DNA of 64,000 bases. Origin: Dehalococcoidia bacterium. Lineage in GTDB: Bacteria; Chloroflexota; Dehalococcoidia; Lucifugimonadales; UBA3495. The notes beneath the pieces are model-generated. The model worked only from the letters and a program-made list of their open reading frames with translations, ran no database searches and had not been told where the DNA came from. Shown piece by piece: positions 1 to 64,000 of the stretch; within the stretch, counting starts at the first letter, position 1, and each line of letters starts with the position of its first letter. The position numbers were made by a program, and so were the translations under genes. The stretch covers positions 2,452,711 through 2,516,710 of the forward strand of contig OZ253540.1 of NCBI GenBank assembly GCA_965262485.1, given 5' to 3'.

Positions 1-41
1 GTTCAAACCCGCCCCTGCTCTGTCACGGTGATGCCGGAAAG

Positions 42-605
42 TTAGCCGCCGGTGATAATGGCCACTACCTCTGATGCGAGTCCCTCGGCGCGTTCTCGGA
101 GGGATGGCCGATCCAGGTTCTCGATGGGATGCGCCGTGAAAATGGTGGGGTAATCTTCCGCTCCCCACATTCTGGCCATGGCGTTGGCAGTTGGGATGAA
201 CCGATCGGTGCAAATCGTGGCGGATGGGAGGCCGGCCTTTTCAACATGAATTCCGTCGTGCACACTGCACGCACTGCAACTTCCTCAATCGCCGATGGCT
301 ACCACCACCGAGTCGACGTTGGCCACCAGTTCCTGCAATTCCTGCGGGTCGGCGGGGCGTGATGCACTGGGCTTGCGGAGCCAGCGTACCTCGCGGATTT
401 CGTAACGGTTCCGCAGCACTTCAGCCAGCTCTTCCAGCAGAACGTCGGCATTGCGCTTGCTATCGTCAATCAAACCCAATCGGGTCCCGGCCAGCGAGGG
501 CAGACGCGGTGCGCCATCAAACGGCGCGATGATGGGCTCGGTGGTCGGATTGACCAGGGTATAGTTCTGAGTTGCCATGTTCACCCCTCTACAAATAAGA
601 GTCAT
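42..605 (-). CDS. UGSC-family selenoprotein (187 aa) with in-frame TGA = selenocysteine at 285-287; the ORF track splits it into 285..605 and 42..263
   Basis: The two minus-strand ORFs share one frame (564 nt). They are joined by GAT TGA GGA AGT TGC = D-U-G-S-C, the signature motif of UGSC-family (seleno)proteins. The total length fits that family. A hairpin lies 13 nt 3' of the UGA. Confidence 0.8.
257..271 (-). promoter_or_regulatory. Candidate SECIS hairpin downstream of the UGA codon
   Basis: Perfect 6-bp stem with 3-nt loop (CGUGCA-GUG-UGCACG) on the mRNA strand, starting 13 nt after the UGA. The position is right for a bacterial SECIS. Not validated against a model. Confidence 0.4.
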
Positions 606-660
606 TGGCGCTGTTATATCAGGTTAGGTGCGCGATTGCCAGAGACGGAGCGCCCCTTCG

Positions 661-835
661 CAGGGCTATCGCATATGGACCAATTAACCACCGTCATTCC
701 CGCGAAAGCGGGAATCCAGTGACCGATGCCGGTAGATTCGCCGCGAAAATCCAGCAGATTACAAGCTCTGGACTCCGGCCCCGTATCTAGTACGGGGTGA
801 CGTTCTTTCGCCGGAGTGACAGGGAAGTTTGGTAC
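661..835. repeat. Decayed solo-end copy of the ISAs1-type MITE plus a nested hairpin repeat
   Basis: The first ~56 nt (CAGGGCTATCGCATATGGACCAATTAACCACCGTCATTCCCGCGAAAGCGGGAATC) equal the reverse complement of the right end of the MITE at 50018..50181. The copy then diverges and carries a CCCCGTATCTAGTACGGGG hairpin. No second terminal repeat is present. Confidence 0.6.
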
Positions 836-846
836 GGCGGGAGATG

Positions 847-1911
847 TCAGGACACACGCACCGCTTTGGTTACGGCGGTTGAGCCCACTTTCGGCCCCCA
901 ACTGGGTATCACCGACGACATGTTGGATTCCTCGCCGCCGGCGAACACCACCAGAATGTCTTCCGGCTCCGGGATCAATGAGATCATCGTTGCTTCGTCG
1001 CCCGGTTCCACGTCGCCGCGCAGCACCTCACCGCGTTTGAGATCGGCTACGGATCGCTGGACGTTGGCGTGCAGGTACGCTCGGATGTCCGCTTTGGTCC
1101 AGTTCTGCCACAACCTGCTGTTGCCGGCGAAGGTAACGACGATCTGGCCTTGCCTGATGCCAACCGACAGGTCGCCCACCGATCCGGACGTGGACATCGA
1201 AGTGCCCAGCGACGAGGCCACGTCGGCCAGCGCGTACAGGATGGCTTCGGGCCGGCCTACGGAGCGGGTCTGGCGGGGACTTTCCCCGGCGAACACCGTA
1301 ACCGTACTGTCCGACGCATCGAAGCCCCGGTCGACATGCAGGGGCGTCCAATGGGTTTCACTCTCGGCCTCGGCGATGCAGTACGTATATTTGCCCGGAT
1401 GGCCGATCACGCTGCGGTCGAACAGGCCGGGAATCGCGGCGCAGGCATTCATCAGTATCAACCGCACCGCCCGCCCGATAGTACCGTTGGCCCGATTCCC
1501 AGGGCCGAACAGGTTGTTGCGGCTGTTGAGCCCGATTTGCTGCACTATCGGCCCGTTGACGATGCACAATACCGCTGCGCCGCCCATGCTCGATGACGGG
1601 CCAACCAGGTTGAAAACCGGATCGAGCATTGCTTCTGCGGCGGTGAGGACCACGGGGAAATACTCGGGTAAACAACCTGCCATCACCGCGTTCGCCGCCG
1701 CTTTTTCTACGGTGATGATCCGGCGGCGTTCCGGCAGTTCTCCCACCACGTCATCCGGGGCGCGCCCGGCGTAGCCAATGAATTCTGCGACCCGTTCGGC
1801 CGTGGGCGGTATCACGGGCAGCCCGTCGGTCCAGCCCAGCTCGTAGCACCGCTCTACCGCGCCGAAAATATCATCCCAACTGGCGGGGGTTGTTTCACTG
1901 AATGTCGTCAA
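847..1911 (-). CDS. Conserved-looking hypothetical protein (354 aa), family not recognised
   Basis: Long uninterrupted ORF upstream of and co-oriented with the UGSC gene. N-terminal motif GWTDGLPVIPPT. No domain I can name. Confidence 0.7.
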   Translation of the reverse strand: MTTFSETTPASWDDIFGAVERCYELGWTDGLPVIPPTAERVAEFIGYAGRAPDDVVGELPERRRIITVEKAAANAVMAGCLPEYFPVVLTAAEAMLDPVFNLVGPSSSMGGAAVLCIVNGPIVQQIGLNSRNNLFGPGNRANGTIGRAVRLILMNACAAIPGLFDRSVIGHPGKYTYCIAEAESETHWTPLHVDRGFDASDSTVTVFAGESPRQTRSVGRPEAILYALADVASSLGTSMSTSGSVGDLSVGIRQGQIVVTFAGNSRLWQNWTKADIRAYLHANVQRSVADLKRGEVLRGDVEPGDEATMISLIPEPEDILVVFAGGEESNMSSVIPSWGPKVGSTAVTKAVRVS

Positions 1912-1969
1912 TTCGGTCGCCTCGACATTTTTACATGTATGGACAGGATAAACAGGATTCAGGCGGGCT

Positions 1970-2635
1970 TTAGCATTGGCTGCTATCGCTAAAGTGGGGC
2001 AGTTCGTAATGAATCAGCGTTACGCCAAGTTCATCTGCCCGGCTGGCCAATGCCGCAGACCAGGGATAGTGCGCTACACAAAAAGGTCTGGCGGTTCTGC
2101 CGGTGAGCTCCTGTAACAGAGCGGCGCGCTGCTGGGCGTTACGAACATCCTGCTCGTTGATGGATATGGAAACCTCGACGACGGCCAGAATCTCCGGCCC
2201 GCCGCCGATGGGAACGCCTTGGGCAATGATGTCAATGACACTGCCTTGGTCAAACTGGCCTCGGGTGAGCCGGCCGTTTTGTCGCGCCGTTACCAGCAGT
2301 TCGTCAATGCGGGAGCGGTCGGCCTGGATGACGTTCGAGAGGTGTTCTACCATCACCATCTTGATGCGCCGGGCGCATTCCCGCTCGTAGGATTCGCCGC
2401 GTAGATTGCCCACCTGCCCTTGCAATGTGTTGACGCTAGCCTGCATCCCGTCCATGCTAGCCTGCATCCCGTCCATGCCAGACTGCATCGTCTCGATGCT
2501 GGCCTGCATCCCGTCTATTCGGTCCGGTATCTCGAGGAACCTTTGTGGGAGGAGGGTGTGCAGGAGGATTTCCTGCGCCTGTGGGATGGTTCGGATTTCG
2601 CCGACGAGTTGCCGCACCAGCGAACCCGGCGGCAA
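1970..2635 (-). CDS. Hypothetical protein with heptad (MDGMQAS-type) coiled coil and a possible PD-(D/E)XK-like C-terminal domain
   Basis: The track ORF is 1970..2737, but its first ~30 codons overlap the upstream 71-aa ORF. GGAGGAG lies 6 nt before TTG at 2635. There are six 7-residue repeats (IDGMQAS/IETMQSG/MDGMQAS/MDGMQAS/VNTLQGQ/VGNLRGE). The C-terminal ...IDIIA...LAVVEVSISINEQDV... resembles nuclease-fold cores. Confidence 0.55.
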   Translation of the reverse strand: MPPGSLVRQLVGEIRTIPQAQEILLHTLLPQRFLEIPDRIDGMQASIETMQSGMDGMQASMDGMQASVNTLQGQVGNLRGESYERECARRIKMVMVEHLSNVIQADRSRIDELLVTARQNGRLTRGQFDQGSVIDIIAQGVPIGGGPEILAVVEVSISINEQDVRNAQQRAALLQELTGRTARPFCVAHYPWSAALASRADELGVTLIHYELPHFSDSSQC

Positions 2636-2651
2636 TAGGCTCTCCTCCGGA

Positions 2652-2867
2652 CTAGTAACCACGGTAAATCTCCTCGTCCGTTTTGCCGGCGGCGCGCTGT
2701 CGGGCGATAAAAGCGGCGAAGTCGCCCTCATCTCCAAGAGTACGGACCACGGCCCGCTTTACCTCCGGGCCGGCCTGCTCCAGCCGTTCCAGGATGTCCA
2801 TGGCGATAGCCATTGCCTCCTGCTCGGTCACATTCAAGTCTGTCGGTTCGGTCTGTTCTGCTGCCAT
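2652..2867 (-). CDS. Small acidic hypothetical protein (71 aa)
   Basis: ATG-started ORF ending 14 nt before the SD/TTG of the next gene (operon-like). No recognisable domain. Confidence 0.5.
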   Translation of the reverse strand: MAAEQTEPTDLNVTEQEAMAIAMDILERLEQAGPEVKRAVVRTLGDEGDFAAFIARQRAAGKTDEEIYRGY

Positions 2868-2961
2868 TGGGCGCCTGCCGCTGCTGATTACTGGTTATGG
2901 ATTACAGTCAGTTTAGCATTTTCCCAAGCCGGCCGTTTCAGCGGCAATGCTCATTCAATCG

Positions 2962-2989
2962 GTAGGGGCGACTCATGAGTCGCCCCTAC
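2962..2989 (-). terminator. 28-nt perfect palindrome (GTAGGGGCGACTCA|TGAGTCGCCCCTAC) just 3' of the NHL-repeat gene
   Basis: Perfect 14+14 inverted repeat about 25 nt after the stop at 3015. There is no clear U-run, so terminator function is uncertain. Confidence 0.3.
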
Positions 2990-3014
2990 GGTTTACCAGC
3001 TTTTGGCGCCGGCG

Positions 3015-3962
3015 TTATGCGCGCGCGTACTTGGAGAAGCTGCGGAGTTCCCGCGGCGGGTCCATGTGGCTGCCCCGAATGGTGTATGACACCTCGGACA
3101 CGTAGATTGCGCCAGTGCTGTCGACGGCGATGCCGTGGGGAGCGATAAACTCTCCGGCCCCTTCACCCTCGTCCGGCGAACCAAATACGCAGATCCGGTT
3201 TCCGTCCCGGTCGTACACGGTCACGCGGTGGCCCAGACCCGGCGCGTCATCGACGCCGCCCATGCCGTTGAGTTCGCCCACGTAGATGTTGCCGTTCCAG
3301 TAAACCATTGCGTCGGGCCGGTGGATGTTGCTCCACATGGTCAGGTAGTTGCCTTCGGTGTCGAACAGCTGGATGCGGTGGCACTCACGGTCAACGACAT
3401 AGACCCGCTCATCTTCATCAAACGCGATGTTGTGAGGACGAATGAATTGTCCGGCGTCTATCCCTGGTTCGCCCCAGGAGAATTTGTACCCTCCCTCAGC
3501 CGTGTACACGTGAATCCGCGAGTTGCCATAGCCATCGGAGACGTAGATGTCGCCGTTGCTGGGGCGGATGGCCGCCGACGTGGGCCGGTTGAACGGCTGG
3601 CCACTCCAGCGGGGGGCGGGATGGTTCTTCTCGCCGATTTCCATCAGCTTCTCGCCGGTTACGCTGAACTTCTGGATGGTATGGATTCCATCGTCAGCGA
3701 TCAGCAGGGAATCGTCGGCTGCGCTGTAGTAGAGACCGTGGGTGCGGTTGTCGCTGAAATGGCCTTCCCCAAACGTGCGCAGGAAGTTGCCATCCTTGTC
3801 AAACACCATGATCGGGTGCTCGCCACGGGTCAGGATGAATACGCGGTCTTCGCCGTCAACGGCGACGCCGGGGCACTCCAGAAGCCGCATCCCGTCGGGT
3901 ATCTTGAGCCAGTTGTCAACGAACGTGTACTGAAAATCGCCTTGGCCGTAGGTGTCAGGCAT
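3015..3962 (-). CDS. NHL-repeat beta-propeller protein (peptidyl-alpha-hydroxyglycine lyase-like)
   Basis: Repeated ...P.G(I/V)AVD..G.IYV.D..N.RI..F motifs across 315 aa. SD GGAGGAA precedes the ATG. Confidence 0.8.
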   Translation of the reverse strand: MPDTYGQGDFQYTFVDNWLKIPDGMRLLECPGVAVDGEDRVFILTRGEHPIMVFDKDGNFLRTFGEGHFSDNRTHGLYYSAADDSLLIADDGIHTIQKFSVTGEKLMEIGEKNHPAPRWSGQPFNRPTSAAIRPSNGDIYVSDGYGNSRIHVYTAEGGYKFSWGEPGIDAGQFIRPHNIAFDEDERVYVVDRECHRIQLFDTEGNYLTMWSNIHRPDAMVYWNGNIYVGELNGMGGVDDAPGLGHRVTVYDRDGNRICVFGSPDEGEGAGEFIAPHGIAVDSTGAIYVSEVSYTIRGSHMDPPRELRSFSKYARA

Positions 3963-4030
3963 AGTTTCCTCCTTGTCGGTGCTTCAGGTTATAAGTGATC
4001 GTCATGTTGGTTACTCAATACAGGATTATA

Positions 4031-4807
4031 CTACTGGGCAATGCAGCCCCCGTCGATAACCAATTCGGCTCCGGTTACGAACGATGCCTCGTCGGAGGCA
4101 AGATACAACACCCCGTAGGCCACCTCAATGGGATGGGCCCGGCGACCCAGTGGTATCAGCGCCAGCCGCTGGGCCGCCACTTCAGGGTCGTCGTAGGTTG
4201 CCGAACTCATGGGGGTAATTATGGGGCCAGGATGCACCGAGTTGGCCCGGATACCCTCGGCGGCATACTGAATGGCGGTCGCCTTGGTGAACAGACGTAC
4301 CGCTCCCTTGGAAGCATTGTAGGGGTGCGAGCGAGACCATGCTCCCGTCATGCCGGCGATTGACGAGATATTCACGATGGATCCACCGCCGGCCCGGCGC
4401 ATCGCGGGTATCGCCGTTTTGGTACCCAGGAAAACGCCCTTGGAGTTGACGTCCATTACACGATCCCAGTCGGCTTCGCTGGTGTCTTCCAGCGCGATGT
4501 TCCCGGCTCCTCCGCCGACCGAGATGCTGATGCCAGCGTTGTTCACCAGCGCATCCAGCCGTCCGTATCGCGCTTCCGCCAGCGCCACAATCGCCTGCCA
4601 GTCAGACTCGCTGGTAACGTCCAGGTGGGCGTAGGCGCAGTCGTGGCCGGCGGCCCGTTGTTCCGCTTCCACCTGTCGGCCCAGGTCGTCCAGGATGTCG
4701 CCGAATACCACCTTTGCACCTTCCCGGGCAAACAGGCCCACCTCTTCTGCGCCCATACCTCGAGCGCCCCCGCTTATCAAAACTACCTTTCCATCAACTC
4801 GGCCCAT
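4031..4807 (-). CDS. SDR-family oxidoreductase (3-alpha/20-beta-hydroxysteroid dehydrogenase-like)
   Basis: N-terminal GKVVLISGGARGMG Rossmann motif, NNAG, and the S...YxxxK (YNASK) catalytic motif. Confidence 0.9.
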   Translation of the reverse strand: MGRVDGKVVLISGGARGMGAEEVGLFAREGAKVVFGDILDDLGRQVEAEQRAAGHDCAYAHLDVTSESDWQAIVALAEARYGRLDALVNNAGISISVGGGAGNIALEDTSEADWDRVMDVNSKGVFLGTKTAIPAMRRAGGGSIVNISSIAGMTGAWSRSHPYNASKGAVRLFTKATAIQYAAEGIRANSVHPGPIITPMSSATYDDPEVAAQRLALIPLGRRAHPIEVAYGVLYLASDEASFVTGAELVIDGGCIAQ

Positions 4808-4835
4808 GGTGTTTCGCTCCTATTCTGCCAGCAAT

Positions 4836-5189
4836 TCAGTTTGGCGGCAGGTTTTCGCCGATAATGGTTTGCAATTGCTGAACCAATGGCGGCAGGTGTT
4901 CCTGGATGATACGCCACAACTCATCGAAATCGACCGTATCGTAGTCGTGGATCAGAACGTTTCGCAGATCGGTGGTGTCCTGCCAGGGAACCTCCGGGTA
5001 GCGGGAACGAAATTCTGGCGGCACGCGGCGAGCAGCCTCACCCAAAACTTCCATCAGCCTGGTGAGGGCGAGTTCAAACATCCGGTCCAAGTCGAGATCC
5101 GCGCGCGACCGGTCTTGCGCCAACTCCATGGCTTCTTTGCCGTGATCTCGCATTTGCTGGACAGCGACCATGGGGTCACGACGCGACAT
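4836..5189 (-). CDS. hepT: HepT-like (DUF86) RNase toxin
   Basis: 117 aa with the Rx4HxY motif (RNVLIHDY). Overlaps the upstream nucleotidyltransferase gene by 14 nt. Confidence 0.85.
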   Translation of the reverse strand: MSRRDPMVAVQQMRDHGKEAMELAQDRSRADLDLDRMFELALTRLMEVLGEAARRVPPEFRSRYPEVPWQDTTDLRNVLIHDYDTVDFDELWRIIQEHLPPLVQQLQTIIGENLPPN

Positions 5190-5484
5190 ATATCTCCTCC
5201 GCTTCGTCCAACACTTCCTGTCGGAAGTAGGGACTCAGGGACGCCGCGGTGTGCATATCCACTTCGCGGCCTAGCAACGCGGTCAATTCTCGCCGCATCT
5301 GGAAGAACACGAACCCTGCCGCATAGCCCGGTTCAAACTCCACCAGCACATCAATGTCGCTTTGCGGCGTGAAATCGTCGCGAATGACGGAGCCGAACAA
5401 GGCCAGCCTTCTGACATAGTTCCGGAGGCAGAATTCGGCTATGGCGTCACCGGGAATTTCGATGCGGGCGGTCATCAGGCTCAC
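5176..5484 (-). CDS. mntA: MntA-like minimal nucleotidyltransferase antitoxin
   Basis: 102 aa with LFGS..R......SD(I)D(V)LV, the Pol-beta-type NTase motif. Directly upstream of hepT. Confidence 0.85.
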   Translation of the reverse strand: MSLMTARIEIPGDAIAEFCLRNYVRRLALFGSVIRDDFTPQSDIDVLVEFEPGYAAGFVFFQMRRELTALLGREVDMHTAASLSPYFRQEVLDEAEEIYVAS

Positions 5485-5861
5485 GTCGCGCTGTTATCGT
5501 CCTGGAACATGCCCACCACGTTGCCCTCGGTGTCCCGGAAGTTGGCAAAGTACCCAATGCCCGGTATGGGAGTACGGGGAGTGACGATTTCGCACCCGGC
5601 GGCGGTTACTTTGCCGATGTAAGCGTCCAGGTCGTCCACAGCCAGAACGACGAGTGTGCCGCCCCGGTTCAGGGCCGCGGCCCGTTCGATCAACGCCCCG
5701 CCGATCCCGTATGGTTCGTCGTCGCCACCGGTCTGCTGCAGGTAATATTCCTCAGGCCCGCTTTCAAATTTGCTGGATTCCCAGCCGAATACGTCGGCGT
5801 AGAATTTGTTGGCGCGCGCGGCATCATCAAAAGGCAACTCAAAGTGAACAACCTTAGGCAT
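5481..5861 (-). CDS. VOC/glyoxalase-family protein
   Basis: MPKVVHFELPFDD...FYADVFGW...GYFANFRDTEGNVVG is typical of the VOC fold. The start is moved to the ATG at 5861, which is preceded by GGAGGA. Confidence 0.8.
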   Translation of the reverse strand: MPKVVHFELPFDDAARANKFYADVFGWESSKFESGPEEYYLQQTGGDDEPYGIGGALIERAAALNRGGTLVVLAVDDLDAYIGKVTAAGCEIVTPRTPIPGIGYFANFRDTEGNVVGMFQDDNSAT

Positions 5862-5915
5862 AATTCCTCCGATAGGTAGTGTAGCAATCAGGCAAAGGTG
5901 GCTCACCGGACGTTT

Positions 5916-6356
5916 TCACGACAACATTTCCCACTCTTCCACCAGTATGGCGTATAACATTGTATCCCACCATTGGCCCTTGAAGTGTTGGTTTTGACGC
6001 AGGCGTCCCTCCTGGCGGAACCCCAGCCGTTCCAGTACGCGGGCCGATGCAGTGTTTTCGGCGATGCACCACGAGGAAATGCGGCGCAGACCCAATTCCC
6101 GGAACCCAAAATCGACCATCCCCCCCGCCGCCTCGGTAGCATACCCCTGCCCCCAGCAATCAGGAGCCAATTCATAACCGATGTCGGCTTCTCAGTCATT
6201 ATCCGGTTTGCGGCGTATCCCGCAATTGCCAATCAGCCGGTCATCCTGCCGACGGGCGATAACCAGCTGGAAGCGGCGCCGAGGTTGTTCTCGTTGCTGA
6301 TCCAGGAACATGGCTACGAACGCCTGCGCATCAGACGGCGTGCGGTGGCTCCAGGG
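5916..6356 (-). pseudogene. GNAT (RimJ/RimL-like) N-acetyltransferase remnant with in-frame TGA (6193-6195) and no usable start
   Basis: Reading 6356->5916 gives PWSHRTPSDAQAFVAMF...[38 protein letters not shown]...RVLERLGFRQEG. The first ~10 residues of a normal GNAT are missing. The frame starts immediately after the TGA stop of the GMC gene. Confidence 0.6.
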
Positions 6357-7952
6357 TCAGGAGATGGCGGACGATCCTTCACCGGAGAGGTAGTCGGCAG
6401 TCCGCAGCGCCAGCGCCTGAATGGTCGTGGTCGGATTTATGCAGGCTCCCGTGGTGAAAATGCTCCCGTCGATGATGAACAGGTTGGGCACATCGTGGGC
6501 CCGACCCCACCGGTCGACCACCGAGGTATCGGGGTTGGCTCCCATCCGCGCAGTTCCCAGCAGATGCCAGCCAGCGTTGCGCCGCAACTTTGACGCGATG
6601 ACGCGCTTGGCGCCGGCGGCCTCCAGCGCCTCGGTAGCGCGGGCGATGCCGTGGTCAAGAATGGCCCACGTATTATCGCTCACCGTGTAGTCGATCTTGG
6701 GAGCGGGGATGCCGTGGCTGTCGGTCAATTGAGGGTCCAGCGTAACCCGATTGTGTTGCTCGGGCAGGTCTTCGGCCATAACCACGATGCCCATCTGGCG
6801 GTGGAAGCGTTCCGCGAAATCGCGATGGTGCGCGTCGCCCCACGCCACGGTCTCGCCAACCAGTCCGCCCAGGGCGATTTGCAGGGGAGCGCCGCCGACG
6901 TTGGAAACCTGCAAATCGTACCCCCGCACGAACCCGCGCCGCACGTCGGTTTCGTAGAATTCCTGGCTCAGCATCGACGAACCCCGGGGGCCCTCGTCGG
7001 ATCCCATATCCTCGTCAAACAGCCCCAGAACATATCCACACGGATGGTGCATCAGGTTGCGGCCCACCTGTCCGCTACTGTTGGCCAGACCATCGGGGAA
7101 CAGCGCGCTGCGCGAGTTGAGCAGCAACCGCGACGTGCCGATGCCGTTGCACGCCAGCGCCACCACGTTGGCGTATTGCGCCTGCAGGTCACCGTTGCGG
7201 TCGTAGTACGAAGCGCCGGTGGCTCGCCCGGATGCGTCCACCAGAATCTCGCGGACACGCGCGTGGGTGATCAGGCGGGCGCCCTGTTTCAGGGCTTGCG
7301 GCCAGAAGATTATGTCGCTTCCCGAAGGGGAACGCAGGTATTCGCCGACGTCGGGTTGCCGACCATCCCACGCAGCGGAGTGCACGGCGTTGTCCGATGA
7401 CCACCAGTGCCACCCCAACTTGTTGAAAGCCTGCCCCAGCAGTTCACCACCCCGTCCGATGGGGAGGGGAGGCGTGGGTCGCACCGGTTTCGGCGGATAC
7501 GCCGGGTCGCCCTGCAAACCGCTCACGCCGTGCATCCGGTCATTCAGATCGTAATAGGGTTCCAGCTCAAAGTAGTCCATCGGCCAGTCATCGGCCACGC
7601 CGTCCAGCGACTGCAGGCGAAAGTCGGAAGGATGGAAGCGGGGGAAGTGAGAACCCCAGTGAATCGTGCTGCCACCCACCGCGTTGTACATATACGGAGC
7701 GATGGGAGTGTCATCCTCGTTGACCGGGTAATCTTCGGGCAGCCCGCGGAAGTTGGGATTTGGATGGAAGTCAGTCTGCCAATGCAACTGAGCCTGGGGG
7801 TCGCTCACCGGGAACGCGTTCTGTGGAACCCAACCGCCCTGCTCCAGGCAAACGACCTTTACCCCCGCCTGCGTAAGGCTCCAGGTGAACGCCGCGCCGG
7901 ACGCGCCGGCCCCGATTACCAAAACGTCTGCTACTGCCTGCTTGCTGCCCAT
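6357..7952 (-). CDS. GMC-family FAD-dependent oxidoreductase
   Basis: N-terminal DVLVIGAGASGA FAD motif, 531 aa, and a C-terminal GMC signature region (GT.RMG......VVD..G..H...NL...D.S.F). Confidence 0.9.
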   Translation of the reverse strand: MGSKQAVADVLVIGAGASGAAFTWSLTQAGVKVVCLEQGGWVPQNAFPVSDPQAQLHWQTDFHPNPNFRGLPEDYPVNEDDTPIAPYMYNAVGGSTIHWGSHFPRFHPSDFRLQSLDGVADDWPMDYFELEPYYDLNDRMHGVSGLQGDPAYPPKPVRPTPPLPIGRGGELLGQAFNKLGWHWWSSDNAVHSAAWDGRQPDVGEYLRSPSGSDIIFWPQALKQGARLITHARVREILVDASGRATGASYYDRNGDLQAQYANVVALACNGIGTSRLLLNSRSALFPDGLANSSGQVGRNLMHHPCGYVLGLFDEDMGSDEGPRGSSMLSQEFYETDVRRGFVRGYDLQVSNVGGAPLQIALGGLVGETVAWGDAHHRDFAERFHRQMGIVVMAEDLPEQHNRVTLDPQLTDSHGIPAPKIDYTVSDNTWAILDHGIARATEALEAAGAKRVIASKLRRNAGWHLLGTARMGANPDTSVVDRWGRAHDVPNLFIIDGSIFTTGACINPTTTIQALALRTADYLSGEGSSAIS

Positions 7953-8021
7953 GTGATTTGCTCCTGATTCTTGTTGATGACTAACTTGGTGAGAATATCA
8001 AACGGCGAAAGCCATTATGTA

Positions 8022-8196
8022 GAGCCTGTTGACAATTAGCAAACCAGCCCGTCGCTCCTGCGAAAGAACGTCACCCCGTACTTGATACGGGGCAGGAGTC
8101 CAGAGAGGGTCAGATGAAAGAATCAGAACCGTGATTAACGACTTCGGCCACTGGATTCCCGCTTTCGCGGGAATGACGGTATTTGTCAACACACCG
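8022..8196. mobile_element. TA-flanked MITE (175 bp) carrying the GTCATTCCCGCGAAAGCGGGAATCC hairpin module
   Basis: Ends are GAGCCTGTTGACAATT... and ...AAATACCGTC/TTGTCAACACACCG (imperfect TIR). TA dinucleotides sit at 8020-8021 and 8197-8198. Related copies lie at 26226 and 49418. Confidence 0.6.
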
Positions 8197-8370
8197 TAGG
8201 TGGGCTTTGACTTCCCGCCGGGCCTTTTCAAAGTCCTCCGACCTCCGCTCATGGTGAGCTTGTCGAACCATCGACGACCGTCCTTCGACAGGCTCAGGAC
8301 GAGCGGGTGGTTGATTTCCACAACTTGGCGGACGGGCAGTTTGATTCTGTAAAAGAATCAAGTCCCCGTG

Positions 8371-9174
8371 CTAGTCCGACTGCCACCGCAACCGTTCTTC
8401 AAGCTGCCGGATGCGCTCGTTGGCGGCATCCCGTTCGACTTGGGCAGCATCTCGATCCGCTTGGACGGCATCCCGGTCGGCTCGGGCGGCGTCCCGCTGA
8501 TCTTCGGCGGCTACCAGGGCCGCCTGCAATTCGGACGGATCCAACAGAAAGTCGTCCGTTTTCAGGTCATAAAAGCGCAGCTTGCCATCGTCCCAACACA
8601 GGAACAGGTCCAGAGCCGCGCTGTATCCGGAAAGCATCCCGTACATTTTCCCGGGGCGGTCGTCGGCCAGCGGCGTGGGTTCGTAGCGGCCATTGACCAG
8701 AAAATCGCCGGCCAGCGGCGCATCATGGTATTCTCCGCCAGTGTAGTCAAACCGCCAGTATTCGCCCACGCTGAAGCCGGCATAACCGTCGCGCTTGACC
8801 GTGTAATCGCGCCGCCCGGTGTGCTGCGAGGCGACTTCCAACACGAACTCCGGGGGTTTGCCCACGTCATCGATTTCATAACCGTTGTTATCTTCGATGG
8901 CGTCGGGGTCAACGCCAAAAGCCACTACCAGGTCGGGCTCCAGCCAGCCGGAGCGTATCTGACTCCTCTCAAAGCACAAGTAGCCTTCGCCGCTCACCAG
9001 CACATCGGCCCGGTGGGAGAAGTGGCGATAGAGCGTGTTTCCGATGGCGGCACGGTGATAGTGGTTGTATTGCTGCATATCCGGCTTTTTGGGCGGGTCG
9101 GGCAACGGCGGTTTGGACGCCCGGCGCCGATTGCCGCCCGGTTCGGATGCAACGTCCCGCTGGGTTGTCATCAT
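8371..9174 (-). CDS. Uma2-family (DUF820) endonuclease with a C-terminal RDAA-rich coiled coil
   Basis: The core ...EPDLVVAFG....Y.....PEFVLEV.S......D...K...Y...GV.EYW is typical of Uma2. The start is set at ATGATG 9174 to avoid overlap with the thiolase gene. Confidence 0.8.
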   Translation of the reverse strand: MMTTQRDVASEPGGNRRRASKPPLPDPPKKPDMQQYNHYHRAAIGNTLYRHFSHRADVLVSGEGYLCFERSQIRSGWLEPDLVVAFGVDPDAIEDNNGYEIDDVGKPPEFVLEVASQHTGRRDYTVKRDGYAGFSVGEYWRFDYTGGEYHDAPLAGDFLVNGRYEPTPLADDRPGKMYGMLSGYSAALDLFLCWDDGKLRFYDLKTDDFLLDPSELQAALVAAEDQRDAARADRDAVQADRDAAQVERDAANERIRQLEERLRWQSD

Positions 9175-9206
9175 CGGCCTCGCAATTTGAGGGTGATCAC
9201 AGGAAA

Positions 9207-10406
9207 CTACTTCCGCTCGAAGACGGCGGCTACGCCCTGGCCGCCGCCGACGCACATGGTTTCCAGACCCCACTGCAAATCCTGCCTCTCCATCTCGTGG
9301 AGCATAGTCGCCAGGATACGCGCGCCGGTGGCGGCGATGGGGTGGCCCAGTGAAATGCCGGAGCCGTTGACGTTGAGATTATCTTCGTGGGGCAGGTTCC
9401 ACTCGCGGAGCACGGCGAGCACCTGGGCGGCGAAGGCTTCGTTGAGTTCAATGATGTCCATATCCCCCAGCGTCATGCCGATCTTGTTCATAACCTTGTT
9501 GACGGAGGCCACGGGGCCGATGCCCATGGTGGCCGGATGGCAGCCGGTTACGGCCCAACCGCGCAGGTAGGCCATGGGGGTCAGGCCCAGCTCCTCGAGT
9601 TTATCCTCGGCCACCACCAGGCACACCGAGGCGGCATCGTTCTGACTGCTGGCGTTGCCGGCGGTAACACAGCCATCCTGCATCACCGGACGCAGGCGTC
9701 CCAGAACGTCCATGGTGGTATCGCCGCGGGGGCCCTCGTCGGTGTCGAAGATTTTGGGGTCGCCACGGCGCTGGGGGATGCTGACGGGGATGATCTCGGC
9801 GTCGAATTTGCCGGAATCGCGGGCGGCGACGGCGCGCTGGTGGCTCCGCAGCGCGAACTCATCCTGTTCCTGCCGTGGGATTTCGTACTGTTTCGCCAGA
9901 TTTTCCGCCGTTTCGACCATGCCGCCGGGTAGGGGTCCGAAACGCTCTTCGGGGGCGATGGTAACCCGGGCGCGGGCCAGGCGGTCGTGGAATGTAACCG
10001 AGCCGAAACGGGCGCCCCAACGCGATTCGTTGTTGTAGAACTCGGCGCCGCTCATGCTCTCCACACCGCCGGCAATTACTACGTCGGCGTTGTCGGTCTG
10101 CACCAGCATGGAGGCGTTGAGAATCGCCTGCAAACCGGAGGAGCAACGGCGGTCCAGCTGGTAGCCGGGCACCTCAATTGGCAGGCCCGCCTTGAGACCG
10201 GCCAACCGGCCGATGGCGGGGTTCTCGCCGGAGGGATAGCCGTGGCCGAGAATGACGTCGTCAACCAGGGCTGGGTCGATGCCGCTCCGTTCCAGAGCAG
10301 CGCTGATGACGGTGGAAGCCAGCTCGGCGGCGGATATGTCGCGCAGGCCCCCGCCGAAGTTACCGACGGCAGTGCGGACTGGGGAAACGATGGCTACTCC
10401 TCGCAT
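9207..10406 (-). CDS. Acetyl-CoA C-acetyltransferase (thiolase)
   Basis: MRGVAIVSPVRTAVGNFGG..., active-site CSSGLQA, and C-terminal NGSGISLGHP/CVGGGQG motifs. The ATG at 10406 is preceded by AAGGAG. Confidence 0.92.
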   Translation of the reverse strand: MRGVAIVSPVRTAVGNFGGGLRDISAAELASTVISAALERSGIDPALVDDVILGHGYPSGENPAIGRLAGLKAGLPIEVPGYQLDRRCSSGLQAILNASMLVQTDNADVVIAGGVESMSGAEFYNNESRWGARFGSVTFHDRLARARVTIAPEERFGPLPGGMVETAENLAKQYEIPRQEQDEFALRSHQRAVAARDSGKFDAEIIPVSIPQRRGDPKIFDTDEGPRGDTTMDVLGRLRPVMQDGCVTAGNASSQNDAASVCLVVAEDKLEELGLTPMAYLRGWAVTGCHPATMGIGPVASVNKVMNKIGMTLGDMDIIELNEAFAAQVLAVLREWNLPHEDNLNVNGSGISLGHPIAATGARILATMLHEMERQDLQWGLETMCVGGGQGVAAVFERK

Positions 10407-10515
10407 AATAGGGCTCCTTGTTCTGCGGACAGCGGCAGACAAATTCAACGTAAATTGGTGGGCGTATCATACCCGCTGCCACCCGCCATGTAAAACGAGA
10501 GCATCGTGCAAAACT

Positions 10516-10712
10516 GTCATTGCGAACGAAGCGTGGCAATCTCCTTGGGTATCAAACCGTCATTCCGGGAAGGCGTAAATCCCTCCTCTCCCCAGGGTCA
10601 TTCGGTTGTCATTGCGAGGAGCGCAGCGACGTGGCAATCTCGTTGAGGTTGAGCACACGCCGGGGAACCATCATTGCTACGGTGTCGAGATTGCCACGCT
10701 GCGCTCGCAATG
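10516..10712. repeat. C-type palindromic repeats (GTCATTGCGAGGAGCGCAGCGACGTGGCAATCTC ... GAGATTGCCACG..CGCTCGCAATG)
   Basis: A half copy lies at 10516-10544 and a full hairpin-forming copy at 10608-10712. The same family occurs at 32334, 33914, 34117 and 39873. Confidence 0.75.
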
Positions 10713-10803
10713 GGATTAGGAAAACCGAAAGACCCTGCTCCATCTCCCCGCGCGTGCGGCCACGGGTGAGGGCCGCCCTGCTATAATCAAAATCGCCATA
10801 CGT

Positions 10804-10878
10804 GGGGGCTTAGCTCAGTGGGAGAGCACCTGCTTTGCAAGCAGGGGGTCAGGGGTTCGAATCCCCTAGCCTCCACCA
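10804..10878 (+). tRNA. tRNA-Ala (anticodon TGC), CCA encoded
   Basis: GGGGGCTTAGCTCAG...CCTGC-TTTGCAA-GCAGG...GGTTCGAATCC...AGCCTCCACCA. Cloverleaf arms pair, and the G3:U70 identity pair is present. Confidence 0.95.
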
Positions 10879-11249
10879 GAATGTACCGTACTGCGAACTC
10901 CGCCGTTCAGGGCTACCTCGACGGCGTCCGCGCCCCTGATTGGGGTTGCCCCTCGAGGGCATTAGCCGGGCGACTCTGGCCAGTGGCAGCGAGGTAACCT
11001 TTGCTTACTACGGTGTTGTTGCGCTCTGGGACGGCAGCCGGTATACATAGAGGCCGATGCCGCCGACACCACGCCGCTCGCAGGTATGCGGCTGCTCGAC
11101 AGCCACCGCCGGTACGTGGAGGTCGAGGACCTCGGGCGCGTAATCATAGAACGAAGGGGGTAAACCCAGCATCATGTTCAACCCGGTGACCGCCATGACC
11201 ACCCTGGCCCGCCGCCCCGCTGCGGGACTGCTCGCCCGGTTTACCCCCC

Positions 11250-12476
11250 CTGACAGGGGTAGGTATGGGCTGAAATCGGGTTGCGACATAGCTTGGGAAG
11301 GCGCACCGCCATCCAGCATCTTGGTTGTGACACGACCAGATGCAGGAGACCCTCGATGCGCCTTCCCAGAGAATGCTATCAGATGCAAAAAACGATTGAA
11401 ACGCATTTACCTCACCTCTCCCAGCCACAATTGACCGGCCTGGCGCTGTGGGTCTGCGGGGCCATCCTCGCCGGCAGCGCCTGCCAGACCGAGCTGGACG
11501 TAACTCTCTGCTTCGCGCCACTGCTGCGGTGGGTCCTCACCTGGTGGCGGTCGGGCGGCCTGGCTTTGGCCATCGACCCAACCCTCAAAGGGGACCAGAC
11601 CACCGCCATCGTCATCAGCGTGCTCTACCGCAGTTGCGCCATCCCCGTGGCCTGGCACATCCGGCACGCCGACCAGCCCGGCTCCTGGATGGACCCCACC
11701 GTGGAACTGCTGCAAGCCTTGGCCCCAGCGGTTCCCGAGAATATGACCGTCATCGTGCTCTGCGACCGGGGCATCGCCAGTCCCAAGCTGTGGCAGCAGA
11801 TACGGGATCAAGGCTGGCATCCCGGTATGCGCTACCGAAAGAACATCACTTTCTGCGCCGACGGCGGCAAACGATTGCCCGCCCAGCGCTTCGTCTCCCG
11901 TCCCGATACGGCGTGGATTGGCCGCGGCACCGCCTTCAGCACCCCCAAGGCCAAGCGACGTTGCACCCTGCTGGTGGTCTGGTACTCCGAGCAGGAGGAG
12001 CCCTGGATCATCCTCACCGACCTGGCACCCGATCAGGTGGGTCCCAGTTGGTACGCCCTGCGCTTCTGGATCGAGCTGGGCTTCAAGGCCCTCAAGAGCC
12101 TGGGCTGGAAGTGGGACCAGACCCGCCGCACCGACCCCACCCGCGTCTCCCGCCACTGGCTGGTGCTGTCGGTGGCTACCCTGCTGGCCCTGGCCTACGG
12201 CACCAGGGTGGAAGACGCCCAGGAGCGCAGTATCGCCCCAGGCAACCTGCGGGCGCCGCCCAAGGACTTGGCTCCCAATCACCGTGACTCCCGTAGCCGT
12301 CCGGCGCGCACCGTGAGCGTGATCCGCCACGGCATCGACTGGCTCCGGCGCTTGCTGATCAAGGGCCGCCTCTGGAGCCGCGTCTGGCTGCTGCCCGAAC
12401 CCTGGCCACAACCCAAGCCCGACCTGGAGATTACTCGCCATGTCCCACCGTAAAAACCCATACCTACCCCTGTCAG
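11250..12476 (+). mobile_element. IS4-family insertion sequence, copy 1 (1227 bp; 105-bp in-frame internal deletion relative to copy 2)
   Basis: Perfect 20-bp terminal inverted repeats CTGACAGGGGTAGGTATGGG. Near-identical to 60364..61695 except for the deletion between two CCTGCCAGA 9-mers and about 3 SNPs. No clean target duplication (left ..GTTTACCCCCC, right C23). Confidence 0.9.
11383..12453 (+). CDS. IS4-family DDE transposase (35-aa internally deleted variant)
   Basis: Y-x2-R-x3-E-x6-K signature (YALRFWIELGFKALK). The likely start is MQKTIETHLPHL. It lacks NAVASALSPGSNWYNLRQRLREWLYDGGDRATPCQ, which is present in copy 2. Confidence 0.85.
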   Translation: MQKTIETHLPHLSQPQLTGLALWVCGAILAGSACQTELDVTLCFAPLLRWVLTWWRSGGLALAIDPTLKGDQTTAIVISVLYRSCAIPVAWHIRHADQPGSWMDPTVELLQALAPAVPENMTVIVLCDRGIASPKLWQQIRDQGWHPGMRYRKNITFCADGGKRLPAQRFVSRPDTAWIGRGTAFSTPKAKRRCTLLVVWYSEQEEPWIILTDLAPDQVGPSWYALRFWIELGFKALKSLGWKWDQTRRTDPTRVSRHWLVLSVATLLALAYGTRVEDAQERSIAPGNLRAPPKDLAPNHRDSRSRPARTVSVIRHGIDWLRRLLIKGRLWSRVWLLPEPWPQPKPDLEITRHVPP

Positions 12477-12499
12477 CCCCCCCCCCCCCCCCCCCCCCC
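12477..12499. repeat. Homopolymeric C23 tract
   Basis: 23 consecutive C between the IS4 right end (12476) and the SD/ATG of the LRR adhesin gene (12517). Confidence 0.95.
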
Positions 12500-12516
12500 G
12501 CAAAAGGTGGCTCAGA

Positions 12517-13680
12517 ATGACGCCGGGACGGCTGGCCGGCCTGTTCCTGGCCCTGGCGGTCGTTGCCCTGGGGACGCTGTTTTCCGGCGTTCCGGCGGCC
12601 CTGGCTCAGGACCCGACGGTGAATATTTGCAGTCGCACCGAGACGGTGGAAGACGCCATCCTCGACGCCACGGCCACCAATGACGTTTGCGGCAGCGTCC
12701 TTGTCTCTGACCTGAACACGGTCACGGACCTCGATCTGTCCAGCGGCAGTCTCACCACGCTGATGAATGGCGACTTCGACGGACTCGGCGGACTCAAGAA
12801 CCTCGACCTCAGCCGAAACCAGTTGACCGCCCCGCCTATCCTGACCGACAACACTAACCTCCTGACCCTCGACCTCAGCAACAACCGGTTGTCCACCGCG
12901 CCCGACGTGAGCGCCAACACTGTATTACGGATCCTCAACCTCGACCAAAACCAGTTGACCGCCCCGCCCATCCTGACCGACAACACTGACCTCGATACCC
13001 TCCACCTCGGCAGAAACCGGTTGACCGCCGCGCCCGACGTGAGCGCCAACACCAAACTCCAGGACCTCTTCCTTTACAGCAACAGGTTGGCCAGCCCACC
13101 TGTCCTGACGGGTCTCGCCGAACTCGGTCAACTCTCGTTGGACCGCAATCTGCTGACCACCACACCCGACGTGAGCGACAACACCAAACTCACGCACTTC
13201 TGGCTCCATAACAACCTGTTGACCGAATCACCTGACCTGACCGGTCTCACCGAACTGCAGCTCTTTGAATTCGGCAGAAACAGGTTGACCACCCCACCCG
13301 ACGTGAGCACCAACACCGCGCTCACACGTCTCACGTTGGATAGCAATCTGCTGACCACCCCACCTGACGTCAGCGCCAACACCGCACTCCAGGTCCTGAC
13401 GTTGGGGGACAATCGGTTGACCAGGCCACCCAACTTGAGCGCCAACACCGCACTCCAGGTCCTGACGCTCCATCGCAACAGATTGACCACCACGCCCGAC
13501 GTGGGGACCAACACCGCACTCACGCAACTGATCCTTTCCGATAATAAGTTGACCGACCCACCCAACTTGAGCGCCAACACAGCACTCACACACCTCTATC
13601 TGCATAACAATATGTTGGAGGCCCTGCCCGGCCTGAGCGCTAAGAGCCTGTCTACGATCTTTTCAGGATTAGCACCGTGA
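12517..13680 (+). CDS. Secreted leucine-rich-repeat protein: N-terminal fragment of an IS-interrupted giant adhesin
   Basis: Signal peptide (..AVVALGTLFSGVPAALA/QD) followed by about 23-residue LRRs (L.L..N.LT..P.(V/L)S.NT.L). The last 12 codons and the stop are read from the inserted IS5 element. Confidence 0.85.
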   Translation: MTPGRLAGLFLALAVVALGTLFSGVPAALAQDPTVNICSRTETVEDAILDATATNDVCGSVLVSDLNTVTDLDLSSGSLTTLMNGDFDGLGGLKNLDLSRNQLTAPPILTDNTNLLTLDLSNNRLSTAPDVSANTVLRILNLDQNQLTAPPILTDNTDLDTLHLGRNRLTAAPDVSANTKLQDLFLYSNRLASPPVLTGLAELGQLSLDRNLLTTTPDVSDNTKLTHFWLHNNLLTESPDLTGLTELQLFEFGRNRLTTPPDVSTNTALTRLTLDSNLLTTPPDVSANTALQVLTLGDNRLTRPPNLSANTALQVLTLHRNRLTTTPDVGTNTALTQLILSDNKLTDPPNLSANTALTHLYLHNNMLEALPGLSAKSLSTIFSGLAP

Positions 13681-14116
13681 AGGCAAGCACCACCATTTGC
13701 AGGCTGGTATTGAGCTTTCTTTCGCAGTTCTTCCAGAGGCGGCGGCACTTCTCCAGCCAGGCGAAAGACCGTTCCACTACCCACCGCTTCGGCAGCACCA
13801 CGAAGGTGTGCAGTTCGCTGCGTTTCACCACCTCCACCGACGCTCCCAGCCGGCTTTGCACCCCAGCGGCAAAGGGTTCCCCAGTGTAACCCCCGTCCAC
13901 CAGCACGTTCTGCACCTGACTGAGGCCGTCCCGGCGCCGGTCAAACATCGCCAAAGCCCCAGCCCGGTCGGTGACGTTGGCCGTGGTTATGTGGATCGCA
14001 TGGGGCAATCCTTGCGTGTCCACCGCGATGTGTCGCTTGATTCCGGATACCTTCTTGCCCGCGTCATAGCCCTTCTGCTCGGCGGTGTCCGTGTTCTTGA
14101 CGCTCTGGGAGTCCAC
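13652..14116 (-). CDS. IS5-family transposase orfB (DDE domain), in the +1 frame relative to orfA
   Basis: ...DSQSVKNTD....GYDAGKKVSGIKRHIAVDTQGLP......ANVTD......VDGGY.G......VVERSFAWL is typical of IS5 DDE. This frame is open back to the A8 run. Confidence 0.85.
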   Translation of the reverse strand: MDSQSVKNTDTAEQKGYDAGKKVSGIKRHIAVDTQGLPHAIHITTANVTDRAGALAMFDRRRDGLSQVQNVLVDGGYTGEPFAAGVQSRLGASVEVVKRSELHTFVVLPKRWVVERSFAWLEKCRRLWKNCERKLNTSLQMVVLAFTVLILKRS

Positions 14117-14444
14117 GATGCAGAAGCTGGTCTGCTTTTTCCGTCCATTGCTTTGTCGGGCCTCGCCAACCGATTTTTTTTAGGACTTGTTCCAGAATGG
14201 AATCCTGCTCCGGGCCGGGCCGCTCGCTCCATTGCCGGAAATACTGGTAGCAAGTGCGCCAGTTTGGGAAATCCGCGGGCAGCATTCGCCACTGGCAGCC
14301 GCTTTTCAAGAGGTACAGTACGCCGCAGAAAACGTCGTACAAGTCCACGGTGCGGGGCTTGGTCCGGCGGCGGGCCGACTCCAACGTCGGCAGAATCCGG
14401 GCGAATTGCTCCCGGCTGATGTCGCTGGGATAGGAATGAGACAT
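14064..14444 (-). CDS. IS5-family transposase orfA
   Basis: ...VFCGVLYLLKSGCQWRMLPADFPNWRTCYQYFRQW... is typical of the IS5/IS427 N-terminal part. An A8 run lies in its 3' part (14174-14181); the ORF continues to its stop at 14064. Confidence 0.85.
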   Translation of the reverse strand: MSHSYPSDISREQFARILPTLESARRRTKPRTVDLYDVFCGVLYLLKSGCQWRMLPADFPNWRTCYQYFRQWSERPGPEQDSILEQVLKKIGWRGPTKQWTEKADQLLHRGLPERQEHGHRRAEGL

Positions 14445-14599
14445 GATTACCCCTCCCCTGGTGATAGTCTCAACTTAACCTATTTCAGAGATCGTAGACA
14501 GGTTCTAACACCGCGCTCAAACAACTCACGCTGTACAACAATCCGGCGACCCTCACAACCACGCTGCCATCGTTCGCTGCTCATACCGCTCTCCAGTGG

Positions 14600-17500
14600 T
14601 TGTACCTGGGCTGGCACAATCCCTCCCTCACGACCCTGCCGAGCGGGTTCCTGACCGGACTGCCCACCACGCTGAGCCGCCTGTCTCTGGAGGGCTTCAA
14701 TCTGACTGACTCGGAACTCGCCACTATCGGCAGCAGGTTCACCAGTGTGACAACGCTCCACCTGGGCGGAAGCGGCCTCTCCGCCGCCCAGACCAACGCC
14801 TTGCTGGATGCTCTTGCAGCCAATCCAACCGTGGCCAACCTTGCCCTGGACGGCAACGATCTGTCGGGGGTGGATTGGACCAAGCTGTCCGAGATCACCA
14901 GCCTGAGAGCCCTCGATGTGACCGGTGCCAACCTCAACGACAGCGACGCTGCTGAGATCGCCGCCAACGCACCGGCCGGGCTGCTCAATCTGTATCTGGG
15001 CTACAACGCGCTCACGGCGGTGCCGTCCCTTGCCCGGTTCGCCAGGCTCCCAGCCCTGGTCCTGGAGCACAACAACCTGGACGACGCGGACCTGACCGCC
15101 AACACGTTCGACGGACCCAGCAGTCTGAGAGTGGAGATCACCGCCGGCAACCCCGGGATCACCAGTACCATAGACGAGCTCGATGACAGATACTCCCACG
15201 TCTCTTTTCGCAGCTACGCGGCCGTGGCCGTCACGTCGCTGGCCGTGGCCAAGACCGTGATCGGAGAGGCGCCGGCCGGCCAGGAATACGGCTTCAGCCT
15301 GAGCTGCACGGCGACAGGAACCACCCCGCGGACCCACACGTTCACCCGCACGGCCGGCGAGAGCGGTTACGTCCCTGTCCACGCCCCCGGCCTGCTCACC
15401 GGTTCGATTAACGCGGCAACTTTCCGCACCGTGGGCGCCGCCACCTGCACCCTCACCGAACCCGCCAGCCACGGCGCCCTCGCCAACGACCTGTTCACTG
15501 ACCAGGTCATCACCCGATCCGGCCACACCGCCGCCGTCACCAACATCCACGGGCCCATCCCGCCCTTCGCCGTCCGCATTGCGGCCGCCAACGCCGAGAT
15601 TACGGAGGGCGAGGACGCGGTGTTCACCATCACGGCGATCCCAGCCCCGCCGCAAGACCTGCCAGTGGATCTGCGCGTCACCGCCCGCGGCAACTACGGC
15701 GTTCAGGAGCGCTTCAGGCACTGGGGCGGCGTGACCATCAAGGCGGGGCAGACCAGCGCAACCTACCGGGTCCCGACCAGTGGGGACACGGTGGACGAGC
15801 CCAACGGCACGGTAACGGTTGGCGTGCTGGTCGGCCAAGGATACGGCGAGCCGTATCCTGTGGACCCGGCGAACGACTACGCAAGGGTCACGATTCAGGA
15901 CGACGACGGCGGGCCGGAATTTAGGATCGAGGTTGACCGCGAGCATTGGACAGTCACGGAGGGTGGCGCCGCAGTGTTCAAGGTGGTCGCCTCGCCCGTT
16001 TCGACGACTCCTGTCGCGGTCAATCTGGCAATCATTCACGCGTGCTATTACGGCGAAGGCTGCGATCACGGCGTTCTGGATACCGGACTAAATTCCGGAA
16101 TGACCACGGAAACGGTTCAGGAAACGGTAACGGTCCGGGGCAAGATCGTGGAAAAGGACGGCAGGAGGGTCCGGGAAAGGGACACGGTGAAAATTGTGAG
16201 CCGCGTCGAGGGAAGAGCCACCCTGATGATCCCGGCCAACGCGGATTCAGAGACCTATACCATCCAGACCCGTAGGGACGAAGATACGGATCTCTACGCC
16301 TACGTGTCGGTCAGGCTGCTGCCCAGCACGAACTATCAGCTCACGGATGACCCGTCGGGCGTGCGGCAGCGACAAGGGACAATCGTGATCTGCAACGACG
16401 CCGACAACGACGGCGAGTGCGACGAGCGGTCGCCGGAGGAGTTTACGCCGGACCCGGACCTATTTTACAGTGAACCGCCGAGCTCGACGCCGAGCGCTCA
16501 GCTGGGCGAGGCGCCGGGCGGGTCGCGCCTGACGGTGAGCTGGGACGAGGTCGCCGAGGCCACCGGCTACGACGTGCGCTGGGGCGTCGCGGCGGCGCCG
16601 GCGCGGCAGACCGCGCGGGTGAGCGAACCGGAGTTCACGACGCCGGAGCTGGCGCCGGGGGTGGCCCACGCCTTCCAGGTCTCGGCCTGCAACGACGCCG
16701 GGTGCAGCGCGCAGTCGCCGGCGGTCCAGGGGCAGGGGGCGGCGGAACCCGTCCAGCCGACGGCCAACGCCGGCCCCGACCTGGCCGGCGCGCCGGGTGG
16801 CGAGGTGACGCTGCAAGGCAAGGGCAGCACGAACCCCTACGGCAAATGGTACCAAATGGCCCACCAGTGGACGCAGCTCTCCGGCCCGCCGGTGACGCTG
16901 ACGCATCCGAATACAGGTCAGGCCGCCGCCAACTTCGGCGATCCCAGGTTCACCATCCCCGCCGACGTGGCGGACGGCACAACGCTGGAGTTCGAGCTGA
17001 CGGTGACCGATGAGGAAGGGGAATCCAATTCCGATACCCTGACCGTCACGGTCGCCGTCACGGAAACCATCCGGCCCACGGCCCAGGCCGGCCCGGACCT
17101 GACCGGCGCGCCGGGTGGCGAGGTGACGCTGCAAGGCACCGACAGCATCAACCCCTACGGCGCGTGGTGGCGGATGCGGCATCAGTGGACGCAGCTCTCC
17201 GGCCCGCCGGTGACGCTGACGCATCCGAAGACTTCCCAGCCGGCCAGCAACTACGCCGACCCCAGGTTCATCGTCCCCGCCGGCGCGGCGGACGGCGCAA
17301 CGCTGGAGTTCGAGCTGACCGTAACCGACCAGGAGGGCGAGTCGGACTCGGACACGGTGACCGTGACGGTTATCCGGCCCGATAACACCCCGCCGGTGGT
17401 GGCGGAACTGGCATTGGTGCGGGTCTTTACTGACGAAACGGTCCAGTTGACCGGTTCGGCCACCGACTACGAGGACGCCGCGGATGCTCTGACCTACCTC

Positions 17501-18025
17501 TGGGAACAGACGGGCCTCCGGGAACAGACGGGCGGAACGCCGGCGGTATCCATCGACGGCGCCAGCACGGCCACGGCCAGTTTCACCGCGCCGGCGGTCA
17601 GCGGCGAAACGGCCCTGACCTTCCGGCTGAGCGTAACCGACTCCGGCGGCCTCACCGCCAGCCGGAAAACGACGGTGACCGTACTGCCGACGCCCACGGC
17701 CTGCGCCGGGGACGACCTGACGTCCACGGCGGGAACCGAGATAACCCTGGAGGGCATTTGCAGCACGAACCCCTACGGAGAGTGGTGGCGGATGGCGCAC
17801 CAGTGGACGCAGCTCGCCGGCCCCAGCGTCACGCTGACGCATCCGCAGACTGAACTGTACAACCAGGCTGCCGACAAGTTCGGCGACCCCAGGTTCACCA
17901 TCCCCGCCGACGCGGCGGCCGGCACAACGCTGGAGTTCCAACTAACCGTAACCGACAAAGAGGGCGGGACCGACACCGACACGGTGACCGTGACCGTCAC
18001 CTCGGAGAGCAGCAGCAGCGGTTAG
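14600..18025 (+). CDS. C-terminal fragment of the IS-interrupted adhesin (LRR, Calx-beta-like, FN3, four PKD/Ig-like repeats)
   Basis: The frame is open from 14509 and continues the upstream LRR gene once the IS is removed. It contains Calx-beta-like ITEGEDAVFTITA...VDEPNGTVTV, FN3-like LTVSWDEV..ATGYDVRW, and 4 x ~100-aa repeats. It has no signal peptide or SD of its own. Confidence 0.8.
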   Translation: MYLGWHNPSLTTLPSGFLTGLPTTLSRLSLEGFNLTDSELATIGSRFTSVTTLHLGGSGLSAAQTNALLDALAANPTVANLALDGNDLSGVDWTKLSEITSLRALDVTGANLNDSDAAEIAANAPAGLLNLYLGYNALTAVPSLARFARLPALVLEHNNLDDADLTANTFDGPSSLRVEITAGNPGITSTIDELDDRYSHVSFRSYAAVAVTSLAVAKTVIGEAPAGQEYGFSLSCTATGTTPRTHTFTRTAGESGYVPVHAPGLLTGSINAATFRTVGAATCTLTEPASHGALANDLFTDQVITRSGHTAAVTNIHGPIPPFAVRIAAANAEITEGEDAVFTITAIPAPPQDLPVDLRVTARGNYGVQERFRHWGGVTIKAGQTSATYRVPTSGDTVDEPNGTVTVGVLVGQGYGEPYPVDPANDYARVTIQDDDGGPEFRIEVDREHWTVTEGGAAVFKVVASPVSTTPVAVNLAIIHACYYGEGCDHGVLDTGLNSGMTTETVQETVTVRGKIVEKDGRRVRERDTVKIVSRVEGRATLMIPANADSETYTIQTRRDEDTDLYAYVSVRLLPSTNYQLTDDPSGVRQRQGTIVICNDADNDGECDERSPEEFTPDPDLFYSEPPSSTPSAQLGEAPGGSRLTVSWDEVAEATGYDVRWGVAAAPARQTARVSEPEFTTPELAPGVAHAFQVSACNDAGCSAQSPAVQGQGAAEPVQPTANAGPDLAGAPGGEVTLQGKGSTNPYGKWYQMAHQWTQLSGPPVTLTHPNTGQAAANFGDPRFTIPADVADGTTLEFELTVTDEEGESNSDTLTVTVAVTETIRPTAQAGPDLTGAPGGEVTLQGTDSINPYGAWWRMRHQWTQLSGPPVTLTHPKTSQPASNYADPRFIVPAGAADGATLEFELTVTDQEGESDSDTVTVTVIRPDNTPPVVAELALVRVFTDETVQLTGSATDYEDAADALTYLWEQTGLREQTGGTPAVSIDGASTATASFTAPAVSGETALTFRLSVTDSGGLTASRKTTVTVLPTPTACAGDDLTSTAGTEITLEGICSTNPYGEWWRMAHQWTQLAGPSVTLTHPQTELYNQAADKFGDPRFTIPADAAAGTTLEFQLTVTDKEGGTDTDTVTVTVTSESSSSG
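16757..18000 (+). repeat. Four tandem ~300-315-bp coding repeats (PKD/Ig-like modules)
   Basis: Repeats 1, 2 and 4 share ..AGPDL.GAPGGEVTLQG..S.NPYG.W..M.HQWTQL.GP.VTLTHP......DPRF.IPA...DG.TLEF.LTVTD.EG..D.DT.TVTV. Repeat 3 is divergent. Confidence 0.8.
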
Positions 18026-18159
18026 GAGCAAAATCGGGAGTTTGTCCCCCGACGCAACGCCGCCGGCAGTCTTACAAAAGCTGCCGGCGGCGTTATTTTG
18101 CAATGGACCACCCCCACTACGGATAAAGCGTACCCCGAGTAGCGAAATCTCCTCGACCC

Positions 18160-18334
18160 CAGGGCAAACGCATTCTAACTTTAGGGGGCCTCATATACCG
18201 TCATTCCCGCGAAAGCGGGAATCCATACAGCTTGCTTCCAGACAGTTGACGTACAAGCAAACGACCTGGATTCCCGCGAAAGCGGGAATGACGGACGCCT
18301 GCAAAGCCGATTAAATTAGAATGCGTTTGCCCTG
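18160..18334. mobile_element. ISAs1-type MITE (175 bp) with 19-bp perfect TIR and 10-bp TSD
   Basis: The TIR is CAGGGCAAACGCATTCTAA / TTAGAATGCGTTTGCCCTG. The direct repeat TCCTCGACCC lies at 18150-18159 and 18335-18344. The TIR starts like the ISAs1 IR CAGGGCAATCGCGTT. Confidence 0.85.
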
Positions 18335-18418
18335 TCCTCGACCCATTCCGCCATGACAACCCCGGGAGACTGGGTTTATAATGCCGTAATTGCTTTCCAC
18401 CGTTTTTGCCAGGTGCCG

Positions 18419-19258
18419 ATGACCAGTTTCGTTGACCGGCTGCGCGCCGCTTCCGAAGAATCCCAAAGCCTTGTTAGCGTGGGTTTGGACGTTAATCCCG
18501 AGGTGATGCCGGTTACCGACGTGGCTGAATTCAATCGAGCCATCGTGAACGAAACCGCCGATCTGGTTTGTGCCTATAAGCCCAATCTGGCATTTTATGA
18601 GGCATTGGGCCTGCCCGGATTGCGGGCGCTGGAATCTACCATCGGACACATCCGGGAGGTTGCGCCGCACAGCGTGATAATAGGTGATTGCAAGCGCGGC
18701 GACGTGGACTCTTCGGCGAAAGCGTACGTTAAAGCCATGTTCGACGTTTGGGGATTCGACGCCGTTACCATCAACCCCTGGGGCGGCAGCGATTCTATCG
18801 AACCGTGGCTCGGCGCACCGGATCGCGGTGTTTTCATCTGGTGTAGAGGTTCAAATCCGGGATCAGCCGACCTGCAGGACCTGGCGGTGGGCGCCGATGG
18901 ACCGGGCTCAGAGCCGTTGTTTCTGCGGCTGGCCCGCCGGTCTAACCAATGGTCTGCGAAGGGAAATGTCGGTTTGGTGGTGGGCGCCACGGTTCCCGAA
19001 CAACTGGCAGCGGTGCGAGAAGTTTGCCCAGACCTGCCGTTGCTTATCCCCGGCGTGGGCGCGCAGGGCGGCGACCTGGAAGCAGCCGTGCTGCGTGGCG
19101 TGGACGCCGCGGGTCGTCTGGCGATCATCAACTCATCCCGAGGAATTATTTACGCTTCGCGAGGAAAGGATTTTGCCAGCGCGGCGCGTGTTGCGGCATC
19201 CAATCTGCGGAACAGTATCAACGGGATATTGCAGGCGGCGGGGTTGGGATGGGGTTAG
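18419..19258 (+). CDS. pyrF: Orotidine-5'-phosphate decarboxylase (type 2)
   Basis: VGLD......YKPN.AF(Y/F)E..G and GDCKRGD(V/I) motifs. The start is set at the ATG at 18419 (MTSFVDRL...). Confidence 0.9.
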   Translation: MTSFVDRLRAASEESQSLVSVGLDVNPEVMPVTDVAEFNRAIVNETADLVCAYKPNLAFYEALGLPGLRALESTIGHIREVAPHSVIIGDCKRGDVDSSAKAYVKAMFDVWGFDAVTINPWGGSDSIEPWLGAPDRGVFIWCRGSNPGSADLQDLAVGADGPGSEPLFLRLARRSNQWSAKGNVGLVVGATVPEQLAAVREVCPDLPLLIPGVGAQGGDLEAAVLRGVDAAGRLAIINSSRGIIYASRGKDFASAARVAASNLRNSINGILQAAGLGWG

Positions 19259-19473
19259 ACCTGAAGCCCGGCGACATCGTTCGTCTGAAGAAGGCTCACC
19301 CGTGCGGGGGTTACCGTTGGCGAGTGAATCGGGTGGGTGGAGACATCGGCCTGTTTTGCCAAACCTGTGACCACTACATCATGGCGCCACGGTTCCGGAT
19401 CGAACGGCGAATCCGGGAAATAATACGCCCGCCTTCCGGCTCGGTCGAAGACAGCGAGCTTTCCCCATCGTGA
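19249..19473 (+). CDS. DUF951-family small protein
   Basis: MGLDLKPGDIVRLKKAHPCGGYRWRVNRVGGDIGLFCQTCDHYIMAPR matches the conserved DUF951 pattern. It is hidden inside a longer spurious ORF in the track. Confidence 0.75.
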   Translation: MGLDLKPGDIVRLKKAHPCGGYRWRVNRVGGDIGLFCQTCDHYIMAPRFRIERRIREIIRPPSGSVEDSELSPS

Positions 19474-20735
19474 TATCCAGCGTAAGAAGGACGCTGTTCA
19501 CCCGGTACCGCAGTATTACATTACTCAGCATCACCGTGGCTCTTAATAGTTTCGGGATGGGAACCGTGGCGCCGGTGCTGCCCCTCTTTACGCAGCAGGA
19601 GTATCACGTCAACGCGGCGCAGGTTGGCATTGCCATCGGGCTGTTCGGCGCGGGACGCCTGATTACCGGAGTTCCAGCCGGGTATTTGACCCAGGTGTAC
19701 GGACGCCGCCCGGTGATGGCCCTGGGAGCGGCGTTGAACCTGTTTGGCGCTGCCATGGTGTCCATGTCATTCCATTTCTGGTGGCTCACCGGATGGCGGT
19801 TTGTGTCCGGTTTGGGGGCAAACGCATTCTCGACGGTGTCAACGGTGTACCTGCGCGACGAGTCAACTCCCGAAACCAGGGGCCGCATACTCAGCACGCA
19901 TGAGATGAGCATTCTTTCCGGCCAGATCCTGGGGCCGTTGCTGGGAGGATATCTGGGATCGTGGTTCGGGCTCCGCGTTCCCCTCTTCGTCCAGGTTGGG
20001 CTGATGGCGTTGTCCCTGTTGGTAATCCTGTTCGTGCTGCCTGAGTCCCGTTGGCGCGAACAGCAGGCCGACCCACGGCGCCGACCGAGGCAGCAAACTG
20101 ATCAGGAGGACGCGCCGGGTGAGGACCCGCCGGTGGAGAGGGGGCGTGGGTCGTTTCTGAGGCTCATGTTAAGCCCGGCGTTCATCTTTGTGGGCTTGTT
20201 TGCCATTATGATAGTGGCCAACCGCCAGGGCGCCCGGTTCAGCGTTATGCCCCTGTTCGGCAAGCTCAAGGGATTCGGGCCGGATCAACTGGGATTGTGG
20301 CTCAGCTTAACCCATTTTCCACAATTCTTTTTTACCCTGGCGTCGGGTTACCTTTCCGACCGGTTCGGCAGGAAATCACCGATAATTCCATCGGTAATCC
20401 TGATGTGCGCCGGCATTGCTGCCTTCGTGTGGGCCGATAGCCTGTGGGAGCTGCTGCTATCCGGCGTGCTGTTGGGCATGGGTGAAGGACTTGGCAGTCC
20501 GGCCGGCACCGTTTTCTTCGCAGACATCGCACCCGTCGGCATGGAAGGCGTGACCCTGGGCCTCTTTCGCAGCTTCGCCGGGGTGGGCACCGTGTCCGGA
20601 GCGATGGCGTTCGGAGCCATTGCCGACGCTGCCGGATTCCCGTGGGCCTTGTGGGTGGATGCCATCCTGTTCGCCGCGGCGGGTATCGGAGTAATGCTCT
20701 TCGTGCGGGAAACGCTACGGCGGCGCAACAGTTAG
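19470..20735 (+). CDS. MFS transporter
   Basis: 421 aa with about 12 TM segments and a G..(T/A)...GRR loop motif. The GTG start overlaps the preceding stop (GTGA). Confidence 0.85.
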   Translation: MISSVRRTLFTRYRSITLLSITVALNSFGMGTVAPVLPLFTQQEYHVNAAQVGIAIGLFGAGRLITGVPAGYLTQVYGRRPVMALGAALNLFGAAMVSMSFHFWWLTGWRFVSGLGANAFSTVSTVYLRDESTPETRGRILSTHEMSILSGQILGPLLGGYLGSWFGLRVPLFVQVGLMALSLLVILFVLPESRWREQQADPRRRPRQQTDQEDAPGEDPPVERGRGSFLRLMLSPAFIFVGLFAIMIVANRQGARFSVMPLFGKLKGFGPDQLGLWLSLTHFPQFFFTLASGYLSDRFGRKSPIIPSVILMCAGIAAFVWADSLWELLLSGVLLGMGEGLGSPAGTVFFADIAPVGMEGVTLGLFRSFAGVGTVSGAMAFGAIADAAGFPWALWVDAILFAAAGIGVMLFVRETLRRRNS

Positions 20736-20749
20736 AGGGTGTCTAAAAA

Positions 20750-20790
20750 CTCCCTCTCCCCTTGTGGGAGAGGGATGGGGTGAGGGGTCG
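20750..20790. repeat. D-type hairpin repeat (CTCCCTCTCCCC-TTGT-GGGAGAGGGA..GGGGTGAGGGG)
   Basis: Lies between two convergent MFS genes. The same family occurs at 32121, 33989, 55350, 57470, 58030 and 61696. Confidence 0.7.
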
Positions 20791-20839
20791 TTCCCCCGCT
20801 ATTCCACCTCTCGCCCGAGATTGCCCAGGCGCTACCCTC

Positions 20840-22177
20840 TCAGCCTCCGGTGGCCCTCGGCGGCCGCGCCCGCAACGTGGGGTGGTCGGTTCGCACCTTG
20901 AGCAGTGTGGCGGCCCCAATGATGAACAGCAGGGCGCTGGCTCCCAAAAGAGCGGTGTAGCCAAAGCCGGGACCGAACCAGACTGTCACCAAGTCCGGCA
21001 ATGGGCCCATGAGCTTGGCGCCGGCGGCGCCCATCAGTGTGCCCAGATTAACGATGCCCATGTGCTGGGCTTCTCGGCCGGGAGTTCCCAGGTCGTTGGC
21101 CATTGCCCAGTGAGCAGTCAATATGACGCCCACCGCGGCGCCGATGACGCTGGCAACCAGTACCGCCAACAGGTAGGTGCTGACCCACATCATGACCAGC
21201 GTCGATCCCACTGCGATCACGAAGCCTACCATCAGCACCGGTTTTCGACCAATGCGGTCTGATAGCCACCCGGCCGGGTAGGTTGTTAGAATAAGCATAC
21301 CGCCAACCCCGATGATCGCAACACCCAACGCTTCAGCCGGGTTATCCACCTGCACCTTGTCGCGCAGGAAGAAGAGGCCGTAGGTGGTGAATATCACTAC
21401 CGCAGCCAATATGGCCGCGCGCGATACTACGAACCACCCCAAATCAGGGTGCAGCCGGGTCATATTGGCCGTTTCCGGGAACGACATTTCAGAGCGGTGA
21501 AATGCCGCCGAAGCAATGCCGCGCGATCCGCCCGAGCGCAGGAAGATAGTGGCGCAACTGGCGCTGGTGGCGCCAACCATGATGATCGCAAACATGCCCA
21601 GCGTGGCCCATAACCAGTAAACTGTGTCCGGACCAGTATATTTCCCCACCGTCATGCCAGCCAGGAACAGCATGGAAGCGCCGCCCAGAGCCTCCAGAAG
21701 GGTTTTGATGGACGCCGATACTCCCAGGCGGTCTGATGGCACCAGTTCTCTGACGGAAGCCAGATAAGGGGTATAGGCGATACCGGAGTTGATCTGGATG
21801 AATAGCCAGGAAATGAGGAGGCTGCCGTAACTGAGGGGCATCGCCAGGGCTCCCATACCCACCGAAATGAACACGGAGCCCCAGATGAGATACGGCAAGC
21901 GGCGACCGATGCGGGAGCGGGTGCGGTCGCTGGCCCATCCCACGGGAACCTGTACCGCTGCTCCGGCGAGCAGGCCGCCCAAACCCACGGCTCCAAGCAA
22001 AGTGTTCTTGGCGGCTTCCGGTGCAACCTGCAGCACCAGGATGGGCACTACAATGGTGTCCATCGCCAGGATAAAACCCGCCAATCCGAAACTGTATGCG
22101 TTGAGGCGAACCAACGCGAACTTGCCCCACTGTTGGGTTGATGCGAGACTCGCGGTTTCGGTGGCAGGGTTGTTCAT
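20840..22177 (-). CDS. MFS transporter
   Basis: 445 aa, multi-TM, with the D(R/K)xGRR-like loop SDRTRSRIGRR. Confidence 0.85.
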   Translation of the reverse strand: MNNPATETASLASTQQWGKFALVRLNAYSFGLAGFILAMDTIVVPILVLQVAPEAAKNTLLGAVGLGGLLAGAAVQVPVGWASDRTRSRIGRRLPYLIWGSVFISVGMGALAMPLSYGSLLISWLFIQINSGIAYTPYLASVRELVPSDRLGVSASIKTLLEALGGASMLFLAGMTVGKYTGPDTVYWLWATLGMFAIIMVGATSASCATIFLRSGGSRGIASAAFHRSEMSFPETANMTRLHPDLGWFVVSRAAILAAVVIFTTYGLFFLRDKVQVDNPAEALGVAIIGVGGMLILTTYPAGWLSDRIGRKPVLMVGFVIAVGSTLVMMWVSTYLLAVLVASVIGAAVGVILTAHWAMANDLGTPGREAQHMGIVNLGTLMGAAGAKLMGPLPDLVTVWFGPGFGYTALLGASALLFIIGAATLLKVRTDHPTLRARPPRATGG

Positions 22178-22191
22178 GACGGAGCTAATAA

Positions 22192-23421
22192 CAGGGCAAT
22201 CGCGTTTTAGCTGCGTAGGACTTTCAGCAGGTAGTCCTCCTTCCAGCCGGCCTGGAGGCGCTTCCCCTGGATGCCCACCTTAAGGCTCTTTTCGTTCTTG
22301 AGCAGATTGTGCGAAACCTGCCTCAGCGTCGCCATATTCTGCGGAGCGTGGTCCTTGCGGATTCGGCAATGGTCTTCCTTGAAAGTCACGTCCAGGCTCC
22401 AGTGCAAGGAGTTCTCGATGCTCCAGTGAGTGCGCACCACCTCCAGCAGGCGCTCCGCTGGCGCATCCAGGCTGCTGATGTAGTACCGGGGCTGTACCGT
22501 GGTCCCTGCCGGCGTCTCCCGGCGGCCCACCACCTTGACCACCGCGCGCAGGCCGGGCCATTCCTGGCCGGCGCTCAGGTACTCCAGACAATCTGAGTCA
22601 CTGATCACCCAGCACTCCCGGCGTTCTATCCGTCCGTGGTTCTTGTTCAGGGTGGTGGCGTAGTCGTGGGGAACATCCTCGAAGCCGAACTCCTCCGCTC
22701 CCTCGAACAGGTCCCGCACGTCTGCATACAGTCGACCCTGGTTCTCCTTCAGGGACAGCGCGTAGTCGGCGCCCCGGTCCAGAATCCCCTGGGCGATTTC
22801 CTTCTGGCAGCCCATGGCGTCGATAGTGACGATGCACCCCTTCAGTTCCAGCAGTTGCAGCAACTGGGGAATGGCGGTGATTTCGTTGGACTTCTCCTCG
22901 GTCTTCACCTGCCCCAGCGTCAGCGTGTTGGCCGAGGCCCAGGCGCTGACCAGATGGATGGCCCGCTGGCCCGAATTGCGGTCGTGGGAGCGCCGCACCG
23001 TCTTGCCGTCGATGGCTACCACTTCCCCGGGGATCAGGTCGGACACCGCCTGGGTCCAGGCCATGAAGCACTGCTGGAACTGCTCCGGGTCCAGCCGGGA
23101 GAAGACGTCGCCGAAGGTGTCGTGGGAGGGGACTCCGTTGGGCAGTTCCAGAAAAGTGCGGAACCACTCCTCCTTGCTCTTGCCGAACAATTCGATGTAG
23201 ACCCAGGAGTCCGCGCCGCAGATGACGGCGCAGATGGCAATGGCAATGATGTCCAGCAGCTGGTGCCGCTTGCAGCGGTCGATCCTGGGATCCTCCAACG
23301 CCTCGAAATAATCCATAATGGACGCGCCCTGCTCCTTCCTCATTACTCCCCCCGTCTGTCCTTCACATCACTGGACTCGTATCCTTGGCCAAGTCTACCA
23401 ACTTATAACGCGATTGCCCTG
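22192..23421 (-). mobile_element. ISAs1-family insertion sequence, copy A (1230 bp)
   Basis: Perfect 15-bp IR CAGGGCAATCGCGTT. The 10-bp TSD GAGCTAATAA lies at 22182-22191 and 23422-23431. Confidence 0.92.
22207..23343 (-). CDS. ISAs1-family (H-repeat-associated) transposase
   Basis: 378 aa. MDYFEALEDPR..RCKRH.L.DI..I...A.ICGADSW..IE.FG ... THWSIENSLHW.LDV.F.ED is typical of ISAs1 transposases. Confidence 0.92.
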   Translation of the reverse strand: MRKEQGASIMDYFEALEDPRIDRCKRHQLLDIIAIAICAVICGADSWVYIELFGKSKEEWFRTFLELPNGVPSHDTFGDVFSRLDPEQFQQCFMAWTQAVSDLIPGEVVAIDGKTVRRSHDRNSGQRAIHLVSAWASANTLTLGQVKTEEKSNEITAIPQLLQLLELKGCIVTIDAMGCQKEIAQGILDRGADYALSLKENQGRLYADVRDLFEGAEEFGFEDVPHDYATTLNKNHGRIERRECWVISDSDCLEYLSAGQEWPGLRAVVKVVGRRETPAGTTVQPRYYISSLDAPAERLLEVVRTHWSIENSLHWSLDVTFKEDHCRIRKDHAPQNMATLRQVSHNLLKNEKSLKVGIQGKRLQAGWKEDYLLKVLRS

Positions 23422-23464
23422 GAGCTAATAACCTCTGGAATCAAGCGTCCATACGAAGAGTATA

Positions 23465-23473
23465 TGCTACAAT
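23465..23473 (+). promoter_or_regulatory. Possible extended -10 promoter element TGCTACAAT
   Basis: A TGnTACAAT match lies about 60 nt upstream of the binding-protein gene. No convincing -35 was seen. Confidence 0.25.
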
Positions 23474-23533
23474 GTCGCCGTTGCACTACCCTGAAATACG
23501 CGGGGGTTCGCGTCCGCGTTGCCGACGAGGTTG

Positions 23534-24589
23534 ATGTCCGTGCGTGTTTGCTCGTTGCTTCCCAGTGGCACTGAAATCCTGTTCGCGCTGGGATTGGGCG
23601 AACAGATTATAGGTGTAACCGACCTGTGTGATTACCCTCCGGCGGCGGCCACCAAACGCGTTGTTTGTCGTAGTCGCATTGATCCCTCCAGGCTGTCCAG
23701 CGCAGAGGTCGAGGCCGAAATGCACCGGATATTGTCTGCCGGCGAAAGCCCCTACGAGCTCGATGTCGAATGGCTGGAACAGGCGGCTCCGGAAGTCGTG
23801 CTGACTCAGGACTTGTGCTACTTTTGCGAGATCGATGCTGGCACCGTTAACAGCGCGGTACGACCTTTGGCGATTCCTCCCCAGGTTTTGAATTTGAACC
23901 CGCGGACGGTTAGCGAGATTTTGGAGAGTGTTATTGAGGTTGGCACGGCATGCGGGTCTGCGGACCGGGCCCAAGCGCTCCGGGCCTCGATGCAATCCCG
24001 CATTAACGCGGTTGTCGAAGCCATTAATGACGTGCCACGCCGTCCGGCCGTTTTCTCGCTGGAGGGCGTGAATCCACTGGTTATCGGCGGCCATTGGGTC
24101 ACTGATCTGCTGCTGCGGGCCGGCGGTCGCCTGCCGGAAAGATTTGTGCCCGGCTGCCCCGCGGAACGGATATCGTGGGACGACGTGCTGGAGGCGCAAC
24201 CGGAAAAATTGTTTGTCGATCTGTGCTCGTCGGACCTGGCCCGCAGTGTGCGCGAGATTCCCTGGTTGGCGGCGCAGCACGGGTGGAACAGTTTGCCGGC
24301 GGTGCGAAATGGCGAAGTGTACCTGATCGACCACAGTACGCTGAGCCGTCCCGGCCCCAGGATAGTCGATGGGCTGGAGGCGCTGGCGCAGCTGACACAT
24401 CCCGACCGCGTCACCGGAAAGATTCCCGCCGACATGGTGCTCAAGCTGGATGCTGATATCGCCCGCGATCTGCCGCCCGAACGCGTTGGTGACGCGTTTC
24501 GGGCCTGGCCGGATGGTCAATCGCAATGTGCAGATTTCCCGGACAATGGTTTAACGGCGTCTGGCGTTAGTGATACTAGCCGGGTATAA
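23534..24589 (+). CDS. Cobalamin/siderophore-type (class 8) periplasmic-binding-protein-fold protein, no signal peptide
   Basis: ...RVCSLLPSGTEILFALGLGEQIIGVTD.CDYP...PDVV......NG.VY.ID......RPGPRIV.GLE.LA is typical of BtuF/FecB-like proteins. Confidence 0.75.
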   Translation: MSVRVCSLLPSGTEILFALGLGEQIIGVTDLCDYPPAAATKRVVCRSRIDPSRLSSAEVEAEMHRILSAGESPYELDVEWLEQAAPEVVLTQDLCYFCEIDAGTVNSAVRPLAIPPQVLNLNPRTVSEILESVIEVGTACGSADRAQALRASMQSRINAVVEAINDVPRRPAVFSLEGVNPLVIGGHWVTDLLLRAGGRLPERFVPGCPAERISWDDVLEAQPEKLFVDLCSSDLARSVREIPWLAAQHGWNSLPAVRNGEVYLIDHSTLSRPGPRIVDGLEALAQLTHPDRVTGKIPADMVLKLDADIARDLPPERVGDAFRAWPDGQSQCADFPDNGLTASGVSDTSRV

Positions 24590-24622
24590 TCATCGGAAAA
24601 TTGCCAGAGGAGTGAATCCGCC

Positions 24623-25111
24623 GTGGTTGATTCAGTCGCATTTCGCACCGCGATGTCCAAATTTGCTACCGGCGTTACCGTAATAACTACGCTGGACTCT
24701 CAGGGTTTTCCGCACGCTATGACCGCCAACGCCTTTACGTCGGTGTGTCTGGAACCGCCAACCTTGCTCGTGTGCGTGGCCCACAGCACAATTACCTATG
24801 GGTACGTGGAGCAGCAATTGCGTATTGGCATAAACGTTCTGCGCGAGGATCAGGAAGAGCTTGGTCGTTATTTCGCCCGCCCGCCGGCCCGCCGCGAAGG
24901 CAACCCGGAATACTCCTACACTGCTGGCGCCCACGGCGTACCCGCTCTGGATGGCGCAATGGTGTTCTTCAACTGCGACATCATCGGCTCCCACGTTTAC
25001 GGCGACCATACCGTGTACGTCGGCGAAGTCAAAGAGATGATGCAAAGTGACCAGGAAGCAACGCCGCTGATGTTCTACGACAGCCAATGGTATCATCCGG
25101 GCCAGGAATAA
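24623..25111 (+). CDS. Flavin reductase family protein
   Basis: FR.AM..FATGVTVIT........AMTANAFTSV.L.PP..LVC... is typical of the flavin reductase-like FMN-binding domain. Confidence 0.88.
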   Translation: MVDSVAFRTAMSKFATGVTVITTLDSQGFPHAMTANAFTSVCLEPPTLLVCVAHSTITYGYVEQQLRIGINVLREDQEELGRYFARPPARREGNPEYSYTAGAHGVPALDGAMVFFNCDIIGSHVYGDHTVYVGEVKEMMQSDQEATPLMFYDSQWYHPGQE

Positions 25112-25143
25112 GGACATCTTCACGAAGCGGAGGCTAGGGGGAT

Positions 25144-25938
25144 ATGCTTGGTATTGATCGCATCTACCATGCCGACGCTTTCGACCTTTTCCCGCAGATT
25201 GATGACGGTTCCGTTGATCTCATCATCTGCGATGGTCCTTATGGGGTGACGACAAATGAATGGGACCGGGTCAGCAATGTCCAGGAATTCAATCTCGAGC
25301 TAATCCGCATTTTCTCAACCAAATTGAAAGATGGCGGCACGCTATATCTTTTTGGCAAACCGGACTGCATCGACTTCATTGACTACCGGCCGTATCTCAA
25401 CCTCCGATCCCGGATAGTTTGGTATCAGCCAAGCCGCCTCGCGCAGGGCAGAATTAGTTACACCAATAATTACGACACGATTTGCTATTTCATTAAAGGC
25501 AAACGGCCTCTCACTTACAATCTTGACGCTATACGAGTCTCCCAACTGGTGGAATTGGAACACCGGTTGCGCTGCGAACGAGTTCCTTCCGTCGTTAACG
25601 GAAAATTCGGCAAGACCAAATTCAACGACAAGGGGAAAAACCCCGGCGACGTTTGGGGTGACATCAAGCAGCTGACTTACAAATCAAAGGAACTGGTCAG
25701 CCGGAAGGCTCTGAACACAGTCCAAAAGCCGGAGAAGCTTATTGAAAGGCTCGTATTGGCTAGCTCCTCAACTGGCGACTTAGTGCTAGACCCATTTGCC
25801 GGAGTAGGAACTTGCCCTGTGGTATGTCGCCAACTTGACCGGCGCTTCATCGGAATCGAACAAGACGAGGGGTTCGTATCTGCGGCAAACGACAGGTTGC
25901 TAGAGCTGGAAAGACGATTGTCCGGCCAGTTATTCTAA
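25144..25938 (+). CDS. Beta-class (N4-C/N6-A) DNA methyltransferase of a type II R-M system
   Basis: Motif IV variant DGPY (LIICDGPYGV) lies N-terminal and motif I (VLDPFAGVGT) lies C-terminal, which is the beta permutation. GKNPGDVW box present. Visibly lower GC than its neighbours. Confidence 0.88.
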   Translation: MLGIDRIYHADAFDLFPQIDDGSVDLIICDGPYGVTTNEWDRVSNVQEFNLELIRIFSTKLKDGGTLYLFGKPDCIDFIDYRPYLNLRSRIVWYQPSRLAQGRISYTNNYDTICYFIKGKRPLTYNLDAIRVSQLVELEHRLRCERVPSVVNGKFGKTKFNDKGKNPGDVWGDIKQLTYKSKELVSRKALNTVQKPEKLIERLVLASSSTGDLVLDPFAGVGTCPVVCRQLDRRFIGIEQDEGFVSAANDRLLELERRLSGQLF

Positions 25939-26225
25939 TATGCCCGTGAAAATCCGCCGCCAAATAATTGACTTGGTATTGCAAGCGTCGGAACTAGTAC
26001 GGTCAATTGGCATTGCCAATTTGCTGCAGCCCGGTTTAGTCAAAGAGATGATCACCGCTGACATACTCGGCCACGAACTTATCCATTCGAAGCGCGACGC
26101 AGATGCCCATGCCCCTGGCAACCCTGATGAAAAGTACGAATATCTTTCCTGCAAGGAAGGCGGGAGCGGTCAGCTAGATCGAATGTTCAAGGAACCGCCT
26201 AATAAACGAGACGAATCGCTTACTA

Positions 26226-26376
26226 GGCTGTGTTGACATTTACAGTCATTCCGGCGAAAGCGGGAATCCAGAGAGTCGGGGAGTGGCTAATTTCGGGATA
26301 GTTATGCTTATTTGGAGCACTGGATGCCGGCGAAAGCCGGAATGACGAAATGAAATTTCAAAATGTCAACACAGCC
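26226..26376. mobile_element. TA-flanked MITE (151 bp) inside the restriction endonuclease gene
   Basis: 17-bp perfect TIR GGCTGTGTTGACATTTT.. / ..AAAATGTCAACACAGCC, flanked by TA (26224-25 and 26377-78). Internal CATTCCGGCGAAAGC(G/C)GGAATG hairpin modules. Confidence 0.8.
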
Positions 26377-26385
26377 TAGAATCAC

Positions 26386-27615
26386 CAGGGCAATCGCGTT
26401 TTAGCTGCGTAGGACTTTCAGCAGGTAGTCCTCCTTCCAGCCGGCCTGGAGGCGCTTCCCCTGGATGCCCACCTTAAGGCTCTTTTCGTTCTTGAGCAGA
26501 TTGTGCGAAACCTGCCTCAGCGTCGCCATATTCTGCGGAGCGTGGTCCTTGCGGATTCGGCAATGGTCTTCCTTGAAAGTCACGTCCAGGCTCCAGTGCA
26601 AGGAGTTCTCGATGCTCCAGTGAGTGCGCACCACCTCCAGCAGGCGCTCCGCTGGCGCATCCAGGCTGCTGATGTAGTACCGGGGCTGTACCGTGGTCCC
26701 TGCCGGCGTCTCCCGGCGGCCCACCACCTTGACCACCGCGCGCAGGCCGGGCCATTCCTGGCCGGCGCTCAGGTACTCCAGACAATCTGAGTCACTGATC
26801 ACCCAGCACTCCCGGCGTTCTATCCGTCCGTGGTTCTTGTTCAGGGTGGTGGCGTAGTCGTGGGGAACATCCTCGAAGCCGAACTCCTCCGCTCCCTCGA
26901 ACAGGTCCCGCACGTCTGCATACAGTCGACCCTGGTTCTCCTTCAGGGACAGCGCGTAGTCGGCGCCCCGGTCCAGAATCCCCTGGGCGATTTCCTTCTG
27001 GCAGCCCATGGCGTCGATAGTGACGATGCACCCCTTCAGTTCCAGCAGTTGCAGCAACTGGGGAATGGCGGTGATTTCGTTGGACTTCTCCTCGGTCTTC
27101 ACCTGCCCCAGCGTCAGCGTGTTGGCCGAGGCCCAGGCGCTGACCAGATGGATGGCCCGCTGGCCCGAATTGCGGTCGTGGGAGCGCCGCACCGTCTTGC
27201 CGTCGATGGCTACCACTTCCCCGGGGATCAGGTCGGACACCGCCTGGGTCCAGGCCATGAAGCACTGCTGGAACTGCTCCGGGTCCAGCCGGGAGAAGAC
27301 GTCGCCGAAGGTGTCGTGGGAGGGGACTCCGTTGGGCAGTTCCAGAAAAGTGCGGAACCACTCCTCCTTGCTCTTGCCGAACAATTCGATGTAGACCCAG
27401 GAGTCCGCGCCGCAGATGACGGCGCAGATGGCAATGGCAATGATGTCCAGCAGCTGGTGCCGCTTGCAGCGGTCGATCCTGGGATCCTCCAACGCCTCGA
27501 AATAATCCATAATGGACGCGCCCTGCTCCTTCCTCATTACTCCCCCCGTCTGTCCTTCACATCACTGGACTCGTATCCTTGGCCAAGTCTACCAACTTAT
27601 AACGCGATTGCCCTG
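26386..27615 (-). mobile_element. ISAs1-family insertion sequence, copy B (1230 bp)
   Basis: Same IRs as copy A. Its own 10-bp TSD CTAGAATCAC lies at 26376-26385 and 27616-27625. All six-frame ORF translations are identical to copy A. Confidence 0.92.
26401..27537 (-). CDS. ISAs1-family transposase (identical to 22207..23343)
   Basis: The 378-aa translation is identical to copy A. Confidence 0.92.
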   Translation of the reverse strand: MRKEQGASIMDYFEALEDPRIDRCKRHQLLDIIAIAICAVICGADSWVYIELFGKSKEEWFRTFLELPNGVPSHDTFGDVFSRLDPEQFQQCFMAWTQAVSDLIPGEVVAIDGKTVRRSHDRNSGQRAIHLVSAWASANTLTLGQVKTEEKSNEITAIPQLLQLLELKGCIVTIDAMGCQKEIAQGILDRGADYALSLKENQGRLYADVRDLFEGAEEFGFEDVPHDYATTLNKNHGRIERRECWVISDSDCLEYLSAGQEWPGLRAVVKVVGRRETPAGTTVQPRYYISSLDAPAERLLEVVRTHWSIENSLHWSLDVTFKEDHCRIRKDHAPQNMATLRQVSHNLLKNEKSLKVGIQGKRLQAGWKEDYLLKVLRS

Positions 27616-27841
27616 CTAGAATCACTCGTAACACGAAATTTTACTTCGCCGTCTTTTACGGAGACAACCAGACTAAATGCAAAGTCATTTACGAGATTGA
27701 TCCGGATGCAATTCTCGCTGAAACTGAGCTTCGGTTAGACAACAGCCGAAATGCGATTTCGCACGTCGGCTTCTCTGAAAATTGGGCTCGGTCGAACGGG
27801 CGGGTGGTTTACGAAGACCAACCCTAACAGTTTACCCGTCG

Positions 27842-28522
27842 TTACGTCCCCAGCCGCTCCAGGAATTGGGCAACCGCGGCGTTGACCGCTTCCGGTTGCT
27901 CCAGAGTCACGAAGTGGCCCGAGTTGGGAACCACCACGACTTCGGCATTTTTTAGCTCCCGACCCAGGTATTCTGCATACCGCACGGGCGTCATCACGTC
28001 GTCCTGCCCCACGATAACCAGCGACGGCAGGTCGATCTCTTTGACCCGCTCCATCACGTCAAACTGATCGCAGGCTGACAGGTCGTTGTGCTCGACCATC
28101 GGCCCGGATTGTAACGCTCGCTCCGCCAGTTGGGGCGCGAGTTCGCTGTTGATGGCCTCATAATAAGCCGGCGCTTCCGAGCGCCATTGGGTGTCATTCA
28201 GGCAACGGTTCAGATAATCGGGGTGGACCCGCAGCCGACCTCCGGTGCCAATCAGGACCAGGCCGGCCAGGTCCTGGGGAAACCGCAGCGCATAATCCAG
28301 CGCAATGGCCCCGCCCATCGAATGACCGAACAGTACAAACGGCGGGTAACCTCGATCCAACGCATACTCCCGCAGCCAATCGACGTAACCGCCGATGGTG
28401 TCCCGCGGTTCCCCGTCCGGATGGCCGGGCAGGTCGATTGCGTCAACCTCGGGGAACCGGGCTTTCTGATAGAAGTAGGTGAGCTCGTTCTGACCCGAGC
28501 CGTGTACCATTACCAGCCGCAT
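27842..28522 (-). CDS. Alpha/beta-fold hydrolase
   Basis: 226 aa with nucleophile elbow GHSMGG and a C-terminal ...GHF... histidine. Confidence 0.85.
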   Translation of the reverse strand: MRLVMVHGSGQNELTYFYQKARFPEVDAIDLPGHPDGEPRDTIGGYVDWLREYALDRGYPPFVLFGHSMGGAIALDYALRFPQDLAGLVLIGTGGRLRVHPDYLNRCLNDTQWRSEAPAYYEAINSELAPQLAERALQSGPMVEHNDLSACDQFDVMERVKEIDLPSLVIVGQDDVMTPVRYAEYLGRELKNAEVVVVPNSGHFVTLEQPEAVNAAVAQFLERLGT

Positions 28523-28528
28523 GGTTTT

Positions 28529-31327
<2,799 letters not shown>

Positions 31328-31345
31328 CGAGAATGTCTCCTTGGG

Positions 31346-31981
31346 TTATCCGGTTGCCGGCGCTCTGCCGGCGAACTCGCCGGCTCGTTCGACCAGGCCG
31401 AGAAATAAATTGTTGAAATTAGCGGGTACTTCGTCGGCGCGTTCGGGCAAAAACTGCACACCGATCACCCAACTGTGTTCTTTGCTTTCCAGGCCCTCAA
31501 TTACGCCGTCGTCCAGATGGTACGCGATGGACATGAGACGCGGCGATCGGTGCCGTTCACGCAAGCCCAGGCGGTGGCAACTGTTGACCCGGAACATGCC
31601 GGCGCTGCCAATGATCGCCGCCACCTTGGAACCGGGCGATAGGTAAATCTGATGGCGTTGAAAGTCGGAATCGGAGTTGACGTCGTGCCCTTCCAGCGGG
31701 ACCGGCGCGTCGCCGCCGAAGCAGGTGTTGAGCAGGTGCATTCCGCTCCCGGTAAACAGTACCGGCATGTCCACGGCCAACGCCGCCGACAGCAGCTCAA
31801 GATCTGACGTTGCGGCGTTTGAGTCGGGGATCAGCAAGCCGCCAACCCCGGCGAGCGCATCGGTCGCCGGAGTATCGGGTGTGATGATGCGGACGTGGCC
31901 GCCAGCCATTGCAACGGCTTGAAGGCAGGGATCCGGACTGCTGCCGTTCCGGTCGGATGTAACTACGGCGATTGTTGTCAA
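31346..31981 (-). CDS. Class-I glutamine amidotransferase / peptidase C26-like protein lacking the catalytic Cys and His
   Basis: It aligns by eye to the PuuD-type pattern P(I/V)(F/L)xICRG.Q.LN ... GVQ(W/F)HPE. This protein has PVLFTGSGMHLLN (C->G) and GVQFLPE (H->L). TTG start. Confidence 0.7.
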   Translation of the reverse strand: MTTIAVVTSDRNGSSPDPCLQAVAMAGGHVRIITPDTPATDALAGVGGLLIPDSNAATSDLELLSAALAVDMPVLFTGSGMHLLNTCFGGDAPVPLEGHDVNSDSDFQRHQIYLSPGSKVAAIIGSAGMFRVNSCHRLGLRERHRSPRLMSIAYHLDDGVIEGLESKEHSWVIGVQFLPERADEVPANFNNLFLGLVERAGEFAGRAPATG

Positions 31982-32120
31982 AAGACAGTAAACCCACAGG
32001 ATATTGGGGTAGAGGTGGACATAGTTCCACCCTTACAATTGTACTAAATTTCCGGTCGCCGCGCTCTGAACGGGCGTGCGGATTTGTGCAAGGATTGGGC
32101 GCAGATATGCTTGAATGCTC

Positions 32121-32452
32121 ACGCGTACCCACTTTGTGGCCCTCCCCCCAACCCCTCTCCCCAGGGGAGAGGGGCGATGCGTCGCCGGCGCCTGGACTCC
32201 CCTCGCCCTCCGGGAGAGGGGCCGGGGGTGAGGGCGAAATCCCCACACCCCAAAAAATCCTGTCCATCCTGTCCATCGATGTAAAAAAACCGTCCCCCCG
32301 TTCATCCTGAGCCCGTCAAAGGACCCCCCACTTGTCATTGCGAGGAGCGCAGCGACGTGGCAATCTCGTTGAAGTTGAACACACGCCGGCAAACCACCAT
32401 TGCTACGGCGACGAGATTGCCACCCCCGTATCAAGTACGGGGTCGCAATGAC
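32121..32452. repeat. Composite D-type repeat (32121-32290) followed by a C-type palindromic repeat (32334-32452)
   Basis: ACGCGTACCCACTTTGTGGCCCTCCCCCCAACCCCTCTCCCCAGGGGAGAGGGGCGATGCGTCGCCGGCGCCTGGACTCCCCTCGCCCTCCGGGAGAGGGGCCGGGGGTGAGGGCG... is near-identical to 33989-34104. AAAAATCCTGTCCATCCTGTCCATCGATGTAAAA tail. Confidence 0.8.
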
Positions 32453-32517
32453 AGATTGAAGCGGGTACGCGTGAGCGGCGAGGTTTTGTATTATTGGGAA
32501 GTCGGTCCGCCGGCCCC

Positions 32518-33855
32518 TCAGCAGTCTGGCAGGTCGGAAGTGATGGACACCCCTTGCAGGCTGACCGGCACGCACCCGCTCAACTCATTACCGTCGAGGT
32601 ACACGAATTCCAGGCTGGCGAGGTTGCCCAACTCCGCCGGTATCTCCCCGCTCAACTGGTTATCGTAGAGGGACAGCGATGTCAGGTTGGCGAGGTTGCC
32701 CAGCTCCGGCGGTATCTCCCCGCTCAACTGGTTATCGGAGAGGGACAGCCATTCCAGGTTGGCGAGGTTGCCCAACTCCGGCGGTATCTCCCCACTCAAC
32801 TGGTTATTGTAGAGGGCCAGATCCATCAGGTTGGCGAGGTTGCCCAACTCCGGCGGTATCTCCCCGCTCAACTGGTTATCGGAGAGGTACAGCGCTTCCA
32901 GGTTGGCGAGGTTGCCCAGCTCCGGCGGTATCTCCCCACTCAACTCGTTATCGTAGAGGTACAGCAGTGTCAGGTTGGCGAGGTTGCCCAGCTCCGCCGG
33001 TATCTCCCCGCTCAACTCGTTATTGTAGAGGATAATCCCTTCCAGGCTGGCGAGGTTGCCCAGCTCCGCCGGTATCTCCCCGCTCAACTGGTTATTGTAG
33101 AGGATCATCCCTTCCAGGCTGGCGAGGTTGCCCAACTCCGGCGGTATCTCCCCGCTCAACTCGTTATCGTAGAGGAACAGTCTTTTCAGGCTGGCGAGGT
33201 TGCCCAACTCCGGCGGTATCTCCCCGCTCAACTCGTTATTGTAGAGGTTTAGCCCTTCCAGGCTGGCGAGGTTGCCCAACTCCGGCGGTATCTCCCCGCT
33301 CAACTGGTTATCGCTGAGGGACAGATCCATCAGGTTGGCGAGGTTGCCCAACTCCGGCGGTATCTCCCCGCTCAACTGGTTATCGCTGAGGGACAGCCTT
33401 GTCACCCGGCCGTTGCCGTCAATGCCGACGCCATCCCATTTGTCCAATGGCTCATCGCTCAGCCAGTTATCGTTGCGATCCCAATCCAAACCGCCGGTGG
33501 CGTTGTAGAGGGCGACCAGCGCATCCCGGTCCGTCTCCGCCGAAGTCAGGGCCGGGGGAATCACCGCGCCGAGAATGAGCCGCCGCCGGACAAAATCCGG
33601 CCCAGTGGGGGTGGCCGTAGGTTCCTGGGTGGCCCGGCCGGAGGAGCTTCTGGACTCCCGCCCTGAAGATTCCGCATCTGCTGCGGCTTCAGGGGTGGCC
33701 CGGTCGGATATTACTCTGGACCCTTCATCTGAGGCCCGGCGCGATGAGCGGTCTTCTTCCGTGGCCGCATCGCCGCCGCAGGCTGCCGGCAGGGCCAGCA
33801 GCAGAAGCAGCGCCAGGACGAATACAGTCCCGGGGGTTAACACTCTGCGACTCAT
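32518..33855 (-). CDS. Secreted (probable lipo-)protein made of 12 plant-type 24-residue leucine-rich repeats
   Basis: Signal peptide with ..LALPAAC. LRRNT_2-like cap (ETDRDALVALYNATGG..W......W.GV). 11 full repeats L.L..N.LSGEIP.ELGNLA.L plus one terminal repeat. The start is set at the ATG at 33855 after GGGAGGG. Confidence 0.85.
   Translation of the reverse strand: MSRRVLTPGTVFVLALLLLLALPAACGGDAATEEDRSSRRASDEGSRVISDRATPEAAADAESSGRESRSSSGRATQEPTATPTGPDFVRRRLILGAVIPPALTSAETDRDALVALYNATGGLDWDRNDNWLSDEPLDKWDGVGIDGNGRVTRLSLSDNQLSGEIPPELGNLANLMDLSLSDNQLSGEIPPELGNLASLEGLNLYNNELSGEIPPELGNLASLKRLFLYDNELSGEIPPELGNLASLEGMILYNNQLSGEIPAELGNLASLEGIILYNNELSGEIPAELGNLANLTLLYLYDNELSGEIPPELGNLANLEALYLSDNQLSGEIPPELGNLANLMDLALYNNQLSGEIPPELGNLANLEWLSLSDNQLSGEIPPELGNLANLTSLSLYDNQLSGEIPAELGNLASLEFVYLDGNELSGCVPVSLQGVSITSDLPDC
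32563..33396 (-). repeat. Tandem 72-bp coding repeats (about 11.5 copies)
   Basis: A nucleotide-level near-identical unit ...GGCGAGGTTGCCCA(A/G)CTCCG(G/C)CGGTATCTCCCC(G/A)CTCAACT(G/C)GTTAT... repeats with a 72-nt period. Confidence 0.9.
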
Positions 33856-33913
33856 TTCCCGGCCCTCCCGTTCCCAATTATTATTGTGTCCATGACATAC
33901 CCATAGTACACCT

Positions 33914-34248
33914 GTCATTGCGAGAATCTTCCGCTCATCCCGAGCTTGTCGAGGGACGTGGTAATCTCGTTGCGGTTGAGCACACGCTCACGTGTACCCA
34001 CTTGGTGGCCCTCACCCCAACCCCTCTCCCCTGGGGAGAGGGGCTATGCGTCGCCGGCGCCTGGACTCCCCTCGCCCTCCGGGAGAGGGGCCGGGGGTGA
34101 GGGGCGTACCCACCCCTGTCATTGCGAAGAGCGCAGCGACGTGGCAATCTCGCAGCAAACCACGGCCCAAAAATCCTGTCTATCCTGTCCATCGATGTAA
34201 AACGGCAGTCCCCCTCGCCCTCCGGGAGAGGGGCCGGGGGTGAGGGCG
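33914..34248. repeat. Composite C-type / D-type repeat cluster
   Basis: C-type half copies lie at 33914-33985 and 34117-34152. D-type units lie at 33989-34104 and 34160-34248, including TCCTGTCTATCCTGTCCATCGATGTAAAA. Confidence 0.8.
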
Positions 34249-34296
34249 GACTTTTTCACCGGATGGGAGGAACGCGGCCAGGCCGAGATTGTTTGG

Positions 34297-35622
34297 CTAT
34301 AACGCTTCGCCGGCGTCCTGGAGGACCATCCGGGCCACCTGCCGGCCCATCCTTACCGAGTAGTTGGTCCCCCGATCTTCGGGGTAAATTTGGGTGGTAT
34401 TGGCGAGGTACAAACGGTCGATGGGAGTGCGGTGGGCCGGGATTTGGTCAGTATATCCCACTCCGATGATGGGTTGCGCTCCATCCACCCGGTGATGGTG
34501 GTACTCAACGATCCAGTCGCGGGAGAATTGGGGGTTGATGCGCTGTAGGTGGGGGATAAACTCTTCCAGCAAGTCCGCCGGTTCTTTCCGGTACAGCTCG
34601 CTGTTGCGGTCGGGGTAGTTGGTGAGATAGACGATGTGATGGCCACCGTACAGGTTGCGATCAATCATGTTGGTGTGTTCGATGATGCCGACGAAGGGCA
34701 GCGACCGGTCGGCCACGTTGAGCCAGTACTTGGACGACAGGGGGCGGTCGAGCACGAGGATCATCAACACCGCCGACAGGTAGCGGGCTGATTCCAGCAC
34801 GGCCCGATAGTCGTCAGGCAATTCGGGAGCCAACCGGGTGAATACATAGGACGGCGTGGTCGCGATAACCGCGTCGTAGTCGTAATTGCGTTCCGGCTCG
34901 TTATCCACAGAGGCGACGAGTCCCTGGGCTACGCGGCCCTCGACAGCCACCCGGCGAACGGCAGCGCCGGTGTGTACCAGACCGCCCTGCTGCGCGACCC
35001 GCTCGCCGCAAACGTCGAACACGGTGCCGAAACTGCACATGGGATAGCCGAGGCGTTCCTTCTCCCACCGCTTGCGGGAGGACACGCGCAGAAATATCTT
35101 GCCCCACAGCCAGGTCATGCCGACCTGATCGTAGTAATCGCCGAACTTACCCCGCAGCATGGGTTCCCAAATGACTCGCCAGGCCGCCTCGCCCATGTGG
35201 TCGCGCACCCAATCCGCTGCGGTGATGCCTTCGAACTTGCGCCAGTTGCGGGTTTTCTGGAGGACGAAGGTCCACGCTCCCAACCTGATGCGCTGGGCTA
35301 GGGTCAGGGGAGCAAACCGCAGCAGGTCCATGGGAGTGGCAAAATCCCAGATGCGGCCTCCGTGGAACAGACCCACCCGAGACTCCAGCCATTGCAGAGA
35401 ATCTCCCAGGCCCAGTTCTTCGATCAACTGCACCATATCGGTATCGCTGACGAACAGATGGTGGTAACCGCGCTCCAGGTTGCCGCCGCCCACGGGGAAC
35501 GTAGAAGCCTGTCCACCCAAAAATGGAGCAGCCTCAAACACTTCGGCGAAGTGTCCCCTGGTGGTCAACTCGTAGGCGGCCGCCAGTCCGGCCGCACCGC
35601 CGCCTATGATTCCTACGCGCAT
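34297..35622 (-). CDS. NAD(P)/FAD-dependent oxidoreductase (amine oxidase / phytoene desaturase-like fold)
   Basis: MRVGIIGGGAAGLAAAYEL...FEA....GG dinucleotide-binding motif. 441 aa. Confidence 0.8.
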   Translation of the reverse strand: MRVGIIGGGAAGLAAAYELTTRGHFAEVFEAAPFLGGQASTFPVGGGNLERGYHHLFVSDTDMVQLIEELGLGDSLQWLESRVGLFHGGRIWDFATPMDLLRFAPLTLAQRIRLGAWTFVLQKTRNWRKFEGITAADWVRDHMGEAAWRVIWEPMLRGKFGDYYDQVGMTWLWGKIFLRVSSRKRWEKERLGYPMCSFGTVFDVCGERVAQQGGLVHTGAAVRRVAVEGRVAQGLVASVDNEPERNYDYDAVIATTPSYVFTRLAPELPDDYRAVLESARYLSAVLMILVLDRPLSSKYWLNVADRSLPFVGIIEHTNMIDRNLYGGHHIVYLTNYPDRNSELYRKEPADLLEEFIPHLQRINPQFSRDWIVEYHHHRVDGAQPIIGVGYTDQIPAHRTPIDRLYLANTTQIYPEDRGTNYSVRMGRQVARMVLQDAGEAL

Positions 35623-35625
35623 ACG

Positions 35626-36807
35626 CTAATCGTCCACTTCCGCGCCAGCGCCGGATGGCGCCGCGGGGTCATTGTCGCCGGGGGGTTCAGGCGAATTGGC
35701 CGGTATCGTAGTGGCCGGTATCGCATTGGCTGGGATCGTAGTGAGTCCGCGCAGGGACACGTGGTTAATCCACAGCAAAGCCAGGCCCACCAGGTTTACC
35801 GGCAGCCACAATGCCACCAGATGCACCGCCACCGAGTAGGATGCTGCCGTGGCGTGCGCGACGGCCAGGCCGGTGAGCGTTTGCTGAGCCACCACCTCGA
35901 AGGGGCCGATGCCACCGATGGACGTGGGGATTGCCGTTACCAGGTTGGAGGTAACGGTGACCAGCACTATTGCCAAACCGAAGAGCCAAAACGTGTCGAA
36001 ATACTCGTGCAGGTTGAACGAATAGGCCACCACGATGTAAACGCCGGCTTCGGCCAGCCACACGGGCAACGAGGCCAGAAACAGCGTTACGTGCTTGCGC
36101 GGGGAATTGAGCGTGGCCAGTCCTTCGACGAACCGAAGGATAATGTCGGTTGCCGTGGCACGGAACCGCAGCGGGAGCAGGCCGGTTAGCAGGACAGCCC
36201 AACCAACCGCCCGTTTGCTTACCGATAGCGTCGTGAGCACGACCAGGGCGAAGGCGAAGGTGAACACCACTCCGGCGGCCAGCACAAAAGCCGTGGTTTG
36301 GTAGGCGATGCTGGCGCCGTCGAAAAGACCCGCTGCCAGCAGGATGGGGGCCGATATGGTTCCCATAGCGAGCAGGGTCAGTCCGTCGTAGAGGCGCTCC
36401 ACGCTGATGGTGGCGATGGATGATGGAACGCCAACTTTCTCTTCCCGCTGAGCCAGGTACACGGCTCGCACCAGTTCGCCGAGCCGCGCGGGGAGGATGT
36501 TATTGGCCATGTAACCGATGACTACCACCGGGAACAATCGCCGGACCGGAATGTTGGCAACCGGAGACAGCAGAAACTTCCAGCGGGCGGAACGGAAGTA
36601 AACCGACAGGAAATACAGCGCGATGGCGGGCGCGAGGAACCGATAATCGGCGGAGCGCAAGGCGTGCCACAGTTCCTGCCTGTCCACCAGCAGGACGAGC
36701 AGCGCCAGCGTAACGACGCTGACCAGCACTCCCGCCCAAAATCGCCAGTTACCCAGCAGAAAGGTCATGTTTTGCGGCCTGCAATCATACAACGACCGGG
36801 TCGACAA
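35626..36807 (-). CDS. Flippase-like (UPF0104 / LPG-synthase TM-domain) membrane protein
   Basis: About 8 TM segments. The pattern ...L...L......W..L...........R...L is typical of the TIGR00374-type family. An alternative ATG start lies at 36768. Confidence 0.65.
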   Translation of the reverse strand: MSTRSLYDCRPQNMTFLLGNWRFWAGVLVSVVTLALLVLLVDRQELWHALRSADYRFLAPAIALYFLSVYFRSARWKFLLSPVANIPVRRLFPVVVIGYMANNILPARLGELVRAVYLAQREEKVGVPSSIATISVERLYDGLTLLAMGTISAPILLAAGLFDGASIAYQTTAFVLAAGVVFTFAFALVVLTTLSVSKRAVGWAVLLTGLLPLRFRATATDIILRFVEGLATLNSPRKHVTLFLASLPVWLAEAGVYIVVAYSFNLHEYFDTFWLFGLAIVLVTVTSNLVTAIPTSIGGIGPFEVVAQQTLTGLAVAHATAASYSVAVHLVALWLPVNLVGLALLWINHVSLRGLTTIPANAIPATTIPANSPEPPGDNDPAAPSGAGAEVDD

Positions 36808-36967
36808 GCCCGGTCGAGGTGGTGGGTGAACGGCGCGGGTGCCCTAATCACGGACGGAATTGGCCGGGGTTGCGGATAACGGTGCGACAACCGGCCGGTA
36901 ATTGCCGGCGGTAAGCGCTGTAGCGCCCAGACTCGACTTGAAAGCGGGGTGGCGGGAGCGACGCGGT

Positions 36968-39598
36968 TTATTCATTTCGGGTGTACTGGAAGTATTCGGC
37001 GTTGTACCAGTCGCTGTCCTGACGTCGTGCGACCACGAAAGTAATGGCTTCGCGCCATTTGGAAGGATCGACGGCAGAATTCCGGAAGAACCCGACATCG
37101 GCGGACAATTGCGCCCAGAAGTTAGTTTCCTGACGATTTTCACCGGGTCGGCGGTAGGTTTCAGGATACCATAGCAGATTGCGCATCGGGCCGTCTTTGC
37201 GATACACCGCCGGGGTTTCTTCGGTTACTTCGTGCCCCGCCTCGGCCAGGTACACCAACGGCCCGGTATCTTCGCCCACCTTGCGGCAATCCTCGGTTTC
37301 GTCCTCGCTGTCCTCGGCGCAGAACCGGGCGAACTGAAGGATGGCGGCTTGCGTCTCGTTGCGGACGTACCACTGGAACGGGTACCACATGTCATAGTCC
37401 ACTTTCACGCTGCCGGTGGAGTTGCCGGCAGCCAAAGCCTGCGGTTGCAGCTCGCGGTACGTGGTCGGCAAGTCCGCCGAGCCCTGGGCGTACACCAGTA
37501 TCTCCAGGTTGGAATCATCGTAGGTGTAGGCGACCCGAAAAGCGGCAACTGTGCCGAAAAGCAGCAACAGCCCAGCGATGCCCACGGCGGCGGCGCCGGC
37601 GCAATGAGGTCGTCGCCGCATCAAAAATGCAATCAGAACCGCCAGGGGCAGCAGGATCGCAGCCGCCAACCAGGCCGCTATGTTGATACCCACGTCGCCG
37701 GCGGCCAGCCAGCCCACCCACACGGCGAGCACAATCCACGCCGGCGACAGAATCAGCAACCAGATATTGCGACGACCCGGATTCGACCACGGTATCCCCT
37801 GGGCAAGATGCCCCACCAACGCGCCGGCCGACAGCGCCAACGGCAAAGTGATGTTCACCAGCAGCCAGGGCATCTTCTCGCCGGCGGTGGTGTAGGCGGC
37901 GAGAGTCGCAACCGTCCAGGCGGCCAGAACCAACCCGAAAGGCTCCCGCCGCCGGATGAGCCATACAACTGCTGCCAGCCCGAATACCAGAGCCAACATT
38001 TCGTAAACGCTCAGTCCTAGCGCGTAGTAATACCAGGGCTGGTTGCCGCGGGCTTCTTCCTGCTGCGCCAGCCAATATCCCAGGCTTTGCCACGATCCGG
38101 TGAATAACCCGGTGGCGTTGGAAAAAAATGTGGTGAACAGGGTTGTCCAAACCAGGTAAAAAATGCCGGCGCCGGCGAGCCAGACGCCGCCGCCCCAGGC
38201 AACGCCCACGCCCAGGCTGATGACCAGTAATATCAACAAGACCAGCACGGGAACCAGGTAGTGCAACGCGACCCGACCCTCGGCGAGGTCGGCAGTCGCC
38301 GCCACTTCCGGGAAGGGATTGCCCAGGATTGCCAGATCAGGCAACTGGGTAACCATCCACGCGCTGCCAATGACCAGCGGCGCTCCGACTACGAGAGCAG
38401 CGCGTCGCCAGGAACCGCTGCCGTAGCGGCCGGCCACCGCGGCAGCAACCAGAACGACGGCAACGACGGTTCCGACGGCGCCCGCGCTGGCGATCTGGGA
38501 GCCGTTTTCGGCTGGCGGCAGTCCCAACCAGGCCAGCGTCAACGGCTGCATGAAAACCGCCAACGTGGCAGCAATGCTTCCGACCACCGCCAGGGCAACC
38601 AGGGCGAGATTGATGACGCTGCGGAGTCGCCAGGACCAGAGGGCCAGGACCAGCGCCGCCACGATCAGGACCACTGCCGCCGTTGGGTTCAACCATGAGG
38701 GCGCTGCCCAAAGCGGCAAGGAAACAAACGGTTCTGCCCAGATGGGCGCGCCGGTTTCTCCCGTGGAACCGGTGTCGGGGGCCGCCATCGTCAGCCCCAA
38801 CGGAGTTTGCAACAGGGAGATCACTGCAGCGGCCTGTGGCAGCGTGAGCGCAGCCAAAAACACAAAGAAACCGGCGGCTCCGTTCAGTGCGCTGAAGCTT
38901 TGCTGTCGTCTGAACAGGAGCGCGATCTGCCGCCATCCCAAAACCAGCGCAGCGACACCGACGAAGAAAATGACGAAGTATGCCGTCTCCTTGGTTGCGA
39001 GCATCAGGGCGACCACCAGGGCAGACCCGTACAGGTAGCGGTTGCGGCTGGTTTCCGTGTATCGCCACATCAATATCAGCAGCAGCAGCGCCCAAACCGC
39101 CATCAATATGTCGTTGCGTCCGAACCGGCTGAAATACAACATGGTGGGCGACAGCGTGAGGAAAATTGCGGCGCAGACGGCTCCGAGTTCGCCGATGTTT
39201 CTCCGCAGCAAGTAGGGCAGCGCCACCAGAACAACGCCGAATGCAGCGTAAGGAAGACGCGCCAGGAAATCGGTGTCCCCGATCCACCTGATGATCACCG
39301 CCACCATCTCGATCTGCAACGGCCCGTGCATCCAGGGGGAATGTATAAAGGGGATGCCCTGGGCCAATTTCCACGCGAAATGCAGATGGATGGCCTCGTC
39401 GTAGTGCATGGGGCGGCCGTTGAGTTCCCAAAGGCGCAGCGCCGCCGCAACAATGGCGATGATCAGGAACGCCCACTCTATCCGGCCAATGCGGGGGCGG
39501 CCAATTCTGGGACGGCGCAGCGTGGGGCCGAACCATGTGGTCGGTGGCCCAATTCTCGGTGGCCCAATTCGGAGAAGTCTGGCGACTCGGTGCAGCAT
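36968..39598 (-). CDS. Large GT-C-fold (ArnT/PMT-like, TIGR03663-type) integral membrane glycosyltransferase-like protein
   Basis: 876 aa, more than 15 TM segments. The N-terminal region ...RLW.L..RP.H.DE..H........G....H.P..HGP is typical of this family. Confidence 0.7.
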   Translation of the reverse strand: MLHRVARLLRIGPPRIGPPTTWFGPTLRRPRIGRPRIGRIEWAFLIIAIVAAALRLWELNGRPMHYDEAIHLHFAWKLAQGIPFIHSPWMHGPLQIEMVAVIIRWIGDTDFLARLPYAAFGVVLVALPYLLRRNIGELGAVCAAIFLTLSPTMLYFSRFGRNDILMAVWALLLLILMWRYTETSRNRYLYGSALVVALMLATKETAYFVIFFVGVAALVLGWRQIALLFRRQQSFSALNGAAGFFVFLAALTLPQAAAVISLLQTPLGLTMAAPDTGSTGETGAPIWAEPFVSLPLWAAPSWLNPTAAVVLIVAALVLALWSWRLRSVINLALVALAVVGSIAATLAVFMQPLTLAWLGLPPAENGSQIASAGAVGTVVAVVLVAAAVAGRYGSGSWRRAALVVGAPLVIGSAWMVTQLPDLAILGNPFPEVAATADLAEGRVALHYLVPVLVLLILLVISLGVGVAWGGGVWLAGAGIFYLVWTTLFTTFFSNATGLFTGSWQSLGYWLAQQEEARGNQPWYYYALGLSVYEMLALVFGLAAVVWLIRRREPFGLVLAAWTVATLAAYTTAGEKMPWLLVNITLPLALSAGALVGHLAQGIPWSNPGRRNIWLLILSPAWIVLAVWVGWLAAGDVGINIAAWLAAAILLPLAVLIAFLMRRRPHCAGAAAVGIAGLLLLFGTVAAFRVAYTYDDSNLEILVYAQGSADLPTTYRELQPQALAAGNSTGSVKVDYDMWYPFQWYVRNETQAAILQFARFCAEDSEDETEDCRKVGEDTGPLVYLAEAGHEVTEETPAVYRKDGPMRNLLWYPETYRRPGENRQETNFWAQLSADVGFFRNSAVDPSKWREAITFVVARRQDSDWYNAEYFQYTRNE

Positions 39599-39872
39599 CT
39601 AAACAGGTTAACGCTGGAAATCAGATTTCGGATTACCCGGTGGCGGAACAATCTACCACGGATACCGCTTAGGATGCCGGCAATTAGGATAACGGTAACA
39701 GTTCAGAGTTGTGGCGCCATCGCAACTCCGAACCCGTCGTACCGGCGAAAGCCGGTATCCAGGAACCTTTGCCCCGTTCACGTTGACCAATGCGTTGCCT
39801 TTCTGGATTCCTGCTTCCGCAGGAATGACGGTATTTGTCAGCACACCCTAACAGCTCATGCGTACCCACTTT

Positions 39873-39979
39873 GTCATTGCGAGCGTAGCGTGGCAATCTC
39901 GTCGCCGTAGCAACGGCGGTTCGTCGCGGTGTGTTCAGCCTCATCGAGATTGCCACGTCGCTACGCTCCTCGCAATGAC
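39873..39979. repeat. C-type palindromic repeat, complete copy
   Basis: GTCATTGCGAGCGTAGCGTGGCAATCTCG...CGAGATTGCCACGTCGCTACGCTCCTCGCAATGAC. Confidence 0.8.
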
Positions 39980-40028
39980 AGGTGGGAGGGCCTGGAGTTT
40001 CGCAATTTTCTCAACAGGATGCAGCCGG

Positions 40029-40580
40029 TTATTTGACCGTTGGATCGTCGCCCAGGCTGCGAGCCAGGTTTCGCCGGCTGGCATCGGTGGATGGATGTTC
40101 GGCGCCCAATACTCTTTGCCGGTATTCCAGGTTGCGATGATGCAAGGCGGCGGCTTCGATGAACCGGCCGGCGGAGTGCAGGGCGTTGCCCAAACTTCCC
40201 TGGCTGCGCAGAGTATCGGGGTGGTTTTCGCCGAGAACGGCTCGCCTGGCCTTCAGGAGCTCCGCGAATAATTCGATGGCGCGGTTAGTGTCGCCGGCGG
40301 CGAAGTGGCAATTGGCGAGGCTGCTGCGGTAACGGAGTGTTTGCACGTCATTCGGGCCGTGAACCTGGATGCTGGCGTTTACCGCGGATTCAAACCCGCG
40401 CAACGCCTCGTCGAACTTGCGGGCCGCCCGGAAAGCGTGGGCCAATCGATGCTGCGCCCGAACCGTCTCCGGATGCAGATCGCCGTGAGCGGACCGGGCC
40501 TGCTTCAGCTCGGCGTCGCGTCGCATGATGAAATCCTCGGGGCGACGGCTCTCAGGCGGCGGTGGCTGCTGGAACTTCAT
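40029..40580 (-). CDS. Tetratricopeptide-repeat protein
   Basis: 183 aa of KLC-type TPRs (...HPDTL.S...LA..Y...G....A). Confidence 0.8.
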   Translation of the reverse strand: MKFQQPPPPESRRPEDFIMRRDAELKQARSAHGDLHPETVRAQHRLAHAFRAARKFDEALRGFESAVNASIQVHGPNDVQTLRYRSSLANCHFAAGDTNRAIELFAELLKARRAVLGENHPDTLRSQGSLGNALHSAGRFIEAAALHHRNLEYRQRVLGAEHPSTDASRRNLARSLGDDPTVK

Positions 40581-40586
40581 GGCGAC

Positions 40587-42611
40587 CTACGGAGATGTTG
40601 TCCGCACCGAACCCATAACCGATACATCGTAGCCTCCCATGTCGTGTACCGCCGCATGAAACCCCGGGTCGTTCAGCAAGGCCAGCAGCGGCTGCAACTG
40701 TGGGCTCCGGTGATGCTCCACCGGCACGATCAGGTCGTATTCTTCGTCGAAGAGCGGAACGAAATCCAACTCCAGAGCGCGAGCCGCCGACAATATTCCC
40801 AAGCCGACATTCGCTGATCCACCGGACACCGCCGCGGCCACTGCCAGGTGGCTATATTCTTCGCGCTCGTAGCCAGTCACTGTCGACGGCGGGATGGCGT
40901 AGTTGCCAAGGTGGTAGTCCAGCAGAACCCGGGTGCCCGAGCCACGCTGCCGGTTGACGAATCGAACCTCGGGTTTTATCAGGTCTGCCAGGGAGTGGAG
41001 GCCAACGGGGTTTCCCGGCGCAACCATCAAGCCCTGGGTTCGCCCTACCAGACGGATGATTACCACCGGCGTGTTTGGCAGATAGCGGAGAACGTAGGCA
41101 ATGTTGTACTCCCCGCTGTCGGCATCAAGCAAGTGGCAGCCTGCGAGGTGAGCCTCGCCCCGACGCAGGGCTGCCAACCCGCCCAGACTGCCAACGTGCG
41201 CCGATGCCAGGTTTACAGCCGGCCGCTGACGGCGCAGGAAACTTTGCATCAGGTCCAGCGTGAGGTCATGGCTGCCGATGGCGACGATAGTGTTTTCCAC
41301 CTCGGCGGCGGGGCGCAACAGCTCAACGTCCACAGCGGCTCCGGCGTCCAGCCCCTCTGACAGACGGGGAATGCGCACGATGCCATCGGCGCGCACCAGG
41401 GACATAACGACGCCGGCTCCGCGCTGCACCGGGGTCGCGGTCATTTTGTCGCCCACGCGTCCCAGCTTCACTCGGAGGAATTCGTCCTCGCCGATGGGCG
41501 AAAGAACCTTGCGGGTGATATTCGCCGTCATGCGGGGGCGATCCGGAATCTGGACACCCAGCATCCGCTCCAAAACGGGTTTCAACAGCAGCTCCGCCGT
41601 CAGCGCCGCCGATACCGGGTAACCGGGCAATCCCAGGATGGCCTTGCCGCGGGCCACTCCCAGCGCCACCGGATGGCCGGGCCTGATGGCGATTCCGTGG
41701 ACTTCCAGAGTACCCAGGGCTTCGATGACAGATGCGGTGTAATCGGCGTCGCCCGCCGATGATCCGGCGTTGATCACCACCACATCACTGGTGGTCAGGG
41801 CGGACAGAGCCGCCATTCGAATAGCCTCGGCATCGTCTGCGATGGGCGTCGAAACCCGAGGCTCACCTCCCCACTGGCGTACCAACCCGGCCAGGATCAG
41901 CGAATTGAATTCGGGGATGTCGCCCGGTTTGCGATGGGCCTGAATCGACACCAGTTCGTTGCCAGTCGGGATGATGGCAACCGTGGGCTTACGGCGTACC
42001 GGAATGGAAATCAGCCCGGCAGCGGCGCAGGCCCCCAGATCGACGGGGCTAACGGCGTGGTTCTCGGGAAGCACCAGTTCAGTAGCCACGATGTCCTCGC
42101 CAAGAGTCCGGACGTGCTGCCAGGGGGCCACGGGTTCGAGGATGCGGACGGTGGTTGTATCCAAGGCATCCCGCTGTACGTTTTCAATCATCACCACCGC
42201 GTCGGAAGCGGGAGGCAAGGGGTCGCCGGTGTCCACCCAAATGGCCTGCGTCCCCACCGATAAGGAGACTGGTGCAGTTTCAGTTGCGCCGATGGTATCG
42301 GAAGCCAGCACGGCGATCCCGTCCATCGCGGCGGCATCGTAGTGAGGGGATGATGCGATGGCCCAAACCGGCCCAGCCGTAATCCTGCCGACGATATGCG
42401 GATCGTCCAGCGCAACCGGCTCAGCGCCGGTTGGATTCAGCGCCCCGGCGTTTTCCAGCGCGCCGAACCACCGGGTCAACGCCTCTTCCAGCGGTATGTC
42501 CTGCAGGAAGTAACGCCGGTGGCGTGCGTGCGAGTGTGCGTCGTTAGAGGCCATGTTCATCGTTGGCGTTTCGTCCCGGCTGACCGGTTCGGGATTCTCT
42601 GGATGGCGCAA
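40587..42611 (-). CDS. moeA: MoeA-type molybdopterin molybdenumtransferase fused to a C-terminal PBP-like (substrate-binding) domain
   Basis: The MoeA N/central domains (...SP.YD.AAMDG.AV...) are followed by ..H.GS..GL.AL..G.A..AG.HL... as in PBP-like domains of ModE-type proteins. Confidence 0.8.
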   Translation of the reverse strand: MRHPENPEPVSRDETPTMNMASNDAHSHARHRRYFLQDIPLEEALTRWFGALENAGALNPTGAEPVALDDPHIVGRITAGPVWAIASSPHYDAAAMDGIAVLASDTIGATETAPVSLSVGTQAIWVDTGDPLPPASDAVVMIENVQRDALDTTTVRILEPVAPWQHVRTLGEDIVATELVLPENHAVSPVDLGACAAAGLISIPVRRKPTVAIIPTGNELVSIQAHRKPGDIPEFNSLILAGLVRQWGGEPRVSTPIADDAEAIRMAALSALTTSDVVVINAGSSAGDADYTASVIEALGTLEVHGIAIRPGHPVALGVARGKAILGLPGYPVSAALTAELLLKPVLERMLGVQIPDRPRMTANITRKVLSPIGEDEFLRVKLGRVGDKMTATPVQRGAGVVMSLVRADGIVRIPRLSEGLDAGAAVDVELLRPAAEVENTIVAIGSHDLTLDLMQSFLRRQRPAVNLASAHVGSLGGLAALRRGEAHLAGCHLLDADSGEYNIAYVLRYLPNTPVVIIRLVGRTQGLMVAPGNPVGLHSLADLIKPEVRFVNRQRGSGTRVLLDYHLGNYAIPPSTVTGYEREEYSHLAVAAAVSGGSANVGLGILSAARALELDFVPLFDEEYDLIVPVEHHRSPQLQPLLALLNDPGFHAAVHDMGGYDVSVMGSVRTTSP

Positions 42612-42625
42612 TGGGTGTTCGGATC

Positions 42626-43885
42626 CTACCCGAACCGCCGCACCCGCACCGGCTCACCGGCGTAGATTCCGGCATGATTGGGCGGAACCCGCAACAACCC
42701 GTCGGCGCGTACCAGCGTGAATATCAACCCGCTCTTTCCCCATACCGGGTGGGCAACAGGCAAGCTATCCGGGGATTGATCGTCGCCGGAAGTATCCAGG
42801 CGCACGGGCACGAAGTCCTCTCTGCCGGCCGCCGAGGGGACGTCCTGCGCCAGTATGGCCGTGGTCTCGGCGGGAGCCGGCGGAACCGAACATCCCGCCA
42901 GCCGGAAGACTGCCGGGCGAACCAATAAATCGCAAACGACCATTGCGGACACCGGGTTGCCCGGCAATCCGAATATGGGTTTGCCGTCGCACAACCCGAC
43001 GATGGCGGGTTTTCCAGGGCGCAGGGAAAGGCCGTGAACCAGAACGCCGGGTTCGCCCAGGGCCGCCACGATGTCCACCGTGCGGTCGCGCAGACTCACC
43101 GAGCTGCCGGCCGACAGCACCAGCATATCGGCTTGCTGCAACCCGCGGCGCGAGGCGTCCAGTTGGGTTTCATAGTCATCGCCGACCAGACCCAACAGCA
43201 CGGGTATGCCTCCGGCGTGGGCGACTTGCGATGCGACCGTGTACGAATTCACGTCGCGCACCTGACCGGGGCCGGGCGATTGATGGGGAGGCACAATTTC
43301 ATCACCCATCGAGAGGATGGCAACGCGGGGCCGCCTGGCGACTCCGATTTCGGTAATCCCCAGGGCAGTGAGGGCGCCAATGTCCTGGGCCCGCACTACG
43401 TGGCCGGCCGGCAACACCACATCGCCGACGGATACATCCTCTCCGGGCTGCACGACGTTCTCGCCGGGTGCGACCGAACGGACCACCTCGATGGTAACGT
43501 CGTCGATTTGCTGCGTTCGTTCTACCATGACCACCGCGTCGGCGTTGCCGGCCAGCATCCCCCCGGTGTAGGCGACTGCTGCCTCGCCAATTGCCAGCGA
43601 AACGCCGGATTCGCGCCCCATCGGCACCTCGCCGACGAGGTTGAACCAGGCCGGCAGTCCGTCCGTTGCGCCGTAGGTGTCGGACGCACGAACGCTGTAA
43701 CCGTCCATGGACGAGCGGGCAAAAGCCGGCAGGGACTCTCCGGCAGTGATGACTTCTGCCGTAACACGACCCAGTGCATCCACAGAGGCAACGGTTTCCC
43801 GGCCGACCAACGGGCCTTCGGGCAGCCGGTCGATCAGCAAAGCCAACGCTTCGGCGGGCGGCAAAACATTGAAAAACTCGGGCAT
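42626..43885 (-). CDS. moeA: MoeA-type molybdopterin molybdenumtransferase (second paralog)
   Basis: ...LP.F.RSSMDGY(S/A)VR..D...... and LPGNPVSA motifs. The start is set at the ATG at 43885 (MPEFFNVLPP). Confidence 0.85.
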   Translation of the reverse strand: MPEFFNVLPPAEALALLIDRLPEGPLVGRETVASVDALGRVTAEVITAGESLPAFARSSMDGYSVRASDTYGATDGLPAWFNLVGEVPMGRESGVSLAIGEAAVAYTGGMLAGNADAVVMVERTQQIDDVTIEVVRSVAPGENVVQPGEDVSVGDVVLPAGHVVRAQDIGALTALGITEIGVARRPRVAILSMGDEIVPPHQSPGPGQVRDVNSYTVASQVAHAGGIPVLLGLVGDDYETQLDASRRGLQQADMLVLSAGSSVSLRDRTVDIVAALGEPGVLVHGLSLRPGKPAIVGLCDGKPIFGLPGNPVSAMVVCDLLVRPAVFRLAGCSVPPAPAETTAILAQDVPSAAGREDFVPVRLDTSGDDQSPDSLPVAHPVWGKSGLIFTLVRADGLLRVPPNHAGIYAGEPVRVRRFG

Positions 43886-44166
43886 GGTAACTGCGATGCT
43901 AGCGGTCAACAGCCCCAGTGTCAAAACCTGGCATGGCTGCCGAACTGCAATTCGGACCCGGTGGCGGCGGGATTGCCGCGCCGGGCTCGCGATGATATGG
44001 CCGGCGGTCCCGTACCGTTGGCGGAGGCGCAGGGTAGGACACATCCCGTTTGCCGCCCGACGGCGCGGCCTGCTACAATCCCGGCGGGCGCGACCCGTCA
44101 CTGCTCCAGGGCTGGTAATTGTCCGGCGGGCTGGCGTCATGACAACTTGGCAAGGAGTTGGCCGAC

Positions 44167-45078
44167 ATGAGCTGGCGTTTCAACCTAATCAACCGGTTTG
44201 AAGACCCACCAGGAGGCATTACCGAAGGTCCCGCGTGGAATGGCGAGCAAGTATTATTCACCCATATCCATGCCAGCCGAATCTACGGGTATAACCCCAG
44301 GTCCGGCGAGTTTTCAGTCTTCCGCGAAAATACCAACCGTACCAACGGCCTGGCCTTCGACGCGCAGGGAAGGCTGTACGGCTGTTGTCAGAATGGGCGG
44401 GCGATTGTGCGTTTCGACGCGGACGGCGGCACGACCACCGTTGCGGACAACCTGGACGGCGTACCACTGAACACGCCGAACGACCTGGCCATCGACGCGA
44501 AGGGCCGCATCTGGTTCACGAATCCGTGGAATGCCGGCAACATTGACCCGCACGAAGCGGAACAGCTGGACCACCGTTCCGTGTTGTGCGCCGTACCGCA
44601 GGCGGACGGTTCCTACCGGACGGTTCGTTCCACGACCGATACAACCATGCCGAACGGTATCCTGGTGTCCCCGGACGGAAACACGCTGTATGTGGCGGAG
44701 AGCAACAGCGACCGAATGGACATCGACCGGGAGCTGCGGGCCTACCCGATCACCGGGGACGGCACGGTTGGCGCTTACACCACCCTGCATACGTTTGGTC
44801 GAGACGCCAGCCAGGTACACCGGGGCATTGACGGCATGTGTCTGGACGCTGAGGGGAACATCATTGCGACGGCAGGCTGGCCTTCGGGCGGGCCTGGGCC
44901 GATGCTCTACGTCTTTTCTCCCACCGGACGGGTGCTGGAGACCCACCCGGTGGCCGCCACCCGACCCACCAACGTATGTTTCGGCGGCCCGGATCTGACC
45001 GACGTGTTCGTAACCTCCACCGACGGCCACTTCTTCCACGCCAAAACCGAACGGGTCGGTTGGGCTATTTACCCGTAA
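44167..45078 (+). CDS. SMP-30/gluconolactonase/LRE-family protein
   Basis: ...EGP.W......LF.......I........NG.A.D..GRL..C...... and PN(D/G) motifs. AAGGAG lies 9 nt before the ATG at 44167. Confidence 0.85.
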   Translation: MSWRFNLINRFEDPPGGITEGPAWNGEQVLFTHIHASRIYGYNPRSGEFSVFRENTNRTNGLAFDAQGRLYGCCQNGRAIVRFDADGGTTTVADNLDGVPLNTPNDLAIDAKGRIWFTNPWNAGNIDPHEAEQLDHRSVLCAVPQADGSYRTVRSTTDTTMPNGILVSPDGNTLYVAESNSDRMDIDRELRAYPITGDGTVGAYTTLHTFGRDASQVHRGIDGMCLDAEGNIIATAGWPSGGPGPMLYVFSPTGRVLETHPVAATRPTNVCFGGPDLTDVFVTSTDGHFFHAKTERVGWAIYP

Positions 45079-45114
45079 CGGGACTTCGGTCCCGGGTACG
45101 ACAGGCGGTGTGAG

Positions 45115-45471
45115 ATGCAGCAACGACGGCTCAGCAACTATGGAATCGGGCGCGAACAGATCCGGCAGGGCGGAGGCCGCGGCAACGGCAACGATCATTT
45201 CGATGAGCTGGTGGGCAGTACCGAATTCTACGTGTATCAAACGCCGGGGCGTCGCGTAAAGGGCTTCGACGGCCTGAAACTGTATGTCCAGGCCGAGGGA
45301 TGCGAACTGCTGTACACCGCCGATGCGCCGCCGGAACTGTCTGACCACGAGACCCTCCGAATCACCCATCGCAGCGCCGAGCCGATACCCGATGCGGTAC
45401 TCAAGCGGACGCATTCGTGGGCACACCGCAACAACTTCCTGCACAGTTTTTTCAAACCCCTGTATCGTTAG
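45115..45471 (+). CDS. Hypothetical protein (118 aa)
   Basis: ATG-started ORF whose TAG stop overlaps the GTG start of the next gene (TAGTG). No recognisable domain. Confidence 0.45.
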   Translation: MQQRRLSNYGIGREQIRQGGGRGNGNDHFDELVGSTEFYVYQTPGRRVKGFDGLKLYVQAEGCELLYTADAPPELSDHETLRITHRSAEPIPDAVLKRTHSWAHRNNFLHSFFKPLYR

Positions 45472-46832
45472 TGCGCGCAACAACGATCAACGGGACCAAC
45501 GCGGTGCCCAACGCGGGATCGCACGTGCCCACGCGCGCCGAGCGAGCCATTCGCCGCCGTATTGCCCGCCAGGGACGCATCACCTTTGCCGAATACATGG
45601 CCCGCGCCCTTTACGGACCGGGAGGATATTACGCTGTAGGGGGCCGAATCTTTCCGGGCGATTACTACACCAGTCCGCAGGTGCACCCGGCCTTCGGCGC
45701 GCTGATTTCGGTTCAGTTGTTCCATTTCTGGACGTTGCTCGACAAGCCAAACTCGTTCGTGGTGGTGGAGCCCGGCGCCGGCGACGGCCTGCTTTGCCGC
45801 GACATCCTCACCGCTGCCGCACACCTGCCGGATGGGTTCGGCAAAGCGATCAGGTACGTTGCCTGCGACCTGCGCCCGCTGGCCGGTTGGGAACAAGGCA
45901 CGTCTATCACTCAGCGGGTCGTGGCGGATGCGCTGCGCCTCCCGGTGCGTAATACGGTCGGGTGTGTGCTGTCCAACGAGTTGCTCGACGCGTTTCCCGT
46001 TCACCGCGTCCGCATGGAGCAAAACCGCTTGCGGGAGTTGTACGTTGATGTCGGGCCGGACGTTGCCGACGGATATGAAGGTGTGCTGTTTGAACGCGCC
46101 GACGCGCCATCAACCCCCCGGCTGGCACAATATCTGACCGACGCCGGCAGCTCGCTTGCCGAGGGTCAAACCGCCGAGGTATGCCTGCTGCTGGAAGACT
46201 GGTCGAAGTCGGTTGCCGCCGTGCTGGAAGCGGGGTTCGCGCTTACCATCGATTACGGGCGATCCGCTGCCGACCTCTACAACCCGGAGCAGCGACCCGA
46301 TGGCGCTTTGGCAACCTACCGAAACCATCTGCAAACCGATTCGCCGCTGGTCGATGCGGGACGCCAGGACATAACTGCCCAGGTGGATTTTACTTCCGTG
46401 CAAAGGTCGGGCGAACGGGCGGGATTGACCAGCATTGGCAGCCTGTCGCAGGGTCAATTCCTGCACCGGTTGGGTCTGCAAACCATGCGCCGCAATGGAC
46501 CACCCGACGGGCTGGAAGCCTCGGGGTGGAATTCGTTGCAGGTTGGGCCGGACGGTTTGCTCCCAGACGTTTTGCCGGATGCGGCGGGCTCGGAAGCGGA
46601 CGGCGGGAGGGCGTGGCTCACGGGGCTCACCCACCTGACACGTCCGGGTGGCCTGGGCGATTTCCGCGTACTGCTCCAGTCCAAAGGAGTCGCAACCGGC
46701 CGGGCCGGTCAAGCCCTGTCCTGGCTGGACGGCAGCGGCGGGACGGGAGGGTATTCGCCGGCCCAGCTGGCGGCCATGATTCCGTCGGAGGCCATGCGGC
46801 TGGACGAGGCTCGGCTGCCGTTGTTCGGCTGA
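45471..46832 (+). CDS. Class I SAM-dependent methyltransferase, MidA/NDUFAF7 (DUF185) family
   Basis: ...ITFAEYM..ALY.PGGYY.......G.GDYYTSP.VHP.FG......VVE.GAG.G.L..D.L. Confidence 0.85.
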   Translation: MRATTINGTNAVPNAGSHVPTRAERAIRRRIARQGRITFAEYMARALYGPGGYYAVGGRIFPGDYYTSPQVHPAFGALISVQLFHFWTLLDKPNSFVVVEPGAGDGLLCRDILTAAAHLPDGFGKAIRYVACDLRPLAGWEQGTSITQRVVADALRLPVRNTVGCVLSNELLDAFPVHRVRMEQNRLRELYVDVGPDVADGYEGVLFERADAPSTPRLAQYLTDAGSSLAEGQTAEVCLLLEDWSKSVAAVLEAGFALTIDYGRSAADLYNPEQRPDGALATYRNHLQTDSPLVDAGRQDITAQVDFTSVQRSGERAGLTSIGSLSQGQFLHRLGLQTMRRNGPPDGLEASGWNSLQVGPDGLLPDVLPDAAGSEADGGRAWLTGLTHLTRPGGLGDFRVLLQSKGVATGRAGQALSWLDGSGGTGGYSPAQLAAMIPSEAMRLDEARLPLFG

Positions 46833-46922
46833 GCGGGTGCTATAATCGGCGGCGCCCGGATCGTTGCATCCGGATGCAGCCCAGTGAACATCAACGCATA
46901 TATTGTGCTACGAGATTGATCT

Positions 46923-48188
46923 ATGCCCGGCCCACTAGATGGTATCAAGGTAGTCGAATTTTCGACCATGATCGCGACGCCGACGGCAGGGATGCTGCTC
47001 GCCGATATGGGGGCCAGCGTCACCAAGGTTGAGCCGCCGTGGGGCGACCTGTGGCGGTACGCCCAAGCGGTGCTGCCAACGGAGGGCCGGCCGTTCATGG
47101 CGTACAACCGGGGCAAAAGGTCGGTGACACTCAACCTGGCGCAGCCGGAAAGCGGCGATGTGGTGCGGCGGCTGACCGAGCAGGCGGATGTCGTGTTGGC
47201 CAACAATCGGCCCGACGTAGCGGCGCGGCTGGGCATCGACTACGAGACGTTGTCGGGCATTAACCCGGGCCTCATCTATTGCGAGGGATCTGCTTTCGGA
47301 CACAATGGCCCCGACGCCTATCGTCCCGGATACGACATCATCATTCAGGCAATGTCGGGGATCGCAACCAGCGAGGGCAAGGTGCTGCGCGGTGTCCCGC
47401 AACACATCGTGGCCAGTCCACTGGTGGATTCGGCCTGCGGGTTGGCCCAGGCCTGGGCGGTCTGCGGCGCGCTGTTCGCCCGTGAGAGGAACGGCGGCAA
47501 GGGCCAGAAGCTGGAAGCGTCGCTGCTGGGCACCGGCCTGATGATGCTTGGAATGCGCTTTGTGCGAATCGAATCCATCGACACCGCAACTCATGCCCAG
47601 GTTCTGGAGTCGCTGAACGCCATGCGGGCCGGTGGCGTGCCGTATCCGGAGGTGCTGGATGCCTACGAGGCGCAGCGCTTCCAGTCGCCGGGGAACATCT
47701 ACTACCGGTTTTTTCAAACTGCCAACGGGATAGTCGTCGTAGGTTGCCTGAACACCGCGCTACGCAAACGCCTGCTGGACGTCATCGGCCTGCGCGATAT
47801 CCGGTTCGACGAAGGATACGATCAGTATTCTCAAGAGGCGGCCCAATTCGGAGAACGGCTGATGTCGGACGCAGAAGCAGTATTCGCCGCGAAGACCACC
47901 GAAGAATGGCTGGACCTGCTGGACCACGCGGGAGTACCCGCCGGGCCGGTGCGTTTCGTCGAGGAACTATTCGACCATCCGCAGGTGCTGGAAAATAATA
48001 TGGTTGTTGACGTGCAGCACCGGGATCTGGGCGCAGTGCGGATGGCGGGCCCGGTGGTGGCATTTTCGGATACGCCGCTCCAGGCTGGGCCGCTGGCGGC
48101 ATTGGGGGAGCACACGGATGAGGTGTTGGGGGAATTGGGATACCAGCCAGCAGAGATTGACCGCTGGCGTCAGTCGGGGGTGATTTAG
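46923..48188 (+). CDS. CaiB/BaiF family III CoA-transferase
   Basis: PLDGIKVVEF....A.P.AG..LAD.GA.V.KVEPP.GD is typical of family III CoA-transferases. Confidence 0.9.
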   Translation: MPGPLDGIKVVEFSTMIATPTAGMLLADMGASVTKVEPPWGDLWRYAQAVLPTEGRPFMAYNRGKRSVTLNLAQPESGDVVRRLTEQADVVLANNRPDVAARLGIDYETLSGINPGLIYCEGSAFGHNGPDAYRPGYDIIIQAMSGIATSEGKVLRGVPQHIVASPLVDSACGLAQAWAVCGALFARERNGGKGQKLEASLLGTGLMMLGMRFVRIESIDTATHAQVLESLNAMRAGGVPYPEVLDAYEAQRFQSPGNIYYRFFQTANGIVVVGCLNTALRKRLLDVIGLRDIRFDEGYDQYSQEAAQFGERLMSDAEAVFAAKTTEEWLDLLDHAGVPAGPVRFVEELFDHPQVLENNMVVDVQHRDLGAVRMAGPVVAFSDTPLQAGPLAALGEHTDEVLGELGYQPAEIDRWRQSGVI

Positions 48189-49418
48189 TGACCAGTCCAA
48201 CCAATCGGAGCATCACGGTATACGGCGCGTTGTGGTGCCCCGATTGCCGCCGCTCCAAACAGTTTCTGGCCGAGCATCGCGTTCCGTACCAATGGGTTGA
48301 CATTGAACAGGACGAAGACGCGCGGCTGACCGTTCAGCAACTTAATGACGGTCGCCAGATAATCCCTACCATCGTGTTCGACGACGGTGGGCCGATTCTC
48401 GTTGAGCCGAGCAACGCCGAGCTGGCGACGCGGCTGGGGATCAACGCCACGGCCAGCCGAACCTACTACGACCTGATCATCGTGGGCGGTGGCCCGGCCG
48501 GCTTAACCGCCGCAATCTACGCCGCCAGAGAAGGCATGGACACGCTGGTTATCGAGCGCAGCGGCATCGGCGGGCAAGCCGGGTTGACGGAGCGCATCGA
48601 CAACTACCCGGGTTTTGCCCAGGGAATATCGGGCGCGGACCTGGCCGACCAGATGCGGGAACAGGCCGAACGGTTCGGCGTGGAGCTGCTCATAGCGCAG
48701 ACCGTGGCCTCGCTAGATGCCGGCAACGAAGATGGCGGTGTCCGCACCGTGATGACCGAATCCGGCGGCCAATACCGTCCTCCGGCTGTCCTGCTGACGC
48801 CGGGAACCCGCTACCGACGGCTCAACGTGCCCGGCGAGGACGACTTCATTGGGGCCGGGGTCCATTTTTGCGCGACCTGCGACGGGCCGTTCTATCGCGA
48901 CATGGATACCCTGGTTGTGGGCGGAGGCAACAGCGGAATCGAGGAGGGCCTGTTACTGACCCGGTTTGCCTCCCATGTGACCGGTGCTGGAGGTTGGCGA
49001 CCGGCTGCGCGCCAGCCAGGTGTTGCAGGACAAAGCCGCCGCTCACCCGCAAATGGATATACGGCTGAACACCACGGTGCGCGAATTTCGGGGCGACGGC
49101 AAACTGTCATCCGTGCTGGTTGAGGATGTGAACACCGGGCAGCAGGATGAGTTGCACCCGGCCGGCGTGTTTGTGTTCATCGGGCTTGACCCAAATACCG
49201 CCTTCTTGTCCGACTCGGTGGAACTGGACGAACGGGGTTTCATCAAAACGGGGCCCGGGATGGAAACCAACCGGCACGGCGTATTCGCTGCCGGCGACGT
49301 CCGGGCGGGGAGCACCAAGCAGGTGGCGACAGCGGTGGGTGAAGGAGCCGCGGCGCTCATCAGCATCCGCGCGCACATGGAGCAGGAGATACGGAATCGG
49401 GGATACGCCGGCGATTAG
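48188..49418 (+). pseudogene. trxB: Glutaredoxin-like (CPDC) / thioredoxin-disulfide reductase (CATC) fusion with a +1-nt frameshift near 48983
   Basis: Frame 1 reads ...LLLTRFASHVT then junk. Frame 2 from 48984 reads VLEVGDRLRASQVLQDKA...GVFAAGDV... One extra G in ACC-G-GTG breaks an otherwise complete TrxR. Confidence 0.75.
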
Positions 49419-49558
49419 AGCCTGTCGCCAATTAGCAAACCAGCCCGTCATTCCCGCGAAAGCGGGAATCCAGAGTACCCTGAATGTGAACGATGTCTGC
49501 TTTCCAAAGCGCCTGGATTCCCGCGAAAGCGGGAATGACGGTATTTGTCAACAGAGCC
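49418..49558. mobile_element. TA-flanked MITE (141 bp) abutting the trxB 3' end
   Basis: Ends are GAGCCTGTCGCCAATT... and ...AAATACC/TTGTCAACAGAGCC. TA lies at 49416-17 and 49559-60. Two CATTCCCGCGAAAGCGGGAATG modules. Confidence 0.7.
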
Positions 49559-49595
49559 TAGATAGAAAATTGCCCGGTTCGCATGGGTTCGGTAC

Positions 49596-49635
49596 AACCC
49601 AAAAGGGCCGGACAATTGCCCGGCCCTTTTGGGTT
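49596..49635. terminator. Bidirectional intrinsic terminator (16-bp perfect stem, A4/T4 flanks inside the stem)
   Basis: AACCCAAAAGGGCCGG-acaattgc-CCGGCCCTTTTGGGTT lies between the convergent trxB and 49703..49924 genes. Confidence 0.75.
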
Positions 49636-49702
49636 TGCTGGCGCCGTGGGTGGGTTGGCGATGCAGGGCTGCCAGCGGTTGAGGAGGCGGTGTCCAAGGG
49701 TG

Positions 49703-49924
49703 TTATCTCTCCGGCAGGAAGGTGTAATAACGCACGCCAGCCATGGGAACGCCGTAGCCGAAGCTGGGCATCGCCCGGTGGATTACCCGTTCCGGCGCCG
49801 AATCTTCCATGCGGACGCCATACTCAGTCAGGATATCCGACATGTCCTGCTCGACCCAATCGCTAAGCAACCTGGGCCGCTGGTCAATCTGTTTGTTGGT
49901 CAGCACTTCATTGACAGTAACCAT
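49703..49924 (-). CDS. Hypothetical small protein (73 aa)
   Basis: AGGAGGA lies 7 nt upstream of the ATG at 49924 and is followed by the terminator. No recognisable domain. Confidence 0.55.
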   Translation of the reverse strand: MVTVNEVLTNKQIDQRPRLLSDWVEQDMSDILTEYGVRMEDSAPERVIHRAMPSFGYGVPMAGVRYYTFLPER

Positions 49925-50017
49925 CGTCGCTTCCTCCTGTGTGGGGTTCAACTACATATCATATTGCGATTACTGTTATTATAATCGCCGATGATTGATA
50001 CGTCAAGGCTCAATGTT

Positions 50018-50181
50018 CAGGGCTATCGCATATGAAATTACAGTCACGTCACTCCGGCGAAAGCCGGAGTGACGTGACTGTAATTTGCTGGATTTTCGGA
50101 GGGAAGCTACCAGCAACGGTCACTAGATTCCCGCTTTCGCGGGAATGACGGTGGTTAATTGGTCCATATGCGATAGCCCTG
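50018..50181. mobile_element. ISAs1-type MITE (164 bp) with 10-bp TSD
   Basis: The TIR is CAGGGCTATCGCATATG / CATATGCGATAGCCCTG. The direct repeat GCTCAATGTT lies at 50008-50017 and 50182-50191. Confidence 0.85.
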
Positions 50182-50282
50182 GCTCAATGTTAAAATCACG
50201 TTAAAATTGCCGAGAATCTTTGGGATATTTCCCGTCTCGATGCTACCCGTTTCATCGCACACAGCCAGGGGGTGAACCTGTT

Positions 50283-52406
50283 ATGACGCAACCAATAGGG
50301 GCCGACCTGTTCCGACATCTGCGCGCCGTCGGTGATCCCACCATGTCACCCGATGGATCGCGATGCGCCTACGTGCTGTCGTGGGTTGACGCAGCCACTT
50401 CATCCGGCCGCTCCCGCATTTACCAGGCGGGGCCGCCATTACCGGGCGGCGCGTACGATGACCCGGAACCCTTCACGCGCGGAGACGCCGATTCTCACCC
50501 GCGGTTTTCTCCGGATGGCGCGACGCTGGCGTTGCTGCGGCCCGGCGGCTCCGGCCCGGACGGGTCGAAGCAGGTTTGGTCAATGCCGGCTTGGGGCGGG
50601 GAGGCCGCTCAGCGTACCAGCCTGCCCAACGGCGTCCGTGAGTTCGCATGGGCGCCCGATTCATCTCGCATTGCGGTGGTGGCAGATGTGTGTCCGGATG
50701 ACGGAGGGGGCGCCGGCGCAACGCAAAATGATGAGCCGACGGTGCGGGAAGTAAACCGGATTCGCTACCAGCACGATGCAATCGGCTGGCGGGGCGACTG
50801 TCATTTCCACTTATTTATCGTGGACGCCAAAACCGGGGAAGCGACGCAACTTACCGATGGCGATTGGGACGATATGGCTCCGGCCTGGTCCCCGGACGGA
50901 CGGCGCATCGCGTTCATCTCCGGCAGGTCGGAGGCCCGGGACGTAACCGCCAGCAGCGAGGTGTACGTGGTGGACGTGCCGGCGACAGATCCCGATGACT
51001 CCTCCATGCCCGAAGACTCCTCCATGCCCCAGCCGGCGTTGTGGTCGCAGGGATTGACCGACGCCGCGGCGGTAGCCTGGTCTCCCGACGGGCGCAAATT
51101 GTTGACTGCCGGCGCGACCGGGGACGGATTGATGGTGCTGTGGCAGGCGTATCTGTACGTGTTGCAGCCGGACGCGCCGCCGCGCCGCATTACGGACGAC
51201 AGCATCCGCCCCTGCCTGGGATACCCTGGGATATACCCGCCGCTGGATTTGCGCTGGATACAGGGTGAGCCGGGCGCCGCTGATGAGGGCACGGTTCTGT
51301 TCCTGGCCGATGCCGGCGGAGAGACCCGGTTGTATTCGCTGCCAGTGACGGCGGACGGCAGCATGGTGGAGCCGGTGGCGCTGACAGAGGGTGGAGAGGC
51401 GCTGTCGGGCATCGCATTTGATGGCTCGGCTGGCCTCGCCGGCCTGGTGTCGTCGGCTCCTGATTCTCCGTCTGAGCTGGAAATAGTTACCCTAAAGGGC
51501 AATCGGCAGGCAGTGGCGACGCGGCGGCGTATCACGTCTCATAACGATGAATGGTTGGCAGAACATCCGCCGGCCCCGCTGGAGAAGTTCAGCATCAACC
51601 GGGGCGGTTGGGACATCGAATGCCGGCTGTATCACCCGCCGGGGTTCGACGCTACGAAGCGGTATCCGCTGCTGCTGGAAATTCACGGTGGACCCAACGG
51701 CGCATTCTACGATTCATTTGTGCCCTGGCATCAGGCGCCGGCGACGGCTGGCTACCTGGTGCTGGCGGTGAACCCGCGCGGATCATCGACTTATGGCGAG
51801 GAGTTCGTCAATTCGGTGTTGGGCGACTGGGGAGGCGAGGATTACCTGGATTTGATGGCGGGCGTGGATGCGGTGTGCGCGCGTCCATACGTGGATACCG
51901 AGCGTCTGTTGATACACGGATACAGTTACGGCGGGTATATGACCACCTGGATAATCGGCCACGATGACCGTTTCCGCGCCGCCGTTGCCGGTGCGCCGTG
52001 CATCGACCTGTGGAGCATGTATGGCACGTCTGACATTGCCGCGAGTTTTGGCGAAACACAGTGGTCGGCGCGGCCTTCCGGCGGAGCGCCCACGACGGTT
52101 CCGATGGCAACCGAGCTGGATGAGGGAGTGGATGACCTGGCCTACCGGCTGCTGCAGCGCTCGCCGATCACGTTTGCCCCGCAGGTGGACACTCCGGTGC
52201 TGCTGCTGCACGGGGAAAGCGACGCGCGATGCCCCATCGGTCAGAGCGAGCAATATTTCCAGATGTTGAAACGGCTGGAAAAAGAGGTTGCGATGGTGAG
52301 GTTTCCCGGCTGTGGCCACGGGTTTTTGAGGACGGGCCACGTGGCGCTGCGGCAGGCTTACCTGGAGCGGATGATGGGCTGGTTCCAGCGGTGGCTGGAG
52401 GAATAG
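50283..52406 (+). CDS. S9-family serine peptidase (acylaminoacyl-peptidase / prolyl oligopeptidase-like)
   Basis: N-terminal beta-propeller (WSPDG repeats). C-terminal hydrolase with GYSYGGYM and the HG..D.R...... motif. Confidence 0.9.
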   Translation: MTQPIGADLFRHLRAVGDPTMSPDGSRCAYVLSWVDAATSSGRSRIYQAGPPLPGGAYDDPEPFTRGDADSHPRFSPDGATLALLRPGGSGPDGSKQVWSMPAWGGEAAQRTSLPNGVREFAWAPDSSRIAVVADVCPDDGGGAGATQNDEPTVREVNRIRYQHDAIGWRGDCHFHLFIVDAKTGEATQLTDGDWDDMAPAWSPDGRRIAFISGRSEARDVTASSEVYVVDVPATDPDDSSMPEDSSMPQPALWSQGLTDAAAVAWSPDGRKLLTAGATGDGLMVLWQAYLYVLQPDAPPRRITDDSIRPCLGYPGIYPPLDLRWIQGEPGAADEGTVLFLADAGGETRLYSLPVTADGSMVEPVALTEGGEALSGIAFDGSAGLAGLVSSAPDSPSELEIVTLKGNRQAVATRRRITSHNDEWLAEHPPAPLEKFSINRGGWDIECRLYHPPGFDATKRYPLLLEIHGGPNGAFYDSFVPWHQAPATAGYLVLAVNPRGSSTYGEEFVNSVLGDWGGEDYLDLMAGVDAVCARPYVDTERLLIHGYSYGGYMTTWIIGHDDRFRAAVAGAPCIDLWSMYGTSDIAASFGETQWSARPSGGAPTTVPMATELDEGVDDLAYRLLQRSPITFAPQVDTPVLLLHGESDARCPIGQSEQYFQMLKRLEKEVAMVRFPGCGHGFLRTGHVALRQAYLERMMGWFQRWLEE

Positions 52407-52485
52407 CAGTCGGGTTTGACACCCGTTGCGGCTATCCCGTATCGTACCGCCTGATACGCACATGGCATCCTGAAGGAGTTGTTCG

Positions 52486-52713
52486 TTGGCTGACACAAAC
52501 ACGCAGGAAGAACAGGTCAGGATGCTGGCCGAACTGGTTGGCATCTCTATCGACGACGCCGATTTGCCCGAGGTGGCCAATCGCTTCGGCAGTCTGATGC
52601 AGGAGTTGGACCGGCTGCGAGAACTGGACCTGGAAGGGCTGGAGCCGGTCACCATATTCCCGGATACGGAATTTCCAGATCCGGAATCTTCTGCAACGGG
52701 TGCTGACGATTAG
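52486..52713 (+). CDS. GatC-like / AtzG-like small protein (DUF4089-type)
   Basis: 75 aa. ...LAELVGISIDDADLPEV...F..L......L.ELDLEG.EP resembles GatC/AtzG. Lies immediately upstream of an amidase-signature enzyme. Confidence 0.5.
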   Translation: MADTNTQEEQVRMLAELVGISIDDADLPEVANRFGSLMQELDRLRELDLEGLEPVTIFPDTEFPDPESSATGADD

Positions 52714-52772
52714 CCAGCGTATGAACGGTTGCGAGGCCGGTATTACGACACGCCACACATGGGAGCTTACAA

Positions 52773-54209
52773 TTGGTGATGCCCGCCAACTCTGACGAGA
52801 TAGTTTTCCTGTCTGCCGAGGCCACTGCGGCGGGTATCCGCGCCGGTGAGTTTACGGCTACCGACGCAGTGAACGCATACCTGCGCCGGATCGACGCAAT
52901 CGACGCAGATATCAAGTCCTACATCACCGTGTGCCGGGAAGAGGCGTTGGGGGCGGCATCGGATGCGGACGACGCGCTGCGCCGTGGCGACGACCGGGTT
53001 GCCGGGGCGTTGTTCGGGGTGCCGGTGGCCGTCAAAGACCAGTTCAATACGGCTGGCATACTGACGAGCAACGGCTCCAGAGCCTACGCCGACAACGTCC
53101 CGGAAACGGATGCTACCGTGGTGGCCCGGCTGAAAGAAGCCGGGGCAATTCTGATGGGCAAGCTGAACCTGAGCGAGCTGGCGATGGGCGGCACGGCCGA
53201 TCCTCCTTACGGGACGCCGCAGAATCCGTGGCGGGCCGGACATACGCCCGGCGAATCGAGCAGCGGGTCCGGGGCGGCGCTGGCGGCGCATCTCTGCGCG
53301 GCATCGGTGGGCGAGGACACGGGGGGCAGCGGTCGGGGGCCGGCATCCTATTGCAATGGCGTTGGGCTGCGTCCGACTTTCACCCGCATCAGCCGGTACG
53401 GGGTTACACCCATGTGCTGGTTCATGGACGCCGCCGCCCCGATGACCAAGACGGTTGAGGATTGTGCCCTGGTGCTGGGAGCGGTGGCCGGTTACGACCC
53501 GCTGGATCCGACCACCAGCCGCCGGCCGGTGCCTGATTACTACGGGATGCTGGATGGCGTTATCACGGGGATGCGCGTTGGCCGGCTGACCGAGCTGTGC
53601 AGCTCGCCGGATATGCACGCCGACGTGCGGTCGGCGATTGACCAGGCGTTGGAAACGTTGGCCGGGTTGGGGGCGGAAGTAGTCGATGTATCGGTGCCGC
53701 TGACCGAGATGGCCGGAGCGATTTTTGTGGGCATTGCCGATACTGAGGGCGCCGGCGCGCGGGATGGATTGATGCTTCGCGCGCCGGAACAACTGGACCG
53801 GGCTTCACGCACCCGATTGCAGAGCGCTTCGCTGGTTCCGGCGAAAGTGCAGAACCGGGCGATGAAAGCCAGGGTTCTGCTGAGGCGGCAATTTGAGGAT
53901 GCGTTCCGACGGGTTGACGTGCTGGTGTCGCCGACGGCCCCATATCCGGCGCCGCGGCACGATGCGCTGACGGCCAGGTTCGAGAGCGCCGAAGATGTGC
54001 GACAGCGTTTCTTTTTCCGCCGGTCGTACACGGGTTGTTATCCACTGGCAGCGATGCCGGCAATTTCCATACCGGGCGGATTCACCGAAGACGGGTTGCC
54101 GATTGGCCTGCAGATTGGCGCCGCGCCCTTCGCGGAGGGAACCATCCTGCGGGCATCGTACGCCTATCAGCAGGCAACGGACTGGCACACGCGCCGAGCG
54201 CCCGTGTAG
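52773..54209 (+). CDS. Amidase-signature family amidase
   Basis: ...GVPVAVKD........T..GS.......A.VV.RL..AGAI..GK.N..E.A.G......G...NPW....PGESSSGSGAA.A. The start could be TTG 52773, GTG 52776 or ATG 52779. Confidence 0.88.
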   Translation: MVMPANSDEIVFLSAEATAAGIRAGEFTATDAVNAYLRRIDAIDADIKSYITVCREEALGAASDADDALRRGDDRVAGALFGVPVAVKDQFNTAGILTSNGSRAYADNVPETDATVVARLKEAGAILMGKLNLSELAMGGTADPPYGTPQNPWRAGHTPGESSSGSGAALAAHLCAASVGEDTGGSGRGPASYCNGVGLRPTFTRISRYGVTPMCWFMDAAAPMTKTVEDCALVLGAVAGYDPLDPTTSRRPVPDYYGMLDGVITGMRVGRLTELCSSPDMHADVRSAIDQALETLAGLGAEVVDVSVPLTEMAGAIFVGIADTEGAGARDGLMLRAPEQLDRASRTRLQSASLVPAKVQNRAMKARVLLRRQFEDAFRRVDVLVSPTAPYPAPRHDALTARFESAEDVRQRFFFRRSYTGCYPLAAMPAISIPGGFTEDGLPIGLQIGAAPFAEGTILRASYAYQQATDWHTRRAPV

Positions 54210-54210
54210 C

Positions 54211-54425
54211 CAGGGCTATCGCATATGGACGGTTTTAACCACTGCCATTCCCGCGTTAACCACCGTCATTCCCGCGAAAGCGGGAATCCAGGCGCTTTGG
54301 AAAGCAGACATCGTTCACATTGAGGGTACTCCGGATTCCCGCTTTCGCGGGAATGACGAGTTGGGGTTCGGGAATGACGAGCTGGGGTCAGTGAAATCGC
54401 CTTATATCTCAAATGTCAACACGGC
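54211..54425. repeat. Chimeric MITE debris (ISAs1-type MITE end + hairpin modules + TA-MITE end)
   Basis: Starts 1 nt after the amidase stop with CAGGGCTATCGCATATGGAC. It contains three CATTCCCGC... modules and ends ...AAATGTCAACACGGCCC. Confidence 0.65.
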
Positions 54426-54446
54426 CCAGGCCCTAAACGGGGGAAC

Positions 54447-55334
54447 ATGTTACGGAAAGCCATCATACCCGCCGCCGGTCTGGGGACGCGGTTTTTGCCG
54501 GTTACCCGGTCGGTGCCCAAGGAACTGCTGCCCATTCTGGACCGCCCGATGTTGCAATACGTGGTCGCGGAGGCTGCGGAGGCTGGGATCACGGAAGTTA
54601 TAGTCATAACGTCGCCCGGGAAAGAGGGTATCGCCGAGTATTTCCGGCCCCGGCCAGACCTGGAGCAACGGTTGGCTGATGACGAGCAGTTGTTGAGTCG
54701 GGTACGCTCCGGCACCGACCTGGCGGACGTGTCATTTGTGATTCAGGAAGAACCGCTGGGTCTGGGTCATGCAGTCCTGACGGCTCGGGATGCGGTGGGG
54801 GATGAACCGTTTGCGGTGATACTGCCCGACGACATCATTGCCAATGCTCCGGGGGCGCTGGCCCAGATGCTGGCGGCAACCGCCGAACAGTCGGGCAACG
54901 GTAAATCCGTGGCCGCCGTGGCCGTGGAACGGTTGCCGTGGGAGGTAGTCCACAACTACGGGGTAGTGGATGCCGAACCGGACGGAGAGCGTCGGCACCG
55001 GGTCAAGGGCCTGGTGGAGAAACCGCCGCCGGGCACCGCCCCATCCAACCTCTCTATAGTGGGTCGGTACATTCTCCCGCCGCAGGTATTTGAGTGCCTG
55101 GAACGCACGCTGCCCGGAGCCAGGGGCGAAATCCAGTTGACGGACGGCCTGGCGCTGTTGATGGAAGACTGCCCCCTGTACGCCTGCGAATTCGATGGCA
55201 TCAGATATGACGGCGGCAACCCCATGGGCCTGCTGCGGGCATCGCTGGAGCACGCGCTGGCCCGCGAGGACACCAAAGCGGCGGCCGCGGAGCTGGTGCG
55301 GCAGCTGGCGGCCGGCCTGGGTACTGGCGAGTAG
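54447..55334 (+). CDS. galU: UTP--glucose-1-phosphate uridylyltransferase
   Basis: KAIIPAAGLGTRFLP.T...PKE(L/M)LP(I/V).D.P..QY.V.EA..AGI. Confidence 0.93.
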   Translation: MLRKAIIPAAGLGTRFLPVTRSVPKELLPILDRPMLQYVVAEAAEAGITEVIVITSPGKEGIAEYFRPRPDLEQRLADDEQLLSRVRSGTDLADVSFVIQEEPLGLGHAVLTARDAVGDEPFAVILPDDIIANAPGALAQMLAATAEQSGNGKSVAAVAVERLPWEVVHNYGVVDAEPDGERRHRVKGLVEKPPPGTAPSNLSIVGRYILPPQVFECLERTLPGARGEIQLTDGLALLMEDCPLYACEFDGIRYDGGNPMGLLRASLEHALAREDTKAAAAELVRQLAAGLGTGE

Positions 55335-55349
55335 CGGGGTTGGGAGGGT

Positions 55350-55436
55350 ACGCCCCTCACCCCCGGCCCCTCTCCCACAAGGGGAGAGGGAGCGTTTTTA
55401 CCTGGATGAAAAGGATGGACCGGATGGACCGGATTT
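55350..55436. repeat. D-type repeat
   Basis: GCCCCTCACCCCCGGCCCCTCTCCCACAAGGGGAGAGGGAGCG...GGATGGACCGGATGGACCGGATTTTTGG. Confidence 0.75.
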
Positions 55437-55466
55437 TTGGCCGTGGTTTGCCATTGGAGGACGAGG

Positions 55467-56858
55467 CTACAATCTATTCCATTGCTCCAAGTACTCGGCG
55501 GCTTTAATTATTCGTTCAGAGTTGTCCTCAAATGCCCCGATGCCGGTATTGCATTTGCCACAAAGCAAGCCACGAATTATCCCGCTCTGATGGTTGTGGT
55601 CAACGTACAAGGAGTCGAGGTACTGTGCTTTTTGTATTCTTTTGTGTTCCTCCGGGCGCAAGCAAATCCAGCAGACTCCGTTTCTTTCTGACAGTAGCCA
55701 TTCGTATTGGTCGATAGTAATGCCGTACTGCTGCCTTAGGTTTTGGTTTTTTTGGCTCCTGAACTTCTTATCACGGCTCTGGGCTTCCCAATGCGGAATA
55801 TCAAATCTTGCGAAAATCTGCTCGTCCGGTAGTGCTGGGATGTCTCGCGGCTCTAGCCCTGGACTATTCAAATACTCCACAGCGGAGAGCATAAGCCCGG
55901 TGTTTTCCCCGAAATACCCCAGTCCGCTGTTGCATCCCGGACATAACAATCGCCTAACTTGGTTGGTATCATGGTCGTGGTCGATGAACAACTTTTTTTC
56001 TTGCCGGCAGATAGCGCATGACCCCTCTTGTTCAAGTTTCATGCGGTCACGTTCTGCCAGTGTTAACCCATACAGACTAATGAGTGATTGGTTTTTGAGA
56101 CGTTCCCTGTACTTCGGGTCGGTGCGGTAGCGCTCACGCAGCTTGTCATTCTGTTCGTCGCGCCACTCAGGATCGTTCGCGCGGCGCTTTTTGCTCCGCT
56201 GATTAGCTCTTTGTCTAGCCGCCGGCGTTCGCTGGTTATCAAGTATCTTCTGCCGGTGTTCCGGGTCGTTGTGATACCGGTGTTTCTGCTTGGCGTTTTC
56301 CGTTTCACGCCATTCAAGATCGTTAGCGCGACGGTCCTTCTCCCGCTGATTAGCTCTTTGTCTAGCCGCCGGCGTTCGCTGGTTATCAAGTATCTTCTGC
56401 CTGTGCTCAGGGTCGCTGTGATACCGGTCCCGCCTTTTGGAAAGTTCTTCCTCACGATATCCAGGCTCGTTGTGATAACGCTCCTTCCGTGCAGATAACG
56501 TCTGCTGGCGGTATTCGGTGTCATTGGCCCACCTTTCCCGTTTCGGGGCTGATAAACCTTCCCGATATTCTGGGTCGTTGCGATAGCGTTCCTGCCGCCG
56601 AGCATTTTGTGCATTACGCCATTCTGCGTCGTTGGCACGTCGCGCTTTCCCTCTTCGGTTTTTCTTTTCCAGAGCTTGGGGAGTCTGTTGTCTGGCCTTT
56701 ATTTTCTTCCTGAATTCAGGGGTCTCGGCGTACTTCTTGTTTTGTTGCGCCCTGGTACACTCTTTGCATGCCGAGTCGAAACGACCATTACGAAAATAGA
56801 AGTGATCCCTGTCCACAGATTTGATTTCGCCGCACTTGGTACAATTCTTGAACTTCAT
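55467..56858 (-). CDS. Zn-ribbon + 18-aa basic repeat array + tandem double endonuclease VII (HNH-like) protein
   Basis: GGAGGA-preceded ATG at 56858. CTKC...CKEC ribbon. About 10 x NDPE(Y/W/H)R-x8-RERY(R/H) repeats. Two full CxxC..DH(D/N)H..CxxCN modules. AT-richer than its flanks. Confidence 0.85.
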   Translation of the reverse strand: MKFKNCTKCGEIKSVDRDHFYFRNGRFDSACKECTRAQQNKKYAETPEFRKKIKARQQTPQALEKKNRRGKARRANDAEWRNAQNARRQERYRNDPEYREGLSAPKRERWANDTEYRQQTLSARKERYHNEPGYREEELSKRRDRYHSDPEHRQKILDNQRTPAARQRANQREKDRRANDLEWRETENAKQKHRYHNDPEHRQKILDNQRTPAARQRANQRSKKRRANDPEWRDEQNDKLRERYRTDPKYRERLKNQSLISLYGLTLAERDRMKLEQEGSCAICRQEKKLFIDHDHDTNQVRRLLCPGCNSGLGYFGENTGLMLSAVEYLNSPGLEPRDIPALPDEQIFARFDIPHWEAQSRDKKFRSQKNQNLRQQYGITIDQYEWLLSERNGVCWICLRPEEHKRIQKAQYLDSLYVDHNHQSGIIRGLLCGKCNTGIGAFEDNSERIIKAAEYLEQWNRL

Positions 56859-56931
56859 GGTTCCTCCAAAAGAACGCGAAATGCCCCCGTCGGCACCAGC
56901 CAACAGGGGCTACATTTCTTGAGGAGGAAGC

Positions 56932-57393
56932 CTATTCGAGACGCGGGGTGGCGCCAGATAATGCGGCCGGCGTGTATTGAACTCGCCGGAGATGGCTGGC
57001 AACCAGTAGAATGCTCCCTACTGTTGATAAGCCGCTGAGAATGCGGGCGGCGCCTTTGACCAATAGTGTGGAAAGACGCAATCGGAAACGCAGCGCCCAC
57101 GCTGATGGCTCTTGAGGAAAAGTAAGTGCTTTTGCCCAAAAGAGGCACCATTGTCCGGAAGCTGCGACAGTGGCAAAGACGGCTGCTAATACTCCTAGCC
57201 AAAATAGCGATTGTGCGGCCGGGGCCGCAACATCGAGAGCAAAGTCCAGCGGCGGCAAGCCACACAGGGCCGATACCAGTGCAACCACGCCACAGGCGGT
57301 CAGAAGGAATCCTCCAAAATACAGCGTGGTCTGGATGGCGAGCTGACGGGCTGCGAACCCTGAAAGCCGGCAGGTGTGAGAGACGGCATTCAT
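56932..57393 (-). CDS. Hypothetical membrane protein (about 4 TM)
   Basis: 153-aa ORF with hydrophobic stretches, upstream of and co-oriented with the endo VII gene. No homology recognised. Confidence 0.4.
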   Translation of the reverse strand: MNAVSHTCRLSGFAARQLAIQTTLYFGGFLLTACGVVALVSALCGLPPLDFALDVAAPAAQSLFWLGVLAAVFATVAASGQWCLFWAKALTFPQEPSAWALRFRLRLSTLLVKGAARILSGLSTVGSILLVASHLRRVQYTPAALSGATPRLE

Positions 57394-57429
57394 AAGGCTA
57401 ACTTAACATAGTCTTGCACAGTCGTCCAC

Positions 57430-58330
57430 ATACTCTATCAGCTTGGAAAATCGCATAGCAATGACGGGGGCGTCCTTCGACGGGCTCAGGATGAGCCTTC
57501 GAAAGGCTGTGGAGAGGCGGTGGAGGGGACGGGTTTTTACCTGGATGAACCGGATGAACGGGATGGACAGGATTTTTGGGTGGGGATGTTGGGGATGGCG
57601 GTTCCTTTTGGTCAGGCGGTGATGATGGTGGTCGGGTGGTGAGTTTGCGTCGTGTTGTGGGTGGTCAGGCGGTGGTTGGTGGTTGGTTGGGTTTCGCCAG
57701 AGGTTTCGGGTCGTTGTCAGCATACGGCCGGTGGGTACGCAAAGGTGTTTAGCCCCTGATTCCGTTCACTGTGACGGGGCCGGTGAGGGCCGGGTCGCAG
57801 CACGCAGCGTAGTGGCGTCCGCTGTGACGGGTCCGACCGGGGCGTTGAAGCAATACACGCCTGCGGTCTGACTTGCGCCGATTTGCGATTTTTGCTGACG
57901 GGATGGCCGTCGACCTGAAACCTCTGGCGGAGGTGTGGCTGGTTGGAATTGATTGACGAGTTTTAACCTGACAGGGTTGATGATAGGGGAGTGATTTACG
58001 AGGGCGCAAGGGGGTGGGTGTCAGTGGGGACGGGAATACGGGTTTTACATCGATGGACAGGATGGACAGGATTTTTGGTGTTACGTGTAACGGGATTGCC
58101 ACGTGGTTCGACAGGCTCACCATGAGCGGCTGGGCTGCTCGCGATGGCATGAGGTTGCGATTTTCACCCTCACCCCCGTATCAAGTACGGGGCAGGCTCC
58201 AACCCTCTCCCATCGAGGGAGAGGGGGCTGCCGTTTTACATCGATGGACAGGATGGACAGGATTTAGAGCGGGGTGGCGGGGGTGGGTTAATTGACATGG
58301 CCGGCGGCGTCGCCGTAGAATTGCGTCCGC
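57430..58330. repeat. About 0.9 kb of non-coding DNA made largely of stacked repeat units (D-type, FDRLTMSG-type, CCCCGTATCAAGTACGGGG hairpin)
   Basis: Units recognisable at 57470-57585, 58030-58075, 58100-58135, 58170-58200 and 58200-58270. The central 57600-58000 is unassigned. Confidence 0.6.
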
Positions 58331-58414
58331 TACACGTTGGGGTTGCAATCGACCGGATGTAGTCTGAATTTGAATATGCTCTTTCCACACGCCCCATGAA
58401 AGGAGGCGCCAATC

Positions 58415-58651
58415 ATGGCTACAAAAGCCTTTTTGCTGGTAGAAACCGCGGTCGGTCGAACCAGAGACGTTGCCAACACGCTGCGTGATCTGGATGGGAT
58501 CGAGTCAGTGGACGTGGTAACCGGCCCTTACGACATCATCGCCGTAATTTCCGGCGACGACATGTCGGTTGTCGGCGGGCTGGTAACGGAAAAAATCCAC
58601 ACGGTTGTCGGAGTGGTACGCACCGTTACCTGCGTGGCAGTGGACGCTTGA
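58415..58651 (+). CDS. Stand-alone Lrp/AsnC ligand-binding (RAM) domain protein
   Basis: 78 aa. AF.L(V/I)....G.......L......V.....TG.YD... is the typical pattern. AAAGGAGG SD. Confidence 0.8.
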   Translation: MATKAFLLVETAVGRTRDVANTLRDLDGIESVDVVTGPYDIIAVISGDDMSVVGGLVTEKIHTVVGVVRTVTCVAVDA

Positions 58652-58698
58652 TCCCGGGTTTCAGGATGACCAATTGATCGCGTTAGTGGGAGGTCCTG

Positions 58699-59874
58699 GT
58701 GGAGTATCGCTTCACTCCGGGCGACGATAGTTTTCGCCGTGAGTTACGCCGGTTTATAGAGGACGAACTACCCCCCGGTTGGGAGGGCGGCGGCCGCTGG
58801 CCGGAGGAATACGACTGGGACTTTACGATGCAGATGCGGGGGCGTCTGGCGGACCGGGGCTGGCTGACAATGCACTGGCCCGAGGAGTACGGTGGCCAGG
58901 ATGCTTCGCCGGTTCGGTCGGCAATCTACAACGAAGAACTGGCCTACCTGCGAGCGCCGGGGCGGGATATTTTCGGTGTGCGGATGCTTGGCCCAACGTT
59001 GATGATTCACGGCAGCGACGAACAGAAACAGACGCACCTGCCGTCCATAGCGAAGGGTGAAATCCAGTGGTGCCAGGGTTACAGCGAGCCGGAATCGGGG
59101 TCGGATCTGGCCTCGCTGAGCACACGAGCGGTGCGCGACGGCGACGATTACATCATCAACGGGGCCAAAATCTGGACCACGCTGGCGCACCGGTCGGACT
59201 GGATAATGTGCCTGGCCCGTACCGATCCGGAGGCGCCCCGCCACCGTGGGATCAGCTTTATCCTGGTGGACATGAAATCACCGGGGATAGAGGTGCGCCC
59301 GGTGATAAACATGGCCGGCGGGCATGAGTTCAATCAGGTGATTTTCGACAACGTGCGAGTGCCCGGCAGCAACGTGGTTGGCGAGGAAAACCGGGGCTGG
59401 TACGTGGCGGTTACGCTGCTGGACTTCGAGCGGTCCGGCATCGACTACTCGGCGATTGCGCGGCGATTGCTGGACGATACCCGGGAATATGCCGGTGAGA
59501 TGTCACGTAACGGGAGCAATATCACCGACGTTCCGTGGGTGCGCAATCTGTTTGCCGACCGGTATGTCGAGTGCGAAGTGGCGCGTCTGATGGCGTACAA
59601 CGTGGCGTGGATGCAGGGCGAAGGGCTGGTGCCGAACAAGGAAGCATCCATGAGCAAGGCTTTCGGCAGTGAAACGCTGCACCGTTCGGCGAACAGCGTG
59701 CTGGAGATCGTGGGGATGCCGGGAGCGTTGGGTCGCAATGAATCGCGGGCGCCGCTGAAGGGAAGACTGCCCGAGAACTGGATGATCAGTTTTTCGCACC
59801 AGATTGCCGGCGGTACGTCGGAAGTGCAACGGGGGATCGTGGCCGGCCGGGGGCTGGGCCTGCCCCGAGGTTAA
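58699..59874 (+). CDS. Acyl-CoA dehydrogenase family protein
   Basis: ...QGYSEPE(S/A)GSDLAS..T.A..DGD.Y.ING.K.W(T/I)(T/S).A......EVQR..I. GTG start after GGGAGG. Confidence 0.9.
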   Translation: MEYRFTPGDDSFRRELRRFIEDELPPGWEGGGRWPEEYDWDFTMQMRGRLADRGWLTMHWPEEYGGQDASPVRSAIYNEELAYLRAPGRDIFGVRMLGPTLMIHGSDEQKQTHLPSIAKGEIQWCQGYSEPESGSDLASLSTRAVRDGDDYIINGAKIWTTLAHRSDWIMCLARTDPEAPRHRGISFILVDMKSPGIEVRPVINMAGGHEFNQVIFDNVRVPGSNVVGEENRGWYVAVTLLDFERSGIDYSAIARRLLDDTREYAGEMSRNGSNITDVPWVRNLFADRYVECEVARLMAYNVAWMQGEGLVPNKEASMSKAFGSETLHRSANSVLEIVGMPGALGRNESRAPLKGRLPENWMISFSHQIAGGTSEVQRGIVAGRGLGLPRG

Positions 59875-59886
59875 TCGCGGATGCCG

Positions 59887-60228
59887 TCATGCCGCCAGCC
59901 GGGAGAACACTTCGATCTCCGATGCGGTCAGTTCCCGGATGGCGTTGCGACAGCGCTGCTGGACGCGGAAAACGGTGCGCTTGGTGACCGAGAACCGGGC
60001 GGCCGCATCCTCGATTGACAAATCTTCGCGTTCTATGATGGACATAATGCGCAGGTCGCGGGCCATGCGGCGATATTTGGAGTACCAGACCATATCGTCA
60101 AACTTGCAGCGGGGAAGGGGGCACTCCAGGCAAACGGGGGCAACCTCGCACCCCGTATCCTCGTAGTGTTCGAGCCCTGGCTCGAGTAAATCGTCGCGGC
60201 GTGGAGCAACAGTAGTACTGGCAAACAT
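59887..60228 (-). CDS. Small Cys-rich protein with C-terminal sigma-70 region-4-like HTH
   Basis: C-x6-C-x2-C-x4-C, then ...LSIEDAAARFSVTKRTVFRVQQRC... The ATG at 60228 is preceded by GGAGAA. Confidence 0.55.
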   Translation of the reverse strand: MFASTTVAPRRDDLLEPGLEHYEDTGCEVAPVCLECPLPRCKFDDMVWYSKYRRMARDLRIMSIIEREDLSIEDAAARFSVTKRTVFRVQQRCRNAIRELTASEIEVFSRLAA

Positions 60229-60363
60229 GGCATTTCTCCGGAACGTGTGTTCTAATCTATGTCGATTATAGAACTGGCGTTCGGAGAACGTCAACGCAAT
60301 TCAGAACAAATTATCGTAATTTTCGACGATGCAATGACAGGGCGGTACGGCCCTCACCCCCGG

Positions 60364-61695
60364 CTGACAGGGGTAGGTATGGGCTGAAATCGGGTTGCGA
60401 CATAGCTTGGGAAGGCGCACCGCCATCCAGCATCTTGGTTGTGACACGACCAGATGCAGGAGACCCTCGATGCGCCTTCCCAAAGAATGCTATCAGATGC
60501 AAAAAACGATTGAAACGCATTTACCTCACCTCTCCCAGCCACAATTGACCGGCTTGGCGCTGTGGGTCTGCGGGGCCATCCTCGCCGGCAGCGCCTGCCA
60601 GAACGCCGTGGCCTCCGCCCTCTCGCCCGGGAGCAACTGGTACAACCTGCGCCAGCGCCTCAGGGAGTGGCTCTACGACGGCGGCGACCGCGCGACTCCC
60701 TGCCAGACCGAGCTGGACGTAACTCTCTGCTTCGCGCCACTGCTGCGGTGGGTCCTCACCTGGTGGCGGTCGGGCGGCCTGGCTTTGGCCATCGACCCAA
60801 CCCTCAAAGGGGACCAGACCACCGCCATCGTCATCAGCGTGCTCTACCGCAGTTGCGCCATCCCCGTGGCCTGGCACATCCGGCACGCCGACCAGCCCGG
60901 CTCCTGGATGGACCCCACCGTGGAACTGCTGCAAGCCTTGGCCCCAGCGGTTCCCGAGAATATGACCGTCATCGTGCTCTGCGACCGGGGCATCGCCAGT
61001 CCCAAGCTGTGGCAGCAGATACGGGATCAAGGCTGGCATCCCGGTATGCGCTACCGAAAGAACATCACTTTCTGCGCCGACGGCGGCAAACGATTGCCCG
61101 CCCAGCGCTTCGTCTCCCGTCCCGATACGGCGTGGATTGGCCGCGGCACCGCCTTCAGCACCCCCAAGGCCAAGCGACGTTGCACCCTGCTGGTGGTCTG
61201 GTACTCCGAGCAGGAGGAGCCCTGGATCATCCTCACCGACCTGGCACCCGATCAGGTGGGTCCCAGTTGGTACGCCTTGCGCTTCTGGATCGAGCTGGGC
61301 TTCAAGGCCCTCAAGAGCCTGGGCTGGAAGTGGGACCAGACCCGCCGCACCGACCCCACCCGCGTCTCCCGCCACTGGCTGGTGCTGTCGGTGGCTACCC
61401 TGCTGGCCCTGGCCTACGGCACCAGGGTGGAAGACGCCCAGGAGCGCAGTATCGCCCCAGGCAACCTGCGGGCGCCGCCCAAGGACTTGGCTCCCAATCA
61501 CCGTGACTCCCGTAGCCGTCCGGCGCGCACCGTGAGCGTGATCCGCCACGGCATCGACTGGCTCCGGCGCTTGCTGATCAAGGGCCGCCTCTGGAGCCGC
61601 GTCTGGCTGCTGCCCGAACCCTGGCCACAACCCAAGCCCGACCTGGAGATTACTCGCCATGTCCCACCGTAAAAACCCATACCTACCCCTGTCAG
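60364..61695 (+). mobile_element. IS4-family insertion sequence, copy 2 (full length, 1332 bp) with 11-bp TSD
   Basis: Same 20-bp IRs as copy 1. The direct repeat CTCACCCCCGG lies at 60353-60363 and 61696-61706. It is inserted into a D-type repeat. Confidence 0.92.
60496..61672 (+). CDS. IS4-family DDE transposase (full length)
   Basis: As for 11383..12453 but with the extra 35 residues. YREK signature present. Confidence 0.9.
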
Positions 61696-61775
61696 CTCAC
61701 CCCCGGCCCCTCTCCCGCCGGGAGAGGGGGTTCACCCTCACCCCAACCCTCTCCCATCAAGGGAGAGGGGGATTG
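61696..61775. repeat. D-type repeat (target of the IS4 insertion); also encodes the last residues of RuvX
   Basis: CTCACCCCCGGCCCCTCTCCCGCCGGGAGAGGGGG..CCCTCACCCCAACCCTCTCCCATCAAGGGAGAGGGGG. Confidence 0.75.
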
Positions 61776-62170
61776 GGGTTTATGAAACGACGCAGGATGG
61801 CGGCGGCTGCGCCAGCGTCAACGGCTCCCGGCTCCCGGCTGGGTCTGCGCCCGGAGGCTCGGAGTTCGGCCTCGGCGGACGAAGACGTGAACGCTTCATC
61901 CTGAACGAACACGGGGACGGAGGCGGAGCGTTCCAGGGCGCGCACCACCGACTGAATCTTGCGGGCCTGCTGGCCGGGCCGGCCCTGAGCATCGTAGGGC
62001 ATGCCCACCACGATGGCCACCGCCTGACGCTGGGAGACCGCTTCAAGGATGCTGGCTATGTCCGACCGCAGGTTGCGCCGGTCAATGTGGCCGGCCGGGA
62101 GAACCAGGGAGCCGGGAGGGATGCTGACGGCCACACCGATGCGGCGGTCACCAACATCGAGGCCGATCAG
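61757..62170 (-). CDS. ruvX: Holliday-junction resolvase-like RuvX/YqgF; the start is probably a non-canonical CTG
   Basis: (L/M)IGLDVGDRRIGVAVS...VVGMP....G......Q....F...L. The track starts at GTG 62134, which would delete the conserved LDVGD. No ATG/GTG/TTG exists upstream in frame. Confidence 0.7.
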   Translation of the reverse strand: MIGLDVGDRRIGVAVSIPPGSLVLPAGHIDRRNLRSDIASILEAVSQRQAVAIVVGMPYDAQGRPGQQARKIQSVVRALERSASVPVFVQDEAFTSSSAEAELRASGRRPSREPGAVDAGAAAAILRRFINPNPPLP

Positions 62171-62211
62171 GCGACCGGATTCAGCCAGACTTGCTGCGTC
62201 GGCCGGGGTGG

Positions 62212-64000
62212 TCAGTGGGCCAACTCCGTGCGGATGAGATTGGATACAGCATCAAGGGCAGCGCCGAGCCGATCCGGCTGGCGACCCCCGGCCTGGGCCG
62301 CATCCGGGCGTCCACCACCGCCGCCGCCCATGATTTTGGCGGCGTCGCGGGCGATGTTCCCGGCGTGGAGGCCGCGGTCAACCAGATCCGGCGTTATCAT
62401 GGTGACTATAACCGGAGAGCCATTGATGACCGCGCCCAGGGCGACGAACACGCTGTCCAGTTTTTGCTTGAGGTAGTCGCCCATTTCGCGCATGGCTTCG
62501 ACGTTGTGGGCCGATGTGGCGCTGGCGACCAGATTGACGCCGTCCACATCGCGAACACGGCCCAGCAGTGTTTCGGCTTCGGAGCGCAGGCCGGAGCGTT
62601 CCGCATCGGCCAGGCGGCGGCGCAGGGTGTCGGTATCCGCCATGTAGGCGTCGAGGCGGGCTTCCAGCTCGTGGACGGGGGCCTGCAGCTTTTGCGAGAT
62701 TGCCTGCAGGGTGGCGGCCTGCTGAACAAACAGCTCCTCGGCGGCGCGGCCCGTCATGGCTTCGATGCGCCGCATACCGCCGCCGATGCTGGACTCGCCC
62801 AGGACCACAAGGGTGCCGACCTGTCCGGTGGCGTGGACGTGGGTGCCGCCGCAAACCTCGAAACTGAAGGGCTCCGGCTCCTCGTGGCCGGCCATGCGGA
62901 CGACGCGGACGACATCGCCGTAGCGGTCGCCGAAGAAAGCGAGGGCGCCATCGCGGACGGCGTCGGAGTAGGTTGTTTCGTGGGAGGTTACGGCGAGATT
63001 GTCGCGAATCCTGCGGTTGGCCAGGTTCTGGACGGACAGTTGCTCGTCGGGAGTGAGGGGGCCGACGTGGTTGAAGTCAAAGCGGAGGCGTCCGGGGGCG
63101 CACCGGGAGCCGGCCTGCCGGACGTGAGAACCCAGCGCCGACCGCAGGGATGCGTGGAGGAGGTGGGTGCCACTGTGGTTGCGGGAGGAGTCGAGGCGGC
63201 GGTCGAGGTCCACGGCGGCGGTTACCGAATCGCCGAGGGTGAGGTCGCCATCGGAGACGACGCCGCGATGGACGATGAGGCCGGCGACGGGGCTCTGGGT
63301 GTCCTCGACGCGCAGGCGGCCGTTGGGTCCGGTGATGACGCCGTGGTCGCCGACCTGTCCGCCGCCCTCGGCGTAGAAGCAGGTTTCGGCGAGGACGATC
63401 TCGACCTGCTGGCCGCGGGAGGCGTGACCGACGGCTTCGCCATCGCGCAGGATGCCGACGATGCGGGATTCGATGGAGGTGAGGTCGTAGCCGGTGAAGG
63501 GGGTGCTGCCGGCGCCGAGGTTCTCGTAGGCGGTGACGATTTCCATGCTGCCGGTGACCTGATGACCGGCGCGGTCACGGATGCGCTTGGCGTCCATCTC
63601 GGCGTTGAAGCCGTCCATGTCGACGGTGAGGCCGTACTCGCGTTGAGCGATTTCGGCGGTGAGTTCGGGGGGAAAGCCGTAGGTGTCGTAGAGGAGGAAC
63701 GCATCGTTGCCGGAAAAGATTTCATCTTCCGGAATTGCAGCCCCTGCTATCACGCGGCTGCGTTCAATCACACGAGAACGTTCGATCACATCACTAAGAA
63801 TGTTCAAACCACGCTCGAACGTTAGCGCAAAGCGTTCTTCTTCGATGGCGATTACGCGCTGGATGAAGTCGCGGTTTTCGGCGAGGGCCGGGTAGGCGGC
63901 GGAGAAGCGGTCCGTGACGGCGGCGGTTACGTTGGTCATAAATGCCTGTTCGAGTCCGAGCTGGCGGCCGTAGCGGATGGCGCGACGGATGATGCGTCGC
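62212..64000 (-). CDS. alaS: Alanine--tRNA ligase (C-terminal two thirds; gene continues past the window end)
   Basis: ...FLLYDTYGFP.ELT.EIA... , H..H...HLLH.ALR..LG.HV.Q.GS , C-terminal GGG(G/K) DHHA1 region. Confidence 0.93.
   Translation of the reverse strand, partial: RRIIRRAIRYGRQLGLEQAFMTNVTAAVTDRFSAAYPALAENRDFIQRVIAIEEERFALTFERGLNILSDVIERSRVIERSRVIAGAAIPEDEIFSGNDAFLLYDTYGFPPELTAEIAQREYGLTVDMDGFNAEMDAKRIRDRAGHQVTGSMEIVTAYENLGAGSTPFTGYDLTSIESRIVGILRDGEAVGHASRGQQVEIVLAETCFYAEGGGQVGDHGVITGPNGRLRVEDTQSPVAGLIVHRGVVSDGDLTLGDSVTAAVDLDRRLDSSRNHSGTHLLHASLRSALGSHVRQAGSRCAPGRLRFDFNHVGPLTPDEQLSVQNLANRRIRDNLAVTSHETTYSDAVRDGALAFFGDRYGDVVRVVRMAGHEEPEPFSFEVCGGTHVHATGQVGTLVVLGESSIGGGMRRIEAMTGRAAEELFVQQAATLQAISQKLQAPVHELEARLDAYMADTDTLRRRLADAERSGLRSEAETLLGRVRDVDGVNLVASATSAHNVEAMREMGDYLKQKLDSVFVALGAVINGSPVIVTMITPDLVDRGLHAGNIARDAAKIMGGGGGGRPDAAQAGGRQPDRLGAALDAVSNLIRTELAH

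Follow-up and report, generated by a model that had tools for sequence, protein, structure and literature searches.

The UGSC-containing protein is an accepted predicted selenoprotein family, the function of which is described as unknown (PMC2398784, PMC1976440, PMC13188914). Earlier, it had been reported from Hyphomonas and from an Olavius symbiont (PMC1976440). It was among the most abundant families in the GOS marine metagenomes, with 255 Sec versus 21 Cys forms and a UxxC motif, and its fold was called a "likely Trx-like fold" (PMC2398784). In a 2026 review, it is listed under NF041046 (PMC13188914). Since the family has been known since 2007-2008 (Zhang & Gladyshev 2007/2008) and is covered by Pfam and NCBIfam models, the novelty of a further member is low.

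In bacteria, the signal that accompanies a selenocysteine UGA is a stem-loop in the coding sequence just 3' of it, as in the SECIS of the E. coli fdhF type. According to the bSECISearch consensus, such an element has an apical loop of 3 to 9 nt, a stem of 4 to 16 bp, a distance of 16 to 37 nt between UGA and loop, and a minimum free energy (MFE) of -7.5 kcal/mol or lower; furthermore, the loop has a G within its first two positions, with G or U as the usual next base (PMC13188914, Fig. 2). Here we describe a UGSC-family gene of a Dehalococcoidia/SAR202 bacterium that is split by an in-frame TGA, together with a gene that is its regular neighbor.

A UGSC-family gene split by an in-frame TGA

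In the window (the whole 64-kb stretch of DNA that was analyzed), the minus-strand ORFs 285..605 and 42..263 share a common frame and are parted by TGA 287..285 and seven sense codons (GSCSACS), as described in the original prediction. Reading through the TGA gives MATQNYTLVNPTT...VVAIGD-U-GSCSACSVHDGIHVEK...AIITGG, followed by TAA 44..42. The features of the locus are listed in Table 1.

Table 1. Positions of the gene pair and of the sequence elements at the locus
Feature	Position	Strand	Remarks
Predicted UGSC-family selenoprotein gene	42..578	-	ATG 578..576, Sec-UGA 287..285, TAA 44..42; 178 residues including Sec98
Shine-Dalgarno-like GAGGGG	585..591	-	~6 nt upstream of ATG 578; read from sequence
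In-frame UGA, predicted selenocysteine, the U of U-G-S-C	285..287	-	TGA in 81/81; aligned residue Cys in 66/69
GTG inside the hairpin, false start of a 73-aa C-terminal fragment for gene callers	261..263	-	From the ORF list
Predicted bacterial SECIS core, 6-bp stem CGUGCA/UGCACG, apical loop GUG	257..271	-	Within all four bSECIS criteria
Putative full SECIS with lower stem	248..284	-	nt +1..+8 with +30..+37; 78% of cells paired
Conserved partner gene, orphan 354-aa protein	847..1911	-	Directly upstream of the UGSC gene; one invariant Cys (C80, NAxMAGCxPxY)
Spacer between partner and UGSC genes, with a dispersed palindromic repeat	579..846, core about 684-719	-	Copies elsewhere
5' half of an intrinsic-terminator-like hairpin after the UGSC gene	1..16	-	Cut by the window edge; window reads AGGGGCGGGTTTGAAC

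The original prediction had given the product 187 aa, counted from 605, and had considered this the right size for the family. The size class was correct: counted from ATG 578, the product has 177 aa plus Sec, and most relatives have 171 to 201 aa. The start was not, since the homologues begin with MATQNY or MTTQQY, equivalent to ATG 578; these N termini and the preceding GAGGGG motif place the start at 578 and not at 605.

For profile scans of the read-through protein, U was replaced by C. The protein scored 149.6 bits with the NCBIfam model NF041046, "UGSC family (seleno)protein" (curated cut-off 125), and 185.5 bits with Pfam PF24696 (cut-off 25), the latter over residues 9 to 176. Both scores are above the curated cut-offs, confirming the proposed family membership.

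A word-indexed search with the whole protein returned 411 relatives, the best 120 of which were nearly all fragments of 97 to 100 aa ending exactly with ...GD. When the C-terminal half was used, fragments of 67 to 92 aa starting just after the UGA were found, and many database fragments begin at V/M-HDG, the equivalent of GTG 261..263. Thus, gene callers everywhere stop at the same codon. In line with the expectation that automated annotation would yield two fragments, the public calls are pieces of 97 aa and 73 aa, or the first piece only.

The two closest full-length database proteins, P0001 and P0003, have R-S at the U-G position, and the Cys/Sec column therefore had to be examined more rigorously. 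When the last 80 residues were used as the query of an exhaustive HMMER search, 348 representatives were obtained, 69 of which span the Sec site. The residue aligned with U was Cys in 66 of these 69 full-length relatives (CGSC in 53, CGAC in 6, others in 7); the remaining three have D, G, and S once each. We conclude that U is located on a conserved Cys/Sec column and is, as predicted, the name-giving residue of the U-G-S-C motif. P0001 and P0003, considered as a case against this column, are outweighed by the 66 Cys residues. They are metagenome proteins, 54% and 51% identical to the window protein and each known from a single contig; their Arg-Ser could correspond to CGA in place of UGA, either with loss of the redox residue or by error.

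Other TGA-interrupted ORFs with a UxxC- or CxxU-like context were also considered in the window. There are 13 more such candidates, and all look like off-frame noise.

Selection on the UGA, the downstream frame, and the stem-loop

A scan of species-representative genomes yielded 80 loci, all from Dehalococcoidia, SAR202, or Chloroflexota metagenome-assembled genomes, with a protein identity of 75 to 99%. Including the window, the codon at the Sec site is TGA in 81 of 81 genes. The UGA is thus conserved in orthologues and paired with Cys in homologues, the pattern by which a selenoprotein gene is tested. Codon-position entropy in these genes was 0.36/0.17/1.12 upstream and 0.29/0.22/1.11 downstream of the UGA; the third-position values are nearly identical (1.116 and 1.111), and positions 1 and 2 have low values upstream as well as downstream. 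In pairwise counts, synonymous changes outnumbered nonsynonymous ones equally before and after the UGA. The equal third-position variability shows that the downstream 80 codons are translated in this frame.

The perfect 6-bp hairpin that had been predicted at 257-271, starting 13 nt 3' of the UGA, is present as described, with the loop beginning at a distance of 19 nt from the UGA. The 3-nt loop GUG, the stem of six Watson-Crick pairs, the 19-nt spacing, and the MFE (-10.2 kcal/mol over the 45 nt that follow the UGA, -7.6 kcal/mol for the 20-nt core) all fall within the published bacterial consensus; the original prediction had noted that the hairpin is located where bacterial SECIS elements sit. 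Taken alone, the hairpin is weak evidence, because the MFE of the 66 nt after the UGA was no better than that of shuffled sequences (z = +0.9); such a hairpin follows 2.8% of the TGAs in the window. When 180..340 was scanned against Rfam at a permissive threshold, no SECIS model was matched, and the scan returned a meaningless lncRNA hit.

The hairpin is formed by codons +5 to +10 (GCG UGC AGU GUG CAC GAC), in which a single synonymous variant was detected in total in the 81 distinct sequences. Their third-position entropy is 0.016, compared to about 1.11 elsewhere. Ala, Ser, and Val have four to six codons, yet they are frozen in the hairpin, while almost every other degenerate codon varies. 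Such freezing of synonymous sites is the hallmark of an RNA structure superimposed on a coding sequence.

Seven distinct, more distant genes of the Sec type (loci L083, L085, L086, L088, L089, L092, and L093) have the hairpin at an identical offset. In these distant members, the apical loop is GUG, GUA, or GUC (G-U-N), and the stem is extended to 7 to 10 bp in L089, L092, and L093, reaching 10 bp in L089 and L092 if one terminal G-U pair is included. In L085, a double change from U-A to G-U keeps the pair and alters two amino acids (C to G and H to L). All six upper-stem pairs are formed in 40 of 40 distinct sequences (100%), and because this stem hardly varies, L085 is the only sequence that provides classical covariation. 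The three Cys-type members L094, L097, and L099 lack the hairpin; in L099, nearly the same peptide (SACSLH) is encoded by codons that break the stem. The structure is thus under selection beyond coding: its upper stem is paired, its synonymous sites are frozen, and it is missing from three Cys forms. A putative lower stem right after the UGA was kept as a tentative part of the element, because 78% of its cells are paired and its covariation was not clearly above that of shuffled or slid controls. The TGA conservation, the freezing of synonymous sites, and the Cys-column data are far beyond chance.

Based on these data and on the established SelB mechanism, UGA 287..285 would be decoded as selenocysteine: the stem-loop 13 nt downstream would act as a bacterial SECIS and recruit SelB-GTP-Sec-tRNA(Sec) to the ribosome, leading to the incorporation of selenium. 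Like the fdhF-type SECIS, the window hairpin directly follows the UGA within the coding sequence, and it shares with bacterial SECIS elements the small G-U loop, the UGA-loop distance of 19 nt, and the 6-bp upper stem. It differs in that no Rfam model matches it and in that SelB binding is a prediction. Similarity to the fdhF SECIS at the level of primary sequence is not expected.

Readings without a selenoprotein gene have to account for the same observations. If a nonsense mutation of TGC or TGT to TGA had inactivated a Cys-type CGSC gene, or if the TGA were a sequencing error, the existence of Cys-type relatives with TGC at the Sec codon and the ending of the database gene calls at this codon would be understandable. 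Against this stand the TGA in 81 of 81 independent genomes at about 75 to 100% protein identity and the purifying selection, which is equally strong before and after the UGA and excludes a pseudogene and a sequencing error as well as two independent genes. In a dead gene, neither the 80 codons nor the hairpin would have stayed intact, and we consider that this explanation has practically no chance of being correct. A slightly larger, still very small probability is given to two separate small proteins, one of 97 aa ending at the UGA and one of 73 aa re-initiated at GTG 263. Public data contain gene calls for both fragments, and GTG 263 is a possible start codon; this codon is, however, within the hairpin. 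Moreover, the GSCSACS codons between UGA and GTG are protein-invariant in close relatives, conserved family-wide, and synonymously variable, and they include the second Cys of the motif. Cys-type relatives consist of one uninterrupted chain of about 180 aa, and the structural model suggests a single compact domain that has the motif at its center.

The UGA could also be read through without selenium, either by near-cognate suppression (Trp or Cys) or by local read-through, with the hairpin serving as a stimulator or pausing element instead of a SelB-binding SECIS. The missing Rfam SECIS hit would fit this explanation, as would the lack of any Sec machinery gene in the window or the 80 loci. 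In the window, no tRNA-Sec was detected, and the only tRNA is a tRNA-Ala (Rfam at the gathering threshold included); tblastn with E. coli SelA, SelB, and SelD gave nothing in the window and the 80 loci except a generic GTPase hit in L046. The genes for the Sec machinery need not be linked to a selenoprotein gene, and their absence from these regions is therefore uninformative. The same UGSC gene is terminated by TGA in 29, by TAG in 27, and by TAA in 25 of the 81 genes; TGA is thus a genuine stop here, and code reassignment is excluded. Furthermore, the position, the G-U loop sequence, and the size of the hairpin match the bSECIS consensus, and the UGA is aligned with the redox Cys of a UxxC motif, which is how Sec/Cys pairs are typically recognized (PMC9312934). 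Selenoprotein users are known among the Chloroflexi, the phylum to which the window belongs (PMC1794560), and SelA and SelB have been reported together from many bins of sponge symbionts that belong to various phyla (PMC5649159). Read-through without selenium is thus improbable, with only a small chance of being correct.

We conclude that 42..578 on the minus strand is very probably one intact UGSC-family selenoprotein gene, the UGA of which is decoded as selenocysteine. The original prediction was thus right in what it observed and in how it interpreted it. The gene is a misannotated further member of a well-known predicted selenoprotein family, and the selenoprotein call as such is routine. 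Its relatives are present in databases as hundreds of clusters of "hypothetical" fragments of 97 aa or 73 aa, the merging of which gives the correct selenoprotein. The merged gene would mark abundant, uncultured SAR202-type Dehalococcoidia as users of selenocysteine. The part worth following up is the family-wide module of UGSC and partner genes, along with a faint GrdB/PrdB-like signal.

The conserved partner gene and its surroundings

The partner gene adjoins the UGSC gene in 79 of the 80 close loci and, in either gene order, in all nine informative distant loci (9/9). In Cys-type members, the stop and start codons of the two genes overlap. The partner belongs to a family with more than 7600 homologues; among the 120 listed, there is no precomputed Pfam domain or functional name. 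With the window partner protein, no Pfam or NCBIfam match was obtained (up to E = 10), and no PDB sequence or profile match was found. A Foldseek search with its model (pLDDT 65, poor) gave nothing usable for a fold assignment. Across diverse members, C80 is the sole invariant Cys, and it is one of several invariant motifs.

In L089 and its near-identical contig L090, the partner is called as a protein of 522 aa that runs over the end of the locus and for which a peroxiredoxin-like (AhpC-TSA) Pfam hit is recorded. Of its in-locus part, residues 51 to 388 align with the window partner. L088 contains, at 193..2202, a tandem of a UGSC(Sec) gene, a gene for a 349-aa partner, and a second UGSC(Sec) gene, showing that at least one lineage has a duplicated module. 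The partner of L100 is broken up into three ORFs, probably due to a long-read frameshift. The split partner gene of L091 (85..1122) was considered as a second selenoprotein gene and was rejected: the interruption is a single TAG in place of an otherwise invariant Asn (FGPG-N-RAN), which is likely an error or the mark of a pseudogene and not Sec.

The two genes are separated by 268 nt in the window versus about 31 to 60 nt in many relatives. The spacer contains a palindromic repeat, the hairpin ggattcccgc-tttc-gcgggaat plus flanks, which together span up to about 120 to 145 nt. Copies are present in the window at about 8037-8180, 18197-18294, 26242-26274, 39803-39832, 49438-49542, 50018-50181, and 54196-54358, and the repeat occurs at unrelated positions in other Dehalococcoidia loci (L012, L020, L024, L028, L069, and others). 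It looks like a REP/MITE-type element that inflates the spacer in the window.

Downstream of the UGSC gene, the terminator-like hairpin that is cut by the window edge is complete in the close relative L048, where it is located at 6563-6586 and reads AGGGGCGGG-TTCAAA-CCCGCCCCT, followed by a T-run. A common transcript of the partner and UGSC genes is probable, and it would end at this terminator hairpin.

Upstream of the pair, a gene for an NHL-repeat beta-propeller (3015..3962, minus strand) and a short-chain dehydrogenase gene (4031..4807, minus strand) are found in about 72 of the 80 loci; in the distant L094, short-chain dehydrogenases are likewise encoded, there after the pair. These genes may represent a wider operon context. 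Between the partner and the NHL-repeat gene, the window has a 255-aa ORF (1970..2737, minus strand) with a short internal repeat of the DGMQAS type. It is present in only 11 of the 80 related loci, has no Pfam hit, and is possibly a mobile or accessory gene. Further upstream, 4836..5484 (minus strand) encodes a HepT-like RNase and a nucleotidyltransferase (MNT), a type VII toxin-antitoxin module found in only about 20 of the 80 related loci. In the close relatives L100 to L104, at about 3800-5400 and on the opposite strand downstream of the UGSC gene, there are convergent genes for Trm112p-like, CopD-like, and AhpC/TSA-Redoxin thiol-disulfide oxidoreductase proteins.

Comparison with known selenoproteins and redox systems

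The window gene shows no essential difference from the described UGSC family (NF041046, PF24696; Zhang & Gladyshev 2007/2008). It agrees with it in profile score, in its single domain of about 178 aa, in the position of the motif on the Cys/Sec column, in the hairpin directly after the UGA that resembles a SECIS, and in its marine bacterial origin; the window copy comes from Dehalococcoidia/SAR202. A non-exhaustive literature search retrieved no paper placing the UGSC family in this group.

For the fold, we used the AF2 model of P0269, a Cys-type relative that is 40% identical to the window protein. The model (pLDDT 92.4) has a beta-alpha domain of five units with CGSC at a strand-to-helix junction. 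Its top Foldseek hits in the PDB were generic flavodoxin-like domains with a TM score of about 0.5, and no thioredoxin-fold protein was among the top 50. A search of the UGSC family profile against PDB sequences gave nothing significant. Judged by this homologue, with its beta-alpha repeat, flavodoxin-like hits, and lack of thioredoxin hits, the label "Trx-like fold" is not supported. The fold of the UGSC protein looks flavodoxin-like, with U98-G-S-C101 at the predicted strand-to-helix junction, and the modeled geometry of the motif would be that of a redox-active selenenylsulfide or selenol-thiol center, as in a redox CxxC.

Some UGSC members have a C-terminal NifU-like CxxC domain, and one is fused to a thioredoxin-reductase-like flavoprotein domain. 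These domain fusions and the conserved partner point to thiol/selenol redox chemistry. With the CxxC/UxxC oxidoreductases of the Trx, Grx, and Prx type, the UGSC protein has in common a UxxC at the N terminus of a helix that follows a beta-strand, and its fusions and neighbors include TrxR-like and peroxiredoxin-like domains. Unlike these proteins, the UGSC protein is predicted to fold into a five-stranded beta-alpha repeat, as is typical of flavodoxin-like domains.

A second likeness emerged from the NCBIfam matches of UGSC members beyond the UGSC model itself. Except for a single geranylgeranyl-reductase hit, they were almost only to selenoprotein-B subunits of glycine, betaine, sarcosine, and D-proline reductases; the GrdB model TIGR01917 was hit by 11 of 43 members. 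In the window protein, residues 82 to 154 match positions 330 to 397 of 431 in the GrdB/PrdB-type model, which is the Sec-bearing region, with 21.6 bits at a cut-off of 602. With scores so far below the GrdB/PrdB cut-offs, the similarity is a lead and not evidence of membership.

Together with the partner linkage, this faint similarity in the Sec region to B subunits of Stickland-type reductases turns "function unknown" into a testable two-protein hypothesis. We see about an even chance that the UGSC protein passes reducing equivalents to the partner of about 350 aa or is its catalytic selenol subunit. A more far-reaching and rather doubtful possibility is that the two proteins constitute an undescribed two-component selenium-dependent reductase that is widespread in SAR202 and other marine bacteria. 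The UGSC protein would then be a stand-alone relative of the Sec domain of GrdB/PrdB, and the partner would be a substrate-binding or catalytic subunit. If true, this would provide a function for one of the most abundant selenoprotein families of the ocean and for more than 7600 "hypothetical" proteins.

The comparison with GrdB, GrdH, GrdF, and PrdB (TIGR01917, TIGR01918, and TIGR04483) has two sides. The UGSC protein is less than half as long as the family architecture of about 430 aa and falls outside these families, its partner has no similarity to the pyruvoyl subunits PrdA and GrdE, and no grd or prd genes were identified among the neighboring genes examined. On the other side, the UGSC protein has in common with the B subunits the UxxC Sec motif and a faint, recurrent similarity around it. 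Moreover, proteins of the GrdB/PrdB type work with a second, separately encoded protein, and the UGSC gene likewise has its partner gene as a neighbor.

Follow-up and report, generated by a model that had tools for sequence, protein, structure and literature searches.

Nucleases of the EndoVII and His-Me type are usually described as dimers with one active site per subunit. Hpy99I, an enzyme that forms part of a restriction-modification system, cuts duplex DNA with two active sites, both of which are needed. In T4 endonuclease VII, residues C23, C26, C58 and C61 are the zinc ligands, and D40, H41, H43 and N62 are catalytic. According to the annotation of F-CphI, a free-standing homing endonuclease of cyanophage S-PM2, the EndoVII fold also serves selfish, site-specific cutting. 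In the LAGLIDADG enzymes, gene duplication or fusion has turned a homodimer into a monomeric pseudo-dimer that reads asymmetric sites, as exemplified by I-SceI in comparison with I-CreI. Here we describe a gene from a Dehalococcoidia bacterium whose product carries two EndoVII modules in a single chain. The gene is located on the minus strand at positions 55467..56858 of the stretch of DNA that was analysed (64,000 nucleotides of contig OZ253540.1), hereafter the window.

Architecture of the nuclease

The nuclease gene encodes 463 amino acids followed by a stop codon. The frame is open throughout and GGAGGAACC lies 5′ of the ATG at 56858, in agreement with the protein length and the Shine-Dalgarno (SD)-preceded start given in a preliminary description of this DNA, whose coordinates were correct or off by a few bases at most. 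Along the chain, a zinc ribbon is followed by about 13 basic single-helix repeats and then by two catalytic modules separated by a linker, and this ribbon, repeat and double-module pattern is not due to chance. From its sequence, the product is predicted to be a DNA endonuclease that resides in the cytoplasm and belongs to the EndoVII/Hpy99I clade of His-Me finger nucleases. NCBIfam gave no match for the whole nuclease, and in PADLOC-DB 2.0 the protein matched the generic REase_II model PDLC03494 alone (9e-16) and no component of a defence system.

Module 1 (55857..56087, minus strand; aa 258-334, CAIC...DHDH...CPGCN) and module 2 (55476..55763, minus strand; aa 366-461, CWIC...DHNH...CGKCN) were scanned separately against Pfam PF02945 (Endonuclease_7), which constitutes group 13 of the His-Me finger nucleases (Jablonska et al. 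2017, PMC5714182). The scores obtained were 67.7 and 74.5 bits, respectively, for a gathering cut-off of 23.6 bits, and the whole protein scored 124.1 bits over two stretches. Comparison with 26 relatives revealed that residues C281, C284, D293, H294, H296, C306, C309 and N310 of module 1 are invariant, as are C396, C399, D420, H421, C433, C436 and N437 of module 2, with H423 being nearly so. In the AlphaFold models each module displays the strand-strand-helix order of the beta-beta-alpha-metal fold at pLDDT >90, and in a Foldseek search a large number of EndoVII models from phages were hit with a probability of 1.00. These data bear out the two full EndoVII modules of the preliminary description; since both are complete His-Me fingers, the possibility considered there that one of them lacks essential residues does not hold.

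The modules are connected by a family-specific linker located at 55764..55856 (minus strand; aa 335-365) with the motif FARF(D/E)IPxWEAQSRDKxFR. Conservation reaches 90% or more at residues I354, P355, W357, S361, D363 and R367, and the linker was modelled at pLDDT 84-96. The two catalytic modules diverged anciently and are joined by this conserved segment of 30-40 residues.

The two-module core (aa 250-463) was modelled with a pLDDT of 93.7 and a pTM of 0.87, all five models reaching pLDDT values of at least 92.5, and such a pTM is indicative of one rigid body. As modelled, this confidently packed, fixed arrangement fits a covalent pseudo-dimer; the PDB search gave no fold match to the complete two-module body. 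The two modules would pair intramolecularly, so that a single monomer brings both active sites, which in the homodimeric Hpy99I and T4 endonuclease VII come from two subunits, and we propose that in this way both DNA strands could be cut and an asymmetric site could be addressed. The ribbon and the repeat array would run along the DNA, adding affinity, specificity or both. An alternative is that only one module cuts, the other being a zinc-stabilised DNA-binding or scaffold domain, which would make the protein a nickase or a dimerising enzyme. The modules are indeed unlike (33% identity, with a 12-residue insert in module 2 relative to module 1), both modules of tandem proteins outside the family resemble module 1, and a few relatives are damaged in one module (DHNP in P0024, truncation in module 2 in P0018). 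However, the catalytic D-H-x-H...N set is invariant or almost so in both modules over 26-30 sequences, down to 33% identity, a conservation hard to explain by a non-catalytic role, and we consider this alternative very unlikely.

The N-terminal zinc ribbon is encoded at 56757..56843 (minus strand; aa 6-34, CTKC-x21-CKEC) and was recognised both in the sequence and in the AlphaFold model, where residues 3-31 form four beta strands. The four cysteines described earlier are present (C6-x2-C9-x21-C31-x2-C34), and C6, C9 and C31 are conserved in at least 90% of the relatives. The basic helical repeat array is located at 56070..56726 (minus strand; aa 45-263) and contains ten NDPEYR-type units with the consensus N-D-P-E-Y-R-E-R-x-N-A-R-x-R-E-R-Y-A. 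The preliminary description had proposed about ten tandem 18-residue repeats; the number of units stands, but the 18-residue period applies to part of the array, the remaining motifs being 31 residues apart, a distance that corresponds to a 14-residue unit plus a 17-residue 'TPxxR' unit. As anticipated for an Arg/Lys-rich helical array, the net charge is +26 over 223 aa, and AlphaFold places 14 helices in succession (pLDDT 87-95). The strong positive charge and the all-helical modelled fold fit nucleic-acid binding.

Within the array, Tandem Repeats Finder recovered the previously noted tandem duplication of 147 bp (49 aa; about two copies) at 56106..56399 (minus strand). The exactly repeated block, given before as 56 nt, is slightly longer, with 59 nt (56196-56254 = 56343-56401). 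In orthologue P0001 (96% identical) the two copies of this block are not alike, and the exact block is probably a recent gene-conversion tract. The array had no counterpart in Pfam or NCBIfam and no fold match in the PDB search. Arrays of 6-10 NDPEYR units were found also on HNH and MUG113/GIY-YIG-like proteins, and some family members have extra zinc ribbons in place of the array. With no Pfam family of its own, fused to three or more classes of nuclease, and growing and shrinking by recombination, the NDPEYR array is a candidate new nuclease-associated DNA-binding module.

A two-gene cassette acquired horizontally

The nuclease gene occupies the second position in a cassette of two genes that was acquired horizontally and was found in Dehalococcoidia alone. 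The upstream partner gene, at 56932..57393 (minus strand), encodes 153 aa with hydrophobic segments at approximately aa 22-46 and 58-85, and its product is predicted from hydropathy to be a small two-TM membrane protein, with no match in Pfam, NCBIfam or PADLOC. Of the 12 distinct loci examined, 11 have this ORF directly upstream of the nuclease gene on the same strand, L010 being without it. Its product is conserved down to 23-29% identity and has an invariant C-terminal motif, AxL(S/A)GAxP(L/R)Lx. Conservation of this region as an RNA was considered and rejected, because all but one of the 12 loci retain an uninterrupted frame, synonymous changes have left both the stop position and the C-terminal peptide motif in place, and the third codon position is the most variable.

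Direct comparison of loci revealed a −10-like box (TAAGTT, 57400..57405, minus strand) that ends exactly 6 nt before the ATG of the small ORF, which has no SD sequence; a scan with the sigma-70 consensus for a promoter of this ORF had given nothing useful. A TAnnnT hexamer is present at the same offset, likewise with no SD sequence, in eight of nine loci, versus a background of 1.2% per position, and the arrangement in L003 is TACAAT-N6-GTG. The location of the box, together with the lack of an SD sequence, points to the small gene being a leaderless first cistron, and the operon mRNA would begin at its ATG. The intercistronic region (56859..56932, minus strand) contains a stem-loop in which an anti-SD sequence (UUCCUCC, 56923-56929), starting 2 nt past the UAG of the small ORF, pairs with the SD of the nuclease gene (GGAGGAA, 56861-56867), with a minimum free energy of −44 kcal/mol and z = −5.8. 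This SD/anti-SD hairpin was found in 10 of the 12 loci (the window, L001, L003, L006, L011, L012, L013, L014, L015 and L016). The inner hairpin sequences differ among loci and the inner stems are compensatory, with z values of −2.4 to −5.8 versus shuffles in the six loci tested; L005 has a 330-nt spacer and no hairpin.

The nuclease SD would be locked in this hairpin, whose 5′ arm begins 2-6 nt past the stop codon of the small gene, and we propose that the nuclease is consequently made only when a ribosome ending the small ORF melts the structure. This would amount to classical translational coupling, keeping the amount of a potentially toxic enzyme very small and tying it to that of its partner. 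The combination of a leaderless membrane ORF, a hidden ribosome-binding site and a nuclease offers a testable case of how a dangerous enzyme may be silenced, in a group, the Dehalococcoidia, with few genetic tools. In most assemblies the small partner gene escapes the gene callers, and the cassette is therefore invisible in current annotation.

The cassette has GC3 values of 0.55-0.57 versus 0.75 in the flanking genes. Its neighbours in the window are galU and asnC, and housekeeping genes border it in five other loci. The same locus is shared only by the 96%-identical pair formed by the window and L004, and the context is another one at each more distant locus that was examined (L001, L003, L005 and L006). 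In L087 an empty site was found, with galU (79% identity), a 110-nt spacer, asnC (97%) and ACAD (89%) and no cassette; relative to it, the insertion in the window is not clean, comprising about 2.95 kb of extra DNA that includes REP-like sequences. Comparison with the strain-level relative L004 revealed 21 synonymous and 28 non-synonymous codon changes in the cassette versus 99 and 21 in the flanks (Fisher p = 7e-7), with a synonymous divergence 2.3-fold lower in the cassette than in the flanks. This ratio, indicative of fast protein evolution, could reflect relaxed constraint instead of conflict.

The homology shared by the cassettes extends from about 20 nt ahead of the small ORF to the stop codon of the nuclease gene. 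Direct and inverted repeats across both boundaries were searched for in 12 loci and compared with shuffles. Transposon-like ends were rejected, as the repeats that beat the shuffles were limited to host REP-like elements (window and L004) and one 19-nt direct repeat flanking the cassette in L003. The REP-like element on the galU side of the window (55367..55440) has dispersed copies in the window and in other Dehalococcoidia loci and is not a cassette end; a second copy, 84% identical and in direct orientation, lies beyond the opposite end of the cassette (57522..57579). Over the 12 loci, the boundaries offered nothing that would explain movement, neither terminal repeats nor target-site duplications nor a recombinase, and Rfam at its gathering threshold gave a single hit in the window, a tRNA-Ala far from the locus. 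A phage origin was also rejected: the neighbours are housekeeping genes, deposited phage records cover at most 56% of the protein, IMG/VR contains single-module relatives only, along with three unrelated tandem ORFs, and all BFVD matches are single-module.

Of 185,579 species genomes in the collection screened, 10, all from Dehalococcoidia, carry the cassette, and the full architecture is confined to this group and recurs in metagenomes. The preliminary description had given one catalytic module for the EndoVII proteins of phages and actinobacteria. That statement agrees with the deposited phage genomes, all of which fall short of 80% coverage of the query, but not with metagenomes: two modules are present in 164 of the 186 proteins collected, with more than 100 clusters at 50% identity outside the family. 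Tandem EndoVII proteins as such are not unique. A single origin for all of them was rejected, given that the tandem proteins outside the family have two modules that each resemble family module 1, and that they lack the linker motif, which is specific to the family. As for the doubt raised earlier that the architecture might be common and already characterised, the tandem does recur, but no description of it emerged from a literature search that covered tandem or double EndoVII or HNH proteins, PF02945 and the repeat motif.

Biological role of the cassette

Our preferred interpretation, to which we assign a probability of about 0.55, is that of a pseudo-dimeric double-EndoVII nuclease with a two-TM partner, encoded by a mobile, translation-gated cassette and having a conflict-related role. 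The enzyme, carried on mobile DNA, would be a nuclease of the defence or addiction type and not a housekeeping Holliday-junction resolvase; among the possible roles, a conflict-type nuclease is the most likely and a housekeeping resolvase the least. The GC3 values, the varied neighbours, the empty site in L087 and the excess of non-synonymous codon changes argue for a foreign and mobile cassette; the lack of a PADLOC system match, of a defence-island context and of an adjacent methyltransferase argues against a conflict role. On this last point, no methyltransferase adjoins the nuclease gene in the window or in five other loci, and the sole methylase lies about 7 kb off in L003.

A free-standing selfish endonuclease of the homing type would cut cassette-free alleles, repair would copy the cassette in, and the array would set the site, changes in repeat number retargeting the enzyme. 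The EndoVII family does include F-CphI, and the sharing of DNA-binding arrays among EndoVII, HNH and GIY-YIG-like nucleases is a typical trait of homing enzymes. That two diverged strains (the window and L004) have the cassette at one site, with synonymous divergence below that of the flanks, also agrees with homing, as do the presence/absence polymorphism at one locus provided by L087, the lack of a transposase or integrase and the 19-nt repeat of L003. On the contrary, the cassette context differs in every more distant genome, conservation of a membrane partner to 23-29% identity is unlike known homing endonuclease genes, flanking repeats are missing in most loci and the window insertion is not clean, for which reasons we regard homing as unlikely. 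A structure-selective resolvase or repair nuclease, that is, a cellular counterpart of T4 endonuclease VII with tandem modules replacing the homodimer and with Holliday junctions, cruciforms or mismatches as substrates, appears highly improbable. Membership of both modules in PF02945, the sequence match to the T4 enzyme and the palindromic REP-like elements adjoining the cassette, which could extrude cruciforms, would suit this function. However, the alignment leaves the T4 C-terminal domain unmatched, the distribution is patchy, codon usage is foreign, the cassette is missing in an otherwise syntenic relative and the predicted hairpin implies strongly repressed expression. In addition, the L003 host carries both RuvA and RuvC, so that the nuclease is not needed there as a resolvase.

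The conflict-type interpretation admits a more speculative extension, which we judge quite unlikely. The NDPEYR helices might be a modular DNA-reading solenoid in which the number of units and positions 8, 9, 12 and 13 set the length and sequence of the target; with the monomeric core, this would result in a programmable rare cutter of asymmetric sites and, with the partner and the gate, in an unrecognised conflict system specific to Dehalococcoidia. If true, solenoid and core would provide a naturally programmable rare cutter, and the cassette a new class of conflict system, either of defence or of addiction.

Comparison with known systems

Hpy99I was both the best PDB sequence match to module 2 (1.2e-6) and the only PDB fold match to the catalytic modules (probability 0.99), and the motif DHxH...CxxCN(T/S)G(L/I)G is common to both enzymes. 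Unlike the protein described here, Hpy99I acts as a homodimer (PDB 3FC3) whose chains each contain a single module; the match is limited to its residues 154-199, and its N-terminal half is unmatched, the ribbon and repeats occupying that part of our protein. T4 endonuclease VII (gp49; PDB 1EN7, 2QNC) belongs to the same Pfam family (match E = 0.008), and its residues C23, C26, C58, C61, D40, H41, H43 and N62 align with both modules. The T4 enzyme differs in being a 157-aa domain-swapped homodimer. The alignment (1E7D) spans T4 residues 17-74, and its C-terminal domain is unmatched; the nuclease and its relatives end 2-20 residues past module 2. Moreover, the T4 protein is a phage packaging and recombination enzyme, whereas the gene described here belongs to a chromosomal cassette. 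F-CphI shares the EndoVII-type module (E = 1e-14) but has a single module, is phage-borne, lies beside its target gene and has neither a repeat array nor a membrane partner.

Regarding expression, the cassette is reminiscent of hok/mok, in which a potentially toxic gene has its ribosome-binding site held in mRNA structure and freed only by translation of an upstream frame, as we infer for the nuclease. In contrast to hok/mok, no antisense RNA was detected, and the upstream ORF encodes a conserved protein and does not overlap the downstream gene. The pair I-CreI and I-SceI serves as a working analogy without homology, since the LAGLIDADG fold and chemistry are unrelated to those of EndoVII. If the modelled packing holds, a natural and widespread single-chain EndoVII enzyme would provide a monomeric scaffold for cutting both strands at asymmetric sites, in parallel to the transition from I-CreI to I-SceI, which was important for the engineering of LAGLIDADG enzymes.

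Architecture of the tandem EndoVII nuclease

The nuclease gene is an open reading frame of 463 aa on the minus strand (55467..56858), whose ATG at 56858 is preceded by GGAGGAACC. The protein starts with a zinc ribbon (CTKC-x21-CKEC), followed at aa 45-263 by ten NDPEYR-type motifs spaced by 18 or 31 residues, the longer spacing being made of a 14-residue unit plus a 17-residue 'TPxxR' unit. When both halves were scanned separately, Pfam PF02945 (gathering cut-off 23.6) matched twice, with 67.7 bits for module 1 (aa 258-334) and 74.5 bits for module 2 (aa 366-461), and the protein was likewise matched twice by several PHROG families with an endonuclease VII annotation. The reading frame, the motif positions and the double PF02945 match bear out the layout given in the preliminary description, namely a ribbon, about ten repeats and two endonuclease VII modules in one chain.

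Searching 5.8 billion protein clusters yielded about 30 full-length relatives, 37-96% identical and 420-620 aa long, none of them named. In an alignment of 26 sequences the invariant residues were C281, C284, D293, H294, H296, C306, C309 and N310 in module 1 and C396, C399, D420, H421, C433, C436 and N437 in module 2, with H423 nearly invariant; the conservation analysis of both modules was repeated with 30 sequences. The two modules share 33% identity and module 2 has a 12-residue insert, so the duplication is old, and purifying selection acts on the active site of both copies. The molecular identity of the protein is secure: it is a DNA endonuclease of the His-Me-finger kind, stabilised by Zn, that combines two intact active sites per chain with a modular basic array. 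Among the relatives, P0018 turns into unrelated sequence beyond the DHQH box of its module 2, pointing to a frameshift or a pseudogene, and module 2 of P0024 has DHNP instead of DHxH; one module is thus occasionally lost to decay.

The array carries a net charge of +26 over 223 residues. Its unit consensus is N-D-P-E-Y-R-E-R-x-N-A-R-x-R-E-R-(Y/R)-A, with R6 conserved at 94% and the greatest variability at positions 8, 9, 12 and 13. Tandem Repeats Finder reported about two copies of a 147-bp period, including an exactly repeated block of 59 nt (56196-56254 = 56343-56401). In P0001, the homologue from the strain-level relative L004, the second copy of the 147-bp unit differs from the first by H201Y, N208S and R210K, and the exact identity observed in the window suggests a recent gene conversion inside the array. 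Arrays of six to ten NDPEYR units were also found joined to HNH domains (P0040 and P0045); in P0044 such an array is joined to a C-terminal domain without assignment, and in P0046 to a MUG113/GIY-YIG-like domain. Conversely, the family members P0023, P0026, P0027 and P0029 have extra CxxC ribbons largely in place of the array. Given its occurrence on other nuclease types and its replacement in relatives, the array behaves like an exchangeable nuclease-associated module.

AlphaFold2 modelling with the family alignment gave a mean pLDDT of 91.3 and a pTM of 0.52 for the whole nuclease, the low pTM being due to the uncertain placement of the array relative to the core. The model consists of a four-stranded ribbon (aa 3-31), 14 successive helices of 11-17 residues each with an N-D-P-E cap at every start (aa 32-263), and two strand-strand-helix modules with a helical linker between them. 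Since the core alone (aa 250-463) reached a pLDDT of 93.7 and a pTM of 0.87, with five of five models at or above 92.5, the two modules and the linker are predicted to form one rigid body. A pseudo-dimer reading of the two modules is consistent with these data.

An exhaustive HMMER search of 1.84 billion representatives returned 98,706 proteins at E <= 1e-3, corresponding to the EndoVII superfamily, and just 30 at E <= 1e-30. A module HMM detected two modules in 164 of 186 collected proteins. This sample was more biased than the surveys of genome loci and of viral contigs, where 1 of 80 and 3 of 92 EndoVII-bearing ORFs, respectively, were of the tandem kind. The two-module proteins include more than 100 clusters at 50% identity outside the family, and Pfam confirmed the two-domain state in all ten tandem proteins tested. 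Outside the family, the proteins are 200-530 aa long, and Zn ribbons, or helical repeats of a related 'NRE/NPE' type, are frequent in them; both of their modules resemble module 1 of the family, and they have shorter linkers, with a median of 26 residues, that lack the W..QSRD motif of the family. These features suggest either independent origins or a strong specialisation of module 2 in the family. In deposited phage genomes, single-module matches occurred in 527 records, none of which covered 80% or more of the nuclease query, and Foldseek against BFVD matched only single-module phage EndoVII proteins. The architecture is real and more structured than first reported. Since proteins with tandem EndoVII modules recur in metagenomes, it is less unique than the preliminary description held. 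Our literature search found no description of tandem EndoVII proteins or of the NDPEYR repeat, and the two-gene Dehalococcoidia cassette that encodes both EndoVII modules in a single chain is undescribed.

The upstream partner gene and its proposed coupling to the nuclease

DNA alignment of the window with three homologue loci revealed about 470 bp of conserved sequence upstream of the nuclease gene, corresponding to an ORF of 153 aa on the same minus strand (56932..57393). In the window as well as in L001, L003, L004, L005, L006 and L011 to L016, the nuclease gene is directly preceded by an ORF of this small-ORF family, and only L010 among the loci examined lacks one. Two segments of the small protein are clearly hydrophobic (about aa 22-46 and about aa 58-85) and a third is so more weakly; the protein also has a GxWC motif and an invariant extreme C-terminus, AxL(S/A)GAxP(L/R)Lx, preserved across synonymous codon changes. 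It had no Pfam or PADLOC match, and a profile of 11 members retrieved just seven database matches, all unnamed. The ORF is usually missed by gene callers. It is uncalled in L001 and L005, and in L003 the sole ORF called over this region is one of 64 aa on the opposite strand. The 623-aa P0004 (L001 8001-9872) is a gene-calling artefact: the public gene call starts the nuclease ORF about 155 codons too far upstream, and this extension reads across the small ORF in a different frame.

In eight of nine loci the small-ORF ATG follows the end of a TAnnnT hexamer at a spacing of exactly 6 nt (background 1.2% per position), no Shine-Dalgarno (SD) sequence precedes this ATG, and in L003 the arrangement is TACAAT-N6-GTG. 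This hexamer/start geometry indicates that the small ORF is probably a leaderless first cistron. A pyrimidine-rich anti-SD begins 2-6 nt past its stop codon and is predicted to pair with the nuclease SD; in the window these are UUCCUCC (56923-56929) and GGAGGAA (56861-56867), both on the minus strand. The stem-loop that they close has a predicted energy of -44 kcal/mol (z = -5.8). Folded on their own, L001, L003, L006, L014 and L016 give an arrangement of this type (z -2.4 to -5.0), which is also seen in the distant L011, L012, L013 and L015; the exceptions are L010 and L005, whose spacer measures 330 nt. The inner hairpins vary in sequence between loci, and RNAalifold detected six pairs with double-sided changes. 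Translational coupling is the simplest reading of this hairpin.

Genomic setting of the cassette

The cassette genes have a GC3 of 0.55-0.57 versus 0.75 for galU and the amidase and acyl-CoA dehydrogenase (ACAD) genes, and in each of the 11 loci measured the cassette was lower in GC than its flanks. All full-length family members found came from Dehalococcoidia and Chloroflexota MAGs, in 10 species-representative genomes, and the neighbours beyond the gene pair are housekeeping genes that differ in every genome. The metagenome contig L087 (MKWU01000013.1) presents an empty site, with galU (79% identity), a 110-nt spacer, asnC (97%) and ACAD (89%) and no cassette between galU and asnC (L087 7858-7981 vs window 55334-58415), so the window carries about 2.95 kb extra, comprising the cassette and REP-like DNA. 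The asnC promoter ATTGACA-N17-TAGAAT (window 58291-58325) is conserved in both.

Between the window and L004, codon changes in the flanking genes were 99 synonymous versus 21 non-synonymous, and in the two cassette genes 21 versus 28 (Fisher p = 7e-7), with synonymous change per codon 2.3-fold lower in the cassette (p = 1e-4). The cassette was either gained or exchanged after the two hosts diverged, and beyond the catalytic core its proteins change rapidly. We detected neither terminal inverted repeats nor consistent target duplications nor any recombinase gene for the cassette. In L003, a complete Dehalococcoidia chromosome, a 19-nt direct repeat, CG(C/A)TTTTGACATCCCCCGG, lies on both sides of it (7427-7445 and 9383-9401), one copy about 30 nt ahead of the small ORF and the other 18 nt past the nuclease stop. 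This repeat, which includes a TTGACA -35-like hexamer, is a possible target-site duplication; L003 is the only locus with a cassette-bracketing repeat of this kind.

The window also contains a dispersed REP-like element, formed by the hairpin CCCTCTCCC-N5-GGGAGAGGG followed by GGATGGACCGGATGGACCGGATTTTTGG, from which spurious ORFs such as 'FTWMKRMDRMDRIFG' arise. Its copies are concentrated in the intergenic DNA around the cassette (55367-55440, 57522-57579, 58021-58078 and 58203-58278), with others near 1.9, 8.2, 20.7, 32.2-32.4, 34.1-34.2 and 61.7 kb and in two other Dehalococcoidia loci (L004 and L014). Between the cassette and asnC, the stretch 57580-57930 holds a G/T-rich tract (GC skew up to +0.36) with a 19-nt inverted repeat after it (57695-57713 / 57911-57929; arms 197 nt apart), and the region ~57500-58280 mostly has no colinear counterpart in L004, barring short REP-like matches. 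The amidase-galU spacer holds a perfect 26-nt inverted repeat, CGTCATTCCCGCGAAAGCGGGAATCC (54264-54289 and 54333-54358), flanked by tandem 21-nt repeats; this structure (54235-54389) appears to be a palindromic intergenic element of a second type. The sole RNA family detected in the 64-kb window was a tRNA-Ala(TGC) gene (10804-10878).

Candidate role and relation to known nucleases

In the most economical mechanism, the nuclease would act as an intramolecular pseudo-dimer cutting both strands, positioned on DNA by the ribbon and the repeat array. Its synthesis would be gated by translation of the membrane-protein partner: a ribosome terminating at the small-ORF stop codon would unwind the anti-SD arm, briefly freeing the nuclease ribosome-binding site. 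As to the biological role, the evidence is split between defence or addiction on the one hand and homing on the other. The conserved partner gene and the differing insertion contexts speak against classical homing. With no defence-island context and no PADLOC match found, and with one site occupied in both strains at a low synonymous divergence, homing stays a candidate.

A housekeeping resolvase role is unlikely because of the patchy distribution of the family, the foreign codon usage of the cassette, the empty site in a syntenic relative and the presence of RuvA and RuvC in a carrier genome; moreover, T4 endonuclease VII past residue 74 has no match in the nuclease. Its Zn ligands and residues D40, H41, H43 and N62 do align with conserved residues of both modules. 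These conserved residues align better with Hpy99I (1.2e-6) than with T4 endonuclease VII (0.008), and Hpy99I was also the sole Foldseek match in the PDB (probability 0.99 over 87 columns).
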